Shown here piece by piece: positions 1 to 64,000 of a stretch of 64,000 bases of DNA (its first letter is position 1; every line of letters begins with the position of its first letter). Origin of the DNA: Candidatus Woesearchaeota archaeon (GTDB lineage: Archaea; Nanobdellota; Nanobdellia; SCGC-AAA011-G17; JAGVZF01); NCBI GenBank assembly GCA_018302785.1, contig JAGVZF010000012.1, positions 1,859-65,858 of the forward strand. Reading direction: 5' to 3'. A program made the translations under genes and the position numbers. The notes beneath the pieces were generated by a model, which saw nothing but the letters and a program-made list of their open reading frames with translations, was not told where the DNA came from and ran no database searches.

Positions 1-2259
1 AGTACTCATATAAGGATATATATTAATGGAATAGCTGATTCAGCCTCTGCCCAAATCACTGGAAAGATTAGAGACTCTACAGATAATTTATTTATTGGGA
101 ATAATGATCTTAGCAGTGCTACATTTGATGGATTAATTGAAGAAGTAGTTATATTTAATAGATCATTAGATAGTTCAGAAGTACAAGATTTATATTCAAG
201 AGTTAATCCTGTACAATTATATTCATTAAATAAAACTATTAATGTAACAAGCTTTAGTCAATATAAGTGGAATTGTTTGGCTTATGATAACATAAATGCA
301 GCCTGGGCATTATCAAACTTTACATTTAGAATAAATACACAAGGCATAACTAATCCATATGTTACTTTATTAATACCAACAAATAATTCAATACTTAATG
401 AAAGTATTGTTAACTTTAGTTGTTCTGCTTATGATTATGAAGGAATCAAAAATATCACTTTAGAAATATACAATAAAGAATTTACAAATAAAATAAATAT
501 TTCAAAGGATGTTGGAGAAATAGCTAATAACGAGAGTAATATGAAGCTACTATTACATTTAAATAATGATAGTTACTACAATGAAAATTCTACATTTGTA
601 TATGATTCTAGTGAGAATGGTAATAATGGTATAGTTACAGAAGCAAGCTCTATTAATAATGGTAGAATAAATGGAGGATTTATGTTTGACTCTATAAATG
701 ATATTATTGAGGTTAATGGTTCAAATAGCTTAAACATTACAAATAATAAAATTAGTATTGAAGCTTGGTTTAATGTCACACAAGTTAGGGCAGGCATAAT
801 TTCTGGAGAAAATATTGGACAATGTTTAACCCCATACTTTACATATAATTTAGAAACTGAATCGACTGGTGCAATGGGCTTCCAAATAACTACAGATACT
901 GGTCGAACTGGTTTGTTTGCAACAAATAATTACTTAATCAATCAATGGACACATATTGTTGGAGTTTATAATGGAACGCATATGAAACTATATATTAATG
1001 GAAAATTGAATAATACTATTGCTAAGAGTGGTTCTTTAGGTTATTTAGGAAGTAGATTCTTTGTAGGGAAGAATCAGGCTTGTAATGATTACGATTTTAG
1101 AGGTATAATTGATGAAGTTGCAGTATTTAATAAAGAATTAAGTGACAATGAAATATTTGAACATTATAATTTAACTAAGAGTAGATACACTGCTAATTTT
1201 GCTGTAAACTTAGATGGAGGTAAATATGAGTGGAATTGTTTAGCTACAGATATATATGGATATAGTAATTATTCTATATTTAACCATACCCTAACTATTA
1301 ATGCCAAGCCAAATATTACAAGCATATTTATGGGTAATGATGGAAATATGTACAATTGTAAAAATGGTTGTTATATTAGTCCTAATAGACATTCTAATGC
1401 AACTAATATAAGTATGGTTGTAACTTTATTGGATAATGATTGTTCTTTAACTACTCATAAAGTATTTGTACACCTTTGTTTAGATTTATTTAATACTACT
1501 GGAGAAAGTACTGGAGAAAGTATGAATTCTATTTGCAATGAGATAACATCTAACTATACATTTGAGTTAAATAATTTAAGCATAAATGGACAAATTGGAG
1601 GAAATTATATTTGTAACTTTACCACTCCGCAATTAATTGGACCATCAGGACAGGATTATAGAGGAACTCCTGCATTCTTTATACCGCCAGACAATTATCA
1701 ATTGTATGTTAATGTTACAGAACTAAATACTAATCTAAATGTGGGTGCATCAAAAGATCTTTATTGGATTTATAGAACATTAATGGATAGTGGATATATT
1801 AATGAGGCAAACAATGAGGTTAATACAATACAAATTGGAGATGGCAATATTCAATTAAATGAATTTAATCCAGGAATATTTGAATATAGATTACAGAACT
1901 GGGGTAATTTAATTTTAAATGTTAGTTGGAACTCAACTAATCCAACAAATACAGCAAACCAGCAATATTGGAATATTAATAATTTGAGTGATGGATTTAT
2001 ATTAGATGATGATGTTAATGTAGATTATCCAGATACTGGTTTAATTGCTTTAAATATTACAAATATTTCAAGGCAATTTGTATTTGGAAATGGTTTAAGG
2101 AGATGCATCTCATTTAGCTGCAATGGTCTTATTAGTGGTTTTTATTCAGTAAATGAAAGCCTATCTACTAGATGGCACATAAAACCACCTTTAGGGTTAG
2201 CTCCGGATCAATATAGAAGTGAAATAATTTATATTATAAAGCCATGGGAAAAATTTTAG
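1..2259 (+). CDS. Large surface protein, 5'-truncated by the window edge; tandem LamG (Laminin_G_3 / concanavalin-A-like) modules plus a C-terminal domain shared with the next gene
   Basis: My translation of frame 1 is open from nt 1, so the TTG at 277 in the ORF track is not a real start. Two LamG-type signatures are present (GLIEEVVIFNRSLDSSEVQDLY and WTHIVGVYNGTHMKLYINGK...FRGIIDEVAVFNKELSDNEIFEHY). Each is followed by a (K/E)WNCLA(Y/T)D module. N-x-S/T sequons are very dense. Confidence 0.75.
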   Translation, partial: STHIRIYINGIADSASAQITGKIRDSTDNLFIGNNDLSSATFDGLIEEVVIFNRSLDSSEVQDLYSRVNPVQLYSLNKTINVTSFSQYKWNCLAYDNINAAWALSNFTFRINTQGITNPYVTLLIPTNNSILNESIVNFSCSAYDYEGIKNITLEIYNKEFTNKINISKDVGEIANNESNMKLLLHLNNDSYYNENSTFVYDSSENGNNGIVTEASSINNGRINGGFMFDSINDIIEVNGSNSLNITNNKISIEAWFNVTQVRAGIISGENIGQCLTPYFTYNLETESTGAMGFQITTDTGRTGLFATNNYLINQWTHIVGVYNGTHMKLYINGKLNNTIAKSGSLGYLGSRFFVGKNQACNDYDFRGIIDEVAVFNKELSDNEIFEHYNLTKSRYTANFAVNLDGGKYEWNCLATDIYGYSNYSIFNHTLTINAKPNITSIFMGNDGNMYNCKNGCYISPNRHSNATNISMVVTLLDNDCSLTTHKVFVHLCLDLFNTTGESTGESMNSICNEITSNYTFELNNLSINGQIGGNYICNFTTPQLIGPSGQDYRGTPAFFIPPDNYQLYVNVTELNTNLNVGASKDLYWIYRTLMDSGYINEANNEVNTIQIGDGNIQLNEFNPGIFEYRLQNWGNLILNVSWNSTNPTNTANQQYWNINNLSDGFILDDDVNVDYPDTGLIALNITNISRQFVFGNGLRRCISFSCNGLISGFYSVNESLSTRWHIKPPLGLAPDQYRSEIIYIIKPWEKF

Positions 2260-2313
2260 AGAAAGGTTTATATATATAATATCATAAAGTTTTTTAGTAA
2301 AAAGAGGGATATA

Positions 2314-4287
2314 ATGAAAAAAGGAAATGTAGGTTTATTGCTTCTAATTTTAGGGATTTCTTCATTTGTGATATTTTTTATTGGAAAAAATGCTATTGCA
2401 GATACTCCTTCTAAAGTTAATGCGACATTTGAAACTGTTAATACAGCTCCCTCTAGTTCTAGGAATATGTCAATACAACATTATATTTTAGGAACTCCAA
2501 AAGCCTTTGATTATTTTGATTTCAATGATGATGGAAGGGGTGCTGGAATTGCTGATACACACTATGTTGGAGGAATGCCCCCAAATAATGGTCCAAGTTT
2601 AAATTGGAGTGAAGGTTTTGATGTAGAGGGTCATGAAGTTAGAACTTATTTGTGCATTTCTTCTACTGCTGCTTTAAGAAATAGTGCTGTTCCTAATCTT
2701 TTTGGGGGATCGGTTCTCGAGTGTGATATTGTGGATAAATTTGGATTGGGTAATGAAATTTTAGACCCGCCTTATGTTATTACCCAAAGTGCTTTTTGGT
2801 TTAATAGAACTCATGAGAATAGAACATATTTTGTTAGAATGATTAGTGTTGAAAATACTGCACAAAGATTATTAAGCAGTAATTATGACACAAATATTAG
2901 TGTTGTAAATACAAGGCCCACAATGGCATTTAACTTTACAACTCCTGATTTACCATTCCCAAGCTCTCCTGAAGCTCATTCAAGAAGACCAGCTATTCAG
3001 TGGATGCCTAATTATCCTTCTTTAGATTATGATAATGGAACATCTATAGATAGATGGCCGGGAGATAATGTTACATATTTAGTTACTATACAAAATATTT
3101 CTGGGAGTAGAATATACTTAAATTCAACTTCATTATTAGATAATAGTTTTTTTAATAATCCAAGCAAATGGGCTTTTGATCTTGATTGGGGTAACATAAT
3201 TTTTGGAGGTGTAGTTAATTCTACTTATAATTTCTCAATCTGGGCTAATGATTCTGCTAATTTATGGTCTGGTCCTTATAACGGACAGTTTAATTTGGCT
3301 GATTTTGTGCCTGATGTTCAAACAGTTTATATGGGGGATAATTTTACACAACCAACAAATTGTTCTAATCCTGGATGTTTCTTAACTCCCACAAGACATT
3401 CTAATGTTACTTCATTAAATGTTACTGTTGTTGTTAAAGACATTGATGGAGATTGTTTATTAACAGGACCTAATGAATTTAATGCTTATCTCCATCTTTG
3501 TTTATTTGTACCAGGTAATAATTGCAATGAACAAACTTTACAACATAACTTTACATATTACATAGACAAGGTTAGGTTTCAAGCACCTGACACTTGTTAT
3601 TTTAATTTTAGTACAACTCCAGGACCAGGATCTGTAACTCCCGCATTCTTTATAGAACCTAGTAGTTTATATAGATTCTATGTTAATGTTACAAGCCAAA
3701 GTGGGATTAAAAGACCTTTAGGAACTGATACAGAATCTAGTGGTACTTGGACTTATAGACAATTATTAGATGCTGGGTATATTGATAATCAGATAGCTAC
3801 ACCTTATTTTGAGACTACTAATGTTACGGTAGGAACTCCTCTTCAAATTACCCCAGGATCATGGAGTAGCGGTACAAACAACTATACAACTTATAATTAT
3901 GGTAATGTTATTTTTGATACTGCTTGGAATACAACCAAATTTGTAAAAGAAGGTGGAGCTACTGGTTGTGGAGCAATCCCATTTGAATGGATTCCAGATG
4001 ACATATATCCTATACAAGTTGATGATGATCCATTACAACAGTTTGAGTTTCCAGGAGGTATTATACCTGTTAATATTCTAGGGGAGAGTCCTATAAGAAG
4101 ATTTTATTATCCGGGCCCCGGAGGTCTAACAGGAGGAGTTGTTAGATGTGACAGATTTGATTGTAATAATAATCAATTAAATGAAACTTTGAATACTAAC
4201 TGGCATATTAAACCTAGAGCACCATTATGCCCAGGCAAATATGGTGCTGTATTAGATGTGGTATTTTCAATTTATCCACCAGAATAA
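2314..4287 (+). CDS. Secreted surface protein; its C-terminal half is paralogous to the upstream gene
   Basis: N-terminal signal/TM (LLLLILGISSFVIFFIG). Shared motifs with gene 1: TPTRHSNVT / SPNRHSNAT, LHLCLF / VHLCLD, TPAFFIEP...YVNVT / TPAFFIPP...YVNVT, WTYRQLLDAGYI / WIYRTLMDSGYI, NETLNTNWHIKP / NESLSTRWHIKP. Confidence 0.7.
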   Translation: MKKGNVGLLLLILGISSFVIFFIGKNAIADTPSKVNATFETVNTAPSSSRNMSIQHYILGTPKAFDYFDFNDDGRGAGIADTHYVGGMPPNNGPSLNWSEGFDVEGHEVRTYLCISSTAALRNSAVPNLFGGSVLECDIVDKFGLGNEILDPPYVITQSAFWFNRTHENRTYFVRMISVENTAQRLLSSNYDTNISVVNTRPTMAFNFTTPDLPFPSSPEAHSRRPAIQWMPNYPSLDYDNGTSIDRWPGDNVTYLVTIQNISGSRIYLNSTSLLDNSFFNNPSKWAFDLDWGNIIFGGVVNSTYNFSIWANDSANLWSGPYNGQFNLADFVPDVQTVYMGDNFTQPTNCSNPGCFLTPTRHSNVTSLNVTVVVKDIDGDCLLTGPNEFNAYLHLCLFVPGNNCNEQTLQHNFTYYIDKVRFQAPDTCYFNFSTTPGPGSVTPAFFIEPSSLYRFYVNVTSQSGIKRPLGTDTESSGTWTYRQLLDAGYIDNQIATPYFETTNVTVGTPLQITPGSWSSGTNNYTTYNYGNVIFDTAWNTTKFVKEGGATGCGAIPFEWIPDDIYPIQVDDDPLQQFEFPGGIIPVNILGESPIRRFYYPGPGGLTGGVVRCDRFDCNNNQLNETLNTNWHIKPRAPLCPGKYGAVLDVVFSIYPPE

Positions 4288-4297
4288 GGAGGAAAAA

Positions 4298-4828
4298 ATG
4301 AATAAAACAATAACATATATTGCGATTATCTTAGTACTTATGAATTTTGTAGTTGCAGGAGTAGTTTTTCCAATTCCTGATTTGGAGCTTAAGCCAGGAG
4401 AATCTGGTAGATTCCAATTTTTAATTACTGGAAGTCCTCCTTTAAAATGTACTGTTAATCCAGATCATAAAACTCCTTTAAATGTTGAATTTGATAATAT
4501 GGAAGTTATTATAGAGTCTCAATCACAACCATATTTTGGAACTATAACAGCCCCAAAAGATACTAAATATGGAAAATATACGGAAACTTTTTGTGTTTCA
4601 TGCGAAGCTTTAGGAGAAGGGGGAGGATCTTCTTTAAGACAAAGTTTTTGTGATGTTCCTATTAATGTAGAGGTAGTTGGAGAAAGAACAAAAGAGAATA
4701 TACAATTCCCAGAAAAACCAAAAGAGAAGATTGATGCTATAGCAATTATAGGATTAATTGTACTTATTATATTAATAATCGTATTAATATTATTTGGTAT
4801 TAAAAAACCTAGAAATATTAAGAAGTAA
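4298..4828 (+). CDS. Small surface protein with N-terminal signal and C-terminal TM anchor
   Basis: ATG at 4298 is preceded by aggagg (4288-4293); the track start at 4256 overlaps the upstream gene. N-terminal hydrophobic YIAIILVLMNFVVAG; C-terminal TM AIAIIGLIVLIILIIVLILFG followed by basic KKPRNIKK. Confidence 0.6.
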   Translation: MNKTITYIAIILVLMNFVVAGVVFPIPDLELKPGESGRFQFLITGSPPLKCTVNPDHKTPLNVEFDNMEVIIESQSQPYFGTITAPKDTKYGKYTETFCVSCEALGEGGGSSLRQSFCDVPINVEVVGERTKENIQFPEKPKEKIDAIAIIGLIVLIILIIVLILFGIKKPRNIKK

Positions 4829-4860
4829 AAATATTTAAACTTAAATAATAAATATGTTTT

Positions 4861-6783
4861 ATGAAAAAAAGAGTATTTTTATTATTAATTTTTATTTTCA
4901 TTGTAATTAATTTCAAATTAGTATATTCTTTTGAGATAAATGCTTCTTTTAGAACTCAGAATAGCCTCCCTGTACTTAATCCTATTGGAAATTTAACAGT
5001 TTTTATCAATAAGATTTTTTTACATACAATTACTGCTACAGATCCAGATTTACCTTATGATTCATTAAGTTTTTTTCATAATTCTAATTTGTCTGAGTTT
5101 TTAATTATTTCCGAACCTATTCAAAATCCTTCTATTGTTGAAGCAAGGATTGAATTCTTTAGCAATAATTTATCATTAATTGGGATTTATTATGTAAATA
5201 TAAGTGTTAGAGACATTTTAGGAAGCATTGATTATGAGGTCATTAGATTAAATGTTACATATAATAATAGCAAGCCAAAAATTGTAGCTTTTAGACCTAA
5301 TTTTACTAATTTTACTATGAATGAGGGAGAATTAAGAAAGTTTAATGTTAGTGTTGTTGATTTAGATTTACCTTTTGATTCATTAAGATATTATTGGTTT
5401 TTTGATAGTTTTATTATTCCAGGGCAAATTTTTGATAATTTTGGTTTTATAGCAGATTATAATACTGCTGGAAATCATAATTTAACAGTTTATGTTTATG
5501 ATCAATTTAATACTTCTGACTTTAATACGTGGAATTTAACTATTATAGATGTGCCAGTTTCAACTTCTACTGGGGGAGGAGGTGGCGGTGGCGGAGGAGG
5601 GGGTGGAGGAGGAAGTTGTAGATCAAATTGGACTTGTACAGACTGGAGTCCTTGTCCTGTTTATAAGAAAGAAATTAGGAATTGTATTGATACTAACCAA
5701 TGTCCAAGACCAAGAGGTAAGCCTGAAGAACAGCAAAATTGTTTGTATATTCCGCCAGCAACATGTGATGATGGAGTTTTAAATGGAAATGAAATATTAG
5801 TAGATTGTGGTGGAAGTTGTAGTGCATGTGCAAGTTGTAGTGATAATATTCAAAATCAAGATGAAGAAGGATTAGATTGTGGCGGGCCATGTCCTAGGCC
5901 TTGTGGGTTAATATATAATCCTGCTATTTATCCTGTTTGTGGGGATAATAGATGTGAAGGTATAGATGTAGTTATGTGTCCTAATGATTGTAGATCAAGC
6001 TTGCCCTTAATGATAGTTATAATTGTACTTTTAACCTTATATTTAGTTTATGCTTATGGAAAATTAACTTTAATATTTAGCTTAGTAAATAGAAGAAGAA
6101 ATGAATTAGATATTTTATCATCAAAAAGAACTCCTAGTTTGTCTGCATTTAATAATCTTTTATTAATAAAAAATGTTATTGGAAAAGAAAATAAAGAGCT
6201 TTTATTTAAGAAATTTTTAACTATAATGAGGAATTTCTTTTCTGTATTTTTCTTAATTAAATATGAATTTACTTATGAGGAGCTTAAGAAAGAAATTAAA
6301 AAATATATTATGGATGAACAATTAAGAGAAAAAATTCATAAGTTATTGGATGAAATTTCTAAAATAGAATATAAAAAGGATGAAGTATCATTAAGTCCTT
6401 TTAAAGATGCTGTTGAAAATTCATTATATATAGTAGAAAGCTTAAAAATACTTGAAGAAAAAAAATATAGAGAATTTAAGATTAAAAAGGCACAAGAAAA
6501 ATTTAGCATTATTAGACTACCTATAATAATTATTAAAAAAATAGTTAATATTTTTATTTTATTGGAGTCTGCTTTTATAGAATCAAAACATTTAAGAAGT
6601 CAATTAAGAGATTTTGAAAAATATATTCAAGATTTGAATTCTAATATTAGGAATAGAGACTTTGACAATGCAAAGGAGAAATATAATAAAATAAAGTTAA
6701 TTTATAATGAATTACCTATGAAATATAAAAATAAATATCATAATAAATTACTATTACTATATAATACTCTTAATAAGGTTTAA
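4861..6783 (+). CDS. Single-pass membrane protein: cadherin-like repeats, (Gly)14 linker, Cys-rich module, TM, long K/E-rich cytoplasmic tail
   Basis: Signal peptide VFLLLIFIFIVINF. ATDPDLPYDSLSF and DLDLPFDSLRY repeat motifs. A run of 14 Gly. About 30 Cys between the Gly tract and the TM LPLMIVIIVLLTLYLVYAYG. About 240 aa of Lys/Glu-rich tail. Confidence 0.7.
   Translation: MKKRVFLLLIFIFIVINFKLVYSFEINASFRTQNSLPVLNPIGNLTVFINKIFLHTITATDPDLPYDSLSFFHNSNLSEFLIISEPIQNPSIVEARIEFFSNNLSLIGIYYVNISVRDILGSIDYEVIRLNVTYNNSKPKIVAFRPNFTNFTMNEGELRKFNVSVVDLDLPFDSLRYYWFFDSFIIPGQIFDNFGFIADYNTAGNHNLTVYVYDQFNTSDFNTWNLTIIDVPVSTSTGGGGGGGGGGGGGGSCRSNWTCTDWSPCPVYKKEIRNCIDTNQCPRPRGKPEEQQNCLYIPPATCDDGVLNGNEILVDCGGSCSACASCSDNIQNQDEEGLDCGGPCPRPCGLIYNPAIYPVCGDNRCEGIDVVMCPNDCRSSLPLMIVIIVLLTLYLVYAYGKLTLIFSLVNRRRNELDILSSKRTPSLSAFNNLLLIKNVIGKENKELLFKKFLTIMRNFFSVFFLIKYEFTYEELKKEIKKYIMDEQLREKIHKLLDEISKIEYKKDEVSLSPFKDAVENSLYIVESLKILEEKKYREFKIKKAQEKFSIIRLPIIIIKKIVNIFILLESAFIESKHLRSQLRDFEKYIQDLNSNIRNRDFDNAKEKYNKIKLIYNELPMKYKNKYHNKLLLLYNTLNKV
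5572..5613 (+). repeat. GC-rich (GGN)14 tract encoding Gly14
   Basis: ggg gga gga ggt ggc ggt ggc gga gga ggg ggt gga gga gga, read directly and in frame with the CDS starting at 4861. Confidence 0.95.
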
Positions 6784-7718
6784 GGAATAGTTCTATATTT
6801 TGAACTTAATAATAACCATTCTATTAGTAAAAATAATAATCCAGATAATAAAGAATATTGCGCTAAATCTAGATTTTTGTTGCCTTCTTTAAGACTTGCA
6901 ATTTCTAAATAAGCATTATTCATATCTTCGATGTCTGAAGCTAAGAAAGCCTTTCCATTAGTCTCCTTAGCTATATGTTCTAGATCATCAAAATTAACTT
7001 TAGAAATAATACTTTCATTATAATTTTCAAATGTCCCCCCTTCTTTTGTACCAATACCAATAGCATTAATCACAATATTATTGGATTTTGCATATTCTAC
7101 TCCTTCTTTAATACTGGCTCCTATATTATTTTGACCATCTGTGATTAAAATTAATGAGCTTTCTTTACCTTCAGAAGTTAGTAAATTTGTAGATGTTATA
7201 ATAGCTTCCCCTATTCCTGTGCCTGCAATTAAAGCAGTGTCTATTGAGTTTATAGCTTGTTTTACTTGGATTATATCATTTGAAGGTCTTATTTTTATAT
7301 AGCTAGCTCCGGAGAAGCTAATAATACCTATTTTAGTTTGTAAAGGTAGTTTATCAATAAAAGATACTGCTGTTGTTTTAGCAGCTTCTAACCTATTCGG
7401 AGTAAAATCAGTGGCTAGCATACTCCCGGAAGCATCTATAGCTATAACAAAATTTACATTAGTAATTTTTCCATAATAGGTATAACCTATTCCAGATATA
7501 GATAAAATAATTAATGTTAATGCTGAAATTCTTAAGATTAATAAATTAATATTTTTTGAGAGTATTTTTGTATGAGAAAATCTTTCAATTGCTTCATAAT
7601 TTGCAAATGAAAGTGCTTTTCTTTTTGTTATTTTTATAGTAAATATATGAAGAATTGTAATTAGTGGAATTAAAATTATAAGCCAGAGATATCCAGGATT
7701 TGAAAAAGTTAAGCTAAT
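6780..7718 (-). CDS. BatA-like membrane-anchored von Willebrand factor A (vWA) protein; start codon unresolved
   Basis: vWA/MIDAS motifs VIAIDASGSMLATD and LILITDGQNN. C-terminal TM LLSGLLFLLIEWLLL. My translation shows the frame open upstream of the ATG at 7421 as far as 7766. That stretch encodes a typical BatA N-terminus (FSNPGYLWLIILIPLITILHIF...RKALSFANYE) with no ATG/GTG/TTG. The 7718 (ATT) end is a guess. Confidence 0.7.
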   Translation of the reverse strand: MSLTFSNPGYLWLIILIPLITILHIFTIKITKRKALSFANYEAIERFSHTKILSKNINLLILRISALTLIILSISGIGYTYYGKITNVNFVIAIDASGSMLATDFTPNRLEAAKTTAVSFIDKLPLQTKIGIISFSGASYIKIRPSNDIIQVKQAINSIDTALIAGTGIGEAIITSTNLLTSEGKESSLILITDGQNNIGASIKEGVEYAKSNNIVINAIGIGTKEGGTFENYNESIISKVNFDDLEHIAKETNGKAFLASDIEDMNNAYLEIASLKEGNKNLDLAQYSLLSGLLFLLIEWLLLSSKYRTIP

Positions 7719-8596
7719 TTCATTTCCCTCCTCTTTAATATTTTTAAGAACAAACTTGTGAAGTCTTCACTTGTTTTCATGTCAATATAGTCTAGACCAT
7801 ATTTTTTAAATGTATGAATTAAATAAGATTTTTTTATTTTGTTATACTCTTCATATTCTTTACTTATTGAGTCAGGGTCTACTAATAATTGTTCATTTGT
7901 ATAAGGATCAGAAATCATTACTTTTCCTATATTTGTTGGGAGAATTTCATCTCTAATATCTCTTAGGATTATCATCATAATGTCAAATTTTTGATTTGCT
8001 ACTTTTAAAGATTCTTCCAAATTACTATTTAAATTAATAAAATCAGAAATAACTATAAGAAGGCTTTTTCCCTTAGTCATTTTCATTAAATGTTCTAGAG
8101 CTATTTTTAGATTAGATTTACCCCCATAAAATCTTGAATCTAATAAAGATCTTAGAATAATGAAGAATTGTTCTCTTGAATTAGAAGGAAGAATTTCTTT
8201 TTTTATTTTATCACTATACATAATTAAGCCTATTTTATCATCACTTTTTATTACTAAATGAGATATAGCTGCTGTTATTTCTGCTGCATATTCGTTTTTT
8301 AATTTTTGTGTTGATCCAAATATCATTGAAGAGCCTACATCCAGGAGAATATAAACATCTAGCTCTCTTTCTTCTTTATATTCTCTAACTAATAATTTAT
8401 TTGATCTAATTGTTGCTTTCCAATCAATTCTAGAAGAATCATCTTGGTCAGTATAAGTTCTATAGTCCATAAATTCAAGTCCTTTACCTAAGAAAACTCT
8501 CCTATATCTACTCATTATTCTTGCCTCTGCTAAACTTTTAAGAATTCCTTCAATTCTTCTTACTAATCTAGAAGTATCTATTTGAATCTCTTTCAT
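7709..8596 (-). CDS. DUF58 family protein (MoxR-associated, vWA-like)
   Basis: DUF58 signature FMDYRTYTDQDDSSRIDWKATIRSNKLLVREYKEERELDVYILLDVGSSM. 4-nt overlap with MoxR upstream. Confidence 0.85.
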   Translation of the reverse strand: MKEIQIDTSRLVRRIEGILKSLAEARIMSRYRRVFLGKGLEFMDYRTYTDQDDSSRIDWKATIRSNKLLVREYKEERELDVYILLDVGSSMIFGSTQKLKNEYAAEITAAISHLVIKSDDKIGLIMYSDKIKKEILPSNSREQFFIILRSLLDSRFYGGKSNLKIALEHLMKMTKGKSLLIVISDFINLNSNLEESLKVANQKFDIMMIILRDIRDEILPTNIGKVMISDPYTNEQLLVDPDSISKEYEEYNKIKKSYLIHTFKKYGLDYIDMKTSEDFTSLFLKILKRREMKLA

Positions 8597-9579
8597 GGTA
8601 TTGGGACTTTAGAAAGAATTTCTTTAATTATGTTATCTGTTTTTATATCATCTGCTAGGCCTTCATAATTTAGAATAATTCTATGCCTTAATATTGGGTA
8701 AGCAATTTCTTTTATATGTTGGGGTGTAACAAAACTACTTCCTTGCATAAATGCGTTTGCTTTTGATGCAATATAAAGACCTATTGATGCTCTTGGTGAT
8801 GCCCCATATTGAATATATTTTCCCATTTCAATATTATATTCTTTTGAATTTCTTGTAGAATCAACTATTCTAATTATATATTTTTCAATTTCATCGCTTA
8901 AATATACTTCATTAACTGCTTCTTGCATTTCAATTAATTTTTGAGGATTTATAATAGGCATTATATTGTATTCTTCAAATTTTTTTAATTGAATATTTTG
9001 TTTTAATATCTTTTTTTCATTTTCTAAAGTTGGATATCCCATATATAATTTGAATAAGAATCTATCAATTTGAGCTTCTGGAAGAGGATATACCCCAGAA
9101 TTTTCTATTGGGTTCATAGTTGCCATTACAAAGAATGGATTAAACATTGGGAAAGTTTGTTTTCCTATTGTTGTTTGACGTTCTTGCATTGCTTCTAATA
9201 ATGCACTTTGTACTTTGGCAGGAGCTCTATTTATTTCATCTGCTAATAAAAAATTAGCAAAAATTGGACCTTTTACAACATAAAATCCTTTTTGAGGATT
9301 ATAAGAAGTAATTCCAGTAATATCTGATGGAAGTAAATCTACAGTAAACTGAATTCTACTAAATATGCCTCCTGTTGTTTGTGATAAAGCTCTTATCAAT
9401 AATGTTTTAGCAATTCCAGGGATACCTTCAACTAAGATATGACCGTTTGATAACAATCCAACTAATAATGCATTTACTGTACTGTCTTGACCTACAACTA
9501 CTTTACTAATTTCTTTTTTTATTGCTAATAGAACATTATGGTAATAAAGTATTTTATCTTCTGTAAGTTTAGTAGGCAT
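8593..9579 (-). CDS. moxR: MoxR-type AAA+ ATPase
   Basis: VVGQDSTVNALLVGLLSNGHILVEGIPGIAKT (Walker A), LLADEINRAPAKVQSALLEAMQERQ (Walker B / sensor region). Length about 328 aa. Confidence 0.9.
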   Translation of the reverse strand: MPTKLTEDKILYYHNVLLAIKKEISKVVVGQDSTVNALLVGLLSNGHILVEGIPGIAKTLLIRALSQTTGGIFSRIQFTVDLLPSDITGITSYNPQKGFYVVKGPIFANFLLADEINRAPAKVQSALLEAMQERQTTIGKQTFPMFNPFFVMATMNPIENSGVYPLPEAQIDRFLFKLYMGYPTLENEKKILKQNIQLKKFEEYNIMPIINPQKLIEMQEAVNEVYLSDEIEKYIIRIVDSTRNSKEYNIEMGKYIQYGASPRASIGLYIASKANAFMQGSSFVTPQHIKEIAYPILRHRIILNYEGLADDIKTDNIIKEILSKVPIP

Positions 9580-9734
9580 AATAATTTGTAAATTTTTGAT
9601 TTTAAAAGGTTATTATACTACTTAAGAAAGGTGATTTAATTAGCAAATATAAATTTTCTAGATTTATTCTATTTTTAATATTAAGTGATAGGGTTACTTT
9701 TATTTTAGGAATGTCTTATGGAGAATTCTATAAA

Positions 9735-11243
9735 TTATTCTTCTGGTCTCTTAGCTTTAATTTCTATTGGTGCCACCATATAAGTGGGATTGCCATCAGG
9801 CCCTATGCTAGTAAAAGTTTCCTGTATATCTCCGTAATAATGGTCTGATAAAGAAGTTACATCCCAAAAGAAATCATAGAAATTAGTCCAACCTGTATAG
9901 GCTTCAAAGGCTCCCCTCATATAATGTCTTATAATATTTAATGATGTTTTTTCATCCCTACCATCTTCTTTTATTAAATAATCTATCAAGATATAGGCTT
10001 CTGTTTTATATGCCAGATATTCGTTCACTATATTATCTCTTAAATATATTGTTCTATACGAGTCATCGTAATATCTTAGTAAGAACTCCATTCTATGAGT
10101 AAGTTCATGCCCCATAGTATCTACTGGTGGAGCACCATCAAATACTTTTGGATTTAGTAACGCAATGTCTGTATTTCTATCGTACTCTCCGAGATTTGAC
10201 AATTCTCCGCCCCTGTATGGATCATAACTGTAAACTTTAAATCTTGAATTAATAGACTTTCCTTTAGTGAATGGATGTTGATATGCCAAAAGATAATCAT
10301 AGCCAAGTTTTCTAAGTATTTCTATTCCCTCATCTATTTCAGATTGGTATTGTTTTGTTATGTCATATGGGGGCGTATGAATCTCTTGGGGAGATAATTC
10401 TTGCATTCCATCTGAATCTATATATCTTATTGGATTATTATTAGCATACATATAAGGAGATTCTTGTAATTTAAAGATAGGATCTACTTGAGTAAATCTA
10501 CCTATGTAAGGATCATAATATCTAGCTCCAAAGTAATATAGATTAGATGAATCTAATTCTTTATTACTAAATTTATATGATTCTTGGCCTGTTTCTTTGA
10601 ATATTCTACCATATGGTTGATAATTAGCCTTATATTGTATATTTCCTTGATTATTAGTAGTAATTCTATTACTACTTATATGGTCTTTAGTAAAGTATAT
10701 TATGTTTTTATTATCATCTAGCTTAGAATAAGAAGAATATGATATATAAGAAGGTCTTGAATTGAATTGCTGTTGCTCTGGTTGTTGTTGAAATTCTTGT
10801 TGAATTATAATTTGTTGTGGTTGATTTACTATATTATTTTCATTTCCTGTTATTTGATATGTAATTACTTGATTAATGATATTTCTTTTATGATTAATAT
10901 CATTATAAAATCTAATATCTAATGATATTGGTTGATTTTTAGTATTTATTTGATATATTTTAGTAGAATAAGGATTTAGATCGTTATCTAAGATTGTAGT
11001 ATCTTCACTATTATCATATGAAACTTTTACTATCAAACCATCTATTTTATAATTATAATTACTTTCTATTACTAATTCTAGTGTATTTTTCTTATCATAA
11101 TGAACTTCTTTTAAAGAAGCTATTTGTATATTATTTATAATATTATTATCTTTATTAACTGTAGGAAATAAAGATAGACTATATACTGGAAGTGTAGTTA
11201 TAATTAGAAGAATAAAAACTAGTACTATTAACCTCTTTTGCAT
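9735..11243 (-). CDS. Secreted RHS-repeat-associated-core protein with C-terminal HExxH (zinc metallopeptidase-like) domain; polymorphic-toxin-like
   Basis: Signal peptide LIVLVFILLIITTLPVYS. RHS core motif YYFGARYYDPYIGRFTQVDPI ... YMYANNNPIRYIDSDGM. About 215 aa follow, containing MGHELTHR. Confidence 0.75.
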   Translation of the reverse strand: MQKRLIVLVFILLIITTLPVYSLSLFPTVNKDNNIINNIQIASLKEVHYDKKNTLELVIESNYNYKIDGLIVKVSYDNSEDTTILDNDLNPYSTKIYQINTKNQPISLDIRFYNDINHKRNIINQVITYQITGNENNIVNQPQQIIIQQEFQQQPEQQQFNSRPSYISYSSYSKLDDNKNIIYFTKDHISSNRITTNNQGNIQYKANYQPYGRIFKETGQESYKFSNKELDSSNLYYFGARYYDPYIGRFTQVDPIFKLQESPYMYANNNPIRYIDSDGMQELSPQEIHTPPYDITKQYQSEIDEGIEILRKLGYDYLLAYQHPFTKGKSINSRFKVYSYDPYRGGELSNLGEYDRNTDIALLNPKVFDGAPPVDTMGHELTHRMEFLLRYYDDSYRTIYLRDNIVNEYLAYKTEAYILIDYLIKEDGRDEKTSLNIIRHYMRGAFEAYTGWTNFYDFFWDVTSLSDHYYGDIQETFTSIGPDGNPTYMVAPIEIKAKRPEE

Positions 11244-11301
11244 AAAATAATATATTTGTGGTTTTATTTAAACATTACCATGTATTAAAGAATAATCACC
11301 C

Positions 11302-11315
11302 AAAAGCTTTAAATA
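11302..11315 (+). promoter_or_regulatory. BRE/TATA-like promoter element (aaaagctttaaata)
   Basis: Matches the aaagcTTTAAATA motif that recurs upstream of many genes in this window. It lies about 60 nt upstream of the RHH ATG. Confidence 0.45.
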
Positions 11316-11318
11316 GTA

Positions 11319-11370
11319 AAAGTATTACTTTATAATATAAAAAAATATTAAATATTATAAAGTATTACTT
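11319..11370 (+). promoter_or_regulatory. Candidate operator: 12-bp direct repeat plus 11-bp inverted repeat abutting the RHH gene start
   Basis: aaagtattactt occurs at 11319-11330 and 11359-11370. ctttataatat (11328-11338) is the exact reverse complement of atattataaag (11352-11362). Confidence 0.4.
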
Positions 11371-11535
11371 ATGAAAGAAAGAATTTCTATTACAATTGAT
11401 GAAGGCACAATTAGAAAGTTGAATTTTTTAATCAAGTCTAAGAAATATAGGAATAGGTCACATGCTGTTGAAATTGCAATTGAAAAACTAGTAAAAGAAG
11501 AACAAGATGAAAAGGATAAGAAGAAAAAAGACTAA
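11371..11535 (+). CDS. Ribbon-helix-helix (CopG/Arc-like) DNA-binding protein, 54 aa (not in the ORF track)
   Basis: My translation: MKERISITIDEGTIRKLNFLIKSKKYRNRSHAVEIAIEKLVKEEQDEKDKKKKD. It has the beta-strand ISITIDE followed by a helix-turn-helix pattern. It overlaps the next CDS start by 29 nt. Confidence 0.6.
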   Translation: MKERISITIDEGTIRKLNFLIKSKKYRNRSHAVEIAIEKLVKEEQDEKDKKKKD

Positions 11536-14233
11536 GGAAAAAGTAAATATATCTAGGTTTATAATACCCATAATATTATCTTTAATAGTTATAGGAATAA
11601 GTATTGATTATAATTTAACAATTAATAAAGATTTGAATCCTAATTATCTTTTTTCAAAGTATAGTTTTAATATTTTTAAATATCTACTACAAAAACAACC
11701 TATTTTTAGAGCTCCTTTAAATAATCCTCCTGTGTTTGATCCAGCAAGCCTGCCTAATGTCAATCAATTATTAGAAGATACTAATTATTATTTTGATTTA
11801 AACGCTACAGATATAGATAATGAAACTTTAGTTTTTTCTGATGATACTAGTTTATTTGATGTTAATCCTAGTAGTGGGGTAATTAATTTTACCCCAAATC
11901 ATCTTCAAATTGGACTTTATAATGGAGATAATGCAGTTGCTTTATTAGTTAAAGATCCTTCTGAACAAGGAGATGTATTTTTCTGGGGTTTTACAATAAT
12001 AAGTGTTAATGATCAACCTATACTAAGCAATATTGGAAATAGACAAGTAAGAGCTAATGTTAGATTTAATTATATTGTTAATGCTACTGATGAAGAAGAT
12101 GATCATTTAGGCATTAAAAATGGAAATTTAACTTTTTCAGATGATACTAATTTATTTGATATAAATCCTGTTACAGGAGAGATTGACTTTATTCCTAATG
12201 AAACTCAAGCAGGACAATACCAAATAAATATCTCTGTAGTGGATAGTCAAGGTGGAATTGATGCCGAAATTGTTATTTTAGATATACTACCTAATTCTGC
12301 ACCGATATTTACTGCATTTCCTAATTCCACTGCATTTGAGGATATACTATATAATTCTTTTGCAACAGCCAATGATCCTGATAATGACCAAGTTATGTAT
12401 AGTGATAATTCTAGCTTATTTGACATTAGTATTAATAGTGGAACAATTTCATTTCTACCACTTATGATAGATGTAGGAAATTATACTTTTGCATTATTTG
12501 CAAATGATTCATTTGGTGCAATTACTACAGAAATTCTAACCTTAGAAATATTGGGTACTAATGATGCGCCTGTTTTTAACCCTATTATTGGTAATCTTTT
12601 GGCTGATGAAGATTCCTTATTCATTTATGATATTAATGCTACTGATGAAGAAGATGCGCCTTTATTTGAAAATGGAAATTTAACTTACTATACCAATTCT
12701 TCATGGTTTAATATAAGTATTAATGGTTACTTCAATTTCACACCAATTAATGAGAATGTTGGAACTAATTGGATTGAATTCAGAGTTAATGATTCTAGGA
12801 ATTCACAAACTGTAGAAATTGTTAATTTAACAGTTTTAAATACAAATGATGTTCCAAATATAACTTCATTTTATCCTACTAATTTAAGCTTTTCTGTTTA
12901 TGAAAATAATTCTATATATTTTAACCATAGTAAAGATGATCCTGACTTACTACATGGAATTGGTTTTGATACACTTTCTAATAGGTGGATAGTTAATTTA
13001 TTTATGAATCAATCTATAGAATTTAGAATGATTAATTTTAGTTATATCCCTAATTTTCTTGTTTCTAATAGATCATTTAACAATACAGTAAATGTAACTT
13101 TATGGGTATTTGATGCTAGTTTAGCTAGCCAAAGTCTTTCTTGGTATTTAAATGTCATTAATGTTAATATACCTCCTGAATTTTATCAATTAATACCTAA
13201 TCAAACATGGGGTAGAGCAAGTCAAAATACTAATATTGATTTTAATAATTACTTTAATGATAGTGATAATGATCCTTTATTCTTTGAATATGCATTTTTA
13301 GTGAATGGAAGTTTTGTAAATAATAGTAATAATATTGAAGTTATAATAAATAATAATACAAATGTTGTTACTTTAATTCCTAATTCTCAGTTTGTTGGTG
13401 TTGAATATATTAAATTTAATGCGAGTGATTTAATCAATCAAAGTTCAAGTAATATTATAGCTTTAAATGTAACAGATCAAGAACTAATTGTTGTGCCAGT
13501 TCCTACTCCTACTGGAGGTGGGGGCGGCGGTGGCGGTGGGGGAGGTGGAGGAGGAAGTAGAACAAGAGTAGCTTCTTTAGATATTCATGTAGATCCATTA
13601 ATTGCTATAAATTCAAATTCTACTTTAAAAACTAAAGTGAAATTTACAAATTCTGGGGAAGTTGTATTAAACAATATAATTGTTTCTTTATATACTACTT
13701 CTAATCAAATAAATCCTATTATATCAATAGATAAAATAAATTCTTTAAGAGTTAAAGAAAGTGTTGAAGCAGATTTAGAAATAAAAACAGGATATTTAAC
13801 TGAAGAGAGATATGAAATATTAGTTATGGCTAATTCAACTAATCCAATATTAAGTGAAGCTAGTGTTATTCATTTAACTTCAATTCCAACTAACTTAACA
13901 AAATATGATGTTGAAATTGTATTTGCAATAGACTTATTTGAGAAAAATTCGGAATGTCTAGAGATTAAGGAATTGATAAATCAAGCTCAACAAAAACATA
14001 GTGAAAATAAAGATGAGGAAGCTATTTCTTTAATAAAAACTGCTGTAAATAGTTGTGAAGAAATATTAAAAGAATCTAAAACAAGGGTTCCAAAATTACA
14101 GAATCTAACTTTGGGTGTTTATTTGCCAATAATAATAAGTGTAGTTGCTTTACTTTTGAGTGCTCTTGCAGTTTTAATTATTATGTATGTAAGGAGAGGT
14201 AAAAAATTAAAGGATATCACAAGATATATTTAA
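11507..14233 (+). CDS. Large surface adhesin-like protein: at least 4 cadherin-like repeats, (Gly)14 linker, C-terminal TM anchor
   Basis: N-terminal TM FIIPIILSLIVIGISI. Repeats such as NATDIDNETLVFSDDTSLFDVNPSSGVINFTPN, NATDEEDD...LTFSDDTNLFDINPVTGEIDFIPN, ANDPDNDQVMYSDNSSLFDISINSGTISFLP. PTPTG14S linker. C-terminal TM LPIIISVVALLLSALAVLIIMYV followed by RRGKK. Confidence 0.75.
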   Translation: MKRIRRKKTKEKVNISRFIIPIILSLIVIGISIDYNLTINKDLNPNYLFSKYSFNIFKYLLQKQPIFRAPLNNPPVFDPASLPNVNQLLEDTNYYFDLNATDIDNETLVFSDDTSLFDVNPSSGVINFTPNHLQIGLYNGDNAVALLVKDPSEQGDVFFWGFTIISVNDQPILSNIGNRQVRANVRFNYIVNATDEEDDHLGIKNGNLTFSDDTNLFDINPVTGEIDFIPNETQAGQYQINISVVDSQGGIDAEIVILDILPNSAPIFTAFPNSTAFEDILYNSFATANDPDNDQVMYSDNSSLFDISINSGTISFLPLMIDVGNYTFALFANDSFGAITTEILTLEILGTNDAPVFNPIIGNLLADEDSLFIYDINATDEEDAPLFENGNLTYYTNSSWFNISINGYFNFTPINENVGTNWIEFRVNDSRNSQTVEIVNLTVLNTNDVPNITSFYPTNLSFSVYENNSIYFNHSKDDPDLLHGIGFDTLSNRWIVNLFMNQSIEFRMINFSYIPNFLVSNRSFNNTVNVTLWVFDASLASQSLSWYLNVINVNIPPEFYQLIPNQTWGRASQNTNIDFNNYFNDSDNDPLFFEYAFLVNGSFVNNSNNIEVIINNNTNVVTLIPNSQFVGVEYIKFNASDLINQSSSNIIALNVTDQELIVVPVPTPTGGGGGGGGGGGGGGSRTRVASLDIHVDPLIAINSNSTLKTKVKFTNSGEVVLNNIIVSLYTTSNQINPIISIDKINSLRVKESVEADLEIKTGYLTEERYEILVMANSTNPILSEASVIHLTSIPTNLTKYDVEIVFAIDLFEKNSECLEIKELINQAQQKHSENKDEEAISLIKTAVNSCEEILKESKTRVPKLQNLTLGVYLPIIISVVALLLSALAVLIIMYVRRGKKLKDITRYI
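13514..13555 (+). repeat. Second GC-rich (GGN)14 tract encoding Gly14
   Basis: gga ggt ggg ggc ggc ggt ggc ggt ggg gga ggt gga gga gga, in frame with the CDS starting at 11507. Flanks (gtgccagtt...act act gg / ggtggaggaggaagt) resemble those at 5551-5616. Confidence 0.95.
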
Positions 14234-15186
14234 GTTTCTAAAATTTCTTCTTTTAAGAATCTTTCATCAGTATTTTCTTTCATTATTAGAACTACTTTTG
14301 ATTCTGGTTTTTCATCAACTAATTTCCAGTTATTTATTTGGCATATTTTTTCAGCAAATTTTTTGATTTCTTCGTGAGAAGGCATTTCAGAATAATCCAT
14401 CCTATAAATTGCATCTCCAATAGGCATAGCTGATTTTAGTTCTAAGAATTTAAAACCTTTATCTTCAAGAATTTTAGCATAAGATTCTGGATTAAACATA
14501 TTCATGTTTTTTACCAGAGTTAAACGAACTGCTGTTCTTTTAAAATTTTCGAGTAAGTATAGAGATTCTATTATATTTTCCCAGCCATAATTGCCTCCTA
14601 TTGGATTACACATTTTTAAGTAAGTTTCTTTATCGGGAGCAGGAAGTGTAATATAAAGTTGAGTTGGCTGTTGATTTATTAACTTTTTAACCATATGAGT
14701 TATAGTTCCATTTGTAACAACAAAGCTTGTCATCTCTTTTTTATGAATTTCTTCAATTAATTCTGGAAGTTTTGGGTATAAACATGCATCTCCTGTTAAA
14801 GACAAGGCAACATGTTTTGGTTTCATGGTTTCATCTAATCTATCTTTCAAAATTTTTCCAGAACCATAAAATCCCATTAATACATTCTTATGTTCTTTGA
14901 TAAATCCTTCCACAATATCTTGGGGCTTATCAGTAAACATACTACCATTTGTTGTACCATAATTTATGTCCCGCCAGCACCATCTGCATCTTAAATTACA
15001 TAAGTCTAATGTAACAGTAGCTTGAATACATCTCCAACTTGCAATATTATAAAACGTATTCTTATAACAAACATCTTTTCCTTTAATTGCTGCTTTGCAA
15101 TAATGGCATGTTTTAATAGCAGAATGATTACCTACAATTCTATATCCTTGCTTTTCTAAATATTTTATTCTTTCTTCTGTTAACAT
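14230..15186 (-). CDS. taw1: Radical SAM tRNA 4-demethylwyosine synthase (Taw1/TYW1)
   Basis: GYRIVGNHSAIKTCHYCKAAIKGKDVCYKNTFYNIASWRCIQATVTLDLCNLRCRWCWR: the upstream Cys cluster plus a CxxxCxxC radical SAM motif. Confidence 0.8.
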   Translation of the reverse strand: MLTEERIKYLEKQGYRIVGNHSAIKTCHYCKAAIKGKDVCYKNTFYNIASWRCIQATVTLDLCNLRCRWCWRDINYGTTNGSMFTDKPQDIVEGFIKEHKNVLMGFYGSGKILKDRLDETMKPKHVALSLTGDACLYPKLPELIEEIHKKEMTSFVVTNGTITHMVKKLINQQPTQLYITLPAPDKETYLKMCNPIGGNYGWENIIESLYLLENFKRTAVRLTLVKNMNMFNPESYAKILEDKGFKFLELKSAMPIGDAIYRMDYSEMPSHEEIKKFAEKICQINNWKLVDEKPESKVVLIMKENTDERFLKEEILET

Positions 15187-15334
15187 TTTATTACGAAATT
15201 AAATTAACTTATAAAATTTTGGAAAATAAAAGATCAAAGAAGACTTTTCATCTTCTTTGCGGGAACCTATCACCTCTTTTCCCCAGAATAAAATTACTGT
15301 TATTACAAAAAGGTTGCTTATATACTTTTCTATT

Positions 15335-16081
15335 TTAATTAATGAAAACATTTTTATAATTGTCAAAAACTTTCTGTGAAATATTTTTTTCATTTGAATT
15401 TTTTATTTTTGAAATCATTTCAATTGAGTACTTAACAAAAAAAGGTTTATTTGGTTCGTGATTTGTATATTGATATGGAGAATCTGTTTCTGTTAGTAAG
15501 TTTTCTATCGGTGTAATCTCTACTAAGAATTGAAAATGTTTTGAATTTATTATACATGGAGGTATTGAAAAAAACCAATTATTGTTTATTATCTCTTTTG
15601 CTATTTTTTTATTTCCTGTAAATGAATGCATTACTACCTTTTCCATTTTATTTATTTTTAGAAGTTCTAGGACTTTTAATTCTGCCTGTCTAGAATGAAC
15701 AATTATTGGTTTATTAATTTCTTTTGCTAATTTTAATAATTCTGTGAAATATTTTTCTTGTAATTTTAAATCTTTACTGTATTTTCCATCTAATCCAATT
15801 TCTCCTATTGCAATAATATTTTCAGAATTTTCAATAATATGTGATTTTAGTTTATTGAAGTTACTTGAATTAATTTTTTCTGCTTCTAATGGATAAAGAC
15901 CAAAAGATGCTTTAATTAAGTCAAAGTTTTTAGAAAGTTCTAATGTATTTTTATTAGACTCAAGGTTTAAGCCGTTATTTATGATTTCTTTAACATTATT
16001 TTTTTTACATTCTTCTATTAATTCATTTATATTTTTAGAAAAAAGTTCATTGTCCAGGTGTGCATGGACATCAATAAGCAT
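15335..16081 (-). CDS. tatD: TatD-family metal-dependent hydrolase
   Basis: MLIDVHAHLD start, IGEIGLD, VMHSF and ETDSPY motifs. Confidence 0.85.
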   Translation of the reverse strand: MLIDVHAHLDNELFSKNINELIEECKKNNVKEIINNGLNLESNKNTLELSKNFDLIKASFGLYPLEAEKINSSNFNKLKSHIIENSENIIAIGEIGLDGKYSKDLKLQEKYFTELLKLAKEINKPIIVHSRQAELKVLELLKINKMEKVVMHSFTGNKKIAKEIINNNWFFSIPPCIINSKHFQFLVEITPIENLLTETDSPYQYTNHEPNKPFFVKYSIEMISKIKNSNEKNISQKVFDNYKNVFIN

Positions 16082-16087
16082 TTGAAT

Positions 16088-17287
16088 TTAAATTATTAAA
16101 CCTAATATCGGTGAGAAAATAAAGACCAATAGTTTTTTAATAAATGGGAGTAAATTTAAGACTATTAAAGCTAAAATAAAGAAGCTAACAAATCCCCATA
16201 CTTTTTTAGCATTCTTTTCTTTTTTAATAAATACACTTAATCCAGTTAAGAACATTCTACCGCCATCTACTGGGCCTAAAGGAAGTAAGTTGAATAGTGC
16301 TATACCAATACTTATTAACCAAAGCCAGAAAAATAATTTAGAAAGCCAAAATAAAGACCATGGAAGTTTATCCCCATATTTTGCTTTTACACTTTCTTTT
16401 ATAGAAGCAGAAACTCCTTGAACTTTTATTCCTAGATAACCAAGATTTTTATTATTTGGATTTTCAGCTAATTTAATATTAAATTCTTTGTTTTTTGTTT
16501 TAATTAGAATTTCATCATTTGGTTTTTTATCATTCATTATTTTAATAAAATCATCTACATTATTTATTTGCTTATTACCAATAGAAATAATTTCATCCCC
16601 AATAGTTAAGCCTGCTTGAACTGCTGGATAGTTTAAATCTAAACTTGCTACCTGAACCCCATTATATTGGATAGCTCCATTTGCTAATGGATTTATTACA
16701 ATAATTGCTATTAGCCAAAATAAAATTCCAGTAACTATATTTGAAAAAGGACCTGCAGCAAAAATTGAAAGTTGTTTATACACACTTTTCTTTTTTAACT
16801 CATTTTCATCTGGTTCTACAAAAGCCCCAAGAATAGGACCTAATATTAAGAAACCAGAAGATTGAACTTTAACATTATGAAATCTTGAATAAATTCCATG
16901 AGAAAATTCATGAATTACTGCAACAATGAAAATAGAAATAATCCAATGCAAAAATGAAAGTTTTGGCAATCCTGGAACTGAAATTCCTGGAAGAACAGGA
17001 GCTAAAACAGGCAGAGAATCAGGAACTGTTATTAATTTAAACGATCCTTGAATCAATACCCAGAAAATTGAAATCATTCCACCAAAGCCAACAATAATAC
17101 TAGAGACACTTAAAGTATGAATAAGCCATTTAGGAAATTTAGAGAATTTCTCCATGAAGTTAAGGCCTAATTTTGTTTTGTATATTGCAACAATTTTACC
17201 TTGAACTTCAAACTTAGATCTTTTAATTTTAAAAAATATAAATAAAGCTAGACAAAAAATTATAAATAATATAATATCCAAATCCAT
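16088..17287 (-). CDS. Site-2 protease (M50 family) with PDZ domain
   Basis: HEFSHG zinc motif, multiple TM helices, PDZ-like segment (GLTIGDEIISIGNKQI), NLLPLGPVDGG motif. Confidence 0.85.
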   Translation of the reverse strand: MDLDIILFIIFCLALFIFFKIKRSKFEVQGKIVAIYKTKLGLNFMEKFSKFPKWLIHTLSVSSIIVGFGGMISIFWVLIQGSFKLITVPDSLPVLAPVLPGISVPGLPKLSFLHWIISIFIVAVIHEFSHGIYSRFHNVKVQSSGFLILGPILGAFVEPDENELKKKSVYKQLSIFAAGPFSNIVTGILFWLIAIIVINPLANGAIQYNGVQVASLDLNYPAVQAGLTIGDEIISIGNKQINNVDDFIKIMNDKKPNDEILIKTKNKEFNIKLAENPNNKNLGYLGIKVQGVSASIKESVKAKYGDKLPWSLFWLSKLFFWLWLISIGIALFNLLPLGPVDGGRMFLTGLSVFIKKEKNAKKVWGFVSFFILALIVLNLLPFIKKLLVFIFSPILGLII

Positions 17288-17289
17288 AG

Positions 17290-17454
17290 TTACTTACCTT
17301 TTTTAATAGGACGTAGAGACTTACACCCACATTTTTTACAAGCTATTTGCTTCTTTAATACTTTCTGTATTGAAGCTTTCTGTTTTGTTTTACACTTTCT
17401 ACAAACAAATACATTTTTAAATAATCTTGCTGCTGCTTCTGGAAATTTTACCAT
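17290..17454 (-). CDS. rpl40e: 50S ribosomal protein L40e (not in the ORF track)
   Basis: My translation: MVKFPEAAARLFKNVFVCRKCKTKQKASIQKVLKKQIACKKCGCKSLRPIKKGK. Four-Cys zinc ribbon and the MxxFPEAxARL start typical of archaeal L40e. Confidence 0.8.
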   Translation of the reverse strand: MVKFPEAAARLFKNVFVCRKCKTKQKASIQKVLKKQIACKKCGCKSLRPIKKGK

Positions 17455-17455
17455 T

Positions 17456-17845
17456 TTATTTCATCTGTTTTAAAACTTTAATGCCTAATATTATCCAATA
17501 GACTACTGTTGAGTTTTCTATAACTTTATCTTTTAATTCTTCTGGAATTTTAATATCAAAAGTTTCAAAAGTTTCCATGTCCATAACATTTGCTACATCA
17601 TTATTTATTGATAAGACTTGAGCTGATTTTTTTTCTACAATTGGAACTTCTGCTTTATCATGACTAGGCTTTACAATAACTTTTTTATCATCATTTATTA
17701 AACCTATCGCTTCAATTCTTGCTTTAGCATGACCATGTTTTCCAGTTTTTGAAGTTTGGACACTTACTACTCTACATGCTACTCCATCTATTATTATATA
17801 TCCACCAACTTTTATGCTACCAATATCTGTTGTTTTTATGGTCAT
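17456..17845 (-). CDS. eif5a: Translation initiation factor 5A (aIF5A)
   Basis: Hypusine-site motif SKTGKHGHAKARI; about 129 aa. Confidence 0.9.
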   Translation of the reverse strand: MTIKTTDIGSIKVGGYIIIDGVACRVVSVQTSKTGKHGHAKARIEAIGLINDDKKVIVKPSHDKAEVPIVEKKSAQVLSINNDVANVMDMETFETFDIKIPEELKDKVIENSTVVYWIILGIKVLKQMK

Positions 17846-17877
17846 TAATTATAGAAAGAATGAGATTAATTTAAATA

Positions 17878-17912
17878 TGTTTTGGTTTTGAAAATTGTTT
17901 TGGTTTTGAAAA
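17878..17912. repeat. Tandem direct repeat, 2 x tgttttggttttgaaaa (18-bp period)
   Basis: Copies at 17878-17894 and 17896-17912, read directly. Intergenic, just upstream of aIF5A on the minus strand. Confidence 0.9.
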
Positions 17913-17917
17913 AATAA

Positions 17918-18253
17918 TTAATTGCCTGCCTCAGCTTTTTGCTTTTGTGGGATTTTATTTTCTATTATGCGAAATTTATGGGAATAATTATTTAGTATTG
18001 CAATATCTACATCTCCATCTCCATCAAAATCTCCAGATGTAATTCCTGCGTAATCCTCATTATTTGGTAAATCATATTTTCCAAAATTATCGAAAGTGAT
18101 ATGAGTTAAATTTGATTTTTCTTTTTGTTCAGGTTCTTCTGAAGAATCTAATCTGTGACAATTAACACTTAACGGAGAAACTGCAATTATTCCAACTAAA
18201 CCTAAAGTCAAATAATTTGATTTTACTTTATGAAATAACGATTGATAACTCAT
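17918..18253 (-). CDS. Small secreted protein with one FG-GAP/VCBS-like repeat
   Basis: N-terminal hydrophobic LTLGLVGIIAVSPLS; motif GDFDGDGDVDIAIL. Confidence 0.5.
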   Translation of the reverse strand: MSYQSLFHKVKSNYLTLGLVGIIAVSPLSVNCHRLDSSEEPEQKEKSNLTHITFDNFGKYDLPNNEDYAGITSGDFDGDGDVDIAILNNYSHKFRIIENKIPQKQKAEAGN

Positions 18254-18255
18254 CT

Positions 18256-18510
18256 TTATCTTCCTTTTTTTCTTGGAGATTTAGCCTTAGAATTATTTTT
18301 ACTTAAAACTACGGAAGCCTTGTAAGCAGGCATTCTTAATTGTATTTTTAATTCATTAATGTCTTTTGTTAAATTTGCTACAGCAACCCATAATTGAGCT
18401 AGTTTAGGATCTTCAGCTCTTCTTATTACTTTTCTGTGTTTAAATGTCTCTCTAATTTGATGTTCTAAATGAGGTTTCAATGTTGGATGAAGAACTTTAT
18501 GCCATTTCAT
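18256..18510 (-). CDS. Hypothetical basic protein
   Basis: ORF only; 2-nt gap to the downstream gene suggests an operon. No recognisable motif. Confidence 0.4.
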   Translation of the reverse strand: MKWHKVLHPTLKPHLEHQIRETFKHRKVIRRAEDPKLAQLWVAVANLTKDINELKIQLRMPAYKASVVLSKNNSKAKSPRKKGR

Positions 18511-18608
18511 AAGATTAGAGATATAGTAAAAATTTATAAAGTTTTCTATTCAAGAGTGGTTACAGATTTCTGAGTAAGTTTTATATAATAATACTATAAA
18601 AAAGCTCT

Positions 18609-19244
18609 ATGGCTCTTAAAGAAGGAGATTTTGTAGAAATTGAGTATATTGGTAAGATACAAGGAAGTGATGTTATTTTTGATACTACAAGCCTAGAGAA
18701 AGATAAAAAAGGCACTATAATTGTGTGTTTAGGCCATAAAAGCATATTAAAAAGTCTAGAAGACAAATTAGTAGGAAAAGAAGTAGGAAAAGACTATAAA
18801 ATTGATTTAAATTATGATGAAGCTTTTGGAAAAAAAGATCCTAGCCTAATTAAAATCATTCCAACTAAAGTATTTATAGAAAAAAAGGTAAATCCTATGC
18901 CGGGATTACAAGTTAATATTGATGGGACTATAGCAACTATAAGAAGTGTTTCTGGAGGAAGATGTGTAGTTGATTTTAATCATCCTTTGGCAGGTAGAAA
19001 TTTAACTTATGATGTTAAGATTATTAAATATATAAATGATTTAAAAGAAAAAGTTAGTGGAATTATCAAACTAGATTTTCCATTTATTGGTGATTTTAAG
19101 CTTGAAAATGATAATTTAACCTTATATAGTGAAATGTTAGACAATAAAATAAAAGATATTGTTAAAGAGAGGATTTTGGAGTTACTTCCTGAGATTAAAA
19201 ATATAAGTTTTGAAGAGTTAAAGAAAGAGGATAAAATACAATAA
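18609..19244 (+). CDS. FKBP-type peptidyl-prolyl cis-trans isomerase (SlyD-like, long form)
   Basis: EGDFVEIEYIGK...VIFDTT and VDFNHPLAGRNLTYDVKI motifs. Confidence 0.8.
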   Translation: MALKEGDFVEIEYIGKIQGSDVIFDTTSLEKDKKGTIIVCLGHKSILKSLEDKLVGKEVGKDYKIDLNYDEAFGKKDPSLIKIIPTKVFIEKKVNPMPGLQVNIDGTIATIRSVSGGRCVVDFNHPLAGRNLTYDVKIIKYINDLKEKVSGIIKLDFPFIGDFKLENDNLTLYSEMLDNKIKDIVKERILELLPEIKNISFEELKKEDKIQ

Positions 19245-19305
19245 TTAAGTTTAAATATAAGTTTAAGTTTAATTATTAAGAATAAGAGGTTAAAAAGGTG
19301 ATTTG

Positions 19306-20418
19306 ATGGATAGTATCTTAAGAAATGTGCCACAAGGTAGGTTTAATTTTAAAGTTACTCCTAAAAAAAGCAGTCCTGTAGATGAAGAATTAGAACAGCT
19401 TCTAGCTAAGCAAAAAGCAAAAATTAAGGTTGTTGGAACTGGTGGAGCTGGCAATAATACTATTAATAGAATTAATGAAGTAGGCATTAGTGGAACTGAG
19501 ACTATAGCAATTAATACTGATGCTCAAGATTTATTATATACTGAGGCTGATCAAAAAATTCTAATTGGAAAAGAATTAACTCATGGATTAGGCGCAGGAA
19601 GTTTACCAGAAATTGGAGAACAAGCTGCTAGAGAAACAGAACATGAAATAAGACAGAAATTACAAGGAGCAGATATGGTTTTTATTACTGCAGGATTAGG
19701 TGGAGGAACTGGAACTGGGAGTGCTCCAGTTGTTGCTGAGGTTGCTAAAAAATTAGGGGCTTTAACTGTCGGAGTTGTTACAATTCCGTTTACTATGGAA
19801 GGTCAAAGAAGATATGAAAACGCTATTGATGGATTAGAAAAATTAGAGAATATTGTTGATACTTTAATTGTTATTCCAAATGACAAATTATTAGAATTAG
19901 CTCCAGAATTACCATTACATACTGCATTTAAAGTTGCTGATGAAATTTTAACTAATGCTGTAAAAGGTATTGCTGAATTAGTAACTAAAGCTGGCTTAGT
20001 AAATTTAGATTTTGCTGATATAAGAACTGTTATGGGAAAGGGTGGAGTTGCTTTAATTGGAGTTGGAGAAAGTGATTCTGCAAATAGAGCTGTTGATGCA
20101 GTTGAAAAAGCATTAAGTAATCCTTTATTAGATGTTGATGTTACTGGAGCTAATGGAGCTTTAATAAATATATCGGGTGGACCTGATATGACTTTAGAAG
20201 AAGCAAGAAAAGTAGTAGAAACTGTAAGCCAAAAATTAGATGAAGATGCTAGAATTATATGGGGGGCTCAAATTAGTGAAGATCTTGAAAAAACCATTAG
20301 AGCAATGTTGATAATTACAGGAGTTAGTAGCCCACAGATATTAGGCCCTAGAAGGACTATGGCTAAGAGGAAAAAAGGAGATATGCAAGACGAATTAGGC
20401 ATTGAATTTCTAGATTAA
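19306..20418 (+). CDS. ftsZ: Cell division GTPase FtsZ
   Basis: [12 protein letters not shown] and [15 protein letters not shown] tubulin signature. ATG at 19306 follows aaggtga (19295-19301); the track start at 19303 is a TTG. Confidence 0.95.
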
Positions 20419-20683
20419 AATTAGCTTATTATTTATTTCTTCTATTCTTTCAAAATCCTTATCTTTAGTAATAAACGTTTTTTCTAAAACCTCGTTCTTT
20501 GCGTAATTTCAAAACAATGTTATTTAATTCCTTAGCTTCTCTATCTGAAAGTATCTTATCTGAGTTTAACATGCTTGACCAAGTTTTTTCATTTCTAACT
20601 TTTTTCTAATTTACCATATATCCATTTATGTATTTCATATCTTTAAGCCTTTCTTTTGTTGCTATTTTAGAATGCACTAATTA

Positions 20684-21157
20684 TTAATTTTGATGTTTTA
20701 AATCTTCGGCTTTCCATTCTTCTAAAAGCCATCTGGCTGTTGTTGGATCTTCAGCCTTATCAATTAGCCCTAAGTATACAGACATTAAACTGTCAGATCT
20801 TTCAAATTTTAATCTATATCCCTCTATTATTAAATTATGTGCAACTTCATTTAAATCATCTTGATATCTTGTTAATATTAAATGTTGAAGTTCATGATTT
20901 CTTTGAGAATCAGCCAGTTCTTGTAGAAAATAAGAGTGAAGACTTAAAGTAGTTTTCTTTCTATTTTGGCCTATATACAAAATTGTTAAACTATCTACTC
21001 CAGAAGCTTCGGCTAATTCTTGACCTCTGGTACCTAAAGAATCCACCATTCTTTCTATGGAATAATCGGCAAATATTGAATTATTTAGAGGAGCATTTTG
21101 GCAAGCTAAAGTTGCACTTAATGCTACAGTCCCTAATGTCTTTCTAATAAAATCCAT
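20684..21157 (-). CDS. Hypothetical protein with a lipoprotein-like signal (LSATLAC)
   Basis: ORF plus N-terminal hydrophobic segment ending in Cys. No other motif recognised. Confidence 0.4.
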   Translation of the reverse strand: MDFIRKTLGTVALSATLACQNAPLNNSIFADYSIERMVDSLGTRGQELAEASGVDSLTILYIGQNRKKTTLSLHSYFLQELADSQRNHELQHLILTRYQDDLNEVAHNLIIEGYRLKFERSDSLMSVYLGLIDKAEDPTTARWLLEEWKAEDLKHQN

Positions 21158-21255
21158 ATAATTTATTATTTCAGAAAGCTTTATAAATAGACCATAATCT
21201 TTAAAAATAGACTTATACTCATTTTTACTTGAGCCTATTAGAAGTCTTTTAAGAA

Positions 21256-21453
21256 ATGGAAGAAATACAAGGAAAGAAAAGTTTAGGAAGTAAAATTAAA
21301 ACATTTTTAATAGAATGTAAGAGAGTTTTTACAATCACAAAAAAACCTACAAGAGTTGAATTAACAACTATTGTTAAAGTAAGTGGAATTGGTATGTTAA
21401 TTATTGGAGCAATAGGTTTTTTAATACATATAATATGGACATTGGTGAGCTAA
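21256..21453 (+). CDS. secE: Preprotein translocase subunit SecE (Sec61 gamma)
   Basis: 65 aa with a single C-terminal TM (GIGMLIIGAIGFLIHIIW). Directly upstream of spt5, as in the conserved archaeal cluster. Confidence 0.8.
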   Translation: MEEIQGKKSLGSKIKTFLIECKRVFTITKKPTRVELTTIVKVSGIGMLIIGAIGFLIHIIWTLVS

Positions 21454-21927
21454 ATGAGTTATATTTTTGCTTTAAGAACAACCGCGAATAGAGAAGATCA
21501 AGTAATGGATTTTGTTTATAGTCACGCGCAGAAGAAAAATTTAAAGATATTAAGTTTAATTAGACCACATGATTTAAGAGGTTATATTTTTATAGAAGCA
21601 GAAAGTAAAGTTGATGCAGAAAGTGCATTTAAAGGAGTTCCTTATGCAAGAGGATTATTACCAAAACCATTAGATTTTAAAGAAATTGAGCATATGTTTG
21701 AACAGGCAAAAACTAATGTTAATATTCAGAAAAATGATATTGTTGAAATTATTTCAGGACCTTTTAAAAGAGAAAAAGCAAAAATTACAAGAATAGACAT
21801 GGCAAAAGAAGAAGTTGTTGTTGAGTTATTGGAAGCTGCTGTTCCAATTCCAATTACTGTAAGTTTAGATTCTGTAAAAGTAATTAGAAGAGAAGGAGAA
21901 ACTGAAGAAGAAGAAAAACCCGAATAA
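21454..21927 (+). CDS. spt5: Transcription elongation factor Spt5 (NusG)
   Basis: NGN domain start IFALRTTANREDQV, KOW motif DIVEIISGPFKREKAKITRID. Confidence 0.9.
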   Translation: MSYIFALRTTANREDQVMDFVYSHAQKKNLKILSLIRPHDLRGYIFIEAESKVDAESAFKGVPYARGLLPKPLDFKEIEHMFEQAKTNVNIQKNDIVEIISGPFKREKAKITRIDMAKEEVVVELLEAAVPIPITVSLDSVKVIRREGETEEEEKPE

Positions 21928-22971
21928 GAAGTAATTTAAGGTTTTTTCCAAATTCTTTCTTAATTTATATGTACTAGCCCATTTTGCATAAGCTTGCCAA
22001 CCTTGAAAGCTTTCAGTTATTTTATCTTTAGTTATAATTCCTTCTTTGTATGATCTAATTTTATTTTTCATTTTCCTTACATTTCTATTTCTTAACAATT
22101 TATAATAGTAAAAATTCCTGAAACCAATAAAATCTATTCCTCTGCTTAAAGGAATTATTCTTGATTTGTCTTTGTGCAATTCTATTTTAAGATTATCTAT
22201 TAAAAATCCACTTATATATCCTTTCCATTTTAATAATTGATCATATGATTCATGTAAAATTACAAAATCATCTACATATCTAATATAATATTTTATTCTT
22301 AAATTGTGTTTAATAAAATAGTCTAGTTCATTTAAATAAATATTAGCAAAGAATTGAGATGTTAAATTACCTAAGGGCATTCCTTTACCTTTTATTTTAG
22401 TGTTAAAATTAATTAATATTTGTTCTGTTAACCAAATTACTTTTTCGTCTTTAACCTTTCTCTTAATTATTTTTAATAGAATTTGCTGATCAACTGTTTC
22501 AAAGTAATGTTTAATATCTGCTTTTAGACAATAACTTATAATAGAGTTGTTATTATACTTGTTTATTGTTAAAGTTCCATTTTTTGTTACTTTTCTTAAA
22601 AACTTATAGAACCTTCTAATCGCAAATAAGTTTCCTTTATTTTTTCTGTTTGCACAAGAATCATATATAAATCTTTTTTCATAGATTGGTTCTAGAACAT
22701 TAAATAAAGCATGATGAACAATTCTATCTCTAAATTCTGATTTACTTATTTTTCTTGTTTTAGGATCTCTTAAAATAAAAGTTTTTAGTGGCTCTGGCGT
22801 ATATGTACATGTCTCCAATTCATGTTTTAATTTTAATATATTATTAAGCAAATCTTTTTCAAATTCAATTACATAATTTCTAGTTGATTTATGTTTTCTT
22901 GCTTTTTTATAAGCTAAAAAAATATTTTCAAAAGAAGTTAATTCAGAATAGAAATTTCTATAAGTCTTCAT
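21865..22971 (-). CDS. DGR-type reverse transcriptase
   Basis: RT motifs RDRIVHHAL, PLGNLTSQFFANIYLNELD (the SQ motif typical of DGR RTs) and YIRYVDDFVIL (YxDD). No maturase or endonuclease extension. The likely start is ATG at 22971 (MKTYRNFY). The track TTG start at 23079 simply reads through the TR. Confidence 0.9.
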   Translation of the reverse strand: MKTYRNFYSELTSFENIFLAYKKARKHKSTRNYVIEFEKDLLNNILKLKHELETCTYTPEPLKTFILRDPKTRKISKSEFRDRIVHHALFNVLEPIYEKRFIYDSCANRKNKGNLFAIRRFYKFLRKVTKNGTLTINKYNNNSIISYCLKADIKHYFETVDQQILLKIIKRKVKDEKVIWLTEQILINFNTKIKGKGMPLGNLTSQFFANIYLNELDYFIKHNLRIKYYIRYVDDFVILHESYDQLLKWKGYISGFLIDNLKIELHKDKSRIIPLSRGIDFIGFRNFYYYKLLRNRNVRKMKNKIRSYKEGIITKDKITESFQGWQAYAKWASTYKLRKNLEKTLNYFLFGFFFFFSFSFSSNYFYRI

Positions 22972-22998
22972 AATAAATGTCTTGGCAATTGTCTGAGT

Positions 22999-23082
22999 TA
23001 TTCCGAGGAACTGAGCATTGTTGTCAAGGTTGTTGTTACCATTAAGGCCATTGTTGTAGTTGTTGCCAAGATAAAGCAAACG
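22999..23082 (-). repeat. DGR template repeat (TR), 84 nt, AAY-codon rich
   Basis: Minus strand: cgt ttg ctt tat ctt ggc aac aac tac aac aat ggc ctt aat ggt aac aac aac ctt gac aac aat gct cag ttc ctc gga ata. Aligns to VR 23430-23510. Confidence 0.9.
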
Positions 23083-23294
23083 CCCAATTGTAGCCTATTA
23101 ATTAAAATTACACCACCACTTCATATTTCAATTTTTAATTTACTTAATGTTGTGATTGAATTTTATGGCATTTAGACTTATTAGAGTCCATGCACTATTA
23201 ATAGGCGTGTAGCCCAGACATAACTTAAGTATCATATTTAGTCTACTTAAGTAATGCCAAGACTAAAATAAGAAAAAGAAATTGTTTAAAAACT

Positions 23295-24131
23295 TTACTT
23301 AGAAAGTTTATGTACTCTTTCTGTAAAGTCTCTTAATGAAGCTCTTCCTAAGTAATCTTCTGCTATTTTCAAAACTTGATCTATACTTGGCTTTGGAATT
23401 TTTGAACTAGCTCCTTCGGCGCTATCACGTACCCCGAGGAACCGAGCACCGTAGCCAAGGTAGTTGAGACCACCAAGGCCATCGTCGTAGTCGCCAAGAT
23501 ACAGCAAACGTGCTAAAGGTTCATCCCTTAAATCATCAGTGTACCAAACTCCTATCCTTGGACCGAAAACTGTTTTGTGTTTTTCTAAATATCTTTGTGC
23601 TCTTTCTTCTCCACCTAAAAATGGAATAACTTGTGGATGTTCTAGAGCATCACTTACATTGATTAAACCGCTTGGTGAATTTCTGAATTTATCATAATCC
23701 ACTAAAAATACTAATTTATTTCCCGATTCATCAGTTAATCCTTCTAAATCAACTAATCTTTGGAATTCTCCTTGTGGAATTCTACCAGCATTATTTACTA
23801 ATCCTTCACTAATTGCTTGTTCTATATTTTCTGGAGTGGATAAGTAATTATTAGTGTGAGCATAAACAACAACTGGATTTCCTTGTTTAGTTCTACCAGT
23901 AGCTCTAATACTAGGAGTTGTAAACCAAGTTTGCCATACTCTTGAATCTCCATCAGCTTCAATTCTAGCATCTGCTAATTGAGGCATGTAAACTGGAGTA
24001 TAACCTTCTTTTTGTAAAGATTTTAATGCTTCTGGAACACTATTATTATAGAATTCTTTTCCTTCTAGATTTGTAATTATTCTTTTCGGTACTAAAATCT
24101 TACTTTGTTCTTGAATTTGTGTATTTGTCAT
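23295..24131 (-). CDS. DGR variable (target) protein, 278 aa, VR at codons 208-234
   Basis: Contains the VR (RLLYLGDYDDGLGGLNYLGYGARFLGV). I see no N-terminal signal peptide or TM segment. The N-terminal about 200 aa are unrecognised. Confidence 0.85.
   Translation of the reverse strand: MTNTQIQEQSKILVPKRIITNLEGKEFYNNSVPEALKSLQKEGYTPVYMPQLADARIEADGDSRVWQTWFTTPSIRATGRTKQGNPVVVYAHTNNYLSTPENIEQAISEGLVNNAGRIPQGEFQRLVDLEGLTDESGNKLVFLVDYDKFRNSPSGLINVSDALEHPQVIPFLGGEERAQRYLEKHKTVFGPRIGVWYTDDLRDEPLARLLYLGDYDDGLGGLNYLGYGARFLGVRDSAEGASSKIPKPSIDQVLKIAEDYLGRASLRDFTERVHKLSK
23430..23510 (-). repeat. DGR variable repeat (VR), 81 nt
   Basis: Minus strand: cgt ttg ctg tat ctt ggc gac tac gac gat ggc ctt ggt ggt ctc aac tac ctt ggc tac ggt gct cgg ttc ctc ggg gta. 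There are 15 substitutions relative to TR, all at TR adenines. In addition there is one T-to-G change at codon 3 and a one-codon gap. Confidence 0.9.
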
Positions 24132-24151
24132 ATTTTGTATTAGGATTAACT

Positions 24152-24167
24152 AATATATAAATCTTTC
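24152..24167 (-). promoter_or_regulatory. BRE/TATA-like promoter of the DGR target gene (gaaagatttatatatt on the minus strand)
   Basis: Matches the window-wide promoter motif. Centred about 26 nt upstream of the ATG at 24131, which implies a leaderless or near-leaderless mRNA. Confidence 0.45.
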
Positions 24168-24252
24168 TATTTGTTACTACTATTAAGTTATGTAAATGCA
24201 TAGCAACGCAAAAGATAACTTTTTATACTAGTTTTACTTGTATTACTTTTAA

Positions 24253-24462
24253 AAGGATGTAGAAGAACAAACATTTAAAGAATTTAAAGCTGAATCTGTA
24301 ATAGAAGGATTGAAAATAGGTAAGGCTTTAACTATAGCAATGAAATTTTGGTTAGAACAAAAAAGTAAAAAACCTAAAGTTAGTTTTATTGAATTAAAGC
24401 CAAAAAACTGGGGTAATGGAACAGAAAAAACTAGTGAAGAGATAGATAAAATTTTATATTAA
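24253..24462 (+). pseudogene. Possible degraded or short VapB-like antitoxin upstream of the PIN gene
   Basis: Open frame ends 2 nt before the PIN ATG: KDVEEQTFKEFKAESVIEGLKIGKALTIAMKFWLEQKSKK... It has no start codon at its 5' end (in-frame stop at 24250-24252). The first in-frame TTG is at 24310 and the first ATG at 24340. Confidence 0.3.
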
Positions 24463-24463
24463 A

Positions 24464-24865
24464 ATGGTCATTATTATAGACGCTAGTGTTTTTGTTGCCT
24501 ATGCAAATAAGGATGATATTCATAATAAGAGAGCACAAGAAATAACTAGATTAATTATTGCTGGAAGATACGGAAGAGTATTAACCACAGATTATATTTT
24601 TGACGAAACTATTAGTGTTGTTTTAAGAAAATCAAACAAAATAAATGCAGTAGAATTAGGAAATTATATTCTAAATTCTGAGATTCATGTTGCTAAAATA
24701 GACTCTTCTATTTTTGAAGAATCGTGGAATTTATTTAAAAAATTTGAAAATTTTAGTTTTACTGATTGTACAACACTGGCTATTATGAAGACCTTAGGTA
24801 TAAAAGATATTGCAACTTTTGATAAGGAATTCAGAAAGTTAGAATGGATTAATGTTGTTGGATAA
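24464..24865 (+). CDS. vapC: PIN-domain ribonuclease (VapC-like toxin)
   Basis: IIIDASVFVAY (first acidic residue), TDYIFDET, FSFTDCTTLAIM and ATFDKEF motifs. Confidence 0.8.
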   Translation: MVIIIDASVFVAYANKDDIHNKRAQEITRLIIAGRYGRVLTTDYIFDETISVVLRKSNKINAVELGNYILNSEIHVAKIDSSIFEESWNLFKKFENFSFTDCTTLAIMKTLGIKDIATFDKEFRKLEWINVVG

Positions 24866-24872
24866 TCAAATT

Positions 24873-24888
24873 CGAAAGCCTTAAAAAG
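24873..24888 (+). promoter_or_regulatory. BRE/TATA-like promoter (cgaaagccttaaaaag) upstream of rpl11
   Basis: Motif match, about 45 nt upstream of the ATG at 24929. Confidence 0.4.
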
Positions 24889-24928
24889 TTATTCTGGAAT
24901 CTCAAAATATAATTTATGTATAATAAAA

Positions 24929-25621
24929 ATGTCAAAAGAAACTATAGATATGATTGTTGAAGGAGGAAAAGCTAGTATGACCCCGCAATTAGGTCAGAAA
25001 GCAGGACCTTTAGGAATTAATATTCAAGAGATTCTAAATGATGTTAATAAGAAAACAGATGCTTTTAAAGGCATTAAAGTACCTGTAAAAGTTTATGTAG
25101 ATACTTCTAATAAGAGTTATGAAATTGAGGTTGGAAGTCCTCCAACTTCTGAGTTAATTAAAAAAGAAAATGAATTAGAAAAAGGAAGCGGAACTCCTAA
25201 TGCATTAAAAGCAGGATATTTATCTATTGAACAAGTAATTAAAATTGCTAAGATGAAAAAAGATTCTTTATTAGTTTATGATTTAAAAGGTGCTGTAAAA
25301 AATGTTGTAGGAAGTTGCGTTTCTATAGGAATTTTAATAGAAGGAAAAGATCCTAAAGAGATAATGAAAATGATTAATGATAATGAATTTGATGATTTTA
25401 TTAAGAATGAAAAAACAGAAATGGATTCTGAAAAGAAAAAATTAGTTGATAAAGAAGTTAAAAGATTAAAGGATAATTATAAGAAAGTTATGAAAGAAAC
25501 TGCAGAAAAGAAAGCTGCAGAAGCTGCTGCTGTTCCTGCTACAACAGAAGCTAGTGTTGCTCCAACAACTGCTAAGAAAGAAGAAAAGAAAGATAATAAA
25601 AAAGATGTTAAGAAAAGATAA
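24929..25621 (+). CDS. rpl11: 50S ribosomal protein L11 (uL11) with a long K/E/A-rich C-terminal extension
   Basis: GGKASMTPQLGQKAGPLGINI and VGSPPTSELIKKE motifs. About 70 extra residues at the C-terminus (…AEKKAAEAAAVPATTEASVAPTTAKKEEKKDNKKDVKKR). Confidence 0.9.
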   Translation: MSKETIDMIVEGGKASMTPQLGQKAGPLGINIQEILNDVNKKTDAFKGIKVPVKVYVDTSNKSYEIEVGSPPTSELIKKENELEKGSGTPNALKAGYLSIEQVIKIAKMKKDSLLVYDLKGAVKNVVGSCVSIGILIEGKDPKEIMKMINDNEFDDFIKNEKTEMDSEKKKLVDKEVKRLKDNYKKVMKETAEKKAAEAAAVPATTEASVAPTTAKKEEKKDNKKDVKKR

Positions 25622-25664
25622 ATTCTAAAGATAGATTTATAATTTTTTGTTTTAAATTAATTCT

Positions 25665-26465
25665 ATGGATTATGAATTAGAAGGAAAAACTGTTGTTGTG
25701 ACTGGAGCTGCACAAGGTATTGGAGCAGAGATTACAACTAGTTTACTAAATCAAGGAGCTTATGTTATTGCTATTGATTTGAAGAATCTTAATGATAGTG
25801 AATTAGAAGATAAGATAGAAGTAAGTAATCATAATACTCGTTTTTTAAATTTAAATTATCAAAGAGGAGATGCATCAGATGTTGATAGAATGAAACAAGT
25901 GTTTGATTCATATTATGGGGATAATACTATTTCTTTAGATGGGCTTGTAAATAATGTAGGATTATTAGGGTTAGATCCAGAAAGAAATCTTGAACAATGG
26001 GATAGACATATGAATGCTCATGCAAAAACAGCTTATGTTATGACAGAAGTATGTTATCCATTAATGAGAAAAGGAGGTTCTATTGTTAATATGGGTTCAA
26101 TTGAATTAGAAATGTGTGCTAAGAATGCTGTCTTATATACTGCAGGAAAGGGAGCTGTTTTAGGTTTGACTATTGGATATGCTGTAACTTTAGCAGATAA
26201 AGGTATTAGAGTAAATATGGTTAGTCCAGGAAATGTTAATACAAATACAAATGTTAAACAATATCAAGATGATCCTAAAACAAAAGAAGTGATTGATAAA
26301 TTTGAATTTAGAACTCCAATGAAAAGAAGTGTAGAACCAAAAGAAGTTGCTAATGAAGTTTTATTCTTATTGTCTAATTTAAGTTCAGGAACTACTGGTC
26401 AAAATAGAATTGTTGATTGTGGGTATACAAAAGCTTTATGGGACAATGCTTGGATTAAAGAATAA
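25665..26465 (+). CDS. Short-chain dehydrogenase/reductase (SDR)
   Basis: TGAAQGIG cofactor motif, NNVG, YTAGKGAV (YxxxK), VNMVSPGNV. Confidence 0.85.
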   Translation: MDYELEGKTVVVTGAAQGIGAEITTSLLNQGAYVIAIDLKNLNDSELEDKIEVSNHNTRFLNLNYQRGDASDVDRMKQVFDSYYGDNTISLDGLVNNVGLLGLDPERNLEQWDRHMNAHAKTAYVMTEVCYPLMRKGGSIVNMGSIELEMCAKNAVLYTAGKGAVLGLTIGYAVTLADKGIRVNMVSPGNVNTNTNVKQYQDDPKTKEVIDKFEFRTPMKRSVEPKEVANEVLFLLSNLSSGTTGQNRIVDCGYTKALWDNAWIKE

Positions 26466-26525
26466 TTCTGTTAATATTCTAATTAGAAAGTTATATTAAT
26501 TCTAGTTTTACATGTTTTTGATAAC

Positions 26526-26616
26526 GGGGCTATAGTATAGCTTGGTCAGTATAGGCGGTTTGGGACTCTAAGGAGCAAATCACCGCCCGGCCGCAGTTCA
26601 AATCTGCGTAGCCCCA
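26526..26616 (+). tRNA. tRNA-Pro(UGG) with a 17-nt intron at the canonical 37/38 position
   Basis: Acceptor GGGGCUA/UAGCCCC+A, D arm GUAU/GUAU, anticodon stem GGCGG/CCGCC, loop UUUGGG|intron(26565-26581 actctaaggagcaaatc)|A, T arm CGCAG-UUCAAAU-CUGCG. Confidence 0.75.
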
Positions 26617-26731
26617 TTTTATAAAAATATTATTCTTAATATTCAAAATCAGGAAAAACTTTTGCAAAGTGTTAATTTTATAAATCTATCTATATTCTAT
26701 AGAATATATGTATTTTTGGAGTTGATTTAAA

Positions 26732-27103
26732 GTGGAATATACAATTTCTGATGTTGAAAAAGGAACTGCATCCAAAATTGCTGAAAATGTTTTAGCTTAC
26801 TTACAAGATAGAGATCATTCAGTAGAATATAAAGTAAGAAATTATCAAAATGATCCTAATGATGCAGTGGTTCTGAATAGAATAAGAGTCGAAATATGCG
26901 GTCCTGGATTATTAAAAAGAATTTTCTCAAAAAAAGTAGCCGAAATTAGTCATTTAGAACCTGGTAATAAAACTAGGGTTGTAAGTTTTAACGATACACT
27001 CTTGCCTCAAGAAAAACTGGAAGAACTTGCGCAAAATGTCGATGTGGGTAGATTATTATTTTTTGGGGCTACACATGCACAGCAAGCTGTAGATTATGTA
27101 TAG
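26732..27103 (+). CDS. Hypothetical protein (GTG start)
   Basis: ORF only; no motif recognised. Lies directly downstream of tRNA-Pro. Confidence 0.4.
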   Translation: MEYTISDVEKGTASKIAENVLAYLQDRDHSVEYKVRNYQNDPNDAVVLNRIRVEICGPGLLKRIFSKKVAEISHLEPGNKTRVVSFNDTLLPQEKLEELAQNVDVGRLLFFGATHAQQAVDYV

Positions 27104-27160
27104 TTACTTTGAATAATTAAAACTATTGTAGCTTATAGAACTTACTTAGTAATTTGATAT

Positions 27161-27176
27161 CGAAAGCTTTTTAAAA
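27161..27176 (+). promoter_or_regulatory. BRE/TATA-like promoter (cgaaagctttttaaaa) upstream of rpl37ae
   Basis: Motif match, about 45 nt upstream of the ATG at 27216. Confidence 0.45.
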
Positions 27177-27215
27177 CCTTATTCATAAGAAAATATTTGC
27201 TTTTTTTAAGTTAAG

Positions 27216-27431
27216 ATGGGAAGAACTAAGAAAGTAGGAAGTGCTGGTAGATTTGGTGTTAGATATGGAAGAACTACTAGGAAGAAGATTGCTGATATTG
27301 AAGCCTTATATAAAGGAAGACATAAATGTTTAAATTGCAAAAAAATTTCTGTAAAAAGAACTTCTTATGGTATTTGGGAATGTAATAAATGTAATGTCAA
27401 ATTTGCTGGAAAAGCATACTCATTAAATTAA
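27216..27431 (+). CDS. rpl37ae: 50S ribosomal protein L37Ae (eL43)
   Basis: MGRTKKVGSAGRFGVRYG start and a CxxC...CxxC zinc ribbon. Confidence 0.9.
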   Translation: MGRTKKVGSAGRFGVRYGRTTRKKIADIEALYKGRHKCLNCKKISVKRTSYGIWECNKCNVKFAGKAYSLN

Positions 27432-27432
27432 A

Positions 27433-27570
27433 ATGGTAGTGTATAAATGTTTTTATTGCAATAAAATTGTAAAGGAAGAATATGTAGAAAAAAGAGTAAG
27501 ATGTCCTTATTGTGGTTCTAAAATTTTGTTTAAACCAAGAGTTACTAATGTCAAAGTAAAGGCAGTTTAA
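27433..27570 (+). CDS. rpoP: DNA-directed RNA polymerase subunit P (RpoP/Rpo12), 45 aa (not in the ORF track)
   Basis: My translation: MVVYKCFYCNKIVKEEYVEKRVRCPYCGSKILFKPRVTNVKVKAV. CxxC...CxxC zinc ribbon plus RILxKxR-like tail. Conserved position after L37Ae. Confidence 0.75.
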   Translation: MVVYKCFYCNKIVKEEYVEKRVRCPYCGSKILFKPRVTNVKVKAV

Positions 27571-27571
27571 G

Positions 27572-27901
27572 ATGGTTGACAAATCAACACAGAAAAAAGT
27601 AGAGGAGTTGCATAATATTGAAGAAAATTTAAGAGTTATATTAGTGCAAAAACAGAATTTACAAATACAACTTCTTGAAATGGAAAATGCAATTTCAGAA
27701 TTGGAAAAAACTAATGATAATGCGTATAAAATTGTTGGTGCAATTATGGTAGAATTGCCATCAGAAGAAATAAAAAAAGATTTAAATTCAAAAAAAGAAA
27801 TTGTTGAGATAAAAATAAAAAATCTTGACAAACAAGAAAACAAGCTAAAAGAGGAGTCTAACTCTATACAAAAAGAGGTATTGAGTGCTCTAAAAGAGTG
27901 A
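27572..27901 (+). CDS. pfdB: Prefoldin beta subunit
   Basis: About 109 aa coiled coil-hairpin-coiled coil (…AYKIVGAIMVELPSEE…). Conserved neighbourhood with L37Ae/RpoP. Confidence 0.8.
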   Translation: MVDKSTQKKVEELHNIEENLRVILVQKQNLQIQLLEMENAISELEKTNDNAYKIVGAIMVELPSEEIKKDLNSKKEIVEIKIKNLDKQENKLKEESNSIQKEVLSALKE

Positions 27902-27910
27902 GGTCTTAAA

Positions 27911-28159
27911 ATGGAATTAGAAAGAATTAGAGGTGTAGTAGATATTTTAGGTCAGATTGAGGAGGACTTTACAGTTCCTAAAAACATAAGAATTAAGATA
28001 AAGGGAGTAGTAGAATCCTTAAATCAAGAGACTTTAAGCATTGACATTAGAATTGATATAGGTTTGCAGGAATTAGATGAGATTTCAGATGATCCAAATC
28101 TAAGCAGCTTTACAAGAATGCAGATTTGGAATGTTTTGAGTGCCTTAGAAAGTATCTAA
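27911..28159 (+). CDS. UPF0147-family small protein
   Basis: 82 aa with VPKNIRIKIKGVVESL and ISDDPNLSSFTRMQIWNVLSALE, the pattern I recall for the archaeal UPF0147 family. Confidence 0.6.
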   Translation: MELERIRGVVDILGQIEEDFTVPKNIRIKIKGVVESLNQETLSIDIRIDIGLQELDEISDDPNLSSFTRMQIWNVLSALESI

Positions 28160-28208
28160 ACAATATAGAAATATTTATATATTAAATCAGTGTACATTAT
28201 TAATAAAA

Positions 28209-28616
28209 ATGGGAATATTTTCAAAAATAAAAGAAAAAGTAGGTATAAGTAATGATATTGATGATTTTCCAGAAGAATTTACTAATGATTATGTTCAAAT
28301 AGATGCAGAAAAAAGAGCTGCTGGAAAAGCAAAGGTTATTGTTAGACCATTTATGATTGAAGACTTCTCTGATATTAAGCCAATGTTAGATGCTATTAGA
28401 GAAGGTTATACTATAGCTTTAGTTAATATAAAACCTTTAAAAGATAAAGATATAATGGAATTAAAAAGAGCTGTAGGGAAATTAAAGAAAACTTGTGATG
28501 CTATTGAAGGAGATATAGCAGGATTTGGTGAAGATTGGCTTGTTATAACCCCAAGTTTTGCTCAAATATATAGGGATAAAAACGTAGAAAATATTAATAC
28601 AGAAGAGCAAGCTTAA
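28209..28616 (+). CDS. sepF: Archaeal SepF-like cell division protein (DUF552)
   Basis: C-terminal domain VIVRPFMIEDFSDIKPMLDAIREGYTIALVNIKPL...DIAGFGEDWLVITP. Confidence 0.75.
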   Translation: MGIFSKIKEKVGISNDIDDFPEEFTNDYVQIDAEKRAAGKAKVIVRPFMIEDFSDIKPMLDAIREGYTIALVNIKPLKDKDIMELKRAVGKLKKTCDAIEGDIAGFGEDWLVITPSFAQIYRDKNVENINTEEQA

Positions 28617-28655
28617 GAGTTACATTTATAAATCTTTAGTGATATTTCTTTTATT

Positions 28656-29183
28656 ATGGAAGAATTAAATCAAGAAATTTGTCCTTTCTGTCTGAATAAG
28701 ACATTAATATTAAGAGAAGAACTAATAGATATTCCATATTTTGGTAAGACTTATGTTTTTTCTATGAGTTGTCAAGACAGTGATTGTAATTATTTTAAGG
28801 CTGATGTTGAAGCTGAAGAAAAAAAAGATCCTTGTAAGATTACATTTACGATAAAAAAAGAAGATGATTTGAGCATTAGAGTTGTTAAGTCAAGTGAAGC
28901 TACTGTAAAAGTTCCTCAATTAAGAATGAGTGTTACTCCAGGGCCTAGTTCTAATGGTTATGTAAGTAATGTAGAAGGAATTTTAAATAGATTTAAGAAA
29001 ATATTAGAAGATGAAAGAGATTTAAGTGATGATGATAGTGTAAGAAAACATGCTAAAAATTTATTAAAAAAATTATGGAAAGTTAAAACTGGAGATATGG
29101 AGTTGAAAATAGTAATTGAGGATCCATCAGGAAATTCTGCTATATTAAGTAAAGATGTAGTTGTTGAGAAATTAAAGGTATGA
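28656..29183 (+). CDS. ZPR1-type zinc finger protein
   Basis: CPFC...IDIPYFGKTYVFSMSCQDSDCNY followed by a beta-rich domain (VKVPQLRMSVTPG). Confidence 0.75.
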   Translation: MEELNQEICPFCLNKTLILREELIDIPYFGKTYVFSMSCQDSDCNYFKADVEAEEKKDPCKITFTIKKEDDLSIRVVKSSEATVKVPQLRMSVTPGPSSNGYVSNVEGILNRFKKILEDERDLSDDDSVRKHAKNLLKKLWKVKTGDMELKIVIEDPSGNSAILSKDVVVEKLKV

Positions 29184-29818
29184 AAGTTCTTTTTTTAGAG
29201 TCTAAATCACAAATTAAAATTTCTAGGAATTTATTAGATAAATTTAAATTACCTAAGAGAATTGCTTTAGTAAGTACAATTCAACAATTACATATTCTAA
29301 ATGAAATTAAAGACTATTTAGAAAATAAAGGACATAGTGTAGTTATTGGCGGACAAGTTATTGGCTGTAATGTGATTAGTGCATTTAAAGTTAAAGATGA
29401 TGTTGATGCAATTTTATATATTGGAAGTGGAGAATTTCATCCTATTGAGGTTGCTAGAAAAACTGGTAAAAAAGTTATTAAGTTAAATCCTTATACTAAA
29501 GTTATTTCTGAAATTAGTGAAAAAGAAGTTAAGGATTATGAAAGAAAAATTAGAGGTAAATTAGCTAAATTTTATAATGCAAAGAAGATAGGAATTATTG
29601 TTTCGCTAAAACCAGGTCAGCAATTATTATGGAAAGCTGAAAAATTTGTCAGAGATCATAAAGATAAGGAATGCTTTATTTTTGTTATTAATGATGTTAG
29701 AAAAGAAGAATTAGAAAATTTTAATGATATAGAATATTGGGTAAATACTGCTTGTTCTAGAATTGAATTACCTGGTGTTATTAGTATTGATGACATTGAA
29801 AGTTTTAAGAAAGATTAG
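29180..29818 (+). CDS. Dph2-like diphthamide synthesis protein, short (212 aa)
   Basis: RIALVSTIQQLHIL..., ILYIGSGEFHPIEVA, IGIIVSLKPGQQ. ATGA overlap with the ZPR1 gene. Confidence 0.6.
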   Translation: MKVLFLESKSQIKISRNLLDKFKLPKRIALVSTIQQLHILNEIKDYLENKGHSVVIGGQVIGCNVISAFKVKDDVDAILYIGSGEFHPIEVARKTGKKVIKLNPYTKVISEISEKEVKDYERKIRGKLAKFYNAKKIGIIVSLKPGQQLLWKAEKFVRDHKDKECFIFVINDVRKEELENFNDIEYWVNTACSRIELPGVISIDDIESFKKD

Positions 29819-30124
29819 TTATTTTGTTTCATCAAGAATTATTTTATTTTTAAAACCACCTCTTTTTTTATTTTTAATAATCCTTAATTCTTCTAACTTT
29901 TCTTTATTTATGCCTTTTTTATCACAAATTGCATAAATTACTTCTAGAATGTCTGCTAATTCGTCATTATTATTACTTTCAAGAAACTCTTCTACTTCTT
30001 CCTTTAATTTTTCTTGCAGTTTTAAGTAATATTCTTCGTCATTTGCAATATGTGTTATTGCAATCTGGTCCTTGTTCCTTATTATCTCCGGAATTTTGTC
30101 TCTAACTAATTTATTATATTTCAT
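29819..30124 (-). CDS. MazG-like / PRA-PH-like nucleotide pyrophosphohydrolase
   Basis: KLVRDKIPEII...EEVEEFLES...ELADILEVIYAI all-alpha NTP-PPase pattern. Confidence 0.7.
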   Translation of the reverse strand: MKYNKLVRDKIPEIIRNKDQIAITHIANDEEYYLKLQEKLKEEVEEFLESNNNDELADILEVIYAICDKKGINKEKLEELRIIKNKKRGGFKNKIILDETK

Positions 30125-30169
30125 TTATTTTACGAATAGTCTAGATTTTATAAAGATTGTTGGAAAAGA

Positions 30170-30559
30170 TTAATAAGTTTCTATTTGTAATTTTTTAATT
30201 TTAGAAAAATGTTTAATATTTCTAGTTAATAGTTTTTTATTATTTTTAATACAAATTCCAGCAATCATACTATCTTCTGGTTGAATAGGATTCCCTTGTG
30301 CATACAATTCCGAGTGTAATTTACCACCAATTTTTGCACTTTCAAGATCTAAGTCAAGTAAACCTAAGCTTTCCAGTAATGTATTTATATTATCTAATTT
30401 TTGTTTACTTTTTATATCTGAGGTACCTTGCCATATTTCAAAAACAGTAACTGCTGTTGTAAAAACAGGTAGATTTGCTTTTTCCAAATATTTAGCCTTG
30501 TCTACAGCTGAAGGATCATTATTTAACAAGTCGATAATAAATGTTGTGTCTAATATCAT
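30170..30559 (-). CDS. vapC: PIN-domain toxin VapC
   Basis: MILDTTFIIDLL, VTVFEIWQG, EDSMIAGICI, LLTRNIKHF. Confidence 0.85.
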   Translation of the reverse strand: MILDTTFIIDLLNNDPSAVDKAKYLEKANLPVFTTAVTVFEIWQGTSDIKSKQKLDNINTLLESLGLLDLDLESAKIGGKLHSELYAQGNPIQPEDSMIAGICIKNNKKLLTRNIKHFSKIKKLQIETY

Positions 30560-30789
30560 GTCAGTTTTTCCTTTACGTTTCTCATCCTATCATTAGATAA
30601 TTCACGCGACTTAGCAATCTTATTTTTTATATTTTTGGCTTCTTCATTTGTCAAAATACCTGCAAAATCTGTTAACTTTACTTTTGCGGTTAATCTTCTA
30701 ATAGCCTCACTAAAACTTTCTTCTTTCTTCTTTAGCGCATTTAGTCTTTCATATGCGTCTTCAGCTATAGTAATAGTTTTAGTGGACAT
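30556..30789 (-). CDS. vapB: VapB-type antitoxin (DUF217-like)
   Basis: MSTKTITIAEDAYERLNALKKKEESFSEAIRRL. 4-nt overlap with vapC. The likely start is the third Met of the track ORF. Confidence 0.75.
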   Translation of the reverse strand: MSTKTITIAEDAYERLNALKKKEESFSEAIRRLTAKVKLTDFAGILTNEEAKNIKNKIAKSRELSNDRMRNVKEKLT

Positions 30790-30879
30790 AAACATACGTG
30801 TATGTATGTTTATTTAAGCTTTTCTATATTCAAAAATAATCTACCTAATCTTTAAATATGAGTAATTTACTTTAAATTT

Positions 30880-32388
30880 ATGGATAAAACTAAATTAGAA
30901 AAAGTAATGGATATTGCTACTAAGAGAGGTTTTTTCTATCCTTCTGCTGAAATTTATGGAAGTAAATCAGGATTTTGGACTTATGGTAGTTTAGGAACTA
31001 AAATAAAGCATAAATGGGAAAATTTATGGAGAAATTACTTTTTATCATTAAATTCTAATTTTTATGAAATTGATGATGTTAATATATTACCTAAAAAAGT
31101 TTTTGAAAGTTCTGGTCATTTAAAGAATTTTAATGATCCTTTAACAGAATGTGAAAAATGTCATTTTAGATTTAAGGCAGATCAATTAATTGAAGATGAA
31201 TTAAAATTAAATGTTGCTGGATTAAAGGAAGATGCTTTAACAAAATTGATTAGAGATAATAAAATAAAGTGTACAAATTGTAAAGGAAACTTAATGGATG
31301 TTAGATTTTTTAATATGATGTTTGATGTTAAAGTTGGAGCTGTAGGGGAAGACATAATGTATTTAAGGCCAGAAAGTGCACAAAGTCCTTATTTAGCATT
31401 TAAAAGAGAATTTGAAGCAACTAGAAGAAAATTACCTTTAGGATTAGCTGTAATTGGAAGAGCTTATAGAAATGAAATAAGTCCCAGGCAAGCTTTTTTT
31501 AGATTAAGAGAATTTACACAAGCAGAACTACAAATTTTTTTTGATCCTGATAAATTGAATAAACATGAAGATTTTAATTCTATTAAAGATTATAAGTTAA
31601 TTTTACATATTAATAATAAAACTTCGAAGTTAAGTTGTAAAGACGCTGTTGAGAAAATAAAATTACCTAAGTTTTATGTTTATTATTTAGCTAAAGTACA
31701 ACAGTTTTACTTAGAAACTTTAAATATTAATGAAAAATTATTTAGATTTAGAGAATTAGATGAAAAAGAAAGAGCTTTCTATAATAAAATTCATTTTGAT
31801 ATAGAATTAAATTTAGAAACACTTAATGGGTGGAGAGAAGCTGGAGGTGTGCATTATAGAGGAGATCATGACTTAAAGGGACATCAAGAGGGAAGTAATA
31901 CAAAATTAGAAGTTACAATTGATGAAGATGGAAAAACTAAGAGATTTATTCCACATGTTTTAGAACTAAGTTTTGGAGTAGATAGGAATATTTGGGCTTT
32001 ACTTGATTTATTTTATAAAGAAGAAAAAGAAAGAACTTTATTTATATTTCCAAGTAATATAACTCCTTTAGATGCTGCTGTATTTCCTTTAGTTAATAAA
32101 GAGAAAATGCCTGAAATAGCTGAAAAAATATTCTTAGATTTATTTAATAATGGTTTAAGTGTATTTTATGATAATTCTGGAAGTATTGGAAGAAGATATA
32201 GAAGACAAGATGAAATTGGAACTTTATGTTGTATTACTATTGATAGCGACTCTTTAAAATATAATTCTGTAACTTTAAGAAATAGAGATAATATGAAGCA
32301 AATTAGAGTAAACTTTGATGAGCTTAAAACTGCTTTAAAAAGGTTATTTAATAATGAGAAATTGGAAAAAATTGGAAAAATAATTTGA
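30880..32388 (+). CDS. glyS: Glycyl-tRNA synthetase (archaeal/eukaryotic alpha2 type)
   Basis: RGFFYPSAEIYGSKSGFWTYGSLG, RPESAQSPYLAF, GRAYRNEISPRQAFFRLREFTQAE motifs. Confidence 0.9.
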   Translation: MDKTKLEKVMDIATKRGFFYPSAEIYGSKSGFWTYGSLGTKIKHKWENLWRNYFLSLNSNFYEIDDVNILPKKVFESSGHLKNFNDPLTECEKCHFRFKADQLIEDELKLNVAGLKEDALTKLIRDNKIKCTNCKGNLMDVRFFNMMFDVKVGAVGEDIMYLRPESAQSPYLAFKREFEATRRKLPLGLAVIGRAYRNEISPRQAFFRLREFTQAELQIFFDPDKLNKHEDFNSIKDYKLILHINNKTSKLSCKDAVEKIKLPKFYVYYLAKVQQFYLETLNINEKLFRFRELDEKERAFYNKIHFDIELNLETLNGWREAGGVHYRGDHDLKGHQEGSNTKLEVTIDEDGKTKRFIPHVLELSFGVDRNIWALLDLFYKEEKERTLFIFPSNITPLDAAVFPLVNKEKMPEIAEKIFLDLFNNGLSVFYDNSGSIGRRYRRQDEIGTLCCITIDSDSLKYNSVTLRNRDNMKQIRVNFDELKTALKRLFNNEKLEKIGKII

Positions 32389-32429
32389 TTTGCTAAAAGT
32401 TTATATATAACTTATTTTGCTTCTTAAAT

Positions 32430-33644
32430 ATGATTTATGATATTGGAAATTTAGCTTTACTACCAATAAGATCTAATGATGATTTCTCAAGAAGATTAGC
32501 TAATCATTTTGGATTAAGTGATCCTGATAAATTAGTTATAAATAGAGCATGGAGTAATGGGGAATATTGTCCCATAATTACAGATATTTTAGATAAAGAT
32601 AGTGAACCAAGGTTAGAAGGAAGAACTGCTTGTATTGTTTACAGTTATACCCAAAGTTATTTAAGTAATACTGAAGCTTTTGCTAGGATTTTACTTCTAT
32701 CTGATGCTGCTTATAGGAACGGGGCTGATGATGTTGTTTTAATTATGGCAGAAAGCTTATTTGACAGACAAGACTTAGATCCTTCAATAAAATATAAACA
32801 TGGATTTGGTGATATTTCCGATAAATTAAGGAAGAAAGCATTGTGTATGCAAGGACAAGCTTTCAGTTTAGAATCAGTTGTTGGCCATTTTAGACATGCT
32901 GGGATTTCTAGAGTTTTAACTTTGGATAGGCATTCTAATGAATCAGAAAGAGTTTATGCACATATCTATTCTAAAGATGCTAGTGAGGTTTTATTTAATT
33001 TAGATCCCGTACCAATATTTGTGAATTATGCTTTACAATTGCCAATTGATTTAAGTGATAGTGGGCAAAATTTAGTTTTATTAGCACCTGATAAAAATGC
33101 TTGGGGATCTGTTGATACATTTCAAGGTTTATCAGGACTTTGTAATGCATCTGTAGTTTATTGTGATAAAAATAGAGAAGTTCCAAATGATCCTAATAGA
33201 TTAAAGGCAAGTATAAGTAAAACTAGTGATAATTTCAGAGGAGTTAAAGACAAAATTGTAGTTGCAATTGATGATAAAGCAGACACCATGGGAACTTTAA
33301 GAACTACATTAGTAGAGGATTTAACAACAGATGGAAAGCCAAGACAATTACATGCTTTTATTACACATATGATTATGTCAACTAGAAGTGCCTATGAAGA
33401 TATTTATACACATAGGATTAATTTACATGGGTCTAATAGTCATCCTAATATGACATTTAAAAAAGATGAACCTGGAGTTGAGAATATTACAGTAATTGAT
33501 TTTACTCCTTATTTTGCATGGGCTTTAGTTAATCATGTACTTCCTGGAATTCCAATTCAAGAATGTACAAAAGAAAATTTAGATAATTTTAGAGAATTAT
33601 ATAGTGTAATAAAACAAGGGAAAATTGTTGATTATATGTCATAG
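32430..33644 (+). CDS. Divergent ribose-phosphate pyrophosphokinase (PRPP synthetase)-family protein
   Basis: Colinear matches to PRS motifs: VVLIMAESLFDRQD (~PYxxYARQD), TLDRHS (~TVDLH), LLAPDKNAWGS (~VSPDxGG), VVAIDDKADTMGTL (~IVDDMIDTGGT), AFITHMIMS. At 404 aa it is longer than usual. Confidence 0.55.
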   Translation: MIYDIGNLALLPIRSNDDFSRRLANHFGLSDPDKLVINRAWSNGEYCPIITDILDKDSEPRLEGRTACIVYSYTQSYLSNTEAFARILLLSDAAYRNGADDVVLIMAESLFDRQDLDPSIKYKHGFGDISDKLRKKALCMQGQAFSLESVVGHFRHAGISRVLTLDRHSNESERVYAHIYSKDASEVLFNLDPVPIFVNYALQLPIDLSDSGQNLVLLAPDKNAWGSVDTFQGLSGLCNASVVYCDKNREVPNDPNRLKASISKTSDNFRGVKDKIVVAIDDKADTMGTLRTTLVEDLTTDGKPRQLHAFITHMIMSTRSAYEDIYTHRINLHGSNSHPNMTFKKDEPGVENITVIDFTPYFAWALVNHVLPGIPIQECTKENLDNFRELYSVIKQGKIVDYMS

Positions 33645-33908
33645 TTATTTATCAAATTAGAGTAGTATCAATAAATTAATAACAAGATGGATTTCTAAAC
33701 CATATAATTTAGGGGGTTGTAAGAATGGAATTAGATATACAGTTAGTAGAAAAAGCTACAAGTGAAGTGCTATTGTCTTTACCATTATCTAGAGATTTTA
33801 ATTTGGAAATGTTTGGTATTGATACATTATTCTTTAGTAACAATAGTGTCGCTTGATACTATTTTCCTTTTTAATTTCATTTCTTTATTTTTATTTAATC
33901 AACAGCTT

Positions 33909-33915
33909 TTTAAAT
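33909..33915 (+). promoter_or_regulatory. TATA box (TTTAAAT) about 28 nt upstream of tRNA-Ala
   Basis: The same heptamer sits at about -27 to -29 of three other tRNA genes in the window. Confidence 0.5.
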
Positions 33916-33939
33916 TCTAGCTAAAAGCAATAATACTAT

Positions 33940-34040
33940 GGGCCGGTAGATCAGTCCGGAAATTGTTTGGACAATAGATCGCTCCCTCGGCATGGGAGAC
34001 TTTGCCCAAAAGGCCGTGGGTTCAAATCCCGCCCGGTCCA
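33940..34040 (+). tRNA. tRNA-Ala(GGC) candidate, 101 nt, with insertions in the D-loop and variable region
   Basis: Acceptor GGGCCGG/CCGGUCC gives a G3:U70 pair (Ala identity). Anticodon stem CUCCC/GGGAG, loop UCGGCAU. T arm GUGGG-UUCAAAU-CCCGC. The D-loop is 24 nt (33953-33976) and the variable region 17 nt (33999-34015); both are too long unless spliced. Confidence 0.6.
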
Positions 34041-34076
34041 TTTTTAAATATTAAATTAAAGATAGAAAAAGTAAAT

Positions 34077-35087
34077 TTATTTTTCTTTGTCGCCAACACA
34101 CAAAAATCTTGCTTCAAATATTTGAAGTTCTGCTAATGTGAAAATATTTGAATTTGAATTATATAAACTGTTAACATTAAGTTTAACCCATTTAGCAGAC
34201 GTTGGTGGAAAAAGTATTTCTTTTTTGCTTTGGAACCTATTTTGTAATTTTCCTTCATAAATTGTTCGCCAATAACCATTTTTTCCATTTGTAGAGTCTG
34301 TTGAAACTCCTATAGAATAGTCTGCTACATTCCTATTATCGTCTTTTGCTGCTGAATTTTGAACTAATGTGAACTTACTAATAACATATTCTTTGTCTAA
34401 TTGAATTGTTGCATACTGTGGCATACTTATTGGTGTAGAAGATTGTGTACCACAGCTCCATTGATTTTTAGGGTATGTTATATACCCATCAAATAGTTGT
34501 TTTGATGTTGCTGTAACTTCGTCATTAATTTGTAATGAACAAGATTCCATTGAATCAACAACTTTTAAAGCAATATTTTCTGGATTAAAATCATTAAATG
34601 TATAACCACAATATTTCCTAATATCTTCATGGTAATCAAAGTGTCTTTTATCATAAGGTTTACATATATTATTAATGCATGATGTTTTTAAATCTGAAGA
34701 GCTGGAACATTCTACATCTTGACAATTACTACATGTTTCTCCAGAATCTATGTTTCCATTTCCACATAAACTTAAAGTATCTTTTGGCTTTTGCTCTACT
34801 TTCTTTTGACATTTAAAGTTATTTCCACATTCATAACCTAATTGACAATCAAATGTAGATAAACATTCTACATTACATTTTCCCTTTACAAGACCTTCAT
34901 CTGATTTTACTTTACAACCTTCTGAAGAAGTTGTACAAGATATAAAATTAGAACCTGTGCATGATTCTGAAGAACATTCATCACTGCAAGACTTTTGAGT
35001 TTCATCAGGTTGTTGTTGTGCTTGTTGGCATGCAGATACAAAAAGGATTATACTTATTAAGAATACTAAGAATATGGATTTTTTCAT
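34077..35087 (-). CDS. Secreted Cys-rich protein with C-terminal F5/8 type C (discoidin)-like domain
   Basis: Signal peptide IFLVFLISIILFVSAC. About 30 Cys in the first 150 aa, including CGNGNIDSGETCSNCQDVEC. The C-terminus (…WVKLNVNS…FTLAELQIFE) is typical of discoidin-domain ends. Confidence 0.6.
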   Translation of the reverse strand: MKKSIFLVFLISIILFVSACQQAQQQPDETQKSCSDECSSESCTGSNFISCTTSSEGCKVKSDEGLVKGKCNVECLSTFDCQLGYECGNNFKCQKKVEQKPKDTLSLCGNGNIDSGETCSNCQDVECSSSSDLKTSCINNICKPYDKRHFDYHEDIRKYCGYTFNDFNPENIALKVVDSMESCSLQINDEVTATSKQLFDGYITYPKNQWSCGTQSSTPISMPQYATIQLDKEYVISKFTLVQNSAAKDDNRNVADYSIGVSTDSTNGKNGYWRTIYEGKLQNRFQSKKEILFPPTSAKWVKLNVNSLYNSNSNIFTLAELQIFEARFLCVGDKEK

Positions 35088-35160
35088 AAATTAGGCACCT
35101 CGATTTTATTAAATTTAAATTGTAATTTATAATTTATAAATCTTTCTAATTAAAATTAAT

Positions 35161-35176
35161 AAAAAGCTTTAAATAG
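35161..35176 (+). promoter_or_regulatory. BRE/TATA-like promoter (aaaaagctttaaatag)
   Basis: Best copy of the recurring motif. About 36 nt upstream of the ATG at 35212, which also has a gaggtga SD. Confidence 0.5.
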
Positions 35177-35211
35177 CAAGATAATATAGATTTAATAAAA
35201 GAGGTGATTTT

Positions 35212-35598
35212 ATGGTTAAATCAAGAAAGTCTAAGAATGTTCAAAAAAATAGGCCTATTGGTGCAACTATTGTTGCAATATATTACTTTATTGTTGGAAT
35301 TTTTGCTTTTATTGGAGGGATATTATTTTTAACTATAGGTAATATGTTTTTTAGCACTTTTGTTAAAATGCCATTTATGAATGTATTAGGCTCAGTTATT
35401 GGAATTGTGTCAATTATATTAGGTGTATTATATTTAATTATTGCTTATGGACTGTGGAAGTTAAATAAATGGGCACAAATAATAGCTACAATCTTTGCTA
35501 TTCTGGGGTTATTTGGAGGTCCTTTTGGCATTGTTTTAAGTATAGCAGTAATTTTATTGCTTTGGGTCCATAAAGAAACCAGATTAGCTTTTTCTTAA
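35212..35598 (+). CDS. Small integral membrane protein (4 predicted TM)
   Basis: Hydrophobic segments IGATIVAIYYFIVGIFAFIGGILFLTIG, LGSVIGIVSIILGVLYLIIAYGLW, IIATIFAILGLFGGPFGIVLSIAVILLLW. Confidence 0.6.
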   Translation: MVKSRKSKNVQKNRPIGATIVAIYYFIVGIFAFIGGILFLTIGNMFFSTFVKMPFMNVLGSVIGIVSIILGVLYLIIAYGLWKLNKWAQIIATIFAILGLFGGPFGIVLSIAVILLLWVHKETRLAFS

Positions 35599-35602
35599 TT
35601 TT

Positions 35603-36955
35603 TTATTTAAATGGATAATTGCCTGTAAAACAGGCATTGCAACTTTCTTTAGGACTCAAACCAATTGCTTTATACATACCTTCTACTGTTAAATAAAGTA
35701 AAGAATCTGCTCCAATAAAATCTCTAATTTCTTCAGTAGTTCTACCATGAGCTTTTAACTCTTCGTATGTCTTGTGATCTATGCCATATATACATGGATG
35801 TTCTATCCTAGAAGAAGCAATTCTAAGATGTATTTCTGTTGCGCCCCCTCCCCTTAATAAGTTAACTAAATATCTTGAAGCGTTGCCTCTAACTATACTA
35901 TCATCAATAAGTATTATTTTTTTATCTTTTACATATTCTGGAATAACTTCATACTTAGCTTCTAAAATTGATGCTCGTTTTTCTGGCTTTGCCATAAATC
36001 CTCTTGGATTAGACTGATAGTGTCTTCTAATAATTCCGGGTCTTAGAGGTAAATTTGTTTCTTCTGAATATCCAACTGCAGCTATATGAGCAGAATCTGG
36101 TGCATAAAGAACAGTACTTTCTGAGATGGTCATATTTTTTTCTCTTTCTTCTAAAGCTAGTTGTTGTCCAAGATTATGTCTTGCTTTAATTATATCAATG
36201 CCTGAAAACTGTCCTTTAGGAAAGTGAAAATAAATATGCTCAAATATACATGCTGCTTCTATTTTCTGAGGTAGTTGATGGCTTCTAATTTTATCATTAT
36301 TTACAAAGATTATTTCTCCCGCATTAAGTTCTCTGGTTTCTTGTACATTATTTGATGGCAATGAATTTTCTGATAAAGCAAAAACACCAAGATGATTTCT
36401 TGTAATAGAAAGCGGCTTTATTCCATATTGATCTCTTGCAAAAACTAATAATGGCTTTTTATTTTGAACAATTACGGCCATGCATAAACTCCAAGAAGGA
36501 TGTAATTCACTTAATCCGCTAATCACTTTTGCTTCAAGATTTGATCCTTGAGCTCTTGCAATAGCAAATGGAATGATATGAGAATCTGAATAATGACTTA
36601 ATATTTCATTTTCAAGATTCCATTGTTTAACTAAATCTCTAAACCCTACAATTTCTCCATTATGAGCAATTATGTAAGTTACATTATCTATTGTTTTAAC
36701 AATTGGTTGAATATTTTCAGGAACTAGAGCTCCTTGAGTTGGATATCTTACTTGACCTACTGCAATTCTTGCAGTACTAAGTTTATCATCATCTTTAAGG
36801 ACTTCGTTAACAAGGCCCTTAGCTTTTATTAGACTTGGATTACCAGGATGTACAAATAAACCTGCTCCTTCTTGCCCCCTGTGATTAATCCTAGTCAATA
36901 AGGCTCTTGAAACTAAGTAAGCATTCTCTCCAGACACCGCACAAATACCACACAT
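35603..36955 (-). CDS. purF: Amidophosphoribosyltransferase (PurF)
   Basis: N-terminal MCGI catalytic Cys, HRGQEGAG, PRTase motif IILIDDSIVRGNA, C-terminal Cys residues. Confidence 0.9.
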   Translation of the reverse strand: MCGICAVSGENAYLVSRALLTRINHRGQEGAGLFVHPGNPSLIKAKGLVNEVLKDDDKLSTARIAVGQVRYPTQGALVPENIQPIVKTIDNVTYIIAHNGEIVGFRDLVKQWNLENEILSHYSDSHIIPFAIARAQGSNLEAKVISGLSELHPSWSLCMAVIVQNKKPLLVFARDQYGIKPLSITRNHLGVFALSENSLPSNNVQETRELNAGEIIFVNNDKIRSHQLPQKIEAACIFEHIYFHFPKGQFSGIDIIKARHNLGQQLALEEREKNMTISESTVLYAPDSAHIAAVGYSEETNLPLRPGIIRRHYQSNPRGFMAKPEKRASILEAKYEVIPEYVKDKKIILIDDSIVRGNASRYLVNLLRGGGATEIHLRIASSRIEHPCIYGIDHKTYEELKAHGRTTEEIRDFIGADSLLYLTVEGMYKAIGLSPKESCNACFTGNYPFK

Positions 36956-36986
36956 TTGGCACCACTTTTGCTAAACTTCATAAAAA

Positions 36987-37092
36987 TAGCCCCGCCAGGA
37001 TTCGAACCTGGGTCGCGAGCTAACTTCTAAATATTATCCAAAGGCTCGCATGCTTTCGGCGTTATAAAACATGGCCGCTACACTACGGGGCT
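36987..37092 (-). tRNA. tRNA-Gln(UUG), 106 nt, with two introns (D-loop 17 nt; anticodon loop 16 nt)
   Basis: Acceptor AGCCCCG/CGGGGCU+A (A1:U72, Gln-like). Anticodon stem CGAGC/GCUCG, loop CUUUGG|16 nt (37022-37037)|A. Removing tgttttataacgccgaa (37055-37071) gives the D-loop AGCGGCCAA. The result is a 73-nt molecule colinear with the intronless tRNA-Gln at 63885-63957. Confidence 0.75.
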
Positions 37093-37117
37093 ATAGTATT
37101 TTAAGTTATAATATAAT

Positions 37118-37124
37118 ATTTAAA
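37118..37124 (-). promoter_or_regulatory. TATA box (TTTAAAT on the minus strand) about 29 nt upstream of tRNA-Gln(UUG)
   Basis: Plus strand reads atttaaa. Same box and spacing as the other tRNA genes. Confidence 0.5.
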
Positions 37125-37196
37125 GTTAATGTTGCTTAAAAACTTAAATTTTCTATCAGAAAGAATTAAATACCCTAAAATTAGGCTTTTTTCGAT

Positions 37197-38996
37197 ATGG
37201 AACAATATGTAGTTGACACAAGCGTAATTATAGAGAAAATTGTCTCTAAATTAGTAAAAAAGAAAGAAATAGAAGGTACTATTATAGTTCCAAATGCTGT
37301 TGTAGCGGAATTAGAAGCTCAAGCAAATAGAGGCTTAGAAATAGGATTAATTGGCTTAGAAGAATTAGAAGAACTTCAAAATTTACATAAAGAAAATGTA
37401 ATTGAGATTAAATTTGTAGGAGCTAGGCCTACACCTAGTCAAATTGCTTATGCTAAATCTGGAGAAATTGATGCTTTAATAAGAGAAATTGCATATAATG
37501 AAAATGCTACTTTAATTACAGCAGATAGAGTTCAAAAACTATCTGCAAAAGTATTTGGAATTAATGTAAAGTTTATAGAAACTAGAGCTTTAAAGACTAA
37601 ATTAGAAATTGAAAAGTTATTTGATGAAACTACAATGAGTGTTCATTTAAAAGAAGATTCTTTGGCTTATGCTAAAAAAGGAAGTCCTGGGAATTGGAAA
37701 CTGGAAAAAATTAGTGAAAAAGAATTTTCAAATCAACAAATTCAAGATATGGCAAAAGAAATTGTTGAAGCTACTAAACTTGATCCTAAGAGTTTTATTG
37801 AAATTTCTAGACCAGGATCTACTATTGTTCAATATAAAAATCATAGAATTGTAATTGTAAAACCTCCATTAAGTGATGGATGGGAAATTACTGCAGTAAA
37901 GCCAATTAAAAGATTAAGTTTAGAAGATTATAAATTACCTGATGAAATCATTGATAAAATTAAAAATAAGGCAAGAGGTATTGTAATAGCTGGAGAAACT
38001 GGAAGTGGAAAGAGTACATTTGGCCGCGGGTTAGCAGAATTTTTTGTAAAACAGGGAAAGATAACTAAGACTATCGAAAGTCCTAGAGATTTAGATTTAC
38101 CTAATGAGATTACACAATATGGAAAGAATTTTGCAAGTAGTGAAGAAATACATGATATTATTTTGTTATCAAGACCAGATAATATTTTATTTGATGAAAT
38201 GAGAGATACTCCTGATTTTAAATTATATACTGATTTAAGATTAGCAGGAAGTAATTTAGTAGGAGTTTTACATGCAGCAACCCCAATAGATGCTGTACAA
38301 AGATTTATTGGAAGATTAGATGTTGGGATGATTCCTAGTGTTTTAGATACAATAATTTTTATTGAAAAAGGAACTATTGAAAAATTGTTAACTTTAAGAA
38401 TGATTGTGAAAGTTCCAAGTGGAATGACAGAAGCAGATTTAGCAAGACCTATTGTTGAAGTTAGTGATTTTATGACATCTAAAGTTTTATATGAAATTTA
38501 TAGTTATGGAGAAGAAACTGTTGTAATTCCATTAATAGAGGAAAAACAAAGTCCTACTAAATTATTAGCTGAAAAACAATTAAGACAGCAAATGCTAAAA
38601 TATTGTGATGATGCAGAAGTTTCAATGATTTCTGATAATAAAGCTGCTATTTACGTTCCAGAAAGAGATATTCCTAGAATTATTGGAAAGCAAGGAGTCA
38701 TGATTGAAAAAATTGAAAAAGAATTAGGAATTTCTATTGATGTTAGAGAATTAAAAGATTTTACTGAGAAAAAGAAAGATATACACTATGAAATTAATGA
38801 GACTGGAAATTCTTTAATATTTACATTTTCTAAGAATTTTATTAATAATTTTGTTTCTATTTATATAGGAAATGAATTATTGTTTTCTGCTACAGTTGGA
38901 AAAAAAGCAGAGATTAAAGTAAATAAAAAAAGTGAAGTTGGAAGAAAACTTGGTTATGGAATTAATAAGAATTTAAATATTTTTGTGAAATTGTAG
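37197..38996 (+). CDS. PIN-domain / P-loop ATPase (PilT-like) / KH-domain protein
   Basis: N-terminal PIN (VVDTSVIIE...LITADRVQ), Walker A GETGSGKST, Walker B ILFDEMRD, C-terminal KH (IPRIIGKQGVMIEKIEKELG). Confidence 0.8.
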   Translation: MEQYVVDTSVIIEKIVSKLVKKKEIEGTIIVPNAVVAELEAQANRGLEIGLIGLEELEELQNLHKENVIEIKFVGARPTPSQIAYAKSGEIDALIREIAYNENATLITADRVQKLSAKVFGINVKFIETRALKTKLEIEKLFDETTMSVHLKEDSLAYAKKGSPGNWKLEKISEKEFSNQQIQDMAKEIVEATKLDPKSFIEISRPGSTIVQYKNHRIVIVKPPLSDGWEITAVKPIKRLSLEDYKLPDEIIDKIKNKARGIVIAGETGSGKSTFGRGLAEFFVKQGKITKTIESPRDLDLPNEITQYGKNFASSEEIHDIILLSRPDNILFDEMRDTPDFKLYTDLRLAGSNLVGVLHAATPIDAVQRFIGRLDVGMIPSVLDTIIFIEKGTIEKLLTLRMIVKVPSGMTEADLARPIVEVSDFMTSKVLYEIYSYGEETVVIPLIEEKQSPTKLLAEKQLRQQMLKYCDDAEVSMISDNKAAIYVPERDIPRIIGKQGVMIEKIEKELGISIDVRELKDFTEKKKDIHYEINETGNSLIFTFSKNFINNFVSIYIGNELLFSATVGKKAEIKVNKKSEVGRKLGYGINKNLNIFVKL

Positions 38997-40115
38997 ATGA
39001 ATATTATAGTTTTTACTAGGAATAAAATCTTTGGATTTTTTTATAAATTTATTTTTAAAAATATATTCTTTTTATTTGATGCTGAAGAAGTTCATGATTT
39101 CATTATAAAATTTGGAAAGTTTTTAGGATCAAATTCTGTTACAAGATTTAAAACAAGATTATTATTTAATTTTGAAGATAAAAGATTAGAACAAAATATC
39201 TTAGGAATTAATTTTAAGAACCCTGTTGGATTAGCAGCAGGATTTGATAAAAATGGATATTTAATAGATATAATGCCTAATGTTGGATTTGGTTTTATGG
39301 AAATTGGTTCTATAACTGGTGAAAGATGCGAAGGTAATAAAAAGCCAAGATTATGGAGATTAAAAAAGTCAAAAGCTCTTGTTGTAAATTATGGATTAAC
39401 AAATAATGGTTGTGAAGAAATTTCAGATAGATTAAAAAATAAGGAATTTAAAATTCCACTTGGAGTAAGTATTGCTAAAACAAATTCTAAAGAATGTGCA
39501 GATACTATTAAAGGAATAAAAGATTATGTAAAGACTACTAAAAAATTTTCTAATATAGGAGACTATTTTGCAATAAACATAAGTTGTCCTAATGCTTTTG
39601 GAGGCCAACCATTTCATGAAAAAGATAAATTAAATTTACTTTTAAATGAAATTGATAAAGTAAAAACTAAAAAGCCTATTTTCTTAAAGATTTCTTGTGA
39701 TTTAAATTTTAAAGAAGTTGATGATATAATTAGTATTTCTAATAAACATAAAGTTAATGGGTTTATTCTAACAAATTTAACTAAGAAAAGAGATAATAAA
39801 AATATACTAGACAAAAACATTCCTGAAAAAGGAGGTATAAGCGGGAAAGTTGTTGAGGATTTAAGTAATAAAATGATAGAATATGTTTATAAAAAGACTA
39901 AAGGGAAATATGTAATTATTGGTGTTGGGGGAATTTCTTCAGCTGAAGATGCTTATAAGAAAATTAGATTAGGTGCTTCTTTAGTTCAATTAATTACTGG
40001 AATGATCTATGAAGGACCTCAGTTAATAAGTGAAATAAATTGTGGCTTAGTGAGATTATTAAAAAAAGATGGTTTTAAGAATATTAGCGAGGCTGTTGGT
40101 GCCGATTCCAAATAA
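38997..40115 (+). CDS. pyrD: Dihydroorotate dehydrogenase, class 2 (quinone)-like
   Basis: LGINFKNPVGLAAGFDKNG, INISCPN, GGISGK, IIGVGGISSAEDAYKKIRLGASLVQL. N-terminal hydrophobic extension. Confidence 0.85.
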   Translation: MNIIVFTRNKIFGFFYKFIFKNIFFLFDAEEVHDFIIKFGKFLGSNSVTRFKTRLLFNFEDKRLEQNILGINFKNPVGLAAGFDKNGYLIDIMPNVGFGFMEIGSITGERCEGNKKPRLWRLKKSKALVVNYGLTNNGCEEISDRLKNKEFKIPLGVSIAKTNSKECADTIKGIKDYVKTTKKFSNIGDYFAINISCPNAFGGQPFHEKDKLNLLLNEIDKVKTKKPIFLKISCDLNFKEVDDIISISNKHKVNGFILTNLTKKRDNKNILDKNIPEKGGISGKVVEDLSNKMIEYVYKKTKGKYVIIGVGGISSAEDAYKKIRLGASLVQLITGMIYEGPQLISEINCGLVRLLKKDGFKNISEAVGADSK

Positions 40116-40148
40116 ATTATTAAATTTACTAAATAGATTCTTTAGAAT

Positions 40149-40165
40149 AGAAAGCTTTTTAACTA
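40149..40165 (+). promoter_or_regulatory. BRE/TATA-like promoter (agaaagctttttaacta)
   Basis: About 30 nt upstream of the ATG at 40188, implying a leaderless dacZ mRNA. Confidence 0.45.
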
Positions 40166-40187
40166 GAAAAAAGAAAAGTTGCAGGCC

Positions 40188-41021
40188 ATGAATAATATTC
40201 AGAAATCAATAGGCTTGGCAGCAGCTAAAATTGCGGAAGATATTGATGCAGATTGTATTGTTTCTGTGGAAAGAGTTTTAAGTGAAAAATATAATATTGA
40301 TGATCCTGAAATTGAAGTTAAAGTTAGTTTTTTTAGAAAATTTAAGAAAGGGGTTTATAGGAAAACTGAATATAATAAAAAATTAAGGGGTTTAGATCAA
40401 GAAACTGTTGCTTACCTTAAGGAATTTTTAATGGATGGAGTTAATAAAGATTATATTAAGAAAGGAGATAGAGTTATTTGTGTTTTAGATGAAGCTATTG
40501 GGAGCATTTTAAATGGATTATTAATAATTGATGTTGATAAATTGTTCTTTGATATGAGTACCCATAAAATTACTCAGAATGTTACTCCAGGAGTTATTGA
40601 AGCTATTTTAAGTATTTCTAAAGAACTATGTAGTGAGGGAAGAGAAGGTAAAAAAATAGGAACTACTTTTATTATTGGAAAAAGAGAAGATGTAGTTAAG
40701 TATACAAAACAATTAATTATAAATCCATTTACAGGGTATAGTGATGATATGAGAAATATAATGGATCCAAATTTAAGAGAAACCATTAAAGAATTTGCTT
40801 TACTTGATGGTGCTTTTATTATAGATAATGATGGAACTATTGTAACTGCTGGAGCTTATATTACTGCTAATTCTGAAAATATTGAAATTCCTAATGGTTT
40901 TGGGACCAGACATAGAAGTGCTGCAGCTTTAACTAAGGAAGCTGATGCCATTGCTATAGTTGTTTCTGAAAGTAATAGCATAAGAGTTCTTAAAGATGGA
41001 AAGATTATTATGAGGATTTAG
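40188..41021 (+). CDS. dacZ: Diadenylate cyclase (DisA_N/DAC domain; archaeal DacZ-like)
   Basis: DAC motifs DGAFIIDNDGTIVTAGAYI and GTRHRSAAALT...AIVVSESNSIRVLKDG. The track start at 40179 is a TTG; ATG is at 40188. Confidence 0.8.
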   Translation: MNNIQKSIGLAAAKIAEDIDADCIVSVERVLSEKYNIDDPEIEVKVSFFRKFKKGVYRKTEYNKKLRGLDQETVAYLKEFLMDGVNKDYIKKGDRVICVLDEAIGSILNGLLIIDVDKLFFDMSTHKITQNVTPGVIEAILSISKELCSEGREGKKIGTTFIIGKREDVVKYTKQLIINPFTGYSDDMRNIMDPNLRETIKEFALLDGAFIIDNDGTIVTAGAYITANSENIEIPNGFGTRHRSAAALTKEADAIAIVVSESNSIRVLKDGKIIMRI

Positions 41022-41192
41022 ATTGCTAGAAATGATATAAACTTACTTAAGTCCTAATTATTTGAGTTTAATATGGTTAAAAAGAAACGAAAGAAAAGAC
41101 TAGATGGTTTTGGAGTAGCAAACGGTGCTAAGCCTTTTAAAGAAGACGAAATAATTTTTTCTGATTTTGATAATTAGAATAAACATAAACTT

Positions 41193-41199
41193 TTTAAAT
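41193..41199 (+). promoter_or_regulatory. TATA box (TTTAAAT) about 27 nt upstream of tRNA-Arg
   Basis: Direct reading; shared tRNA promoter box. Confidence 0.5.
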
Positions 41200-41222
41200 T
41201 TAATATACAATTTAGTTCTCAA

Positions 41223-41327
41223 GAGCCTGTAGCGCAGCTTGGATAGCGCAAACAGCTAAAACTGGCGTTACTGCCTCCTAAAGCTGAAGCAAGCAGTAGG
41301 TCCTGGGTTCAAATCCCAGCAGGCTCG
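41223..41327 (+). tRNA. tRNA-Arg(CCU) candidate, 105 nt, with two insertions (about 19 nt at the 26/27 junction; 11 nt in the anticodon loop)
   Basis: Acceptor GAGCCUG/CAGGCUC+G. D arm GCGC-AGCUUGGAUA-GCGC. 20 nt (41250-41269) precede the anticodon stem ACUGC/GCAGU. Loop region ctcctaaagctgaagcaa (41275-41292) gives CUCCUAA after removing 11 nt. Variable loop AGGUC. T arm CUGGG-UUCAAAU-CCCAG. Confidence 0.65.
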
Positions 41328-41398
41328 TTTACACTTAGAATTACTTGGTTTAACTCCTCGTGGGTCCATTCCCAGAATATAAATCTTTTTAACTTTCA

Positions 41399-41893
41399 AT
41401 GAATCAATTTAATAAAATGAAAAAATCAAAATTAGCCGTTAAGGTGCATGAGGGAAAAATTGCCGAGCTTGCAAAGAAAACTGATCACAAGACTCTGGTA
41501 ACATGGGCTCTAGATTGCGCTGAGCGGGTATTGCCTTATTTTGAGAGTAAATATCCAAAAGATGACCGTCCCAGAGTAGCAATTGAAACAGGACGAGCTT
41601 GGGCCAAGACAGGAGTATTCAGAATGGCAGTTATACGCAAGGCTTCACTTGATTCTCACTCTGCAGCTCGGGATGTGAAAGATGATGATATAGCTCGCTC
41701 AGCTGCCCGTTCTGCAGGGCAAGCAGTGGCAACAGCACATGTCTCAACACATGCTCTCGCTGCTGCAGTCTATGCAGCCACTGCTGTTCGTGATGCTACT
41801 CTTCCAGTCAATGCTAATGCTGCTATAACCAAAGAACGAGAGTGGCAATATCAGTATTTAATAAAACTTGGAAAAAGGTGTCAAACAAGCTGA
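41399..41893 (+). CDS. Imm5-like putative immunity protein; GC-rich, probably horizontally acquired
   Basis: Pattern TWALDCAERVLPYFE...DDRPRVAIETGRAWAKTG...AARSAGQAVATAHVSTHALAAAVYAATAV resembles bacterial Imm-5-like helical-repeat immunity proteins (from memory). I count 35 G+C in 41701-41760, versus 14 in 42001-42060. Confidence 0.6.
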   Translation: MNQFNKMKKSKLAVKVHEGKIAELAKKTDHKTLVTWALDCAERVLPYFESKYPKDDRPRVAIETGRAWAKTGVFRMAVIRKASLDSHSAARDVKDDDIARSAARSAGQAVATAHVSTHALAAAVYAATAVRDATLPVNANAAITKEREWQYQYLIKLGKRCQTS

Positions 41894-41934
41894 CATAAAA
41901 TGTGTTTAATAAAAAAAGAATAATAATGTTATAC

Positions 41935-42471
41935 TTAAAACTCAAGCTTTAAAAATGAAGCATTATCTATCCCATGAACAGATGGAAGTTCTTCTAATGG
42001 CTTATTATTAATTATTAGTTGAGATATTCTAATTGGACCATTATGAGTAACAATAGCAATTGTATTAACTTGATAATCTTTCAATTTACTATAAAAAGTC
42101 TTTAATCTTAGATAAACATCATAAAGACTTTCCCCATTAGCTGGCTTTCCGTGATAAAATCCTCCTGGTAGAGCTTCTAAGTCTTTTAAAGTAACTACTT
42201 TTCCTTCAAATTCCCCATAACTTCTTTCCCTTAGTAATTTTGTTAAGATTAACTTTTTTGTTTTATTAGTTTTAAAAATTTCTTGAGCTGTTTTTACACA
42301 TCTGTCTAAGTCACTTGAAAAAATTAATTCTAAATCATATTTTTTAAGTTGGAGTCCAAGATTCTTTGCTTGAATTAATCCTTTTTTAGTTAGTCTTCCT
42401 TGTAACCAGCCTTGTATTAAACCTTTTAAGTTTTCTTCAGTTTCTCCATGTCTAGCTAATATTAATTTCAT
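41935..42471 (-). CDS. Histidine phosphatase (phosphoglycerate mutase family)
   Basis: MKLILARHGETEEN catalytic RHG motif; IVTHNGPI (His). The likely start is the second Met, at 42471. Confidence 0.8.
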   Translation of the reverse strand: MKLILARHGETEENLKGLIQGWLQGRLTKKGLIQAKNLGLQLKKYDLELIFSSDLDRCVKTAQEIFKTNKTKKLILTKLLRERSYGEFEGKVVTLKDLEALPGGFYHGKPANGESLYDVYLRLKTFYSKLKDYQVNTIAIVTHNGPIRISQLIINNKPLEELPSVHGIDNASFLKLEF

Positions 42472-42524
42472 TTTACTAATAATAAGATTTAAATACAAAA
42501 ATTTATAATTCTTTTTAAAATAAA

Positions 42525-42923
42525 ATGGAAAATTGTATCTTTTGCAAAATAATAAAAAAAGAAATCTTAAGTAAAGTAGTTTATGAAAATAAAATTATCT
42601 TTGCTTTTCTTGATAATAATCCTTATAATTTAGGACATACTTTAGTTATCCCAAAGAAGCATTATAGGTGGGTTTGGGATATAAAAGATATTGGAGAATT
42701 TTATAATTCTGTTAATAAAGTTGCTAATGCAATGAGAAAAGGTCTTAAGACAGAATTTATAGTTTCTTTGGTTGTTGGAGAAGAAGTTCCTCATGCACAT
42801 GTTCATTTAGTCCCTAGATATAAAAATGACGGGCATGGTGGGGCTATTAATATACATAATCATAAGAAACTAACAGATAAAGAGCAAGACGAAGCAATTA
42901 AGAAAATCCAAAGGTTTTTATAA
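42525..42923 (+). CDS. HIT-family nucleotide hydrolase/transferase
   Basis: CIFCKII start, HTLVIPK, histidine triad HAHVHLVPR. Confidence 0.9.
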   Translation: MENCIFCKIIKKEILSKVVYENKIIFAFLDNNPYNLGHTLVIPKKHYRWVWDIKDIGEFYNSVNKVANAMRKGLKTEFIVSLVVGEEVPHAHVHLVPRYKNDGHGGAINIHNHKKLTDKEQDEAIKKIQRFL

Positions 42924-42951
42924 GTTTTTTGACGCTATTTCTTCTAAATTC

Positions 42952-43051
42952 GGCGCTGTATTTTAGCCTGGAAGTAATGGGCAATAGAAAGCCGCTCTCA
43001 TGGTTTTTATGGGAAAGGCGGAGGTCGGGTGTTCAAATCACCCCAGCGCCA
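42952..43051 (+). tRNA. tRNA-Met/Ile2(CAU) candidate, 100 nt, elongator type, with D-loop and anticodon-loop insertions
   Basis: Acceptor GGCGCUG/CAGCGCC+A. D stem UUUU/GAAA with a 22-nt D-loop. Anticodon stem CCGCU/GGCGG. Loop CUCAU + 13 nt (43002-43014 ggtttttatggga) + AA. Variable loop AGGUC. T arm GGGUG-UUCAAAU-CACCC. Confidence 0.6.
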
Positions 43052-43056
43052 TTTTC

Positions 43057-43072
43057 ATAAAGCTTTAAATAG
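43057..43072 (+). promoter_or_regulatory. BRE/TATA-like promoter (ataaagctttaaatag)
   Basis: Motif match, about 30 nt upstream of the ATG at 43095. Confidence 0.45.
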
Positions 43073-43094
43073 GTGATAATGTGGTAATTTGATT

Positions 43095-43289
43095 ATGTGG
43101 CCCTTAGATTATATTGTGAAAGATATTAAGAGGCACATATGGATTTATGTTGCTTTAATTTTAGTAGTCTTATGGTCTATATTTATTAAGAAAGATTTGA
43201 TTTTAGGACTAATTATTCTAGCACTTGGTATAGTCTTTACGCCATTAGACCGATATGTCTTTCAGGATAGATTTAAGAAAAATACTTAG
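43095..43289 (+). CDS. Small 2-TM membrane protein
   Basis: ORF with hydrophobic segments IWIYVALILVVLWSIFI and LILGLIILALGIVFTPL, plus a promoter-like motif upstream. Confidence 0.4.
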   Translation: MWPLDYIVKDIKRHIWIYVALILVVLWSIFIKKDLILGLIILALGIVFTPLDRYVFQDRFKKNT

Positions 43290-43302
43290 TTGATTCAATT
43301 AC

Positions 43303-45018
43303 CTATATTAAGCCAGCTTTTATTTCTTTAACTATACTTTTATAATAATATTTGCCCCATTTTCTAATTTGTGTTTTATTTAAGTGTCTTAAGTAGTCTG
43401 CTATTTTTTGACCTGATAATAATTCTGGTAGAATAACAAAATCAGCTCCTTTTTCATATAAAGTTTTTAGTTCTACTAGGTCTTTAGTTGTTACAATAAC
43501 AGTTCCTTTTTTATTATATTTTTTATAAAGTCTCATTATTTCTAAGTTATCTTCTAAATTATGAATTGTAGATATAACAATTTTAGGCTTAGTTCTTAAA
43601 ATTTCTTCTATAAAGTCAATATCTGAGACATCTCCATAGATTGCTTCTATGCCTAATTTCTTTAAATTTGATATCACATCAGGATTAAAATCTATTGTTA
43701 GGAATTTTTTCTTAGTATTTTGCAATGATTTTATTATATTATATCCTGTTCTATGGCCTCCAAATAAAATAACGTCATATTTATTATTTTCAATTTTATA
43801 TCTTTCTTCTTTTAATTTCTTTCTTTCAAAAATTGATAAATACTTGGACATTAGAATATATAATTTATCATTATTTATTATTAAATAAGATGAAATTGTA
43901 ATTGTTATTAATCCTACAATTGTTATTAATGTAACTATATCTTGGGTTAAATGGCCTGCTCTTAAGCCTAAATTTATAAGAATTAAGGAAAATTCGCTAA
44001 TTTGGACTATTGCTAAACTTGATAGAAAATTCGTTCTTTTTTTATAGCCAATTATTGCCATAATTATTAATAAAATTAAGAATTTCCCAACAATTACAAA
44101 AATAGATATTATTAAAGCAGGAATTATTATTTTAGATACTGAACTTAAAAGCATACCAATTCCTAGATTTACAAAGAAGATTACAATAAAGAAATCTCTT
44201 AGAGGTTTTACTTTATTTAAGATTACATGATTAAATGGAATTACTGTTAAACTTACTCCTGCTAAAAATGCCCCAATTTCTAAAGATAAGCCTAAAAGAT
44301 AAGCTATAGAAGATAATAAAAAACACCATGCAATACTTGCAATAAAAAGTAATTCTTGAGAACTTGAAACAATATTAAATAATTTTTTAAGTAAATATTT
44401 ACTTGAAATAAATACAAGTAAAATAAAACTTAAACCTTTAATAAAAATTATTACCGCAGAATTAATGTTAAAATTTTCATTACCTATACTAGTAATAAAA
44501 ATTAAAGAGATTATTGCAACAAAGTCTTGAACTAGTAATAAGCCAACTAAAATTTTCCCATATAATGTATCTATTTCATTTTTATCTGATAAAAGTTTTA
44601 TAATAATTATAGTGCTACTAAATGTTATTGCTAATGAAATATAAATTGAAGTTATATTTGAAAATCCTAAAGCTTTAGATAGTAAAAATCCAAATATAGT
44701 TGTTATAATTATTTGAAAAACTCCCATTATTATAGAAGTTTTACCTGTTTTTTTTAATGTTGAAAAGTTTAAACTTAATCCTACAATAAAAAGTAAGAAA
44801 GCAATTCCAATTTCTGAAAATAATTTAATTGTTTCAGAAGGGCCTGTAATTTTTAGGAATAATGGACCTAGAATAATTCCTGTGATAATATAAGCTAGAA
44901 TTGAAGGTTGTTTTAATAATTTTGCTAGAACTGCAATTACTGTTGCAACTAAAAGGATTATACTTATGTTAAGAAGTAAATTAGAATTAATTGCTGAAAT
45001 AACCTCTTCTAATGCCAT
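43303..45018 (-). CDS. CPA2-family cation:proton antiporter (Kef-type) with C-terminal TrkA-N/RCK domain
   Basis: About 12 TM helices followed by a Rossmann-like segment DVILFGGHRTGYNIIKSL...IYGDVSD. Confidence 0.8.
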   Translation of the reverse strand: MALEEVISAINSNLLLNISIILLVATVIAVLAKLLKQPSILAYIITGIILGPLFLKITGPSETIKLFSEIGIAFLLFIVGLSLNFSTLKKTGKTSIIMGVFQIIITTIFGFLLSKALGFSNITSIYISLAITFSSTIIIIKLLSDKNEIDTLYGKILVGLLLVQDFVAIISLIFITSIGNENFNINSAVIIFIKGLSFILLVFISSKYLLKKLFNIVSSSQELLFIASIAWCFLLSSIAYLLGLSLEIGAFLAGVSLTVIPFNHVILNKVKPLRDFFIVIFFVNLGIGMLLSSVSKIIIPALIISIFVIVGKFLILLIIMAIIGYKKRTNFLSSLAIVQISEFSLILINLGLRAGHLTQDIVTLITIVGLITITISSYLIINNDKLYILMSKYLSIFERKKLKEERYKIENNKYDVILFGGHRTGYNIIKSLQNTKKKFLTIDFNPDVISNLKKLGIEAIYGDVSDIDFIEEILRTKPKIVISTIHNLEDNLEIMRLYKKYNKKGTVIVTTKDLVELKTLYEKGADFVILPELLSGQKIADYLRHLNKTQIRKWGKYYYKSIVKEIKAGLI

Positions 45019-45090
45019 TTATTAAAAAGTGATTTATCTATTTATAAATTTAATTCTTTTTTTAAAGAAAATTTTAAGAAAAAATAAAGT

Positions 45091-45384
45091 TTATTTCTTT
45101 CCTAATGTTATTTCTATTGTACTTACTCTAATTAGTTTTTGTTCTTGGTTTTCAAATTCTTCTGAGTCAATTTTTATGCCCCTTATTTCTACAGTGTTTT
45201 CTAAGAATCTTTTAGTTGATACTTCTGCTATGTCTACTGCTCTTGAGATAAATTTACCCCTTGCTTTTATTACTACTTCATTTGCACCTTGTGTTGTAAA
45301 TTGCATTACTACTCCTGTTACATAGTTCATAAATGGTTTCCCACCAATAAAAACTATATGGTCATCTGTCCTGTTTTCTGCCAT
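45091..45384 (-). CDS. albA: Chromatin protein Alba
   Basis: IVFIGGKPFMNYVTGVVMQF...EVVIKARGKFISRAVDIAEV. ATG at 45384 is preceded by GGAGGU; the track start at 45399 is a GTG inside the SD region. Confidence 0.9.
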   Translation of the reverse strand: MAENRTDDHIVFIGGKPFMNYVTGVVMQFTTQGANEVVIKARGKFISRAVDIAEVSTKRFLENTVEIRGIKIDSEEFENQEQKLIRVSTIEITLGKK

Positions 45385-45406
45385 TTTAGTTACCTCCACA
45401 TACTAC

Positions 45407-45610
45407 TTATTTTCTGTCTTTCATCTCTTTTAATGTCTTAAGCCTAGTTAGATAACCAGCTATTGTATTCCTTAATTTCTTTGAAGGAATTTCAGCATAT
45501 TGAAAAGCAACTTTTTTATTTGTCTCAAAATCAAGAGCTACGCTATCAGGATATTTGGTAAATATTTCTACTGCAGTTCTTTTAACTAAGGTTGTTTTTA
45601 TTCTTCCCAT
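45407..45610 (-). CDS. rps17e: 30S ribosomal protein S17e
   Basis: MGRIKTTLVKRTAVEIFTKYPD; 67 aa. Confidence 0.9.
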   Translation of the reverse strand: MGRIKTTLVKRTAVEIFTKYPDSVALDFETNKKVAFQYAEIPSKKLRNTIAGYLTRLKTLKEMKDRK

Positions 45611-45642
45611 AGTGCTACTTTAACAGGATAACTTTATAAATT

Positions 45643-46938
45643 TTATGTTTTCTTTGGTTTTTGCTTATTAAATAAGGCTTGTTTACTCATTCTAGATGCG
45701 TAATTTAATGGATTTTTGAATTTTTCACAGTAATTACATTTTATGCCTAAACTAGAATAATAAGCTTCATTATCACAATTTGGGGGCATAATATCTTGCT
45801 TTTGCCTTTTATACCAGCTTATTTGTGATTTAATGTAATTTTCAGGTAGTGGAGAATAGTTCTTTTTATTCCATTCAACAAGTAAAGGTTCTATGTCTTC
45901 ATAAGAATAATTTGACTTTCTTAAAAAAGTGATTAAAATAAATAACGCTCTTTTTCTTCCATCGGTTTTAATTCCTTCAAGTATTTTTTTAATACAATTT
46001 GGGAAGTGTTTATCACTTATTTTAACAGTATCTTTTTTGTTTACAATAAATGTTGATTTTTCTTCTTGTTGTTTTTTTTGTTTTGACTGCCAATCTAAGG
46101 TTTGAATAAATAATTGCTTAGATTCATTTTCTTTAAATTCTTCTTGATTTAAAAAATGTTTTTTTACTTCTATATTTTCTGGAATTGCGTCTTTTTTGTT
46201 AAAATTTTTTATTTCATTTACAGAAATTGGAATGCTTACTAAACCAGATTTTTCGTTTATTGAATACGGAGCTCTAAACATATGCCTACTTGAAATTAAA
46301 ACAGAATCTATATCTACTAAGGCAAAAGGATTAAAAATATTTGATTTTTGAAATTCTTCTTTTTTAATATTAAATTTTGTTTCAATCTCATGTACAGTAT
46401 ATTTTTCTAATATTCTTTGAGATAAATGATCTTTAACCATATTCTTAATGAAATTAGCTATGTACCTAGATAGTTCTGGAAACATTAATCTAATTTCAAT
46501 ATCATTTACTTTTTGAGGGAAAGAGTTATATGGAAGAGTTATATGTAAGCCTTTATTACCTGAAAATTTAATAGCAGGATTATAAATTTCATAGTAATTC
46601 AAAGCTTCAATAATTATTTCTCCAGCAATTTTAGATATTTCAAAATCAACTCCATCTAAATCAAAAACTAAGTCCCAACCACTCCTTAGTTCATCTAATT
46701 CTTTTCTTGACATTCCAGTTTTTAATAATAAAGGATTTGACCATAATTCTTCAGAAATATGAAAAGAAGTTGCACCTAATTTCGCTAATTGGGAAATATC
46801 ATTTTCAAATTGAAGAATATCAGGTCTTTTACCAAAACCTTTATCCCCAAATTTAAAGGATACTTCTCTATTTTTAGATGAATTCAATATAGCTTTTTTT
46901 ACATCAGTTCTTGAATAATACTTAACAAAATCAGACAT
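45643..46938 (-). CDS. priS: DNA primase: PriS catalytic domain fused to a PriL-CTD-like 4-Cys module
   Basis: Catalytic DLVFDLDGVD and FSGNKGLHI motifs. The C-terminal third has HFPNCIKKIL...GRKRALFILITFL...IMPPNCDNEAYYSSLGIKCNYC, with four Cys. Confidence 0.75.
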   Translation of the reverse strand: MSDFVKYYSRTDVKKAILNSSKNREVSFKFGDKGFGKRPDILQFENDISQLAKLGATSFHISEELWSNPLLLKTGMSRKELDELRSGWDLVFDLDGVDFEISKIAGEIIIEALNYYEIYNPAIKFSGNKGLHITLPYNSFPQKVNDIEIRLMFPELSRYIANFIKNMVKDHLSQRILEKYTVHEIETKFNIKKEEFQKSNIFNPFALVDIDSVLISSRHMFRAPYSINEKSGLVSIPISVNEIKNFNKKDAIPENIEVKKHFLNQEEFKENESKQLFIQTLDWQSKQKKQQEEKSTFIVNKKDTVKISDKHFPNCIKKILEGIKTDGRKRALFILITFLRKSNYSYEDIEPLLVEWNKKNYSPLPENYIKSQISWYKRQKQDIMPPNCDNEAYYSSLGIKCNYCEKFKNPLNYASRMSKQALFNKQKPKKT

Positions 46939-46943
46939 TTCAT

Positions 46944-47339
46944 CTATAATTCGTGCTGTTTTTCCTCTAATTTATTATATACTATAAGAAATTGTTCTTT
47001 TAAATTTTCTTCTATAGATTTAAATTCATTTATTTTACTTAATAGCATATCTTTTGCTTCTTCTATTGATCTATAAACAGCAACATTTGCGCCTACATTA
47101 ATTAATAATTTTTTTTCATTTTCTAGTTTAGTTTTGATAAATATACCTGGGAGCAATTGGGAGAATAATTTTGAATTTTCTTTAACATTATTAAAATCAC
47201 TTAGATATTCTATTTGAGCACTAATATCATTAATTTGATTTGATATTAAAGAAAGTTGTTCTTGTAATTGCTGAAATTGATTTGCTAGAATTTGTGCTTC
47301 TACGTAGCTTTCATTTATCTTATTTTCATTATTTTGCAT
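46944..47339 (-). CDS. pfdA: Prefoldin alpha subunit
   Basis: 131 aa with coiled coils flanking a beta-hairpin region (LLPGIFIKTKLENEKKLLINVGANVAVYRSIEEA). Confidence 0.7.
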   Translation of the reverse strand: MQNNENKINESYVEAQILANQFQQLQEQLSLISNQINDISAQIEYLSDFNNVKENSKLFSQLLPGIFIKTKLENEKKLLINVGANVAVYRSIEEAKDMLLSKINEFKSIEENLKEQFLIVYNKLEEKQHEL

Positions 47340-47688
47340 TATCTTTTGATTTTTTCTTTTTTGGAGAAGTCTCTTTGGTTTTTACTTTTTGAGAAGTTTC
47401 AGCTGCTTGTTTTTTTTCTTTTGGGTTGAAATTTTTAATGAATTTTTGTTCTTTTTTTGGGTTTATATTAGCATTTATTAAGGCTTTTTTTACTTCTTCT
47501 GTTGATGCATTTTTTTGTATTTTAATTACTAAAGGAGTCGGATCTAAATGGTTTATATTACACCTTTTTCTTCTTACATAACCGTCAATCATAACAAAAT
47601 TTGCATTTATTGTGTCAATTACTACAGCTATATTTCCTGATTCTCTGCCTGCTATTTTTGTACAGACTCTACCTATTTCCATTAACAT
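47329..47688 (-). CDS. rpl14e: 50S ribosomal protein L14e
   Basis: MEIGRVCTKIAGRESGNIAVVIDTINANFVMIDG (KOW-like). Start chosen at an internal Met (47688 or 47682), because the track start lies deep inside rpl34e. Confidence 0.8.
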   Translation of the reverse strand: MLMEIGRVCTKIAGRESGNIAVVIDTINANFVMIDGYVRRKRCNINHLDPTPLVIKIQKNASTEEVKKALINANINPKKEQKFIKNFNPKEKKQAAETSQKVKTKETSPKKKKSKDNAK

Positions 47689-47953
47689 TTCTTGATATCT
47701 CCTTGATTTTTTCTCTTGAACAATTTGAGCATAAATAACCACCAAATAATCTATTTACTGTTTTTTTGGATTTAGACATAGTTCTATATTTATATGGTAA
47801 TTTTCTAGGTATTCCATGTAATTCTTTTTTGCAATTTGCGCATTTCTTTTTATTATGAACTCTTCTTTCATAATGAATTACTATTTTTCCTCCAGGAGTT
47901 TTAACTTTCTTTCTCTTAAATGTCCTTGATTTTGTTTTTGATGGTGATAGCAT
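47669..47953 (-). CDS. rpl34e: 50S ribosomal protein L34e
   Basis: KTPGGKIVIHYERRVHNKKKCANCKKELHGIP...GGYLCSNC. Confidence 0.9.
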   Translation of the reverse strand: MLSPSKTKSRTFKRKKVKTPGGKIVIHYERRVHNKKKCANCKKELHGIPRKLPYKYRTMSKSKKTVNRLFGGYLCSNCSREKIKEISRNVNGNR

Positions 47954-47954
47954 T

Positions 47955-48419
47955 TTAATAATATACTTTCAATAATTTTTTAAATATTTGGTTAAACACA
48001 AGTGATGTTAGAATATATATACCTAACCATCCAAAGCCTGTATTTGCTCCTAATTTAGGAATACTAAATGGTAAAGTTAATATAACTTGTGTATCTGGCA
48101 TTGATTTTCTAATCCACCAGAAAAGTATAATTAATGGCAAAAAGTTAATGATCATTGGTTTAATTGTATGCTTCATTTGTTCAAATGACATATCCATCAT
48201 TCTTTTTTGCATTTCCATTAATTTTTCTGGATTATCTTTATTAATTTTAGATTCTTCTTTTATTTTCTTTCTAAGATCATTTGATTCTTGTCTTAGTCTT
48301 TTTAGAGTTTCTTGGTTTGTTAAAAATTTATAAGAAAGAGTAACTAGGAAAGAAGCTGCTATTGAAAGTAAGGTTACAAATAATAATGGATTTTCTATAA
48401 TAAAAGACATTTTAACCAC
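47955..48419 (-). CDS. DUF106 / EMC3-Oxa1-like membrane protein insertase
   Basis: TM - coiled coil (KRLRQESNDLRKKIKEE...MQKRMMDMSFEQMK) - TM - TM topology. Conserved position downstream of secY. Confidence 0.7.
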   Translation of the reverse strand: MVKMSFIIENPLLFVTLLSIAASFLVTLSYKFLTNQETLKRLRQESNDLRKKIKEESKINKDNPEKLMEMQKRMMDMSFEQMKHTIKPMIINFLPLIILFWWIRKSMPDTQVILTLPFSIPKLGANTGFGWLGIYILTSLVFNQIFKKLLKVYY

Positions 48420-49806
48420 CCATCATCTTTCTTAAAGATGGATGCATGTCCATCATGTGTTGTTGAGCTATTTCCTCATATAATCTATAAATAATCATAA
48501 CAGATAATAAAATACTAGTACCATTTGTTAAAGCCCCAATTAAATCTGCTGAAGCTGCAAGAAAGCCTACTGCTATTGCACCCATTATAGTTAATGGTTT
48601 AATATATCTATTTAATAGTCTTTCTAAAACTCTTTCATCTCTTCTAAAACCAGGAATTTGAAGACCAGAAGCCATCATTTGTTTTGCTTGACTTTTTGCA
48701 TCCATCCCAGAGGTTTGAACCCAAAATATTGAGAATATAACAGATCCTGCTATTAAGAAAATTGAATATGCTAAGGCGTGAGCTAAATCTATAGAAACAA
48801 AAGAACCTCTTATAAAATTTCCTACTAAATCTGGAGGAAATAGCCATGCCACCACTCCAGTTGATGGAGTATTCCCTGAAAAAGTTCCTAGAAATGGATG
48901 GCCTGATTTTTCTAAAAGCCTTGCCCAAAGTTGAACATTTGCCAATAAAGCTGCAATTAAAATTACAGGAATATTACTTGTGTAAATAAATCTTAATGGC
49001 CATCTTATACCATGACCTCTTATGCTTCTTATACCACCAAAGCTTAATGGAATTTCAACTTTCATTGCTTGGGCATATACTGCAACAATAAAGATTATTA
49101 CTGTTGCAGCAATAGCTGCAAATGCTAGTAATGCCCCCCTTGGATCTTGATTTATTAGTGATGTAATTAAAACTAGTAAAGCTCCTACTGGAGGTTGACC
49201 TGAACCAAAGGCCCATACTCCGCTTAGTGATAGTGGAGAGAATACTCTAATAATAATTTGAGACGCAACTCCTGCAACAATAAATAATGAAATACCTGAA
49301 CCAAAGCCCCATTTATTTATTACTTCATCCATATAAATTACCATAAGACCGCCTAAGAATAATTGAAATATTAAAATTATAGGTGATATTCCTACTTTAG
49401 GAGCTAATCCCCCCATAACAACATAGATTGTAGCTTCAAATATTACAAAGAATATTGACATTATTTTTTGTAAACCTTGAAATTTTGCTTTGCCTTCATG
49501 AGTTGTTAAATCAAATTTTAAGATGCCAGAACCTACTAATAATTGAAGAACAATTGATGCTGTAACAATTGGACCAATACCTAGTGATAAAATAGAACCA
49601 AAAGAAGCTCCTAAAATTACAGAGAGTTGTTGAAATTGAGACAATGCATTGTCTCCTAAGCCGAATAATGGAATTGCTGATAAAATAAAGAATGCAATTA
49701 ATATTATTAAAGTCCATTTTAATTTTTCTTTGAATGAAAGCTTTTTTTCAAGAGGTTTTTTAACCTCAGGTAAGATATCACTTATGGTTTGTAATATACT
49801 AGGCAT
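48412..49806 (-). CDS. secY: Preprotein translocase subunit SecY
   Basis: 10-TM protein. LGIGPIVTASIVLQLL and GFGSGISLFI motifs. Follows rpl15. Confidence 0.95.
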   Translation of the reverse strand: MPSILQTISDILPEVKKPLEKKLSFKEKLKWTLIILIAFFILSAIPLFGLGDNALSQFQQLSVILGASFGSILSLGIGPIVTASIVLQLLVGSGILKFDLTTHEGKAKFQGLQKIMSIFFVIFEATIYVVMGGLAPKVGISPIILIFQLFLGGLMVIYMDEVINKWGFGSGISLFIVAGVASQIIIRVFSPLSLSGVWAFGSGQPPVGALLVLITSLINQDPRGALLAFAAIAATVIIFIVAVYAQAMKVEIPLSFGGIRSIRGHGIRWPLRFIYTSNIPVILIAALLANVQLWARLLEKSGHPFLGTFSGNTPSTGVVAWLFPPDLVGNFIRGSFVSIDLAHALAYSIFLIAGSVIFSIFWVQTSGMDAKSQAKQMMASGLQIPGFRRDERVLERLLNRYIKPLTIMGAIAVGFLAASADLIGALTNGTSILLSVMIIYRLYEEIAQQHMMDMHPSLRKMMGG

Positions 49807-50269
49807 TGCTAACTTCCTCTAGACTTTTTTGATTTTTGATTACTACATCTCCACCATGTTCTTTTATTTTTGATATTGCATTTTTGGATGCAGATTCACA
49901 AATAACTTTAACTTTTTTAGTTATATTGCCAGATCCTAAGAGTTTGTTATATCCTAGTTTTTTTAAGTCAATTACATATAATCCATTTTCTTTACTCAAA
50001 GAAATTGATTCTGCATGATCATTTATGTAATATAGATTAATTGTTTTTAATCTCTTTTTTAATGAACTAAAACCTTTTTTACCATAATAAGAATTACCAT
50101 ATTTTTGAAGTATACTTGGCTTTTTTTGGTCTGCTCTTTTTCCAGTTCCTGCCATACCAACGCCGCCTCTGTTTCCAGAACCCCTATGTTTCTTTTTAGC
50201 ACCCCAACCATGTGTTGTTTGTGCTCGCATTCTATTTGATTTTTTGCGTTTGTTTTTTAGTCTTAACAT
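49799..50269 (-). CDS. rpl15: 50S ribosomal protein L15 (uL15)
   Basis: HGWGAKKKHRGSGNRGGVGMAGTGKR; synteny. Confidence 0.9.
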   Translation of the reverse strand: MLRLKNKRKKSNRMRAQTTHGWGAKKKHRGSGNRGGVGMAGTGKRADQKKPSILQKYGNSYYGKKGFSSLKKRLKTINLYYINDHAESISLSKENGLYVIDLKKLGYNKLLGSGNITKKVKVICESASKNAISKIKEHGGDVVIKNQKSLEEVSNA

Positions 50270-50270
50270 T

Positions 50271-50741
50271 TTAAATCATCCTCATAATAAGGTCATTGAT
50301 TTTATCTTTTCTATAACCTAAGGACCCTCCTTTAGAAAATGGCTCTTTAATACCTTTATTACCATAACCAAATTTTGCAGGTTGAAGTTTAAAATATGTT
50401 TTTAATCCAGGAATATTTTTTAATTCTTTTTTATATGCCATGAATTCTTTAGAAAATTCATCTAAGCTTAATTTTAATTTTTCTTTAATGTATTCCTCTG
50501 TCAGTCTTTTATTGCCTGCTAATTTTCCTCTATTTTTTAATAATGCATTAAATGTTTTTTCGTCTATTTCCCCCCAGGTAACATAGTCTTTAACAAAATT
50601 AAGCATACCTAATTGAGAAGGAATATTTTTTAGGATCGAACATGAATTTCTTCTATAGAGATTCATCATTTTTAGAGTATCTTTAACTTTTTTACTTAAG
50701 CCTATTTGTCCTCTAATCCTGACAACTGCAATTCTTTGCAT
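50271..50741 (-). CDS. rpl30: 50S ribosomal protein L30 (uL30)
   Basis: IAVVRIRGQIGLSKKVKDTLKMMNL; synteny. Confidence 0.9.
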   Translation of the reverse strand: MQRIAVVRIRGQIGLSKKVKDTLKMMNLYRRNSCSILKNIPSQLGMLNFVKDYVTWGEIDEKTFNALLKNRGKLAGNKRLTEEYIKEKLKLSLDEFSKEFMAYKKELKNIPGLKTYFKLQPAKFGYGNKGIKEPFSKGGSLGYRKDKINDLIMRMI

Positions 50742-51527
50742 TTAAACACTGCCCTCCACTAATCCAGATTGTTTGTAATAAGTAGGTTTTACTTTAGTTT
50801 TGGTTAAGTTCTTTAAAGCTTCAAAATAAGCATACATTAAGTTAATTTTTGTTCTTGTTTGACCATATGTTTTTGAATGAATATCTTTAATTCCTGCTAA
50901 AGCTAATAATTTTCTTGTTTCTTTTTCTGTTGCTAATCCTGTCCCTTTTGGAGCTGGAAGTAGTTCTACCTTTACACTCCCACATCTTCCATAAACTTTA
51001 AATGGAATTGAATGGGGAGTAGAACATGAGCAGGCCCAACTTCCACAGCCCCTTCTAATATTAATTATATTTGTTTTAGCTGCTCTTTGTGCTTTTTCTC
51101 TTGCAGGTACAGTTTCTTTTGCTTTTCCAAGGCCAATTCCAACATGACCATTTTTATCTCCAACAATAACTAGGGTAGAAAATTTAGGTTTATTTCCCTC
51201 TTTAGTTTTTCTTTGAGTTTGTCTCCAAATACTTCTTTTACCACCCCCAAATTTACCTTTTGATTGCCCTATTAATGCAAAATCTGATTCTAAATTTGAA
51301 AGCAATACATCTACTATTTGAGGCTCTAATATTTTTATTCCAGAAGATAATATTTGATTTATATCAGTTATTTCCCTATTTTGAACTTTAATACCTAATT
51401 TAGTTCTTGGAATCCATGTGTCTATAAGTTCTTTTTTAATTACACCAATAGGAGGAACTTCTGCTTCACTTACAACTTTAACTTCAGGGATTTCAACTTC
51501 AGGTAAATTCTTATTTTCTTGTTCCAT
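50742..51527 (-). CDS. rps5: 30S ribosomal protein S5 (uS5)
   Basis: FSTLVIVGDKNGHVGIGLGKAKE...PAPKGTGL; synteny. Confidence 0.9.
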   Translation of the reverse strand: MEQENKNLPEVEIPEVKVVSEAEVPPIGVIKKELIDTWIPRTKLGIKVQNREITDINQILSSGIKILEPQIVDVLLSNLESDFALIGQSKGKFGGGKRSIWRQTQRKTKEGNKPKFSTLVIVGDKNGHVGIGLGKAKETVPAREKAQRAAKTNIINIRRGCGSWACSCSTPHSIPFKVYGRCGSVKVELLPAPKGTGLATEKETRKLLALAGIKDIHSKTYGQTRTKINLMYAYFEALKNLTKTKVKPTYYKQSGLVEGSV

Positions 51528-52105
51528 TATGACTCCTTACCAATTTGGTTTTTAACTTCTTTTATGACAATTTCTATCTTAGACATATCTAAACTTTTCT
51601 TTTTGTATGAAGAAAATTGATTAGTATCTGATGATTCAATTTTCTTAAAATATTGTGAAATATGACTCCCATGTAATTTTGATTCTTCGGGAAATATTTC
51701 TTCATTTGAGTGATTTGTTTTAACGCCTGCATCAATTAACCCTTTTAATGCGGCATATGATCTTGATTTTTTGATTGGAGAGTATATACCAAAATCTATT
51801 ACAACTTCACCAATATTATTTTTTGATAATTTTTTACCAAATAAGTAGCCTGTTAAGTATGCTGATGGTAAGTTTCCTCTATGATAGGGCCAACCTAATT
51901 TCTTTAATTCTGTTGAATGTGTTGATAAAATTATTTTATCTTGTTTTCTGTCAAATTTAATTAGTTGCAATAATAAATTGTTTAAATGTGTTCTAATAAC
52001 AACCCTAGGCTTATTTGCAGAAAGATACTTTACTCTCTTTCTATAATTTGTTTTCTTTTCTAATTTTCTTCTAAATTTAACTGTGTATTTTTTACCTGTT
52101 GACAT
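51527..52105 (-). CDS. rpl18: 50S ribosomal protein L18 (uL18)
   Basis: YTVKFRRKLEKKTNYRKRVKYL...PRVVIRTHLNN; synteny. Confidence 0.9.
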   Translation of the reverse strand: MSTGKKYTVKFRRKLEKKTNYRKRVKYLSANKPRVVIRTHLNNLLLQLIKFDRKQDKIILSTHSTELKKLGWPYHRGNLPSAYLTGYLFGKKLSKNNIGEVVIDFGIYSPIKKSRSYAALKGLIDAGVKTNHSNEEIFPEESKLHGSHISQYFKKIESSDTNQFSSYKKKSLDMSKIEIVIKEVKNQIGKES

Positions 52106-52559
52106 TTTTCTTTTCCAATAACATGTTATTTTCTTTAAGATAAATTTTTATGTGTCTTCTACTCCTGAAAAACCCACCAGAGACTTTTCTATAAAGGTTT
52201 CTATATTCTCCTTTAGGGATTAAATCTTTACTTCTAAGAATTAATATTAAATCTCTTTGAGTTCTAACTTTAGTCATCCAAGATTTTTTAGATGGATTTC
52301 TTGCTGTTTTTTTACCTTTTCTTGAACCTATCCCTCTTCTTCTTCCTAATTGTTTTTGGTGATGTAAAGATTTAGCTCTTCCCCTAGATATCCCTTTCTT
52401 CTTTTTTGCTATTATAATACCATTTTTTACTAATGATTTAATATCTGCTTTGGTAATTGCTTCTTTTATATCATCTAATTTATCTTTATTAAAAGATACC
52501 CTACCTAAACCACACTTAAGAATACTTGCTGCAATCCTTCTTTGTACTTTAAGATTCAT
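52092..52559 (-). CDS. rpl19e: 50S ribosomal protein L19e
   Basis: MNLKVQRRIAASILKCGLGRVSF; synteny. Confidence 0.9.
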   Translation of the reverse strand: MNLKVQRRIAASILKCGLGRVSFNKDKLDDIKEAITKADIKSLVKNGIIIAKKKKGISRGRAKSLHHQKQLGRRRGIGSRKGKKTARNPSKKSWMTKVRTQRDLILILRSKDLIPKGEYRNLYRKVSGGFFRSRRHIKIYLKENNMLLEKKNVNR

Positions 52560-53188
52560 CTCTTTTCTCCAGGAGTGATTTTAGTTCTTGTTACATTCAT
52601 TCTAGGTGCTTTATCCGGAGTGTCCATAATCTCTTTATGTGGTACTTCATGCGTATGTAATAATACATCTTTCTTTTCTTCTTCAAGTTCTTTTTTTATG
52701 TCTTTAACCTCTTTCTTTTTAGTTTGAGTTTTAATTTTAACAGATTTTTCTTTTTCTAGATGTTTCTTTTTTCTAGAATCAATAAGTTGTTGTAGTCTTT
52801 CTTTTGTTGAGTTTATATCTTTATAGTTTGATGTTTTAAAGTTCATACTCTGTGCTTTATCCAACATTTTTAGTCTGTTTTTTATTCCTATTGTTGATTT
52901 GAATAGTATTGAGTGTTTATTAGGATCTAATTTTGATATATCATTAATGTTAGAAACTATTACAGGAATTAAACCATTTCTATCTAAATAACGTATAAGT
53001 TTAGGAGATCTATATCCTGTAGATGGATTTTTAATATGACCTTTTCTTTTTAATCTAAGTTTATTATGCAGACCTCTTGGCTTTCTCCAAGTATCTTTGA
53101 GCTTAAGTTTTCTGTAGTTTCTTCTAACAAATTTAGGTTTGTGTTTTTTTGCTTCCAATCTTATTTTTAGTAGGTTTTCTTTATTCAT
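52556..53188 (-). CDS. rpl32e: 50S ribosomal protein L32e with a K/E-rich C-terminal extension
   Basis: KPKFVRRNYRKLKLKDTWRKPRGLHNKLRLKRKGH; synteny. Confidence 0.85.
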   Translation of the reverse strand: MNKENLLKIRLEAKKHKPKFVRRNYRKLKLKDTWRKPRGLHNKLRLKRKGHIKNPSTGYRSPKLIRYLDRNGLIPVIVSNINDISKLDPNKHSILFKSTIGIKNRLKMLDKAQSMNFKTSNYKDINSTKERLQQLIDSRKKKHLEKEKSVKIKTQTKKKEVKDIKKELEEEKKDVLLHTHEVPHKEIMDTPDKAPRMNVTRTKITPGEKR

Positions 53189-53744
53189 TTTGAATTCCTT
53201 TTTCTATTATCCATATACCATCCATGAATCTCCTTCTATCTTTATTTGTGATTCTTGTTGCTTGTTCTATACTAGAACTCATTCTCCCTGCTAATTCTTT
53301 ATCTACACTGGAGATACTTATAATGTCTCCATCTATATTAACATTAACGTTATTTATTAGTTTGACTTTTCTTGGTATTTTTTCACCTAAGAAATTTTTT
53401 ATTAATATATTTTCTTTATCCATTGACAAACTCATTGGAAAATGTCCGGAGCAAACTTTAAGTTTATAATTATACGTTTTACTTACACCACCTACCATAT
53501 TTTTAATATGCGCTGTAAATGTGTTTAATATTTTTTTTTCTCTTTTAGAAACATTGCCAACAGTTTTAAGATTTATTTCTTTATTATTTATTGAAATAAT
53601 AACTTTTGGATGTGCAAAAGCTCTTGAAGATTCGCCTTTTGGACCACTAACTATTAAGAGATTATCTTTTAAAGATATTTTAGTACCTTCTTGAATTTCA
53701 ATTGTTGAATTATATTCTTTTTTACTAACCATTTTCAATAACAA
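53181..53744 (-). CDS. rpl6: 50S ribosomal protein L6 (uL6)
   Basis: Two-domain uL6 pattern (…LKVCSGHFPMSLSMDKENILIKNFLGEK…); synteny. Confidence 0.9.
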   Translation of the reverse strand: MLLKMVSKKEYNSTIEIQEGTKISLKDNLLIVSGPKGESSRAFAHPKVIISINNKEINLKTVGNVSKREKKILNTFTAHIKNMVGGVSKTYNYKLKVCSGHFPMSLSMDKENILIKNFLGEKIPRKVKLINNVNVNIDGDIISISSVDKELAGRMSSSIEQATRITNKDRRRFMDGIWIIEKGIQNE

Positions 53745-54127
53745 TAAGCTAATAATCTACCCCCAAGACCTTTTTCTATTGCTTCTAGATGAGTCATTAT
53801 TCCTTTTTGCGTCGATACTATTAAGATACCAAAGTTCTTTGCTGGTAAAAATCTTTTTTCATATTTTTCAAAATTATCTTTCCTAACAGAGAATCTTGGT
53901 TTTATAGAACCACATTTATTTACTCTACCCATTAACTGAACTTTAATTTTTTGTCCATTTGTACCTTCTATATCATTGAATTCTCCAATGTATTCATTAT
54001 TCTTCATTAAATTTAACACTTCTTTAATTAATTTAGAAGACTGTGGAATACTACATTCAGATTTTCCAACTTTTTCACTGTTTAGTATGCTTGAAAGTGT
54101 ATTTGATAGTGTATCGTTTAATGACAT
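53735..54127 (-). CDS. rps8: 30S ribosomal protein S8 (uS8)
   Basis: DTLSNTLSSILNSEKVGK...ILIVSTQKGIMTHLEA; synteny. Confidence 0.9.
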   Translation of the reverse strand: MSLNDTLSNTLSSILNSEKVGKSECSIPQSSKLIKEVLNLMKNNEYIGEFNDIEGTNGQKIKVQLMGRVNKCGSIKPRFSVRKDNFEKYEKRFLPAKNFGILIVSTQKGIMTHLEAIEKGLGGRLLAYCY

Positions 54128-54136
54128 TTTTTATCC

Positions 54137-54367
54137 TCAACTATATTTTTTGAATCCGATTTTTTTTGCAATGTCCCTAAAACATTGTCTACATAGATGT
54201 ATGCCATATTTTTGAATATGTGCACCAAACCTCTCACATCTACTGCATCTTCTTGTACCTATTCCAAATGATCTTTTTTTAGGTGCATTGTGTTTTTCGT
54301 ATTTTGCTAATTTTACTGGCTTATTTACCAATTGCTTGAATGCTTTTTGATAATTACTTATTGTCAT
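54137..54367 (-). CDS. rps14: 30S ribosomal protein S14 (uS14, zinc type)
   Basis: RRCSRCERFGAHIQKYGIHLCRQCFRDIAKKIGFKKY. Confidence 0.85.
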   Translation of the reverse strand: MTISNYQKAFKQLVNKPVKLAKYEKHNAPKKRSFGIGTRRCSRCERFGAHIQKYGIHLCRQCFRDIAKKIGFKKYS

Positions 54368-54884
54368 CTTCTTTAACCTTCACATTAAATTTTGTTTTTA
54401 GATAATTTATTACGTCATCTTTTGTTATCTTATGTTTTATTGGTATTAATGTTTTTTTATAACGTCTCTTTGAAATTCTATAACCATATCTTTGAAATGT
54501 AATTGCTGCTTCTAAACCAATAATTCCTATACTTGGATTATAGGGAACTTGTGGGATGTCTATGTATTCTGGAATTCCAAAAGACAAATTACCAAGCTCA
54601 TCAAATTTTTTTAATAATAATGTTCTATCAACAGCATCTAAAAGTCTATTTAAGAGTACTTCAGCTTTTTTCCCTCTTACTGTTACTTTACAACCAATTT
54701 CTAATCTGGGTCTAAGACCCCAAGTAGGGATTCTTTTCATAGTCTTAGTTTTAATTGGTTTTTGATTTGTTATTGTTTGTAATAGAGTTACAGCTTTGTC
54801 TAATCTTTCACCTGGCTGTCCAGTACCTATATTTAAGGTAACTTTCTCTATTCTTACTGCCCGCATATTATTATTAAGATTCAT
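54354..54884 (-). CDS. rpl5: 50S ribosomal protein L5 (uL5)
   Basis: MRAVRIEKVTLNIGTGQPGERL...FGIPEYIDIP; synteny. Confidence 0.9.
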   Translation of the reverse strand: MNLNNNMRAVRIEKVTLNIGTGQPGERLDKAVTLLQTITNQKPIKTKTMKRIPTWGLRPRLEIGCKVTVRGKKAEVLLNRLLDAVDRTLLLKKFDELGNLSFGIPEYIDIPQVPYNPSIGIIGLEAAITFQRYGYRISKRRYKKTLIPIKHKITKDDVINYLKTKFNVKVKEDDNK

Positions 54885-55587
54885 TTTCAGGTGTTGTTAT
54901 TACTGATTTATCATCTCCAATTACAAATGCATACTCTTTTAATGTTTCATTTTTTGTCTTATCTAATGTAAATAATATCTTAGATTGTTGTGTTCCATTT
55001 GCTTTTGTAATTGAAACTACTTTACCTACATGGCCTATTTTACTTCCTCCCGTAAGGTATATTATTGATCCTTCTTTTAATGGTAAATGGTCTACAATTT
55101 TATTTGTTAAAAGATCCATAATTAATGTATCAGAAACTTTATAACTATCTTTATCTACTAATATATTTTTACCATTAGAAAGATTTAATTGCATTTTCTT
55201 ATTTTTTAATAAAGTTTTTGTTAAAATTTTAAATGGTTTTTTAATTGATTCTTCCTTAGAAATTTTTGTTAAAATTATTTTTCCTTTTTTATTCAACAAT
55301 ACTCTATAATTTTCATTAAGTTTGTCAAAGGAAATTGTGTCCATTAAACCTACTGCAAAATGATAATCTTTTCTTATTTTTGAATCTACTTTTATATCAC
55401 CATTATTTATTATTTCTTTAACATCTCTCTGAGAGTTTGAGTAACCTAGAATATATTTTAATAAAATGCTTAAGTTTATACTAGACCCTAAACTATGTGG
55501 TCCCGGAGATGTCCTAGTTATCCATTTTCTTCCTTTTCTTGGAATGTTCCATAACTTTGGTGAAGCTATTCTTGATAAATGTGCCAT
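54874..55587 (-). CDS. rps4e: 30S ribosomal protein S4e
   Basis: MAHLSRIASPKLWNIPRKGRKWITRTSPGPHS. Confidence 0.9.
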   Translation of the reverse strand: MAHLSRIASPKLWNIPRKGRKWITRTSPGPHSLGSSINLSILLKYILGYSNSQRDVKEIINNGDIKVDSKIRKDYHFAVGLMDTISFDKLNENYRVLLNKKGKIILTKISKEESIKKPFKILTKTLLKNKKMQLNLSNGKNILVDKDSYKVSDTLIMDLLTNKIVDHLPLKEGSIIYLTGGSKIGHVGKVVSITKANGTQQSKILFTLDKTKNETLKEYAFVIGDDKSVITTPENES

Positions 55588-55974
55588 TTATTTTGCCCCT
55601 GGTTTAACTCCTTTCATTCTTCTTTTATCTTCTAAAAATAATTCAAGAATCATTAAGTTGGATGCATGTATTGGGTAAAATACTTTAGAGCCATCTTTTT
55701 TTGATAATGTGGCGTTTTCAACAAAAACCCTATATTTCCTTCTAAATACTTGTGTGATTTTTCCAGATGATTTTTTGAATTGTCCCCTCACAATTTTAAC
55801 AGTGTCTCCTTTTCTTATTGGCATTGAATTCTTTTTGTATTTATTCTTTAGAGTATCTGAAAGTTGCGCAGACATTAATTTAGATCTAATATGACTAGGA
55901 GCATTATGAAGATACTTTCTTTGTTTTCTAGGTTGTTTACTTGATTTCCAAGATAATGAAAATTTTGTTTTCAT
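55588..55974 (-). CDS. rpl24: 50S ribosomal protein L24 (uL24)
   Basis: KOW motif IRKGDTVKIVRGQFKKSSGKITQV. The start at ATG 55974 forms an ATGA overlap with the rpl14 stop. Confidence 0.9.
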   Translation of the reverse strand: MKTKFSLSWKSSKQPRKQRKYLHNAPSHIRSKLMSAQLSDTLKNKYKKNSMPIRKGDTVKIVRGQFKKSSGKITQVFRRKYRVFVENATLSKKDGSKVFYPIHASNLMILELFLEDKRRMKGVKPGAK

Positions 55975-56378
55975 ACTACTATCCTCGCTAATTTTGTTAT
56001 TGCAGGCCATCTATAAGATACTTCTTTTGCAACAGGTCCTTTTATTAAGGTGCCTTTTGGATTGCCTTTTTCGTCTTTTAATACAACTAATGCATTATCT
56101 TCAAATTTTATTCTTGTACCATCAGGTCTTCTATATTCTTTTCTTTGTCTTACAATTATACATGGAACAACTTGTTTTCTCATTTCTTGAGTCCCTTTAA
56201 CAACTGATGCAAATACTAAGTCTCCTACGCCTGCAGCAGCATTTCTACCTTTAGTAGTTTTACCGCCCCCACCCTTTACAGCTACAATTACCAATTTCTT
56301 TGCACCAGAATTATCACAAGAATCAACTTGTGATCTCCTTGGGATTCCTCGTGTTATTCTTGATCTTTGTGTCTTCAT
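55971..56378 (-). CDS. rpl14: 50S ribosomal protein L14 (uL14)
   Basis: DNSGAKKLVIVAVKG...VGDLVFASVVKG...IKFEDNALVVL. Confidence 0.9.
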   Translation of the reverse strand: MKTQRSRITRGIPRRSQVDSCDNSGAKKLVIVAVKGGGGKTTKGRNAAAGVGDLVFASVVKGTQEMRKQVVPCIIVRQRKEYRRPDGTRIKFEDNALVVLKDEKGNPKGTLIKGPVAKEVSYRWPAITKLARIVV

Positions 56379-56379
56379 T

Positions 56380-56706
56380 TTATATCCTTGAAATTATAAC
56401 AAATTTTTTTGTTTTACTAATAGGTCTGCATTCCATTACTTGTACATTATCATTAAGAGTTGCATTTATACAAGGAGGATTGTGAACTTTTAATCTTGTT
56501 TTTCTTTTTTCATATCTTTCATATTTCCTTAGATAAAATGGTCTTGCCCATTCTATTATTGCTGTTTTATTTAAATCTCTAGATACTATAGTACCTGTAA
56601 ATGTTCTTCCCCTTACAGAAAGTTTGCTATGAAAAGGACAATGCTTATCTGTGCATGAAGTCTTTGGGACTTCTACATTAATTCCTATATTTATTTTATC
56701 TTTCAT
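56380..56706 (-). CDS. rps17: 30S ribosomal protein S17 (uS17)
   Basis: CTDKHCPFHSKLSVRGRTFTGTIVSRDLNKTAIIEW. Confidence 0.9.
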   Translation of the reverse strand: MKDKINIGINVEVPKTSCTDKHCPFHSKLSVRGRTFTGTIVSRDLNKTAIIEWARPFYLRKYERYEKRKTRLKVHNPPCINATLNDNVQVMECRPISKTKKFVIISRI

Positions 56707-56932
56707 CTTCTAATTTTATCTTCTTGCCCCCTATTAGTGAGGTACCATTTGATTTTATTGTCATGTTATTTTTTGTTATTAAAACAAATTTTATTTGATT
56801 TTTAATTACATTTTTTACTTTATTATTTGATTTTACTATTATAGTATTTCTAGTTTCATCTATTACAGTTCCCTTCAAGCCATTTAAGGTCAGATTTTTC
56901 GAGTCTACTATGTCTATTTGAGCGCCTATCAT
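56696..56932 (-). CDS. rnp1: RNase P protein component 1 (Rpp29/Pop4)
   Basis: IGAQIDIVDSKNLTLNGLKGTVIDETRNTIIV (Sm-like). Conserved position between L29/SUI1 and S17. Confidence 0.8.
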   Translation of the reverse strand: MIGAQIDIVDSKNLTLNGLKGTVIDETRNTIIVKSNNKVKNVIKNQIKFVLITKNNMTIKSNGTSLIGGKKIKLEDER

Positions 56933-56948
56933 TTTTTTCCTTTTATTT

Positions 56949-57257
56949 TTAGTCTGTGTTTATTGTGTTTGGATTAAATCCAATGGCAATTAATTCTTCT
57001 TTTACTCTTTGCACATGATCCCCTTGTAATTCTATGATGTTGTTTTTTATTGTTCCACCACATGCAAGTTTGGATTTCAACTGTTTGGCAACATTTTTAA
57101 TGTCAATGTCACCTTTACTTATGCCTTCGATTATTGTGGTTATTTTGCCAAATCTTCTTTTAACTTTTCTAATGCTAATTCTTTGTTCTTCTTTGGCAAT
57201 AACTTCACAAACACAAAGCTCTTTATTTAGTCCACATTTAGGACATACGTCAGGCAT
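56949..57257 (-). CDS. sui1: Translation initiation factor aIF1 (SUI1)
   Basis: N-terminal CPKCG..C.C zinc knuckle; RFGKITTIIEGI...LKSKLACGGTIKNNIIELQGDH. Confidence 0.9.
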   Translation of the reverse strand: MPDVCPKCGLNKELCVCEVIAKEEQRISIRKVKRRFGKITTIIEGISKGDIDIKNVAKQLKSKLACGGTIKNNIIELQGDHVQRVKEELIAIGFNPNTINTD

Positions 57258-57468
57258 TGCTTTTTAATACCTCCTGTTTGTTGTTCATTTTATTTTTTAT
57301 TCTTGCAATAGTTTTCTTAATACATCTCATTCTTCCTGGATTTTCAGGAAGAGTTCCCATTGCAACTTGTGATTTGTATTTTATTAGTTCTTTATTTAAT
57401 TCTAGCATTTTTGCATTCAATTGATCATTATTCATTTCCCTTATTTCTTTATTTCTTAGTATTACCAT
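57250..57468 (-). CDS. rpl29: 50S ribosomal protein L29 (uL29)
   Basis: LRNKEIREMNNDQLNAKMLELNKELIKYKSQV. Confidence 0.9.
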   Translation of the reverse strand: MVILRNKEIREMNNDQLNAKMLELNKELIKYKSQVAMGTLPENPGRMRCIKKTIARIKNKMNNKQEVLKSNA

Positions 57469-58231
57469 CTTTTGTTTTTTTTACCTTTGGTTTTTTTTCT
57501 TCTTTTTCTTTTTTGATTTTCTTTATTGTAGATTCACTTTTTGTTTTATGTTCTTTTATTTCTTTATCTCCAATTTGTTCTTCTTTAATTTCTTCTTTAT
57601 CAATTGGTTCTACTTTTGGGAGTTCTTTCTCTTGTTCTTTAAATTTTATTTTATCTGGAAGTTTTATATCTGGGGTTAATAACATCACTTTAACACCAAC
57701 AGATCCTGATTTTAAATGAGCAACTGCATATCCATAATTAACAAAGTTTTCAGCAATATCTCCAGATTTTTTTAGATAACCTGCAGAAAATCTCCATGAT
57801 TTTGCTCTGCTACTTGGGATACCTCTCCCAGATATTATAATTTCTGCGCCAAGAGCTCCTGCATCAATTATTCTTTGTAACATTTGATATCCAAGCGATT
57901 TAAATCTCTTAGGACCAAATCTTTCAAATGTGTGGGTAATATTTTTTGCAATTGTTTTTGCATTTAAATTTGGATTAGTTACTTCAGCTACTTCTACTTG
58001 TGGGTTTTCCATATTAAATTTAGATTTAAGAATATCAGTAAGCTCTTTAATCTTAGATCCTTTTCTACCTACAATTAAACCAGGTTTTGATGTGTGTATA
58101 ATTATTCTTTCTCCTAAAGGAGTTCTTTGAATTTCTGTATGAGAATATCCATCTTTATCTAATATATTTGAGACAAATTCTTCTATTTTAAATTCTTTCA
58201 TCTTCCTTGAAATAAATTGTTTCTCAATCAT
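57449..58231 (-). CDS. rps3: 30S ribosomal protein S3 (uS3) with a Lys-rich C-terminal tail
   Basis: KH domain IIHTSKPGLIVGRKGSKIKEL; GAEIIISGRGIPSSRAKS. Confidence 0.9.
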   Translation of the reverse strand: MIEKQFISRKMKEFKIEEFVSNILDKDGYSHTEIQRTPLGERIIIHTSKPGLIVGRKGSKIKELTDILKSKFNMENPQVEVAEVTNPNLNAKTIAKNITHTFERFGPKRFKSLGYQMLQRIIDAGALGAEIIISGRGIPSSRAKSWRFSAGYLKKSGDIAENFVNYGYAVAHLKSGSVGVKVMLLTPDIKLPDKIKFKEQEKELPKVEPIDKEEIKEEQIGDKEIKEHKTKSESTIKKIKKEKEEKKPKVKKTKDGNTKK

Positions 58232-58704
58232 TTTTTGTTTAGTTCTTTATTTATTTGTGACTCTTCTAAAATTATTTCTATATGGGTTCTTTTCATTTTT
58301 ATTCCTCTATGTCTTCCAGGATGGAACATTTTATTACCTTTATTTGCAATTAATTTTGAAATTACTAATTTTTCTGTGTCTAATCCTTTATTCTCCGCAT
58401 TTGCTTCTGCAGAGTTTAATAATTTTAAAATTTCAAATGAAGCTTTTCCAGGATACCTTCCTGCAGCCATTCCAGGCTTGTGGCCAGTATCCATATTATA
58501 TCTTTTAAATGGAATAGCTATTTTTTTATTCATAACGTCATTAAGGATTCTTTGTGCTTTCTTTAATTCTTTATATCTTAAGAAATCACATATCTCTACA
58601 GATTTTTTTAATGATATAGGTAAGTTTTGCGCTCTAGCTACAGCTATGTGGTCAGCTTCTAAATTTACTTTCTTCTCCTTGATGTTTGTTTTAATTTTAG
58701 CCAT
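58228..58704 (-). CDS. rpl22: 50S ribosomal protein L22 (uL22)
   Basis: ARAQNLPISLKKSVEICDFLR...HIEIIL; synteny. Confidence 0.9.
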   Translation of the reverse strand: MAKIKTNIKEKKVNLEADHIAVARAQNLPISLKKSVEICDFLRYKELKKAQRILNDVMNKKIAIPFKRYNMDTGHKPGMAAGRYPGKASFEILKLLNSAEANAENKGLDTEKLVISKLIANKGNKMFHPGRHRGIKMKRTHIEIILEESQINKELNKK

Positions 58705-58706
58705 TT

Positions 58707-59102
58707 TTATTTGACTGAGACTGAAGCGCTTGATTTAGTTGCTCCAATACCAGGTGCTGAGTGTTTGACTTTAACTCTTGTTTGTGTGAATTCTCCTAAA
58801 TAATGACCCAACATTTCTTCTGTAATTGTTACAGGAGTAAATTCCTTGCCTTGATAAACTGAAATTGTTAAACCGAGCATGTCCGGTATTATAATTATGT
58901 CTCTGCAGTGAGTTTTTATTTGTTTTTTGTAAACTCCTGATTTTGCTTTTTTTATTTTTTCAATAAGCTTTTTTTGTGATGGGGTAAATCCTCTTTTTAA
59001 TGACCTTCTCGCCCTGGATGTAGATAATAAAATAAATTCTTCTATTGATATCTTCTTTAGATCTTCTATTGATTTACCTCGATATAATATTTCTTTTGCC
59101 AT
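58707..59102 (-). CDS. rps19: 30S ribosomal protein S19 (uS19)
   Basis: MLGLTISVYQGKEFTPVTITEEMLGHYLGEFTQTR. Confidence 0.9.
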   Translation of the reverse strand: MAKEILYRGKSIEDLKKISIEEFILLSTSRARRSLKRGFTPSQKKLIEKIKKAKSGVYKKQIKTHCRDIIIIPDMLGLTISVYQGKEFTPVTITEEMLGHYLGEFTQTRVKVKHSAPGIGATKSSASVSVK

Positions 59103-59104
59103 CT

Positions 59105-59830
59105 TTATTTCTTAATACCAGTTCTCCTTGCTCTTATTAATCCCACTTTTCTTCCAGGTGGAGCAAACTTACCTATAGTTTTTGATTTACCTATGTGTTT
59201 ACCTCTACCTGAACCGAATGGATGATCAACAGCGTTCATTGAAACTCCTGATGTTAGTGGATATAGTCTATTTCTAGCTTTCATTGCATAGAATCTCTTG
59301 CCTGCTTTTGCAAATGGCTTTTCTAATCTCCCAGAACCAGAAACAATTCCTATTGTTGCTCTGCAAAATTCACTAAATGTTTTTTCTTTTTTTGATGGAA
59401 ATTGTACTGTGATTTTATTTTCTGATTTTCCTACTATTTTAGCAGATGAGCCACTACTTCTAATGTATTTACCACCATCTCCAGGATTTCCTTCAATGTT
59501 ATATATGGAAGTTCCAATCGGAATATTTTTTAGAGGAAGAATATTTCCGTTTTCTACTGGAGCATTAATTCCAGAGTAAACTTCTTTATTTGTAAATGCT
59601 CCCATAGGAGCTGCTAATAATATTTCATCTCCTGTTTCAAATTTAATTTTTACTAAAGGTGCTGAGTGTCCTGGGCAATGAATTAAATCAATTATTCTTC
59701 CTGGAACGCTGCTATTTTTTTCTTTTTCATCATAAGGTCTATAACTAATTTTTCCTTTGAAACGATGACTAGGAGACCTATAAGTAGTTGTTCCTCGTCC
59801 TCTACGTTGTGGTATTATTCTTTTACCCAT
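59105..59830 (-). CDS. rpl2: 50S ribosomal protein L2 (uL2)
   Basis: MGKRIIPQRRGRGTTTYRSPSHRFKG...MNAVDHPFGSGRGKH. Confidence 0.95.
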   Translation of the reverse strand: MGKRIIPQRRGRGTTTYRSPSHRFKGKISYRPYDEKEKNSSVPGRIIDLIHCPGHSAPLVKIKFETGDEILLAAPMGAFTNKEVYSGINAPVENGNILPLKNIPIGTSIYNIEGNPGDGGKYIRSSGSSAKIVGKSENKITVQFPSKKEKTFSEFCRATIGIVSGSGRLEKPFAKAGKRFYAMKARNRLYPLTSGVSMNAVDHPFGSGRGKHIGKSKTIGKFAPPGRKVGLIRARRTGIKK

Positions 59831-59831
59831 T

Positions 59832-60092
59832 TTATATTAAACCTAGTTGAGTAGCAACATCTATTGCCGGAGTTTCTTGTGAAAGCTTTACATATGCTTT
59901 CTTTAACCCTTGATTTGTGATTAAAGTATTTACTTTAATTACTTTTACATTAAATGCTTTCTCAACTGCTACTTTTATTTGTTGTTTATTTGATTTTCTA
60001 AAAACTATTAATATTAATTTATTTTCCATTTCCATAACTCTAACAGACTTTTCTGTTGCTAGAGGGTATTGAATTATTTTGTATGGGTCCAT
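59832..60092 (-). CDS. rpl23: 50S ribosomal protein L23 (uL23)
   Basis: [25 protein letters not shown]...[12 protein letters not shown]. Confidence 0.9.
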
Positions 60093-60093
60093 T

Positions 60094-60924
60094 TTATTCT
60101 TTTAATTTTATTTTCCTTGTAAATTTCATAAATAATTTTTCTTTGTGCATTTTCTCTATTGATTTATTAGACCATAAGATTAATCTACCAGGATTAGCCC
60201 CAGGAGCTAGTAATTCTGCATTTAATTGGCTTACAATGGAAATATCAAAACCAGGAAGATTTTTAGCTGCTTTGAATAAATTGCAGTCTTGTGAAACTAC
60301 AAATAAAGGACCTTTTTTAACTCTATATTTTCTTCCTCTTATCTTTGCAGATCCACCTTTTACTTTTTTCTTTGCTGATTTTTCTAATTCTAATGAGAGT
60401 CCTAGTTTTAATAATAAGTTTTTAATATCTTTTGTTTTCGTAATTTTTTCGAAATCTTCTATTAGTATTAATGGTGCTTTAGCAGTATAACCTTTTTCTT
60501 GTAATAATTCTTTGTTTAAAGAAGCTGATATTGCTGATCTTATTGCTTTCCTTCTTTCATTAATATTTAATTTTTGACTAAAATCTTTTTCTGCTTTTGG
60601 AGGATGTGCTTTTCTTCCCCCCACTGTATTTGGAGCAAATGCACCAACCCAACCAAATTGCCTTCCTCTGTGCCAAGTTACTTTTCTTGGAGATCTTGAA
60701 ATTCCATGGCCATAACTTGTTTTATAGTCTCTTCTTCTTTTTGATATTCTTACAGCTTGTCTTTTTCCTGCTTCTGGAAAAGCCCCGTAAGGCTGTCTTT
60801 TATTATTTTGAACTGCTAAGACAGCTTTCTTAATTAAGTCTAATCTTAATGGTTCTTCAAACTGAGATGGAAGTTCCATACTTTCTATTTTATTTGCATT
60901 TAAATCAAGGATGTCAGCTTTCAT
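60094..60924 (-). CDS. rpl4: 50S ribosomal protein L4 (uL4)
   Basis: [39 protein letters not shown]. Confidence 0.9.
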
Positions 60925-61891
60925 TTTTCACACTTATATAAGCAATATTTATTGGATGTGATTTTCTAAATGATCTTATTGAGTCACTAAATCTTATTAA
61001 TCTTTTATGAGGGCCCGGAATAGAACCTTTAATTATTAAATAATCATTTTTTAAAATTCCATAATGTTTAAATCCAGATTTAGGAGTTATTTTTTTAAGA
61101 TCATTGCTAATGTCTAGGATTAAATTATTATACATTGTTCTTGTATGAAGCCCCATTTGACCTTTCTGAGGAACTCTAAATGAAACCTTTGCAGGATGCC
61201 ATGAACCTAGATTTGCAGGTGCTCTTCTTTTCTTTTCTGATTTATGTGATTTAAGTTGAATACCAAATCTTTTTACAGGACCTTGTAAGCCTTTTCCTTT
61301 AGTTACTGCATGAACATCAATAAATTGACCTGGTTTAAAATAATCTGATAATTTAATTTCCTTATCTAGTAAGGATTTTGCAAAGTCTAATTTTTCATTT
61401 ATGGAATTGGAGCCTATTGAAATTTCAAATATTTCTGGCTTCTTTTTTTCTAATTTTGTTAATTTTGGTTGGGTATAAACAACTAATTTTATATCATGAA
61501 TACCATCTAATTTAATATCTTCTAATTTTTTATTGTATTTCTTGGGAAGTTTTATTTTTCTCGATATTTCTTTATCTAATTTTGGATTTAGAATGTCTGT
61601 TAAGGCTTTTATACCATAATCATCTTTTTTATAGAATCTTATTGAGTATATCTTTAAAGGAGGGCATTCTATAATAGTTACTGGAGTAAAAATTTGTTCT
61701 TCTTTTGTGGCAGAATGTGGATTTGAATCTTTTACTAATAAATGAGTCATTCCAACTTTATAACCGCAAAATCCTAGAAGTTTTAGCTCATTTGTCCTTT
61801 TCCAGGATCTAATCCTAGGATAGTATCTTCTAGCTCTTTTTCTTGGCCAGTATTGCAAACTTCCTGCTCTTGGTTTACTTGCTCTTCCCAT
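60914..61891 (-). CDS. rpl3: 50S ribosomal protein L3 (uL3)
   Basis: PRAGSLQYWPRKRA...GFCGYKVGMTHL...VTKGKGLQGPVKRFG. Confidence 0.95.
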   Translation of the reverse strand: MGRASKPRAGSLQYWPRKRARRYYPRIRSWKRTNELKLLGFCGYKVGMTHLLVKDSNPHSATKEEQIFTPVTIIECPPLKIYSIRFYKKDDYGIKALTDILNPKLDKEISRKIKLPKKYNKKLEDIKLDGIHDIKLVVYTQPKLTKLEKKKPEIFEISIGSNSINEKLDFAKSLLDKEIKLSDYFKPGQFIDVHAVTKGKGLQGPVKRFGIQLKSHKSEKKRRAPANLGSWHPAKVSFRVPQKGQMGLHTRTMYNNLILDISNDLKKITPKSGFKHYGILKNDYLIIKGSIPGPHKRLIRFSDSIRSFRKSHPINIAYISVKNES

Positions 61892-61993
61892 TTTATATTA
61901 TTTTAATATACTAATAACTTGCAGAAAGCGGCTTTTATTTACAGTAGGGAATTTTAAAGAAATTGAGGATATTTATAAAGGTTGCGGTGAAAA

Positions 61994-62007
61994 TGCCTAT
62001 TTAGGCA
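61994..62007 (-). terminator. Small hairpin plus T-run downstream of the DedA-like gene
   Basis: Minus strand reads tgccta-aa-taggca followed by tttt, 36 nt after the stop at 62043. Confidence 0.3.
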
Positions 62008-62042
62008 AATAGAAACTAAAAATTACCTTGAAATATCTTCTT

Positions 62043-62720
62043 TCAATTCGGGATTTTGGCAAATAGCCACTTTTTAACCCAGTACTCTTGGAATCCTACC
62101 AAACCCAAACCAATTATTAGTAAAGACAATCTAGCGTAAGCAGCTATTGATATCCCTTTAGTACCTAGGTCACCAATATAGCTATATGCTGCTTTAGCCA
62201 TAGTGCCCAATACAATGGGAAGAATAAATCGCTTAATTCCAATTGGTCCAGCTGCAACTATATAAGTTAATTCATCATCAGGTGTAAAGGGCAAAACATA
62301 AACAATGAGTAAAGTTATTGGACCAACTTTTTGAGTAATTTTATCAAAACGATTGTAAAAGCTGACAGATACAACCTTTTGCAGTAATGGCCGTCCATAT
62401 TTTTTCACTAAAAAAACTATTAAAAATAATCCAATACTAGTTGCAAGAAAGTTTATAATAAATCCAATATGTCCTCCAAAAATATAACCAGATGCAATTA
62501 GAATGAATGTGTTAAATAGTGGTGTAAGGGTCACATAAACTACTTCAATCAAAAAGTAAATTATCACCCCCCATTGTCCGCTATTCTTTACAACTGCTTG
62601 CAAACTTTCTCTGTCAATATACTTGCTAAAAATAACAGCGGCAACAATCATTAAAGTAACATAAAGACCAATAACAATTATACTTTTTAACTTAGCTCGT
62701 TCAGAAATTATTTTTATCAT
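62043..62720 (-). CDS. DedA/TVP38 (SNARE-associated) family membrane protein
   Basis: Multi-TM protein with …GYIFGGHIGFIINFLATSIG… and LPFTPDDELTYIVAAG re-entrant-loop-like motifs. Confidence 0.65.
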   Translation of the reverse strand: MIKIISERAKLKSIIVIGLYVTLMIVAAVIFSKYIDRESLQAVVKNSGQWGVIIYFLIEVVYVTLTPLFNTFILIASGYIFGGHIGFIINFLATSIGLFLIVFLVKKYGRPLLQKVVSVSFYNRFDKITQKVGPITLLIVYVLPFTPDDELTYIVAAGPIGIKRFILPIVLGTMAKAAYSYIGDLGTKGISIAAYARLSLLIIGLGLVGFQEYWVKKWLFAKIPN

Positions 62721-62814
62721 ATTTTAAACCATAATTGCTCTTCTTATGAATCTTGTTTGTAGCGCTTTGGTCAATATAAATTTTATCTTTTATTACCACC
62801 GTACACAATTAAAA

Positions 62815-63519
62815 TTAGGCTTCAAATTTAATTTCTTTTTCAAATGTATCCCCATCAATATCTACAATTCTTTTAATTTTTCCTTTTCTTTTTGCATTAA
62901 CTCTTGCTAAAGCAGGATTATTTGCATATTCTTTTGGAACAACTAATTCTTCTATAATTAAAGTATGCTTTATTTTAGCTTTAGTAAAACCTTTGTCATA
63001 ATCAAATAAAAATTCTTTATAAAAATTAATATCTTCAGTTTTAAATGTACAAAAATCTGCTTTAGCTTCTTTATCTGACCCTGGTTTTGGTGACTTTGGA
63101 GACTTTTGTTTTGTAGTCAAACTTCCATAATCAGTATTAAATGTTAATAAAAATAATGCATGCGGGAATTGTTTTAATGCATCAAGCAAATCCTCCTTTG
63201 ATATATCCGTAGCAATTTGAAATTTTTTAATGCCTGCAAATTGTGTAACATCTGCAATTTCAAATTTAACTTTATCTCGTAATTCTTTATTATTTGTTAT
63301 TATAACTCCACTTACATGAGAATTATTTTTAATTTTTGAAGCTAAAAACAAAACAAATTCATTTGCAAATTCAAAACTAGTTTTAATTTTAACATGATTT
63401 TTTGATTTATTAATTTCAACTAATGCTCTATCCTCAAAAGTACCTCTACTATATCTTTCAAATTGCAAATGTACAGTTTCATCTATTTTGTTTTCAAATA
63501 ATTTCTTTATAAAGTTCAT
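62815..63519 (-). CDS. Hypothetical protein
   Basis: 234-aa ORF with a 4-nt overlap with cutA upstream. No motif recognised. Confidence 0.45.
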   Translation of the reverse strand: MNFIKKLFENKIDETVHLQFERYSRGTFEDRALVEINKSKNHVKIKTSFEFANEFVLFLASKIKNNSHVSGVIITNNKELRDKVKFEIADVTQFAGIKKFQIATDISKEDLLDALKQFPHALFLLTFNTDYGSLTTKQKSPKSPKPGSDKEAKADFCTFKTEDINFYKEFLFDYDKGFTKAKIKHTLIIEELVVPKEYANNPALARVNAKRKGKIKRIVDIDGDTFEKEIKFEA

Positions 63520-63821
63520 TTTTGGATATCATTGAGCCACTTTAAGAATATTGGTGTAACATCATCAACATTTAAAGATATTATTGCTGGCCTTTCATAT
63601 GAATGATGTTCTTTCACATATTTTTCTATTTCTTTAAAATTATTCTTTGCTGATTGTATTATTAATGCAAACTCTCTATCGTGGATAACTTCTTTTTTCC
63701 ACCAATAGAAAGAGCTTATTGGGACGTAATTAACATAACCTGCAATTTTTTTCTCAACTAAGCCTTTTGCCAAACTTCTCGCCTCATCTCTATTATGGCA
63801 TGTAACATATACTATAAGCAT
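63516..63821 (-). CDS. cutA: Divalent-cation tolerance protein CutA
   Basis: IVYVTCHNRDEARSLAKGLVEKKIAGYVNYVPISSFYWWKKEV...HSYERPAII. Confidence 0.85.
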   Translation of the reverse strand: MLIVYVTCHNRDEARSLAKGLVEKKIAGYVNYVPISSFYWWKKEVIHDREFALIIQSAKNNFKEIEKYVKEHHSYERPAIISLNVDDVTPIFLKWLNDIQK

Positions 63822-63854
63822 AAAATTTTACTTTATTAAGTATTTATAAAAGTT

Positions 63855-63861
63855 TTTAAAT
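63855..63861 (+). promoter_or_regulatory. TATA box (TTTAAAT) about 27 nt upstream of tRNA-Gln(CUG)
   Basis: Direct reading; shared tRNA promoter box. Confidence 0.5.
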
Positions 63862-63884
63862 TAGAATTATTTTAGATACTTTAT

Positions 63885-63957
63885 AGCCCCATAGTCTAGC
63901 GGTCAAGGACACGAGACTCTGGATCTTGTAACCCAGGTTCGAATCCTGGTGGGGCTA
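63885..63957 (+). tRNA. tRNA-Gln(CUG), 73 nt, intronless
   Basis: Acceptor AGCCCCA/UGGGGCU+A. D arm GUCU-AGCGGUCAA-GGAC. Anticodon stem CGAGA/UCUUG, loop CUCUGGA. T arm CCAGG-UUCGAAU-CCUGG. Confidence 0.85.
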
Positions 63958-64000
63958 TTCTTCTTTATTTTTCTTAAAGATCTTTATTATATTGAAAAAA

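Follow-up and report, generated by a model that had tools for sequence, protein, structure and literature searches.

A compact Avd-less diversity-generating retroelement of the nanoarchaeal AvpA type, with a conserved structured RNA ahead of its TR

Avd is essential in the diversity-generating retroelement (DGR) of BPP-1 and is present in most DGRs, although not in all of them. The Avd-less arrangement termed Architecture A makes up 29% of catalogued DGRs, and 3-nt indels beside AAC have been catalogued as an outcome of DGR activity (PMC5758913). The archaeal systems closest to the locus described here are the DUSEL4 nanoarchaeal DGRs and their C-type-lectin variable protein AvpA (Paul et al. 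2015, PMC4372165; Handa et al. 2016, PMC5006420). [quoted passage not shown] The RNA motifs RT-1 to RT-19 were listed by Weinberg et al. 2017 (PMC5737381) simply as motifs near reverse transcriptase (RT) genes; that paper assigned RT-10 alone to a DGR and speculated on the others.

We analyzed a 64-kb stretch (referred to as the window) of the chromosome of an AT-rich archaeon (28% GC), in which the element lies with spt5 on one side and rpl11 on the other (Table 1). An initial annotation had called a complete DGR on the minus strand, and the call holds: the RT, the TR/VR pair, and the VR-bearing target were each identified and tested. We place the probability that this is a bona fide compact, Avd-less DGR of the nanoarchaeal/DPANN AvpA type at roughly 0.9. 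The element adds to a kind known from tiny DPANN archaea, in which an RT rewrites one loop of a lectin-fold protein. Its fresh aspect is the conserved structured RNA (Rfam RT-16) that precedes TR; all else is of a known kind.

Table 1. Features of the element, with positions counted from the first letter of the window
Feature	Position	Strand	Description
Target gene (variable protein)	23295..24131	-	ORF of 278 aa; AvpA-like C-type-lectin fold
VR	23430..23510	-	81 nt, 27 codons, target residues 208-234; placed by alignment to TR
IMH-like VR 3' end	23430..23441	-	TTCCTCGGGGTA; GGGG versus GGAA in TR
Candidate post-VR hairpin	23408..23424	-	TAGCGCC-GAA-GGAGCTA; GRA triloop; in target ORF, 5 nt after VR
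TATA-box-like element	23285..23292	-	TTTTTAAA; about 25 nt upstream of first nucleotide of structured RNA; putative archaeal promoter of TR-RT transcript
Rfam RF03019 RT-16 RNA	23085..23262	-	Between target stop codon and TR
H1 5' strand	23255..23263	-	GUCUUGGCA; at RT-16 5' edge
H3 5' strand	23213..23220	-	UGUCUGGG; directly 5' of nearly invariant CUACAC (23212-23207); proposed primer strand
TR	22999..23082	-	84 nt; outside RT gene though in frame with RT ORF; IMH* is TTCCTCGGAATA at 3' end
H3 3' strand	22990..22997	-	CUCAGACA; starts 2 nt after last TR nucleotide
H1 3' strand	22979..22987	-	UGCCAAGAC; 12 nt after TR, 8 nt before RT start codon
DGR RT gene	21865..22971	-	368 aa, ATG 22971; LGNLTSQ and YVDD

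All components are encoded on the minus strand in the order target-TR-RT, and the target and the RT are the sole genes common to related loci. An RT homologous to this one directly follows the target in 15 AvpA-like loci, and a cis TR is found 390 to 560 nt downstream of VR in 14 of 57 species-level AvpA-like loci. Mismatches in those 14 pairs are dominated by adenines, from 7/7 to 17/17, with one non-adenine change in four of the pairs. No Avd or other accessory gene was identified; there is no ORF between target and RT, because RT-16 fills that gap, and no neighbor gene is shared among 16 related cassettes. Since Avd-less architectures are a sizeable fraction of the catalogue, the missing Avd does not bar membership among the DGRs. 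The impression that the cassette looks unusual was not borne out: the Avd-less target-TR-RT layout and a 3-nt length difference between TR and VR are both catalogued (PMC5758913).

Although the mechanical list of open reading frames begins the RT frame at TTG 23079, that ORF just reads through TR; the gene starts at the ATG, with TR 27 nt upstream. Pfam RVT_1 is detected in the protein (1.4e-14), and the closest PDB relative is 8ub7_A (2e-44, 155 bits), which was checked to be BPP-1 Brt. A group II intron RT (5.8e-19, 71 bits) and a retron-type RT (6.6e-18, 68 bits) score far lower. The protein and Brt (328 aa) align end to end in BLASTP, with 30% identity over 340 aa (E 7e-54), and IGSLTSQ and YMDD of Brt correspond to LGNLTSQ and YVDD here. 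These two motifs had been noted together with the lack of a maturase or endonuclease domain, and indeed the RT ends where Brt ends, except for a low-complexity tail. Judged by its sequence, the RT is of the DGR type. Related RT genes contain poly-G frameshift sites, a hint of on/off control of hypermutation.

Realignment of TR (23082 to 22999) with VR (23510 to 23430) reproduced the coordinates and sequences of the pair, with 81 aligned positions and one 3-nt gap that can be placed anywhere in the AAC-AAC repeat at TR positions 18 to 24. The initial count of 15 substitutions, every one at a TR adenine, was correct for the adenines (11 A>G, 3 A>T, and 1 A>C); the total is 16, as a synonymous T>G change (ctt to ctg) at TR position 9, window position 23074, went uncounted. 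This change is already visible in the codon listing that accompanied the count. C and G positions are unchanged, as had been claimed. Overall, 15 of 25 aligned adenines differ versus 1 of 56 non-adenines (one-sided Fisher p = 5.5e-9), and the pair lies within the mismatch bounds of PMC4372165. With adenines masked, the last 44 nt of TR agree with VR at 28/28 non-A positions, and the next-best place for this segment, searched over the whole window and both strands, has 12 mismatches; no second VR was found in the 64 kb.

TR contains 10 AAY codons and 27 adenines, and it was confirmed for every TR codon that adenine changes cannot produce a stop codon. Its capacity amounts to 1.8e16 nucleotide variants and 7.4e14 protein variants. 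The same TR is present in all ten contigs that carry exactly this target protein. Relative to TR, VR is short by one codon. Indels of 3 nt are seen in 6 of 15 TR/VR pairs of the AvpA-like family; the deletion here probably arose by slippage on the AAC repeats.

The target protein has no Pfam or NCBIfam match. Its family profile matches AvpA (PDB 5IOO) at E 3e-113, and an AF2 model (pLDDT 90) aligns by Foldseek with 5ioo_A at E 2.9e-29, a TM score of 0.94, an rmsd of 1.5 A, and 57% identity. The AvpA motifs are represented by GNPVVVYAH, HPQVIPFLG, and RFLGV. VR lies in the 3' part of the gene, and across 35 homologues its columns are hypervariable, whereas the scaffold R-L-L..G..G-L..G...L...F.G-V is conserved. 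On sequence profile and predicted fold, the target is an AvpA homologue, that is, a C-type-lectin variable protein of nanoarchaeal DGRs. The target had also been thought unusual, which does not stand given its clear homology to a protein whose structure is solved (PMC5006420).

Two putative cis elements accompany VR. IMH at the VR end differs from IMH* at the TR end, and the GGGG(VR)/GGAA(TR) contrast recurs in 13 of 14 TR/VR pairs examined, the exception having GTGG. After VR, related loci carry a hairpin of the GCGCC-GRA-GGCGC type, with perfect GCGCC/GGCGC stems in relatives and one G.A mismatch in the stem here. Because the single-sequence fold of this hairpin is no better than that of shuffled sequences (z -0.67), its support comes from conservation and not from energy.

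The seemingly empty 213-nt gap before TR is RT-16, matched over model positions 1 to 158 of 158 with 101.3 bits against a gathering score of 50, a higher score than in any relative. Of 18 related loci that have a TR or RT, 16 carry RT-16; its end lies no more than about 3 nt from the TR start in 13/13 loci with a mapped TR, and none of 14 AvpA-like loci without an RT has it. Its association with TR-RT is therefore tight and exclusive. No link of RT-16 to AvpA-type DGRs was found in the searchable literature. In 15/16 loci, a TTTAWA-like hexamer occupies -31 to -26 relative to the RNA start, and a promoter role for the TATA-like element is plausible because of the known archaeal TATA-to-start spacing.

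Two long-range helices connect this RNA to the sequence between TR and RT. H1 was picked unprompted by RNAalifold and by single-sequence MFE folding, and the MFE structure (z -4.5) recovers both H1 and H3. With shuffle and permutation statistics that are inflated by the shared ancestry of the related sequences, H1 has 86% of cells paired with compensatory changes in 7 of 9 pairs (0/500 shuffles as high) and a cognate duplex energy of -14.4 kcal/mol versus -9.0+-0.9 for permuted partners (0/20000 permutations), and H3, in the raw MAFFT alignment, has 73% of cells paired with compensatory changes in 7 of 8 pairs (2-3/500 shuffles reach the observed values) and -9.2 versus -5.7+-0.6 kcal/mol (0/20000). 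Slid controls for H1 gave 17 to 53% pairing. Together, the helices bring the TR 3' end against the strand preceding CUACAC. Alternatively, the H1 5' strand can pair with the H3 5' strand, which is the Rfam stem P1; as this pairing also covaries, the long-range form is one of two possible conformers.

We propose that transcription would start near 23263, about 25 nt downstream of the TATA-like box, and yield a single transcript made up of the RT-16 structured leader, TR, and the RT reading frame. The RT would copy TR into cDNA, misincorporating opposite adenines, and the cDNA would replace the 81- to 84-nt VR in the upstream avpA-like gene, with the GGGG/GGAA contrast between IMH and IMH* and the GC hairpin that follows VR as guides. 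The outcome would be up to approximately 7e14 variants of a C-type-lectin-fold ligand-binding surface with no risk of stop codons. RT-16 with H1 and H3 may serve as the RT-binding and cis-priming scaffold, with the G at 23213, where H3 ends, supplying the priming 2'-OH by analogy with retrons and, in permuted form, BPP-1; cDNA synthesis would then proceed through IMH* and TR and halt on reaching the RT-16 helix next to the TR 5' edge. Extended to the whole class of Avd-less archaeal DGRs, RT-16 would be an RT-docking and cis-priming domain 5' of the template, with retron-like upstream 2'-OH priming, equivalent to a circularly permuted and Avd-free BPP-1 RNA, in which P1 would switch the RNA between RT mRNA and template. 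We offer this extended proposal tentatively, at somewhat less than even odds.

The same features could instead describe a regulatory leader for RT expression, in which RT-16 and the long-range helices occlude the RT start, for example, and have no part in priming or docking. In every locus, the H1 3' strand precedes the RT start codon by 5 to 36 nt, and the covariation of two mutually exclusive pairings of one 5' strand is switch-like, as such a leader would have it. However, RT-16 always ends within a few nucleotides of TR, and H3 starts 1 to 2 nt after IMH* across loci, so the helices frame the template rather than the ORF; the analogous adjacent duplex pair in BPP-1 serves priming and termination. 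We regard a purely regulatory leader as unlikely. Regulatory and scaffold roles of RT-16 are not mutually exclusive.

A second question is whether the cassette is a recently inactivated relic, with mutagenic homing absent from the present population. Five close protein variants differ in the N-terminal part and share the same VR, including the one-codon deletion, and homing is therefore infrequent on that timescale. The relic reading can also draw on the 3-nt deletion and the one non-adenine change in VR, on the stem mismatch in a hairpin that is perfect in relatives, and on a related strain (L001) that is without the entire RT-16/TR/RT module, which shows that such loss occurs. Against it, the RT gene has an unbroken reading frame that retains every catalytic motif, the AAY-rich TR is likewise intact, no relative has a better-scoring RT-16, and 3-nt indels recur in the family and are documented as a DGR product (PMC5758913). 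Furthermore, in a sister strain (L071), the first 37 nt of TR, all that are available, are the same as in the window, whereas all mismatches between its 84-nt VR and TR (13/13) fall at adenines, in a pattern different from that of the VR described here (15/16). The same TR start combined with a different adenine-only VR implies independent homing events, and the element was therefore active after the two strains split. This second VR, alongside the DGR-type RT, the adenine-biased TR/VR pair, and IMH/IMH*, supports the mutagenic-retrohoming reading given initially, and we consider a relic improbable.

The remaining alternative, an RT from a group II intron, retron, or defence system next to an ordinary partial gene duplication, is effectively refuted by the Brt affinity and the adenine bias: its points are a sub-threshold best NCBIfam match to group_II_RT_mat (141 bits, cut-off 300), weaker DRT-family similarities in PADLOC, and a retron-like RNA layout relative to the RT, but Brt is by far the closest solved relative, and a duplication would neither confine 15 of 16 differences to the adenines of one copy nor repeat the adenine pattern in 14 other species. 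As a group II intron, the candidate fails on the lack of intron RNA in the window (Rfam), the score below cut-off, and the lack of an extra domain. As a retron, it fails on the RT (68 bits versus 155 for Brt, and 46 bits against a cut-off of 235 for the NCBIfam retron model), with only the RNA topology being retron-like.

The element itself is a further example of a class catalogued since 2015-2017, and it bears out that DPANN archaea with small genomes retain a two-gene hypermutation cassette acting on a lectin-fold surface protein, which presumably serves host attachment. The structured leader could matter more broadly, as it would give the orphan Rfam motif RT-16 a function. It also defines a minimal DGR of one RT and one RNA of approximately 290 nt, without Avd and with delimited, covariation-supported RNA elements, and points to a priming geometry common to DGRs and retrons, one open to permutation around the template. 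For mechanistic studies and engineered, targeted mutagenesis, a system this compact and independent of Avd would be attractive.

Compared with the DUSEL4/AvpA systems (PMC4372165 and PMC5006420), the locus shares the family and fold of the target; an internal VR of about 27 codons, with about 10 AAY codons, followed by a C-terminal extension of about 44 aa; the RFxGV strand encoded by IMH; the GGGG/GGAA contrast; a GRA-triloop hairpin, here a candidate, inside the target ORF; and the target-TR-RT order. It differs in the organism, which is related to groundwater Woese-, Pace-, and Nanoarchaeia MAGs, and in a VR one codon shorter than TR. Avd-sized ORFs were noted in some cassettes (PMC4372165), whereas no ORF at all lies between target and RT here, and the accessible text of both papers does not mention a structured RNA before TR.

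The BPP-1 DGR (mtd-avd-TR-Sp-brt) shares with this element a homologous RT, adenine-specific mutagenesis, the IMH/IMH* logic, a post-VR hairpin that is a candidate here, and a C-type-lectin-fold target. In both, a duplex of upstream and downstream sequences frames TR, and a second short duplex adjoins it at the template 3' end. Unlike BPP-1, the element has no Avd, and its RT start follows TR after 27 nt instead of a 140-nt spacer. The large structured RNA is 5' of TR here (RT-16) and 3' of TR in BPP-1 (Sp, Rfam RT-10). The strand that runs continuously through both adjacent duplexes lies on the template side here and on the primer side in BPP-1, and the arrangement is therefore a permutation of that of BPP-1.

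With respect to Rfam RF03019 (PMC5737381), the window contains a full-length RT-16 member at 23262-23085; beyond that entry, RT-16 is here tied to the TR of AvpA-type DGRs, and the Rfam model is supplemented by two long-range helices that lie beyond it. Retrons (msr-msd-RT) have the same order of structured RNA, template, and RT gene, and in both cases a strand upstream of the structured RNA pairs with sequence that directly follows the template. A G ends this upstream strand where the retron priming G sits, from which 2'-OH priming may be proposed by analogy; the retron side of this geometry is established knowledge. In contrast to retrons, the RT is of the DGR clade, and the template has a homologous VR in the neighboring gene with adenine-specific differences, so that the product would serve homing instead of persisting as msDNA. 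Taken together, these comparisons suggest a permuted form of the BPP-1 DGR RNA that resembles a retron.

The locus is a real diversity-generating retroelement (DGR) of the AvpA, or nanoarchaeal, type and is apparently complete; it may already have been counted in published groundwater surveys. The template repeat (TR) and variable repeat (VR) described in the initial annotation are correct in both coordinates and sequence. Realigned, they share 81 positions and a single 3-nt gap, which can be placed anywhere within an AAC-AAC repeat. All 15 of the substitutions originally counted fall at TR adenines (11 A>G, 3 A>T, and 1 A>C), but the true total is 16, as a synonymous T>G change at TR position 9 (window position 23074) was visible in that listing and went uncounted. 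Tabulating the mismatches by TR base upheld the bias to adenines, with changes at 15 of 25 aligned adenines versus 1 of 56 other bases (Fisher p = 5.5e-9). The adenine-masked 3' half of the TR equals the VR at 28/28 positions, compared with 12 mismatches at the runner-up site in the window. Neither the adenine-masked TR scan nor the homologue search identified a further VR or AvpA-like gene within the 64-kb window. No codon of the TR can reach a stop through adenine changes, as had been claimed; the TR contains 10 AAY codons and 27 adenines, and about 7e14 protein variants are computed to be reachable from it.

Coordinates of the features discussed (poly-G positions are those of loci from related species; all others are window positions)
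Feature	Position	Strand	Remark
SecE-Spt5	21256-21927		one flank of DGR region
RT gene	22971 to 21865	minus	368 aa, start ATG 22971
RT ORF/spt5 overlap	21865-21927		63 nt
H1 3' strand UGCCAAGAC	22987-22979	minus	12 nt past TR; complementary to GUCUUGGCA
H3 3' strand CUCAGACA	22997-22990	minus	starts 2 nt past TR
TR	23082→22999	minus	84 nt
Second CUACA copy	23092-23087		beside RT-16 core helix
First CUACA copy	23212-23207		beside RT-16 core helix
H3 5' strand UGUCUGGG	23220-23213	minus	complementary to CUCAGACA
RF03019 (RT-16)	23262→23085	minus	full-length match, 101.3 bits; gathering score 50
H1 5' strand GUCUUGGCA	23263-23255	minus	first nine nucleotides of RNA
Hairpin TAGCGCC-GAA-GGAGCTA	23424-23408	minus	inside target ORF, 5 nt past VR
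VR	23510→23430	minus	81 nt
Short ORF	24310-24462		between SecE-Spt5 and L11, with DGR
PIN-domain gene	24464-24865		between SecE-Spt5 and L11, with DGR
Ribosomal protein L11	24929-25621		other flank of DGR region
tRNA match	36987-37092	minus	inserted segments
tRNA match	41223-41327	plus	inserts of 26 and 14 nt
Poly-G site, L028	~6630-6650		
Poly-G site, L030	~6680-6700		
Poly-G site, L038	~1840-1860		
Poly-G site, L048	~6590-6605		
Poly-G site, L053	~4160-4180		
Poly-G site, L062	~1475-1495		

The reverse transcriptase (RT) matches RVT_1 in Pfam, and its best solved relative is 8ub7_A (2e-44, 155 bits versus 71 bits for group II intron RTs and 68 bits for retron-type RTs), which proved to be Brt of Bordetella phage BPP-1 when the translated product of the annotated brt gene was searched against the PDB. 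Pairwise, the RT and Brt are 30% identical (E 7e-54) and align end to end in both proteins, bearing out the initial statement that the RT has no maturase or endonuclease domain. Within this alignment LGNLTSQFFANIY faces IGSLTSQLFANVY, and YVDD faces YMDD. An Rfam scan of the window found no group II intron RNA. The best NCBIfam match was a group II model below threshold, and PADLOC returned a generic "RT" model; since neither resource can discriminate DGR RTs, neither was used for classification. A mechanically listed open reading frame beginning at TTG 23079, which would make the translated TR an N-terminal extension of the RT, was rejected, as homology to Brt begins at ATG 22971. That start is a read-through of the in-frame TR, and the same gene call occurs in two related loci (L007 and L008). 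Because the TR shares the RT reading frame and lacks a stop, gene callers sometimes annotate a 376- to 404-aa "RT" starting inside the TR, an annotation trap rather than evidence for translation of the TR. At its other end, the RT overlaps the convergent spt5 gene, and its final ~30 residues (...FLFGFFFFFSFSFSS...), which lie outside the Brt-homologous region, are an antisense reading of the Spt5 acidic tail and are probably a fortuitous extension.

A separate observation concerns the RT genes of six related species, which are frameshifted exactly at a G7-G10 homopolymer in otherwise AT-rich genomes. The tract, immediately 5' of the GMPLGNLTSQ motif, is out of frame in 6/6 cases; some need a correction of +1, others of -1. 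This may reflect an on/off switch by phase variation, recoding, or an assembly artefact. The RT of the window is intact and has no such tract.

The 278-aa target protein has no family in Pfam or NCBIfam, and its kinship to AvpA, a nanoarchaeal DGR variable protein, surfaced only through a PDB profile search and a fold search. Its homologues number at least 100, every one a hypothetical protein from a Woese-, Pace-, or Nanoarchaeota MAG. An alignment of 35 homologues is well conserved over the first ~205 residues and hypervariable in the VR block, within which the scaffold residues R-L-L..G…G-L.G…L…F.G-V-R are fixed. The profile of this alignment matched one PDB entry, 5IOO (AvpA; E 3e-113), and the AlphaFold model of the target (pLDDT 90) superposes on 5ioo_A with a TM score of 0.94, an rmsd of 1.5 Å, and 57% identity. 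The target carries all three motifs given for the AvpA family by Handa et al. (GxxVVVYAH, HPxxxPFxG, and RFxGV; PMC5006420), and also resembles AvpA as presented there in having an internal VR and a C-terminal helical extension. Based on the profile and fold matches, the motifs, the VR position, and the C-terminal extension, the target is not unusual, contrary to the first impression, and is a member of the AvpA subclass among DGR targets with a C-type-lectin fold.

Scanning the genomes of species representatives yielded 57 AvpA-like loci. A cis TR lies 390 to 560 nt downstream of the VR in 14 of these, and the mismatches in the 14 pairs are adenine-dominated (7/7 to 17/17, with one non-adenine change in four pairs). 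A homologous RT directly follows the target in 15 of the 57, the remaining loci being orphan or trans targets. About 40 of the 57 genes have no cis TR, RT, or RT-16 (a structured RNA discussed below), and AvpA-like paralogues are numerous in several MAGs, such as CAYMIM01 with 6 loci and L051 with three tandem copies (2968-5702). Genes lacking TR and RT could either be targeted in trans by one DGR or be paralogues that are not diversified.

Closer relatives bear on activity. RT-16 is the same in the sister strain L071, whose TR start is identical to that of the window over 37 nt and whose 84-nt VR has 13/13 mismatches to the TR at adenines in a pattern unlike that of the window; the deletion and the T>G change of the window VR are both absent from it. 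Given these differing VRs and the identical TR start, the two strains have undergone independent mutagenic homing, apparently from the same TR. Contigs encoding exactly this target protein (L002-L011) have identical VRs and TRs; this identity was rejected as a sign of VR stability because the contigs were retrieved by exact protein identity. Five close variants of the protein (P0101-P0105) differ in the N-terminal part and carry the same VR as the window. In the related strain L001 (sample ERZ4903055; 5841-6610), the chromosomal neighbourhood is the same and the target gene is 88% identical with a full-length 84-nt VR. Homology stops ~50 nt past the target stop codon, and RT-16, TR, and RT are gone, replaced by an unrelated gene on the opposite strand. 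L001 is a natural orphan target.

The genes for SecE-Spt5 and L11 are adjacent in many archaea, and their separation here by the DGR, a short ORF, and a PIN-domain gene suggests an insertion into this conserved cluster. Related cassettes occupy unrelated genomic contexts. Elsewhere in the window, two tRNA matches of ~105 nt each contain inserted segments that look like archaeal tRNA introns.

The cassette is target-TR-RT and accessory-free: no ORF lies between target and RT, and no neighbouring gene, accessory or otherwise, is common to 16 related cassettes. This layout is "Architecture A" of Wu et al., accounting for 29% of DGRs (PMC5758913). In the same study TR and VR are of unequal length in 7% of DGRs, the differences being mostly multiples of 3 beside AAC and ascribed to slippage; a 3-nt difference occurs in 6/15 family pairs. 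The VR ends 3' in TTCCTCGGGGTA (IMH) and the TR in TTCCTCGGAATA (IMH*), and the GGGG/GGAA contrast between them is present in 13/14 family pairs examined. It equals the contrast between the IMH/IMH* of DUSEL4 nanoarchaea, TGGGGT/TGGAAT, in the published account (PMC4372165), which also describes a post-VR hairpin of the same kind as the one in the window. The stem of the latter has one G·A mismatch, and its folding energy alone is no better than that of shuffles; support is therefore taken from family conservation, as relatives have GCGCC-GRA-GGCGC hairpins at the same site.

RT-16 (Rfam RF03019) occupies the 213-nt gap ahead of the TR. In Weinberg et al. (PMC5737381), RT-1 to RT-19 are motifs near RT genes and nothing more, the sole DGR assignment being RT-10, the BPP-1 spacer 3' of the TR. 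No paper joining "RT-16" with "diversity-generating retroelement" was found in the literature searched. The RNA motif is a known one; its AvpA-type DGR context is new. It is present in 16/18 related loci with a TR or RT, has its end about 3 nt or less from the TR start in 13/13 loci with a mapped TR, and is absent from 14 AvpA-like loci without RT (143 kb). A TATA-like box lies at -31 to -26 from its first nucleotide in 15/16 loci, and the TR-RT transcript probably starts at that nucleotide. CUACA flanks the RT-16 core helix on either side, in the layout GGG-CUACAC-[core]-GGCUACAA-UUG-TR. The first copy hardly varies (CUACAC in 12/16 loci, UUACA in three, and CCACA in one), and the GCUA core of the second is invariant across the 16 loci.

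Two long-range helices, H1 and H3, are predicted between the RT-16 side and sequence 3' of the TR. Every statistic for them is inflated by the shared ancestry of the loci, including, for H1, with 16 loci aligned by MAFFT without guidance, 86% of cells paired and compensatory changes in 7/9 pairs (reached by 0/500 shuffles; slid controls, 17-53%); for H3, 73% of cells paired and compensatory changes in 7/8 pairs (2-3/500 shuffles); and, for both, a permutation test in which pairing between cognate partners is far stronger than between permuted ones (0/20000). Complementarity is kept across at least five distinct helix sequence variants, and locus by locus the H3 duplexes are near-perfect in 15/16. 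H1 was recovered by RNAalifold, and both helices appear in the single-sequence minimum free energy structure of the 293-nt RNA (-73.4 kcal/mol, z -4.5). The 5' strands of H1 and H3 can also form a duplex together, the base of the Rfam stem P1, and as this pairing covaries too, it points to two alternative conformers.

The DGR class itself is known; what merits pursuit is the association of RT-16 with TR, together with the predicted permuted, Avd-free RNA architecture. The primer strand would be the one ending in G23213, followed by the almost invariant CUACAC. Synthesis of cDNA would proceed from A22998/A22999 onward, through IMH* and the TR, and would run into the closing helix of RT-16 precisely where TR/VR homology has its 5' edge. 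In the BPP-1 DGR, priming is by the 2'-OH of Sp A56 (bioRxiv 10.1101/2023.10.23.563531). As in BPP-1, two adjacent duplexes, 2 nt apart and predicted from sequence, frame the 3' end of the TR; unlike in BPP-1, the duplex arrangement is permuted and a large structured domain lies 5' of the TR. The candidate primer strand would lie upstream of the template, a likeness to retrons.

Follow-up and report, generated by a model that had tools for sequence, protein, structure and literature searches.

A leaderless DGR target with a short internal variable region in a groundwater archaeon is very probably a member of the AvpA family

What kind of protein does an archaeal DGR diversify when its target has no visible export signal and places a short variable region (VR) inside the protein rather than at its end? 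The question was raised by a first-pass annotation of a 64-kb stretch of archaeal DNA (64,000 nucleotides, here called the window), which read one gene as a DGR target of unusual architecture and speculated about a cytoplasmic role. We conclude that the gene very probably encodes an AvpA-family variable protein, diversified by a chromosomal DGR of a Nanoarchaeia (DPANN) archaeon. The assignment draws on homology, the fold, the anatomy of the cassette, the adenine-specific differences between the VR and its template repeat (TR) and the lack of export signals.

The cassette has the order target, RT-16 RNA, TR and reverse transcriptase (RT), and its features, listed in the direction of transcription, are as follows:

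24154..24161, minus strand: TATA-like box TTTATATA, ending 23 nt upstream of the target ATG; a candidate read from the sequence
23295..24131, minus strand: gene for the AvpA-like DGR variable (target) protein, 278 aa, with a predicted CLec-fold domain at ~21-236 and a C-terminal tail
23430..23510, minus strand: VR, codons 208-234 (27 codons, 81 nt)
23430-23441, minus strand: IMH-like invariant VR end TTCCTCGGGGTA, the last 12 nt, encoding FLGV
23409..23423, minus strand: GC-rich inverted repeat AGCGCC-GAA-GGAGCT just 3' of the VR, encoding the linker SAEGA
23298..23429, minus strand: C-terminal extension, codons 235-278 (44 residues)
23085..23262, minus strand: RT-16 RNA motif (Rfam RF03019), 3' of the target stop codon and 5' of the TR
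22999..23082, minus strand: TR, 84 nt, adenine-rich, with 10 AAY codon equivalents
21865..22971, minus strand: DGR RT, 368 aa (Pfam RVT_1, E=1.4e-14)

The TR/VR repeat and the adjoining RT uphold the identification of the gene as a DGR target, and the annotated protein length, the short and internal position of the VR and the 44 residues following it were all confirmed. Sixteen TR adenines are substituted in the VR, and the only difference at another base is a T-to-G change at the 5' edge. A degenerate pattern allowing any base at the TR adenines matched nothing in the 64 kb except the VR and TR sites; with no matches expected in shuffled sequences, the repeat cannot be ascribed to chance. Besides the 10 AAY codons, the TR holds four other A-containing codons, and its theoretical repertoire comprises ~1.5e14 protein variants, among which stop codons are impossible. 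The VR ends in GGGGTA and the TR in GGAATA, a pairing shared by all 17 cassettes compared. Compared with the TR, the VR lacks one codon (3 nt): the gap lies next to AAC, and it is an AAC-equivalent codon that is missing. We rejected this length difference as an anomaly: indels beside AAC are found in ~7% of DGRs and are known to arise as a side effect of reverse transcription by these elements (Wu et al. 2018), and in-frame TR/VR length differences occur in 9 of the 17 cassettes of the AvpA-type lineage.

Rfam has to date listed RT-16 as an orphan motif; in the AvpA-type DGR lineage, this RNA is a constant component. In cmscan, the window copy matched the full model with 101.3 bits (E=1.4e-16), the gathering score being 50. 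The TR ends ~27 nt ahead of the RT start codon, and the RT ORF shows the motifs LGNLTSQ and YVDD and is 52-60% identical to the RTs located directly 3' of AvpA-like genes at 17 other loci, the AvpA locus included. No further VR or target paralogue was found within the 64-kb window, and no ORF between the target and the RT; an Avd-like gene was seen neither in the cassette nor next to it. The small ORFs next to the cassette (50 aa in the window and 77 aa in other contigs), located upstream of a PIN-domain gene, had no Pfam match, and a conserved small neighbour that might serve as an Avd candidate was lacking across the 61 loci of the family survey described below.

The absence of an export signal could be an artifact of a misplaced start codon. 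The translated ORF begins with MTNTQIQEQSK, and an in-frame stop lies six codons 5' of its ATG, with none of the start codons ATG, GTG and TTG between the two; the ORF therefore cannot be extended to any hidden leader, and revision of the start codon reveals no signal peptide. The spacing of TTTATATA to the ATG suggests that the mRNA itself may be leaderless, which would fit an archaeal leaderless transcript. For the target and its relatives alike, export signals were called by judging hydropathy and not with a trained predictor. On this basis, the claim that the protein has neither a hydrophobic leader nor a TM segment holds: across the whole protein, the highest Kyte–Doolittle mean over 19 residues is 0.60, with the usual TM threshold at ~1.6, and a hydrophobic core is missing from the N-terminus. 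The same hydropathy scan gave no sign of a Sec, Tat, lipoprotein (lipobox) or pilin-type signal, a TM segment or a C-terminal anchor. Hydrophobic N-terminal stretches are nevertheless found in 14 of the 69 nonoverlapping ORFs in the window, most of them resembling classic signals or TM segments (e.g., MKKRVFLLLIFIFIVINF..., and MKKSIFLVFLISIILFVSAC with a lipobox-like Cys), and a SecE gene is placed 1.5 kb from the target. Given these ordinary signals on other ORFs and the nearby SecE, it is meaningful for this organism that the target has none.

The first-pass annotation had considered the first ~200 residues an unrecognised, separate N-terminal domain. This part of the reading did not survive comparison with known structures. 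A phmmer search against the PDB aligned residues 21-276 of the target with residues 5-253 of AvpA (5ioo_A, E=1.8e-80), and the global identity to the AvpA ORF was 54.8% over 252 columns. The AvpA gene itself was located in Nanoarchaeota archaeon SCGC AAA011-G17 (locus L061), where translation of the VR and tail gives a match to the PDB chain. An AlphaFold2 model built from 68 homologues had a mean pLDDT of 90.9 and a pTM of 0.79, and Foldseek placed it on 5ioo_A with E=1.4e-28, a target-normalised TM score of 0.95 and an rmsd of 1.4 Å over 215 columns, the sole PDB match at E<=0.001. By this alignment and the predicted model, residues ~21-236 are a single CLec-fold domain of the AvpA subclass. 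The structure prediction and Foldseek search that had been proposed as a check against Mtd, TvpA and AvpA thus retrieved the AvpA-type CLec fold, which is marked by beta1/beta5 pairing, two helices and inserts 2, 3 and 4; neither Mtd nor TvpA was retrieved from the target model. The published comparison between AvpA and Mtd/TvpA gives only an rmsd of 3.4-4.1 Å and a Z of about 2.5 (Handa 2016, PMC5006420).

The sequence motifs lead to the same assignment. The AvpA crystal structure shows a single CLec-fold domain at residues 8-209 and a VR of 27 residues, about half the length of the VRs of Mtd and TvpA, positioned near but not at the C-terminus; the motifs defining the family are GxxVVVYAH, HPxxxPFxG and RFxGV, the last forming strand beta5 and being encoded by the IMH (Handa 2016, PMC5006420). 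The target contains all three, as G84NPVVVYAH92, H165PQVIPFLG173 and R230FLGV234, and G79, H92, H165, Q167 and F171 are invariant in the 68-sequence alignment. The segment ARFLGVR, which had seemed faintly similar to a GFR motif in a fold that could not be assigned by eye, is in fact the RFxGV of the AvpA family. A Pfam search of the target returned no family; the reason is that Pfam has no AvpA model and not that the protein is novel, and for the same reason the target could not be recognised by eye. The architecture is accordingly neither unusual nor new: the target is a straightforward AvpA homologue, and the layout was published in 2016 (PMC5006420).

The correspondence with AvpA (PDB 5IOO; Handa et al. 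2016; Paul et al. 2015) extends from the CLec fold, the three motifs and the lack of a leader peptide to the short internal VR, the 10 AAY codons in the TR, a tail of ~45 residues that holds a GC hairpin, and the order of target, RT-16 RNA, TR and RT, the two RTs being 60% identical. The target differs from AvpA in having an N-terminal extension of 16 residues (MTNTQIQEQSKILVPK...), predicted to add a short beta-strand, and insertions of six (EGLTDE, ~129-134) and three residues (~107-109); in addition, its VR is one codon shorter, its hairpin has one mismatch, and its host, a low-GC (~28%) groundwater Nanoarchaeia, belongs to another lineage. Table 3 of Handa 2016 (PMC5006420) lists 19 AvpA-like homologues under internal ids, the best with 45% global identity to AvpA; the window protein, at ~50-55%, can be set against these by identity but not by name.

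The tail is another feature shared with AvpA, whose 46 residues after the VR are predicted to form two helices and are invisible in the crystal, and whose tail coding sequence contains a hairpin/cruciform (Handa 2016, PMC5006420). In the AlphaFold2 model, the target tail consists of a linker followed by two predicted helices at 250-258 and 263-277, with pLDDT falling below 50 at residues 240-244 and reaching ~94 for the helices. Within the family, P248 is nearly invariant and I/L250, D/E251, L276 and Y277 are conserved, a pattern that suggests a function beyond that of carrying a DNA hairpin. The inverted repeat of the window has one central mismatch (G·A), whereas homologous loci have perfect hairpins of the type GCGCC-GAA-GGCGC at the equivalent place; that of AvpA is AGTGCC-GAA-GGCACT.

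[quoted passage not shown] Like the target, they combine this fold with adenine-templated residues, an IMH-encoded final beta-strand and a GC hairpin after the VR; unlike it, their VRs are about twice as long and extend to the extreme C-terminus, and the hairpin is noncoding. Mtd forms the trimeric tip of a phage tail fibre and TvpA is a lipoprotein. The Bordetella cassette includes Avd, and its RNA primer element (RT-10/Sp) follows the TR on the 3' side, whereas no Avd-like gene was seen in or beside the window cassette and RT-16 lies 5' of the TR. DGR targets that are surface-bound or secreted, such as the lipoproteins LdtA and TvpA, have a signal peptide, a lipobox or a TM anchor, all missing from the target by hydropathy. 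A closer parallel in this respect is provided by the cytoplasmic CLec targets fused to STAND, MoxR or AAA ATPases in multicellular bacteria and CPR (Vallota-Eastman 2020; Doré 2024; Paul 2017), which like the target have a leaderless CLec variable domain. The window protein differs from them in standing alone: neither its own chain nor the neighbouring genes supply an NTPase, kinase or effector partner, although one member of the AvpA family (P0108) resembles them in carrying an AAA+ ATPase.

To place the locus within its family, we searched 1.84 billion representative proteins with a profile and retained matches at E<=0.001. This resulted in 638 AvpA-like clusters, 232 of them below 1e-30 and with a median length of 261 aa. 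Nearly all relatives are single-domain proteins of 220-300 aa, those with a taxonomic name come from Nanoarchaeota, Woesearchaeota or Pacearchaeota, and the 100 closest database relatives contain no Pfam domain. A hydrophobic leader at the N-terminus is missing from all of ~235 relatives, and the three sequences with a 19-residue mean of at least 1.6 reach it internally; by this measure, the leaderless state is common to the AvpA-like family. In species-representative genomes, a homologous RT is encoded directly 3' and on the same strand in 17 of 61 loci, and no other gene family recurs near the AvpA-like genes in the 61 loci. The RT-16 RNA occupies the same position in 16 of the 17 RT-linked loci, including the AvpA locus. 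Among 33 RT-less copies, 25 contain the GGGGTA IMH and 18 a perfect GC hairpin, which makes these copies probable remote targets of DGRs located at other sites of their genomes. The AvpA-like proteins of groundwater DPANN and Woesearchaeota form one family with the window protein, and most are either adjacent to an RT and a TR or RT-less with an IMH and a hairpin.

The variation within the family follows the template. In the family alignment, entropy is low at the VR scaffold positions (R208, 0.22; L210, 0.11; L219, 0.33; F231, 0.43) and rises to 2.6-3.3 bits at the VR positions opposite TR AAY codons. In P0002, a relative with 82% identity, the VR differs exactly at the AAY and other A-containing positions of the window TR. 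Two proteins of the family have additional segments. One of 925 aa (P0108), encoded in an ordinary archaeal chromosomal context, joins two AvpA-like domains to an AAA+ ATPase of the ClpX/Cdc48 type, and when it was used as the query it was itself alone among the matches listed. Another (P0200) has an HTH_38-like segment with 26.6 bits, for a cut-off of 27.

From these features we infer a scheme for ligand binding and homing. The ~14 adenine-templated codons of the 27-codon VR would build a variable ligand-binding surface, closed by the last five VR residues, RFLGV, as an invariant, IMH-encoded beta-strand. By analogy with characterised DGRs, the RT would copy a TR-containing RNA into cDNA, misincorporating bases opposite adenines, and the mutagenised cDNA would replace the VR, with the GGGGTA IMH and the GC hairpin in the tail coding sequence directing its homing. 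The 44-residue tail may then be understood as a flexible linker imposed by the hairpin and followed by two conserved helices. As it has no export signal or TM segment, the protein would be made in soluble form.

Whether the cassette of the window still operates is a separate matter. If it were decaying or currently silent, the VR would be an effectively frozen allele, and several observations fit such a state: the missing 3 nt of the VR, the central G·A mismatch in a hairpin that is perfect in homologues, the recurrence of the same VR in 23 contigs from at least six assemblies and, more generally, in every public contig with this allele, and five near-identical cluster variants of the protein that differ at residues 9-119 only and never in the VR. 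The RT ORF, however, is undamaged and retains both of its motifs, the TR and the RT-16 RNA are likewise intact, and the length difference is of the known AAC-adjacent kind (Wu 2018) also seen in the 9 lineage cassettes. The repeated VR is a weaker witness than it appears, as an exact-protein look-up returns identical VRs only and the assemblies, judging from their sample names, seem to be re-assemblies of one groundwater site or aquifer, so that identical consensus VRs are not independent. For these reasons, identical VRs were rejected as proof of inactivity, and we regard a silent cassette as unlikely.

Related sequences show how alleles at this locus vary. A strain contig (L070) has 30 SNPs, all within codons 9-119 and none in the other ~2 kb covering the target, RT-16, TR and RT. 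Another allele from the same sample (P0106/L069) is identical as far as codon 137 but diverges beyond it and has a VR that is of full length and different; its contig ceases to follow the cassette within RT-16. These patterns, together with that of the five cluster variants, point to recombination or a tangled assembly of co-occurring strains and not to the action of the DGR. The VRs of the related alleles P0002, P0004 and P0106 all differ from that of the window.

Many DGRs are phage-borne, and the clade 5F RTs of CPR/DPANN are phylogenetically close to the viral clade 6 RTs (Doré 2024, PMC10907252); the cassette could on these grounds derive from a virus or mobile element, with the target as its receptor-binding protein. 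The surroundings speak strongly against this. The cassette is flanked by archaeal housekeeping genes for Spt5, SecE, FtsZ, ribosomal protein L11, SepF and prefoldin, with PIN/L11 on one side and Spt5/SecE/FtsZ on the other, and this synteny is conserved across public contigs. A relative of the FtsZ with at least 90% identity is labelled Candidatus Nanoarchaeia, and the GC content of the window is ~28%. No relative of the target was found in IMG/VR, and the BFVD search gave no significant structural match. From its gene context we consider the cassette chromosomal and not viral; a viral origin of the locus, essentially refuted by the housekeeping flanks and the two empty searches, is highly improbable.

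Where an AvpA-family protein acts is a question of greater consequence. The first-pass annotation had regarded a leaderless, cytoplasmic DGR target as functionally novel, but there are precedents: the targets of archaeal clade-5 DGRs typically have no TM segments or other domains (Roux et al. 2021, PMC8144416), and cytoplasmic CLec DGR targets have been predicted in bacteria (Doré et al. 2024, PMC10907252). The former authors added that the genuine nonmembrane status of such targets "remains to be established" (PMC8144416). For the protein studied here, we infer localisation from its sequence and that of its family, and the two outcomes, that it stays in the cytoplasm or that it leaves the cell by an unconventional exit and acts on a host, appear roughly equally likely.

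A truly cytoplasmic hypervariable receptor, serving intracellular recognition or defence with a novel N-terminal module, would agree with the lack of an export signal, by hydropathy, in the target and ~235 relatives and with the cytoplasmic targets predicted in bacteria (PMC10907252), as well as with the AvpA-like pair fused to an AAA+ ATPase on an archaeal chromosome and the HTH_38-like segment just below the cut-off. The novel module is refuted, however, by the single AvpA CLec domain; both fusions are singletons, and the neighbourhood comparison proposed for finding a functional partner turned up no conserved effector or signalling gene across 61 loci. We did not use the AAA+ fusion as a basis for the cytoplasmic argument, its failure to recur among the matches listed being a weak negative. 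In the form stated, this reading is doubtful. Nonclassical export or display, in which the protein would mediate how the ultra-small DPANN cell and its host attach to or recognise each other, is a somewhat better though still tentative proposition. The AvpA literature favours such a role, an involvement in symbiont–host interaction having been proposed in Handa 2016 (PMC5006420) and in Paul 2017, as cited by Doré 2024 (PMC10907252). It fits the prevalence of surface proteins among cellular DGR targets (PMC8144416), and the conserved two-helix tail (P248, L/I250, E/D251, L276, Y277) could be a docking module. On the other hand, the target has no Sec, Tat, lipobox or pilin signal, TM segment or C-terminal anchor, though its neighbours have classic signals, and no secretion-system gene is linked to the 61 loci.

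A broader conjecture, possible in our judgement but unlikely, is that AvpA-family proteins are intracellular hypervariable binders, for instance adaptors for changing viral or host-derived molecules, or are delivered into the host through the symbiont–host contact. Should this be true, in either the intracellular or the host-delivered form, they would constitute a functional class new to archaeal DGR targets. The single AvpA–AvpA–AAA+ (ClpX-like) fusion is a hint of the adaptor idea.

The window protein is a further member of a known family, and both its architecture and the idea of a leaderless target had already been published. The locus contributes one more AvpA-type DGR cassette in a good state of preservation, from the genome of a groundwater Nanoarchaeia, which by itself matters little. 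The wider question in the literature is where leaderless variable proteins act, and what they bind, in organisms presumed to live attached to other cells; this locus, whose cassette is complete and compact and whose chromosomal surroundings are conserved, could be a test case for it.

RT-16 (RF03019), an orphan Rfam motif of the class "RT-associated" RNA (Weinberg 2017), was found within the cassette of the AvpA-like target gene:

23085–23262, minus strand: RT-16 RNA, 101 bits, after the stop codon of the target and ahead of the template repeat (TR)

The same arrangement was observed in 16 of the 17 AvpA-like cassettes linked to a reverse transcriptase (RT) gene, AvpA's own locus included (besides the window, loci L007, L008, L013, L019, L020, L025, L027, L033, L034, L044, L049, L054, L059, L061, L065 and L066). 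The RNA lies 5' of the TR in these cassettes, whereas the structured primer element (RT-10/Sp) of the Bordetella phage lies 3' of it; from the TR end to the RT start there are only ~20–45 nt. Our literature search found no paper connecting RT-16 to archaeal DGRs. At its 3' end, the RT gene shares 63 nt (21865–21927) with a convergent Spt5/NusG-like gene (21454–21927, plus strand).

Within the variable part, the variable region (VR) and the TR differed in length, in frame, in 9 of the 17 cassettes of the window's lineage: the window itself (23430–23510 vs. 22999–23082), L013, L019, L020, L027, L033, L034, L049 and L059. Six of these differences were –3 nt, with +3, +9 and +18 nt seen once each, and the sites fall within or beside AAC-rich stretches of the TR. 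Such indels have been reported in ~7% of DGRs overall, with RT slippage suggested as the cause (Wu 2018), and their frequency in this lineage is far higher.

Downstream of the VR, the target coding sequence contains a GC-rich inverted repeat:

23409–23423, minus strand: post-VR hairpin, AGCGCC-GAA-GGAGCT, with a central G·A mismatch

In AvpA and most homologues the stem is perfect, 5–7 bp long, and closed by a GAA, GGA or AGA loop, whereas the copy in the window is mismatched. The "AEG" peptide conserved in the linker of the family is merely the translation of this hairpin.

Within the target, strain-level variation was clustered in the N-terminal half (codons 9–119, 23775–24107). The strain contig L070 differed from the window by 30 SNPs in these codons and by none over the next ~2 kb. 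A related allele (P0106, locus L069) was identical over codons 1–137 and diverged beyond. In neither case were the changes adenine-specific, and the pattern suggests allele recombination or chimeric assembly. Upstream of the target start lie two further genes:

24310–24462: small ORF
24464–24865: PIN-domain (VapC-like) gene, downstream of the small ORF

At ~24251, in the stretch separating the small ORF from the start of the target, six public contigs that are otherwise 99.8–100% identical carry 22 nt missing from the window; the ORF is therefore 50 aa long in the window and 77 aa in those contigs.

Among the relatives, one archaeal protein of 925 aa (P0108; L068, 6001–8778) combines a tandem pair of AvpA-like domains with a ClpX/Cdc48-type AAA+ ATPase, which comes after them, and has a ClpB_D2-small-like end. 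No RT was found near its gene and no further copy of the architecture in the databases searched, leaving it a singleton.

Several DPANN genomes encode multiple AvpA-like paralogues:

L047, 2968–5702: three tandem paralogues
L011, L028, L029, L035 and L052: five loci in one MAG, CAYMIM01
L010 and L032: loci in genome DATDVR01

Most paralogues have no adjacent RT, yet they have kept both the GGGGTA-type end of the VR (IMH) and the hairpin, which suggests multi-target DGRs working in trans.
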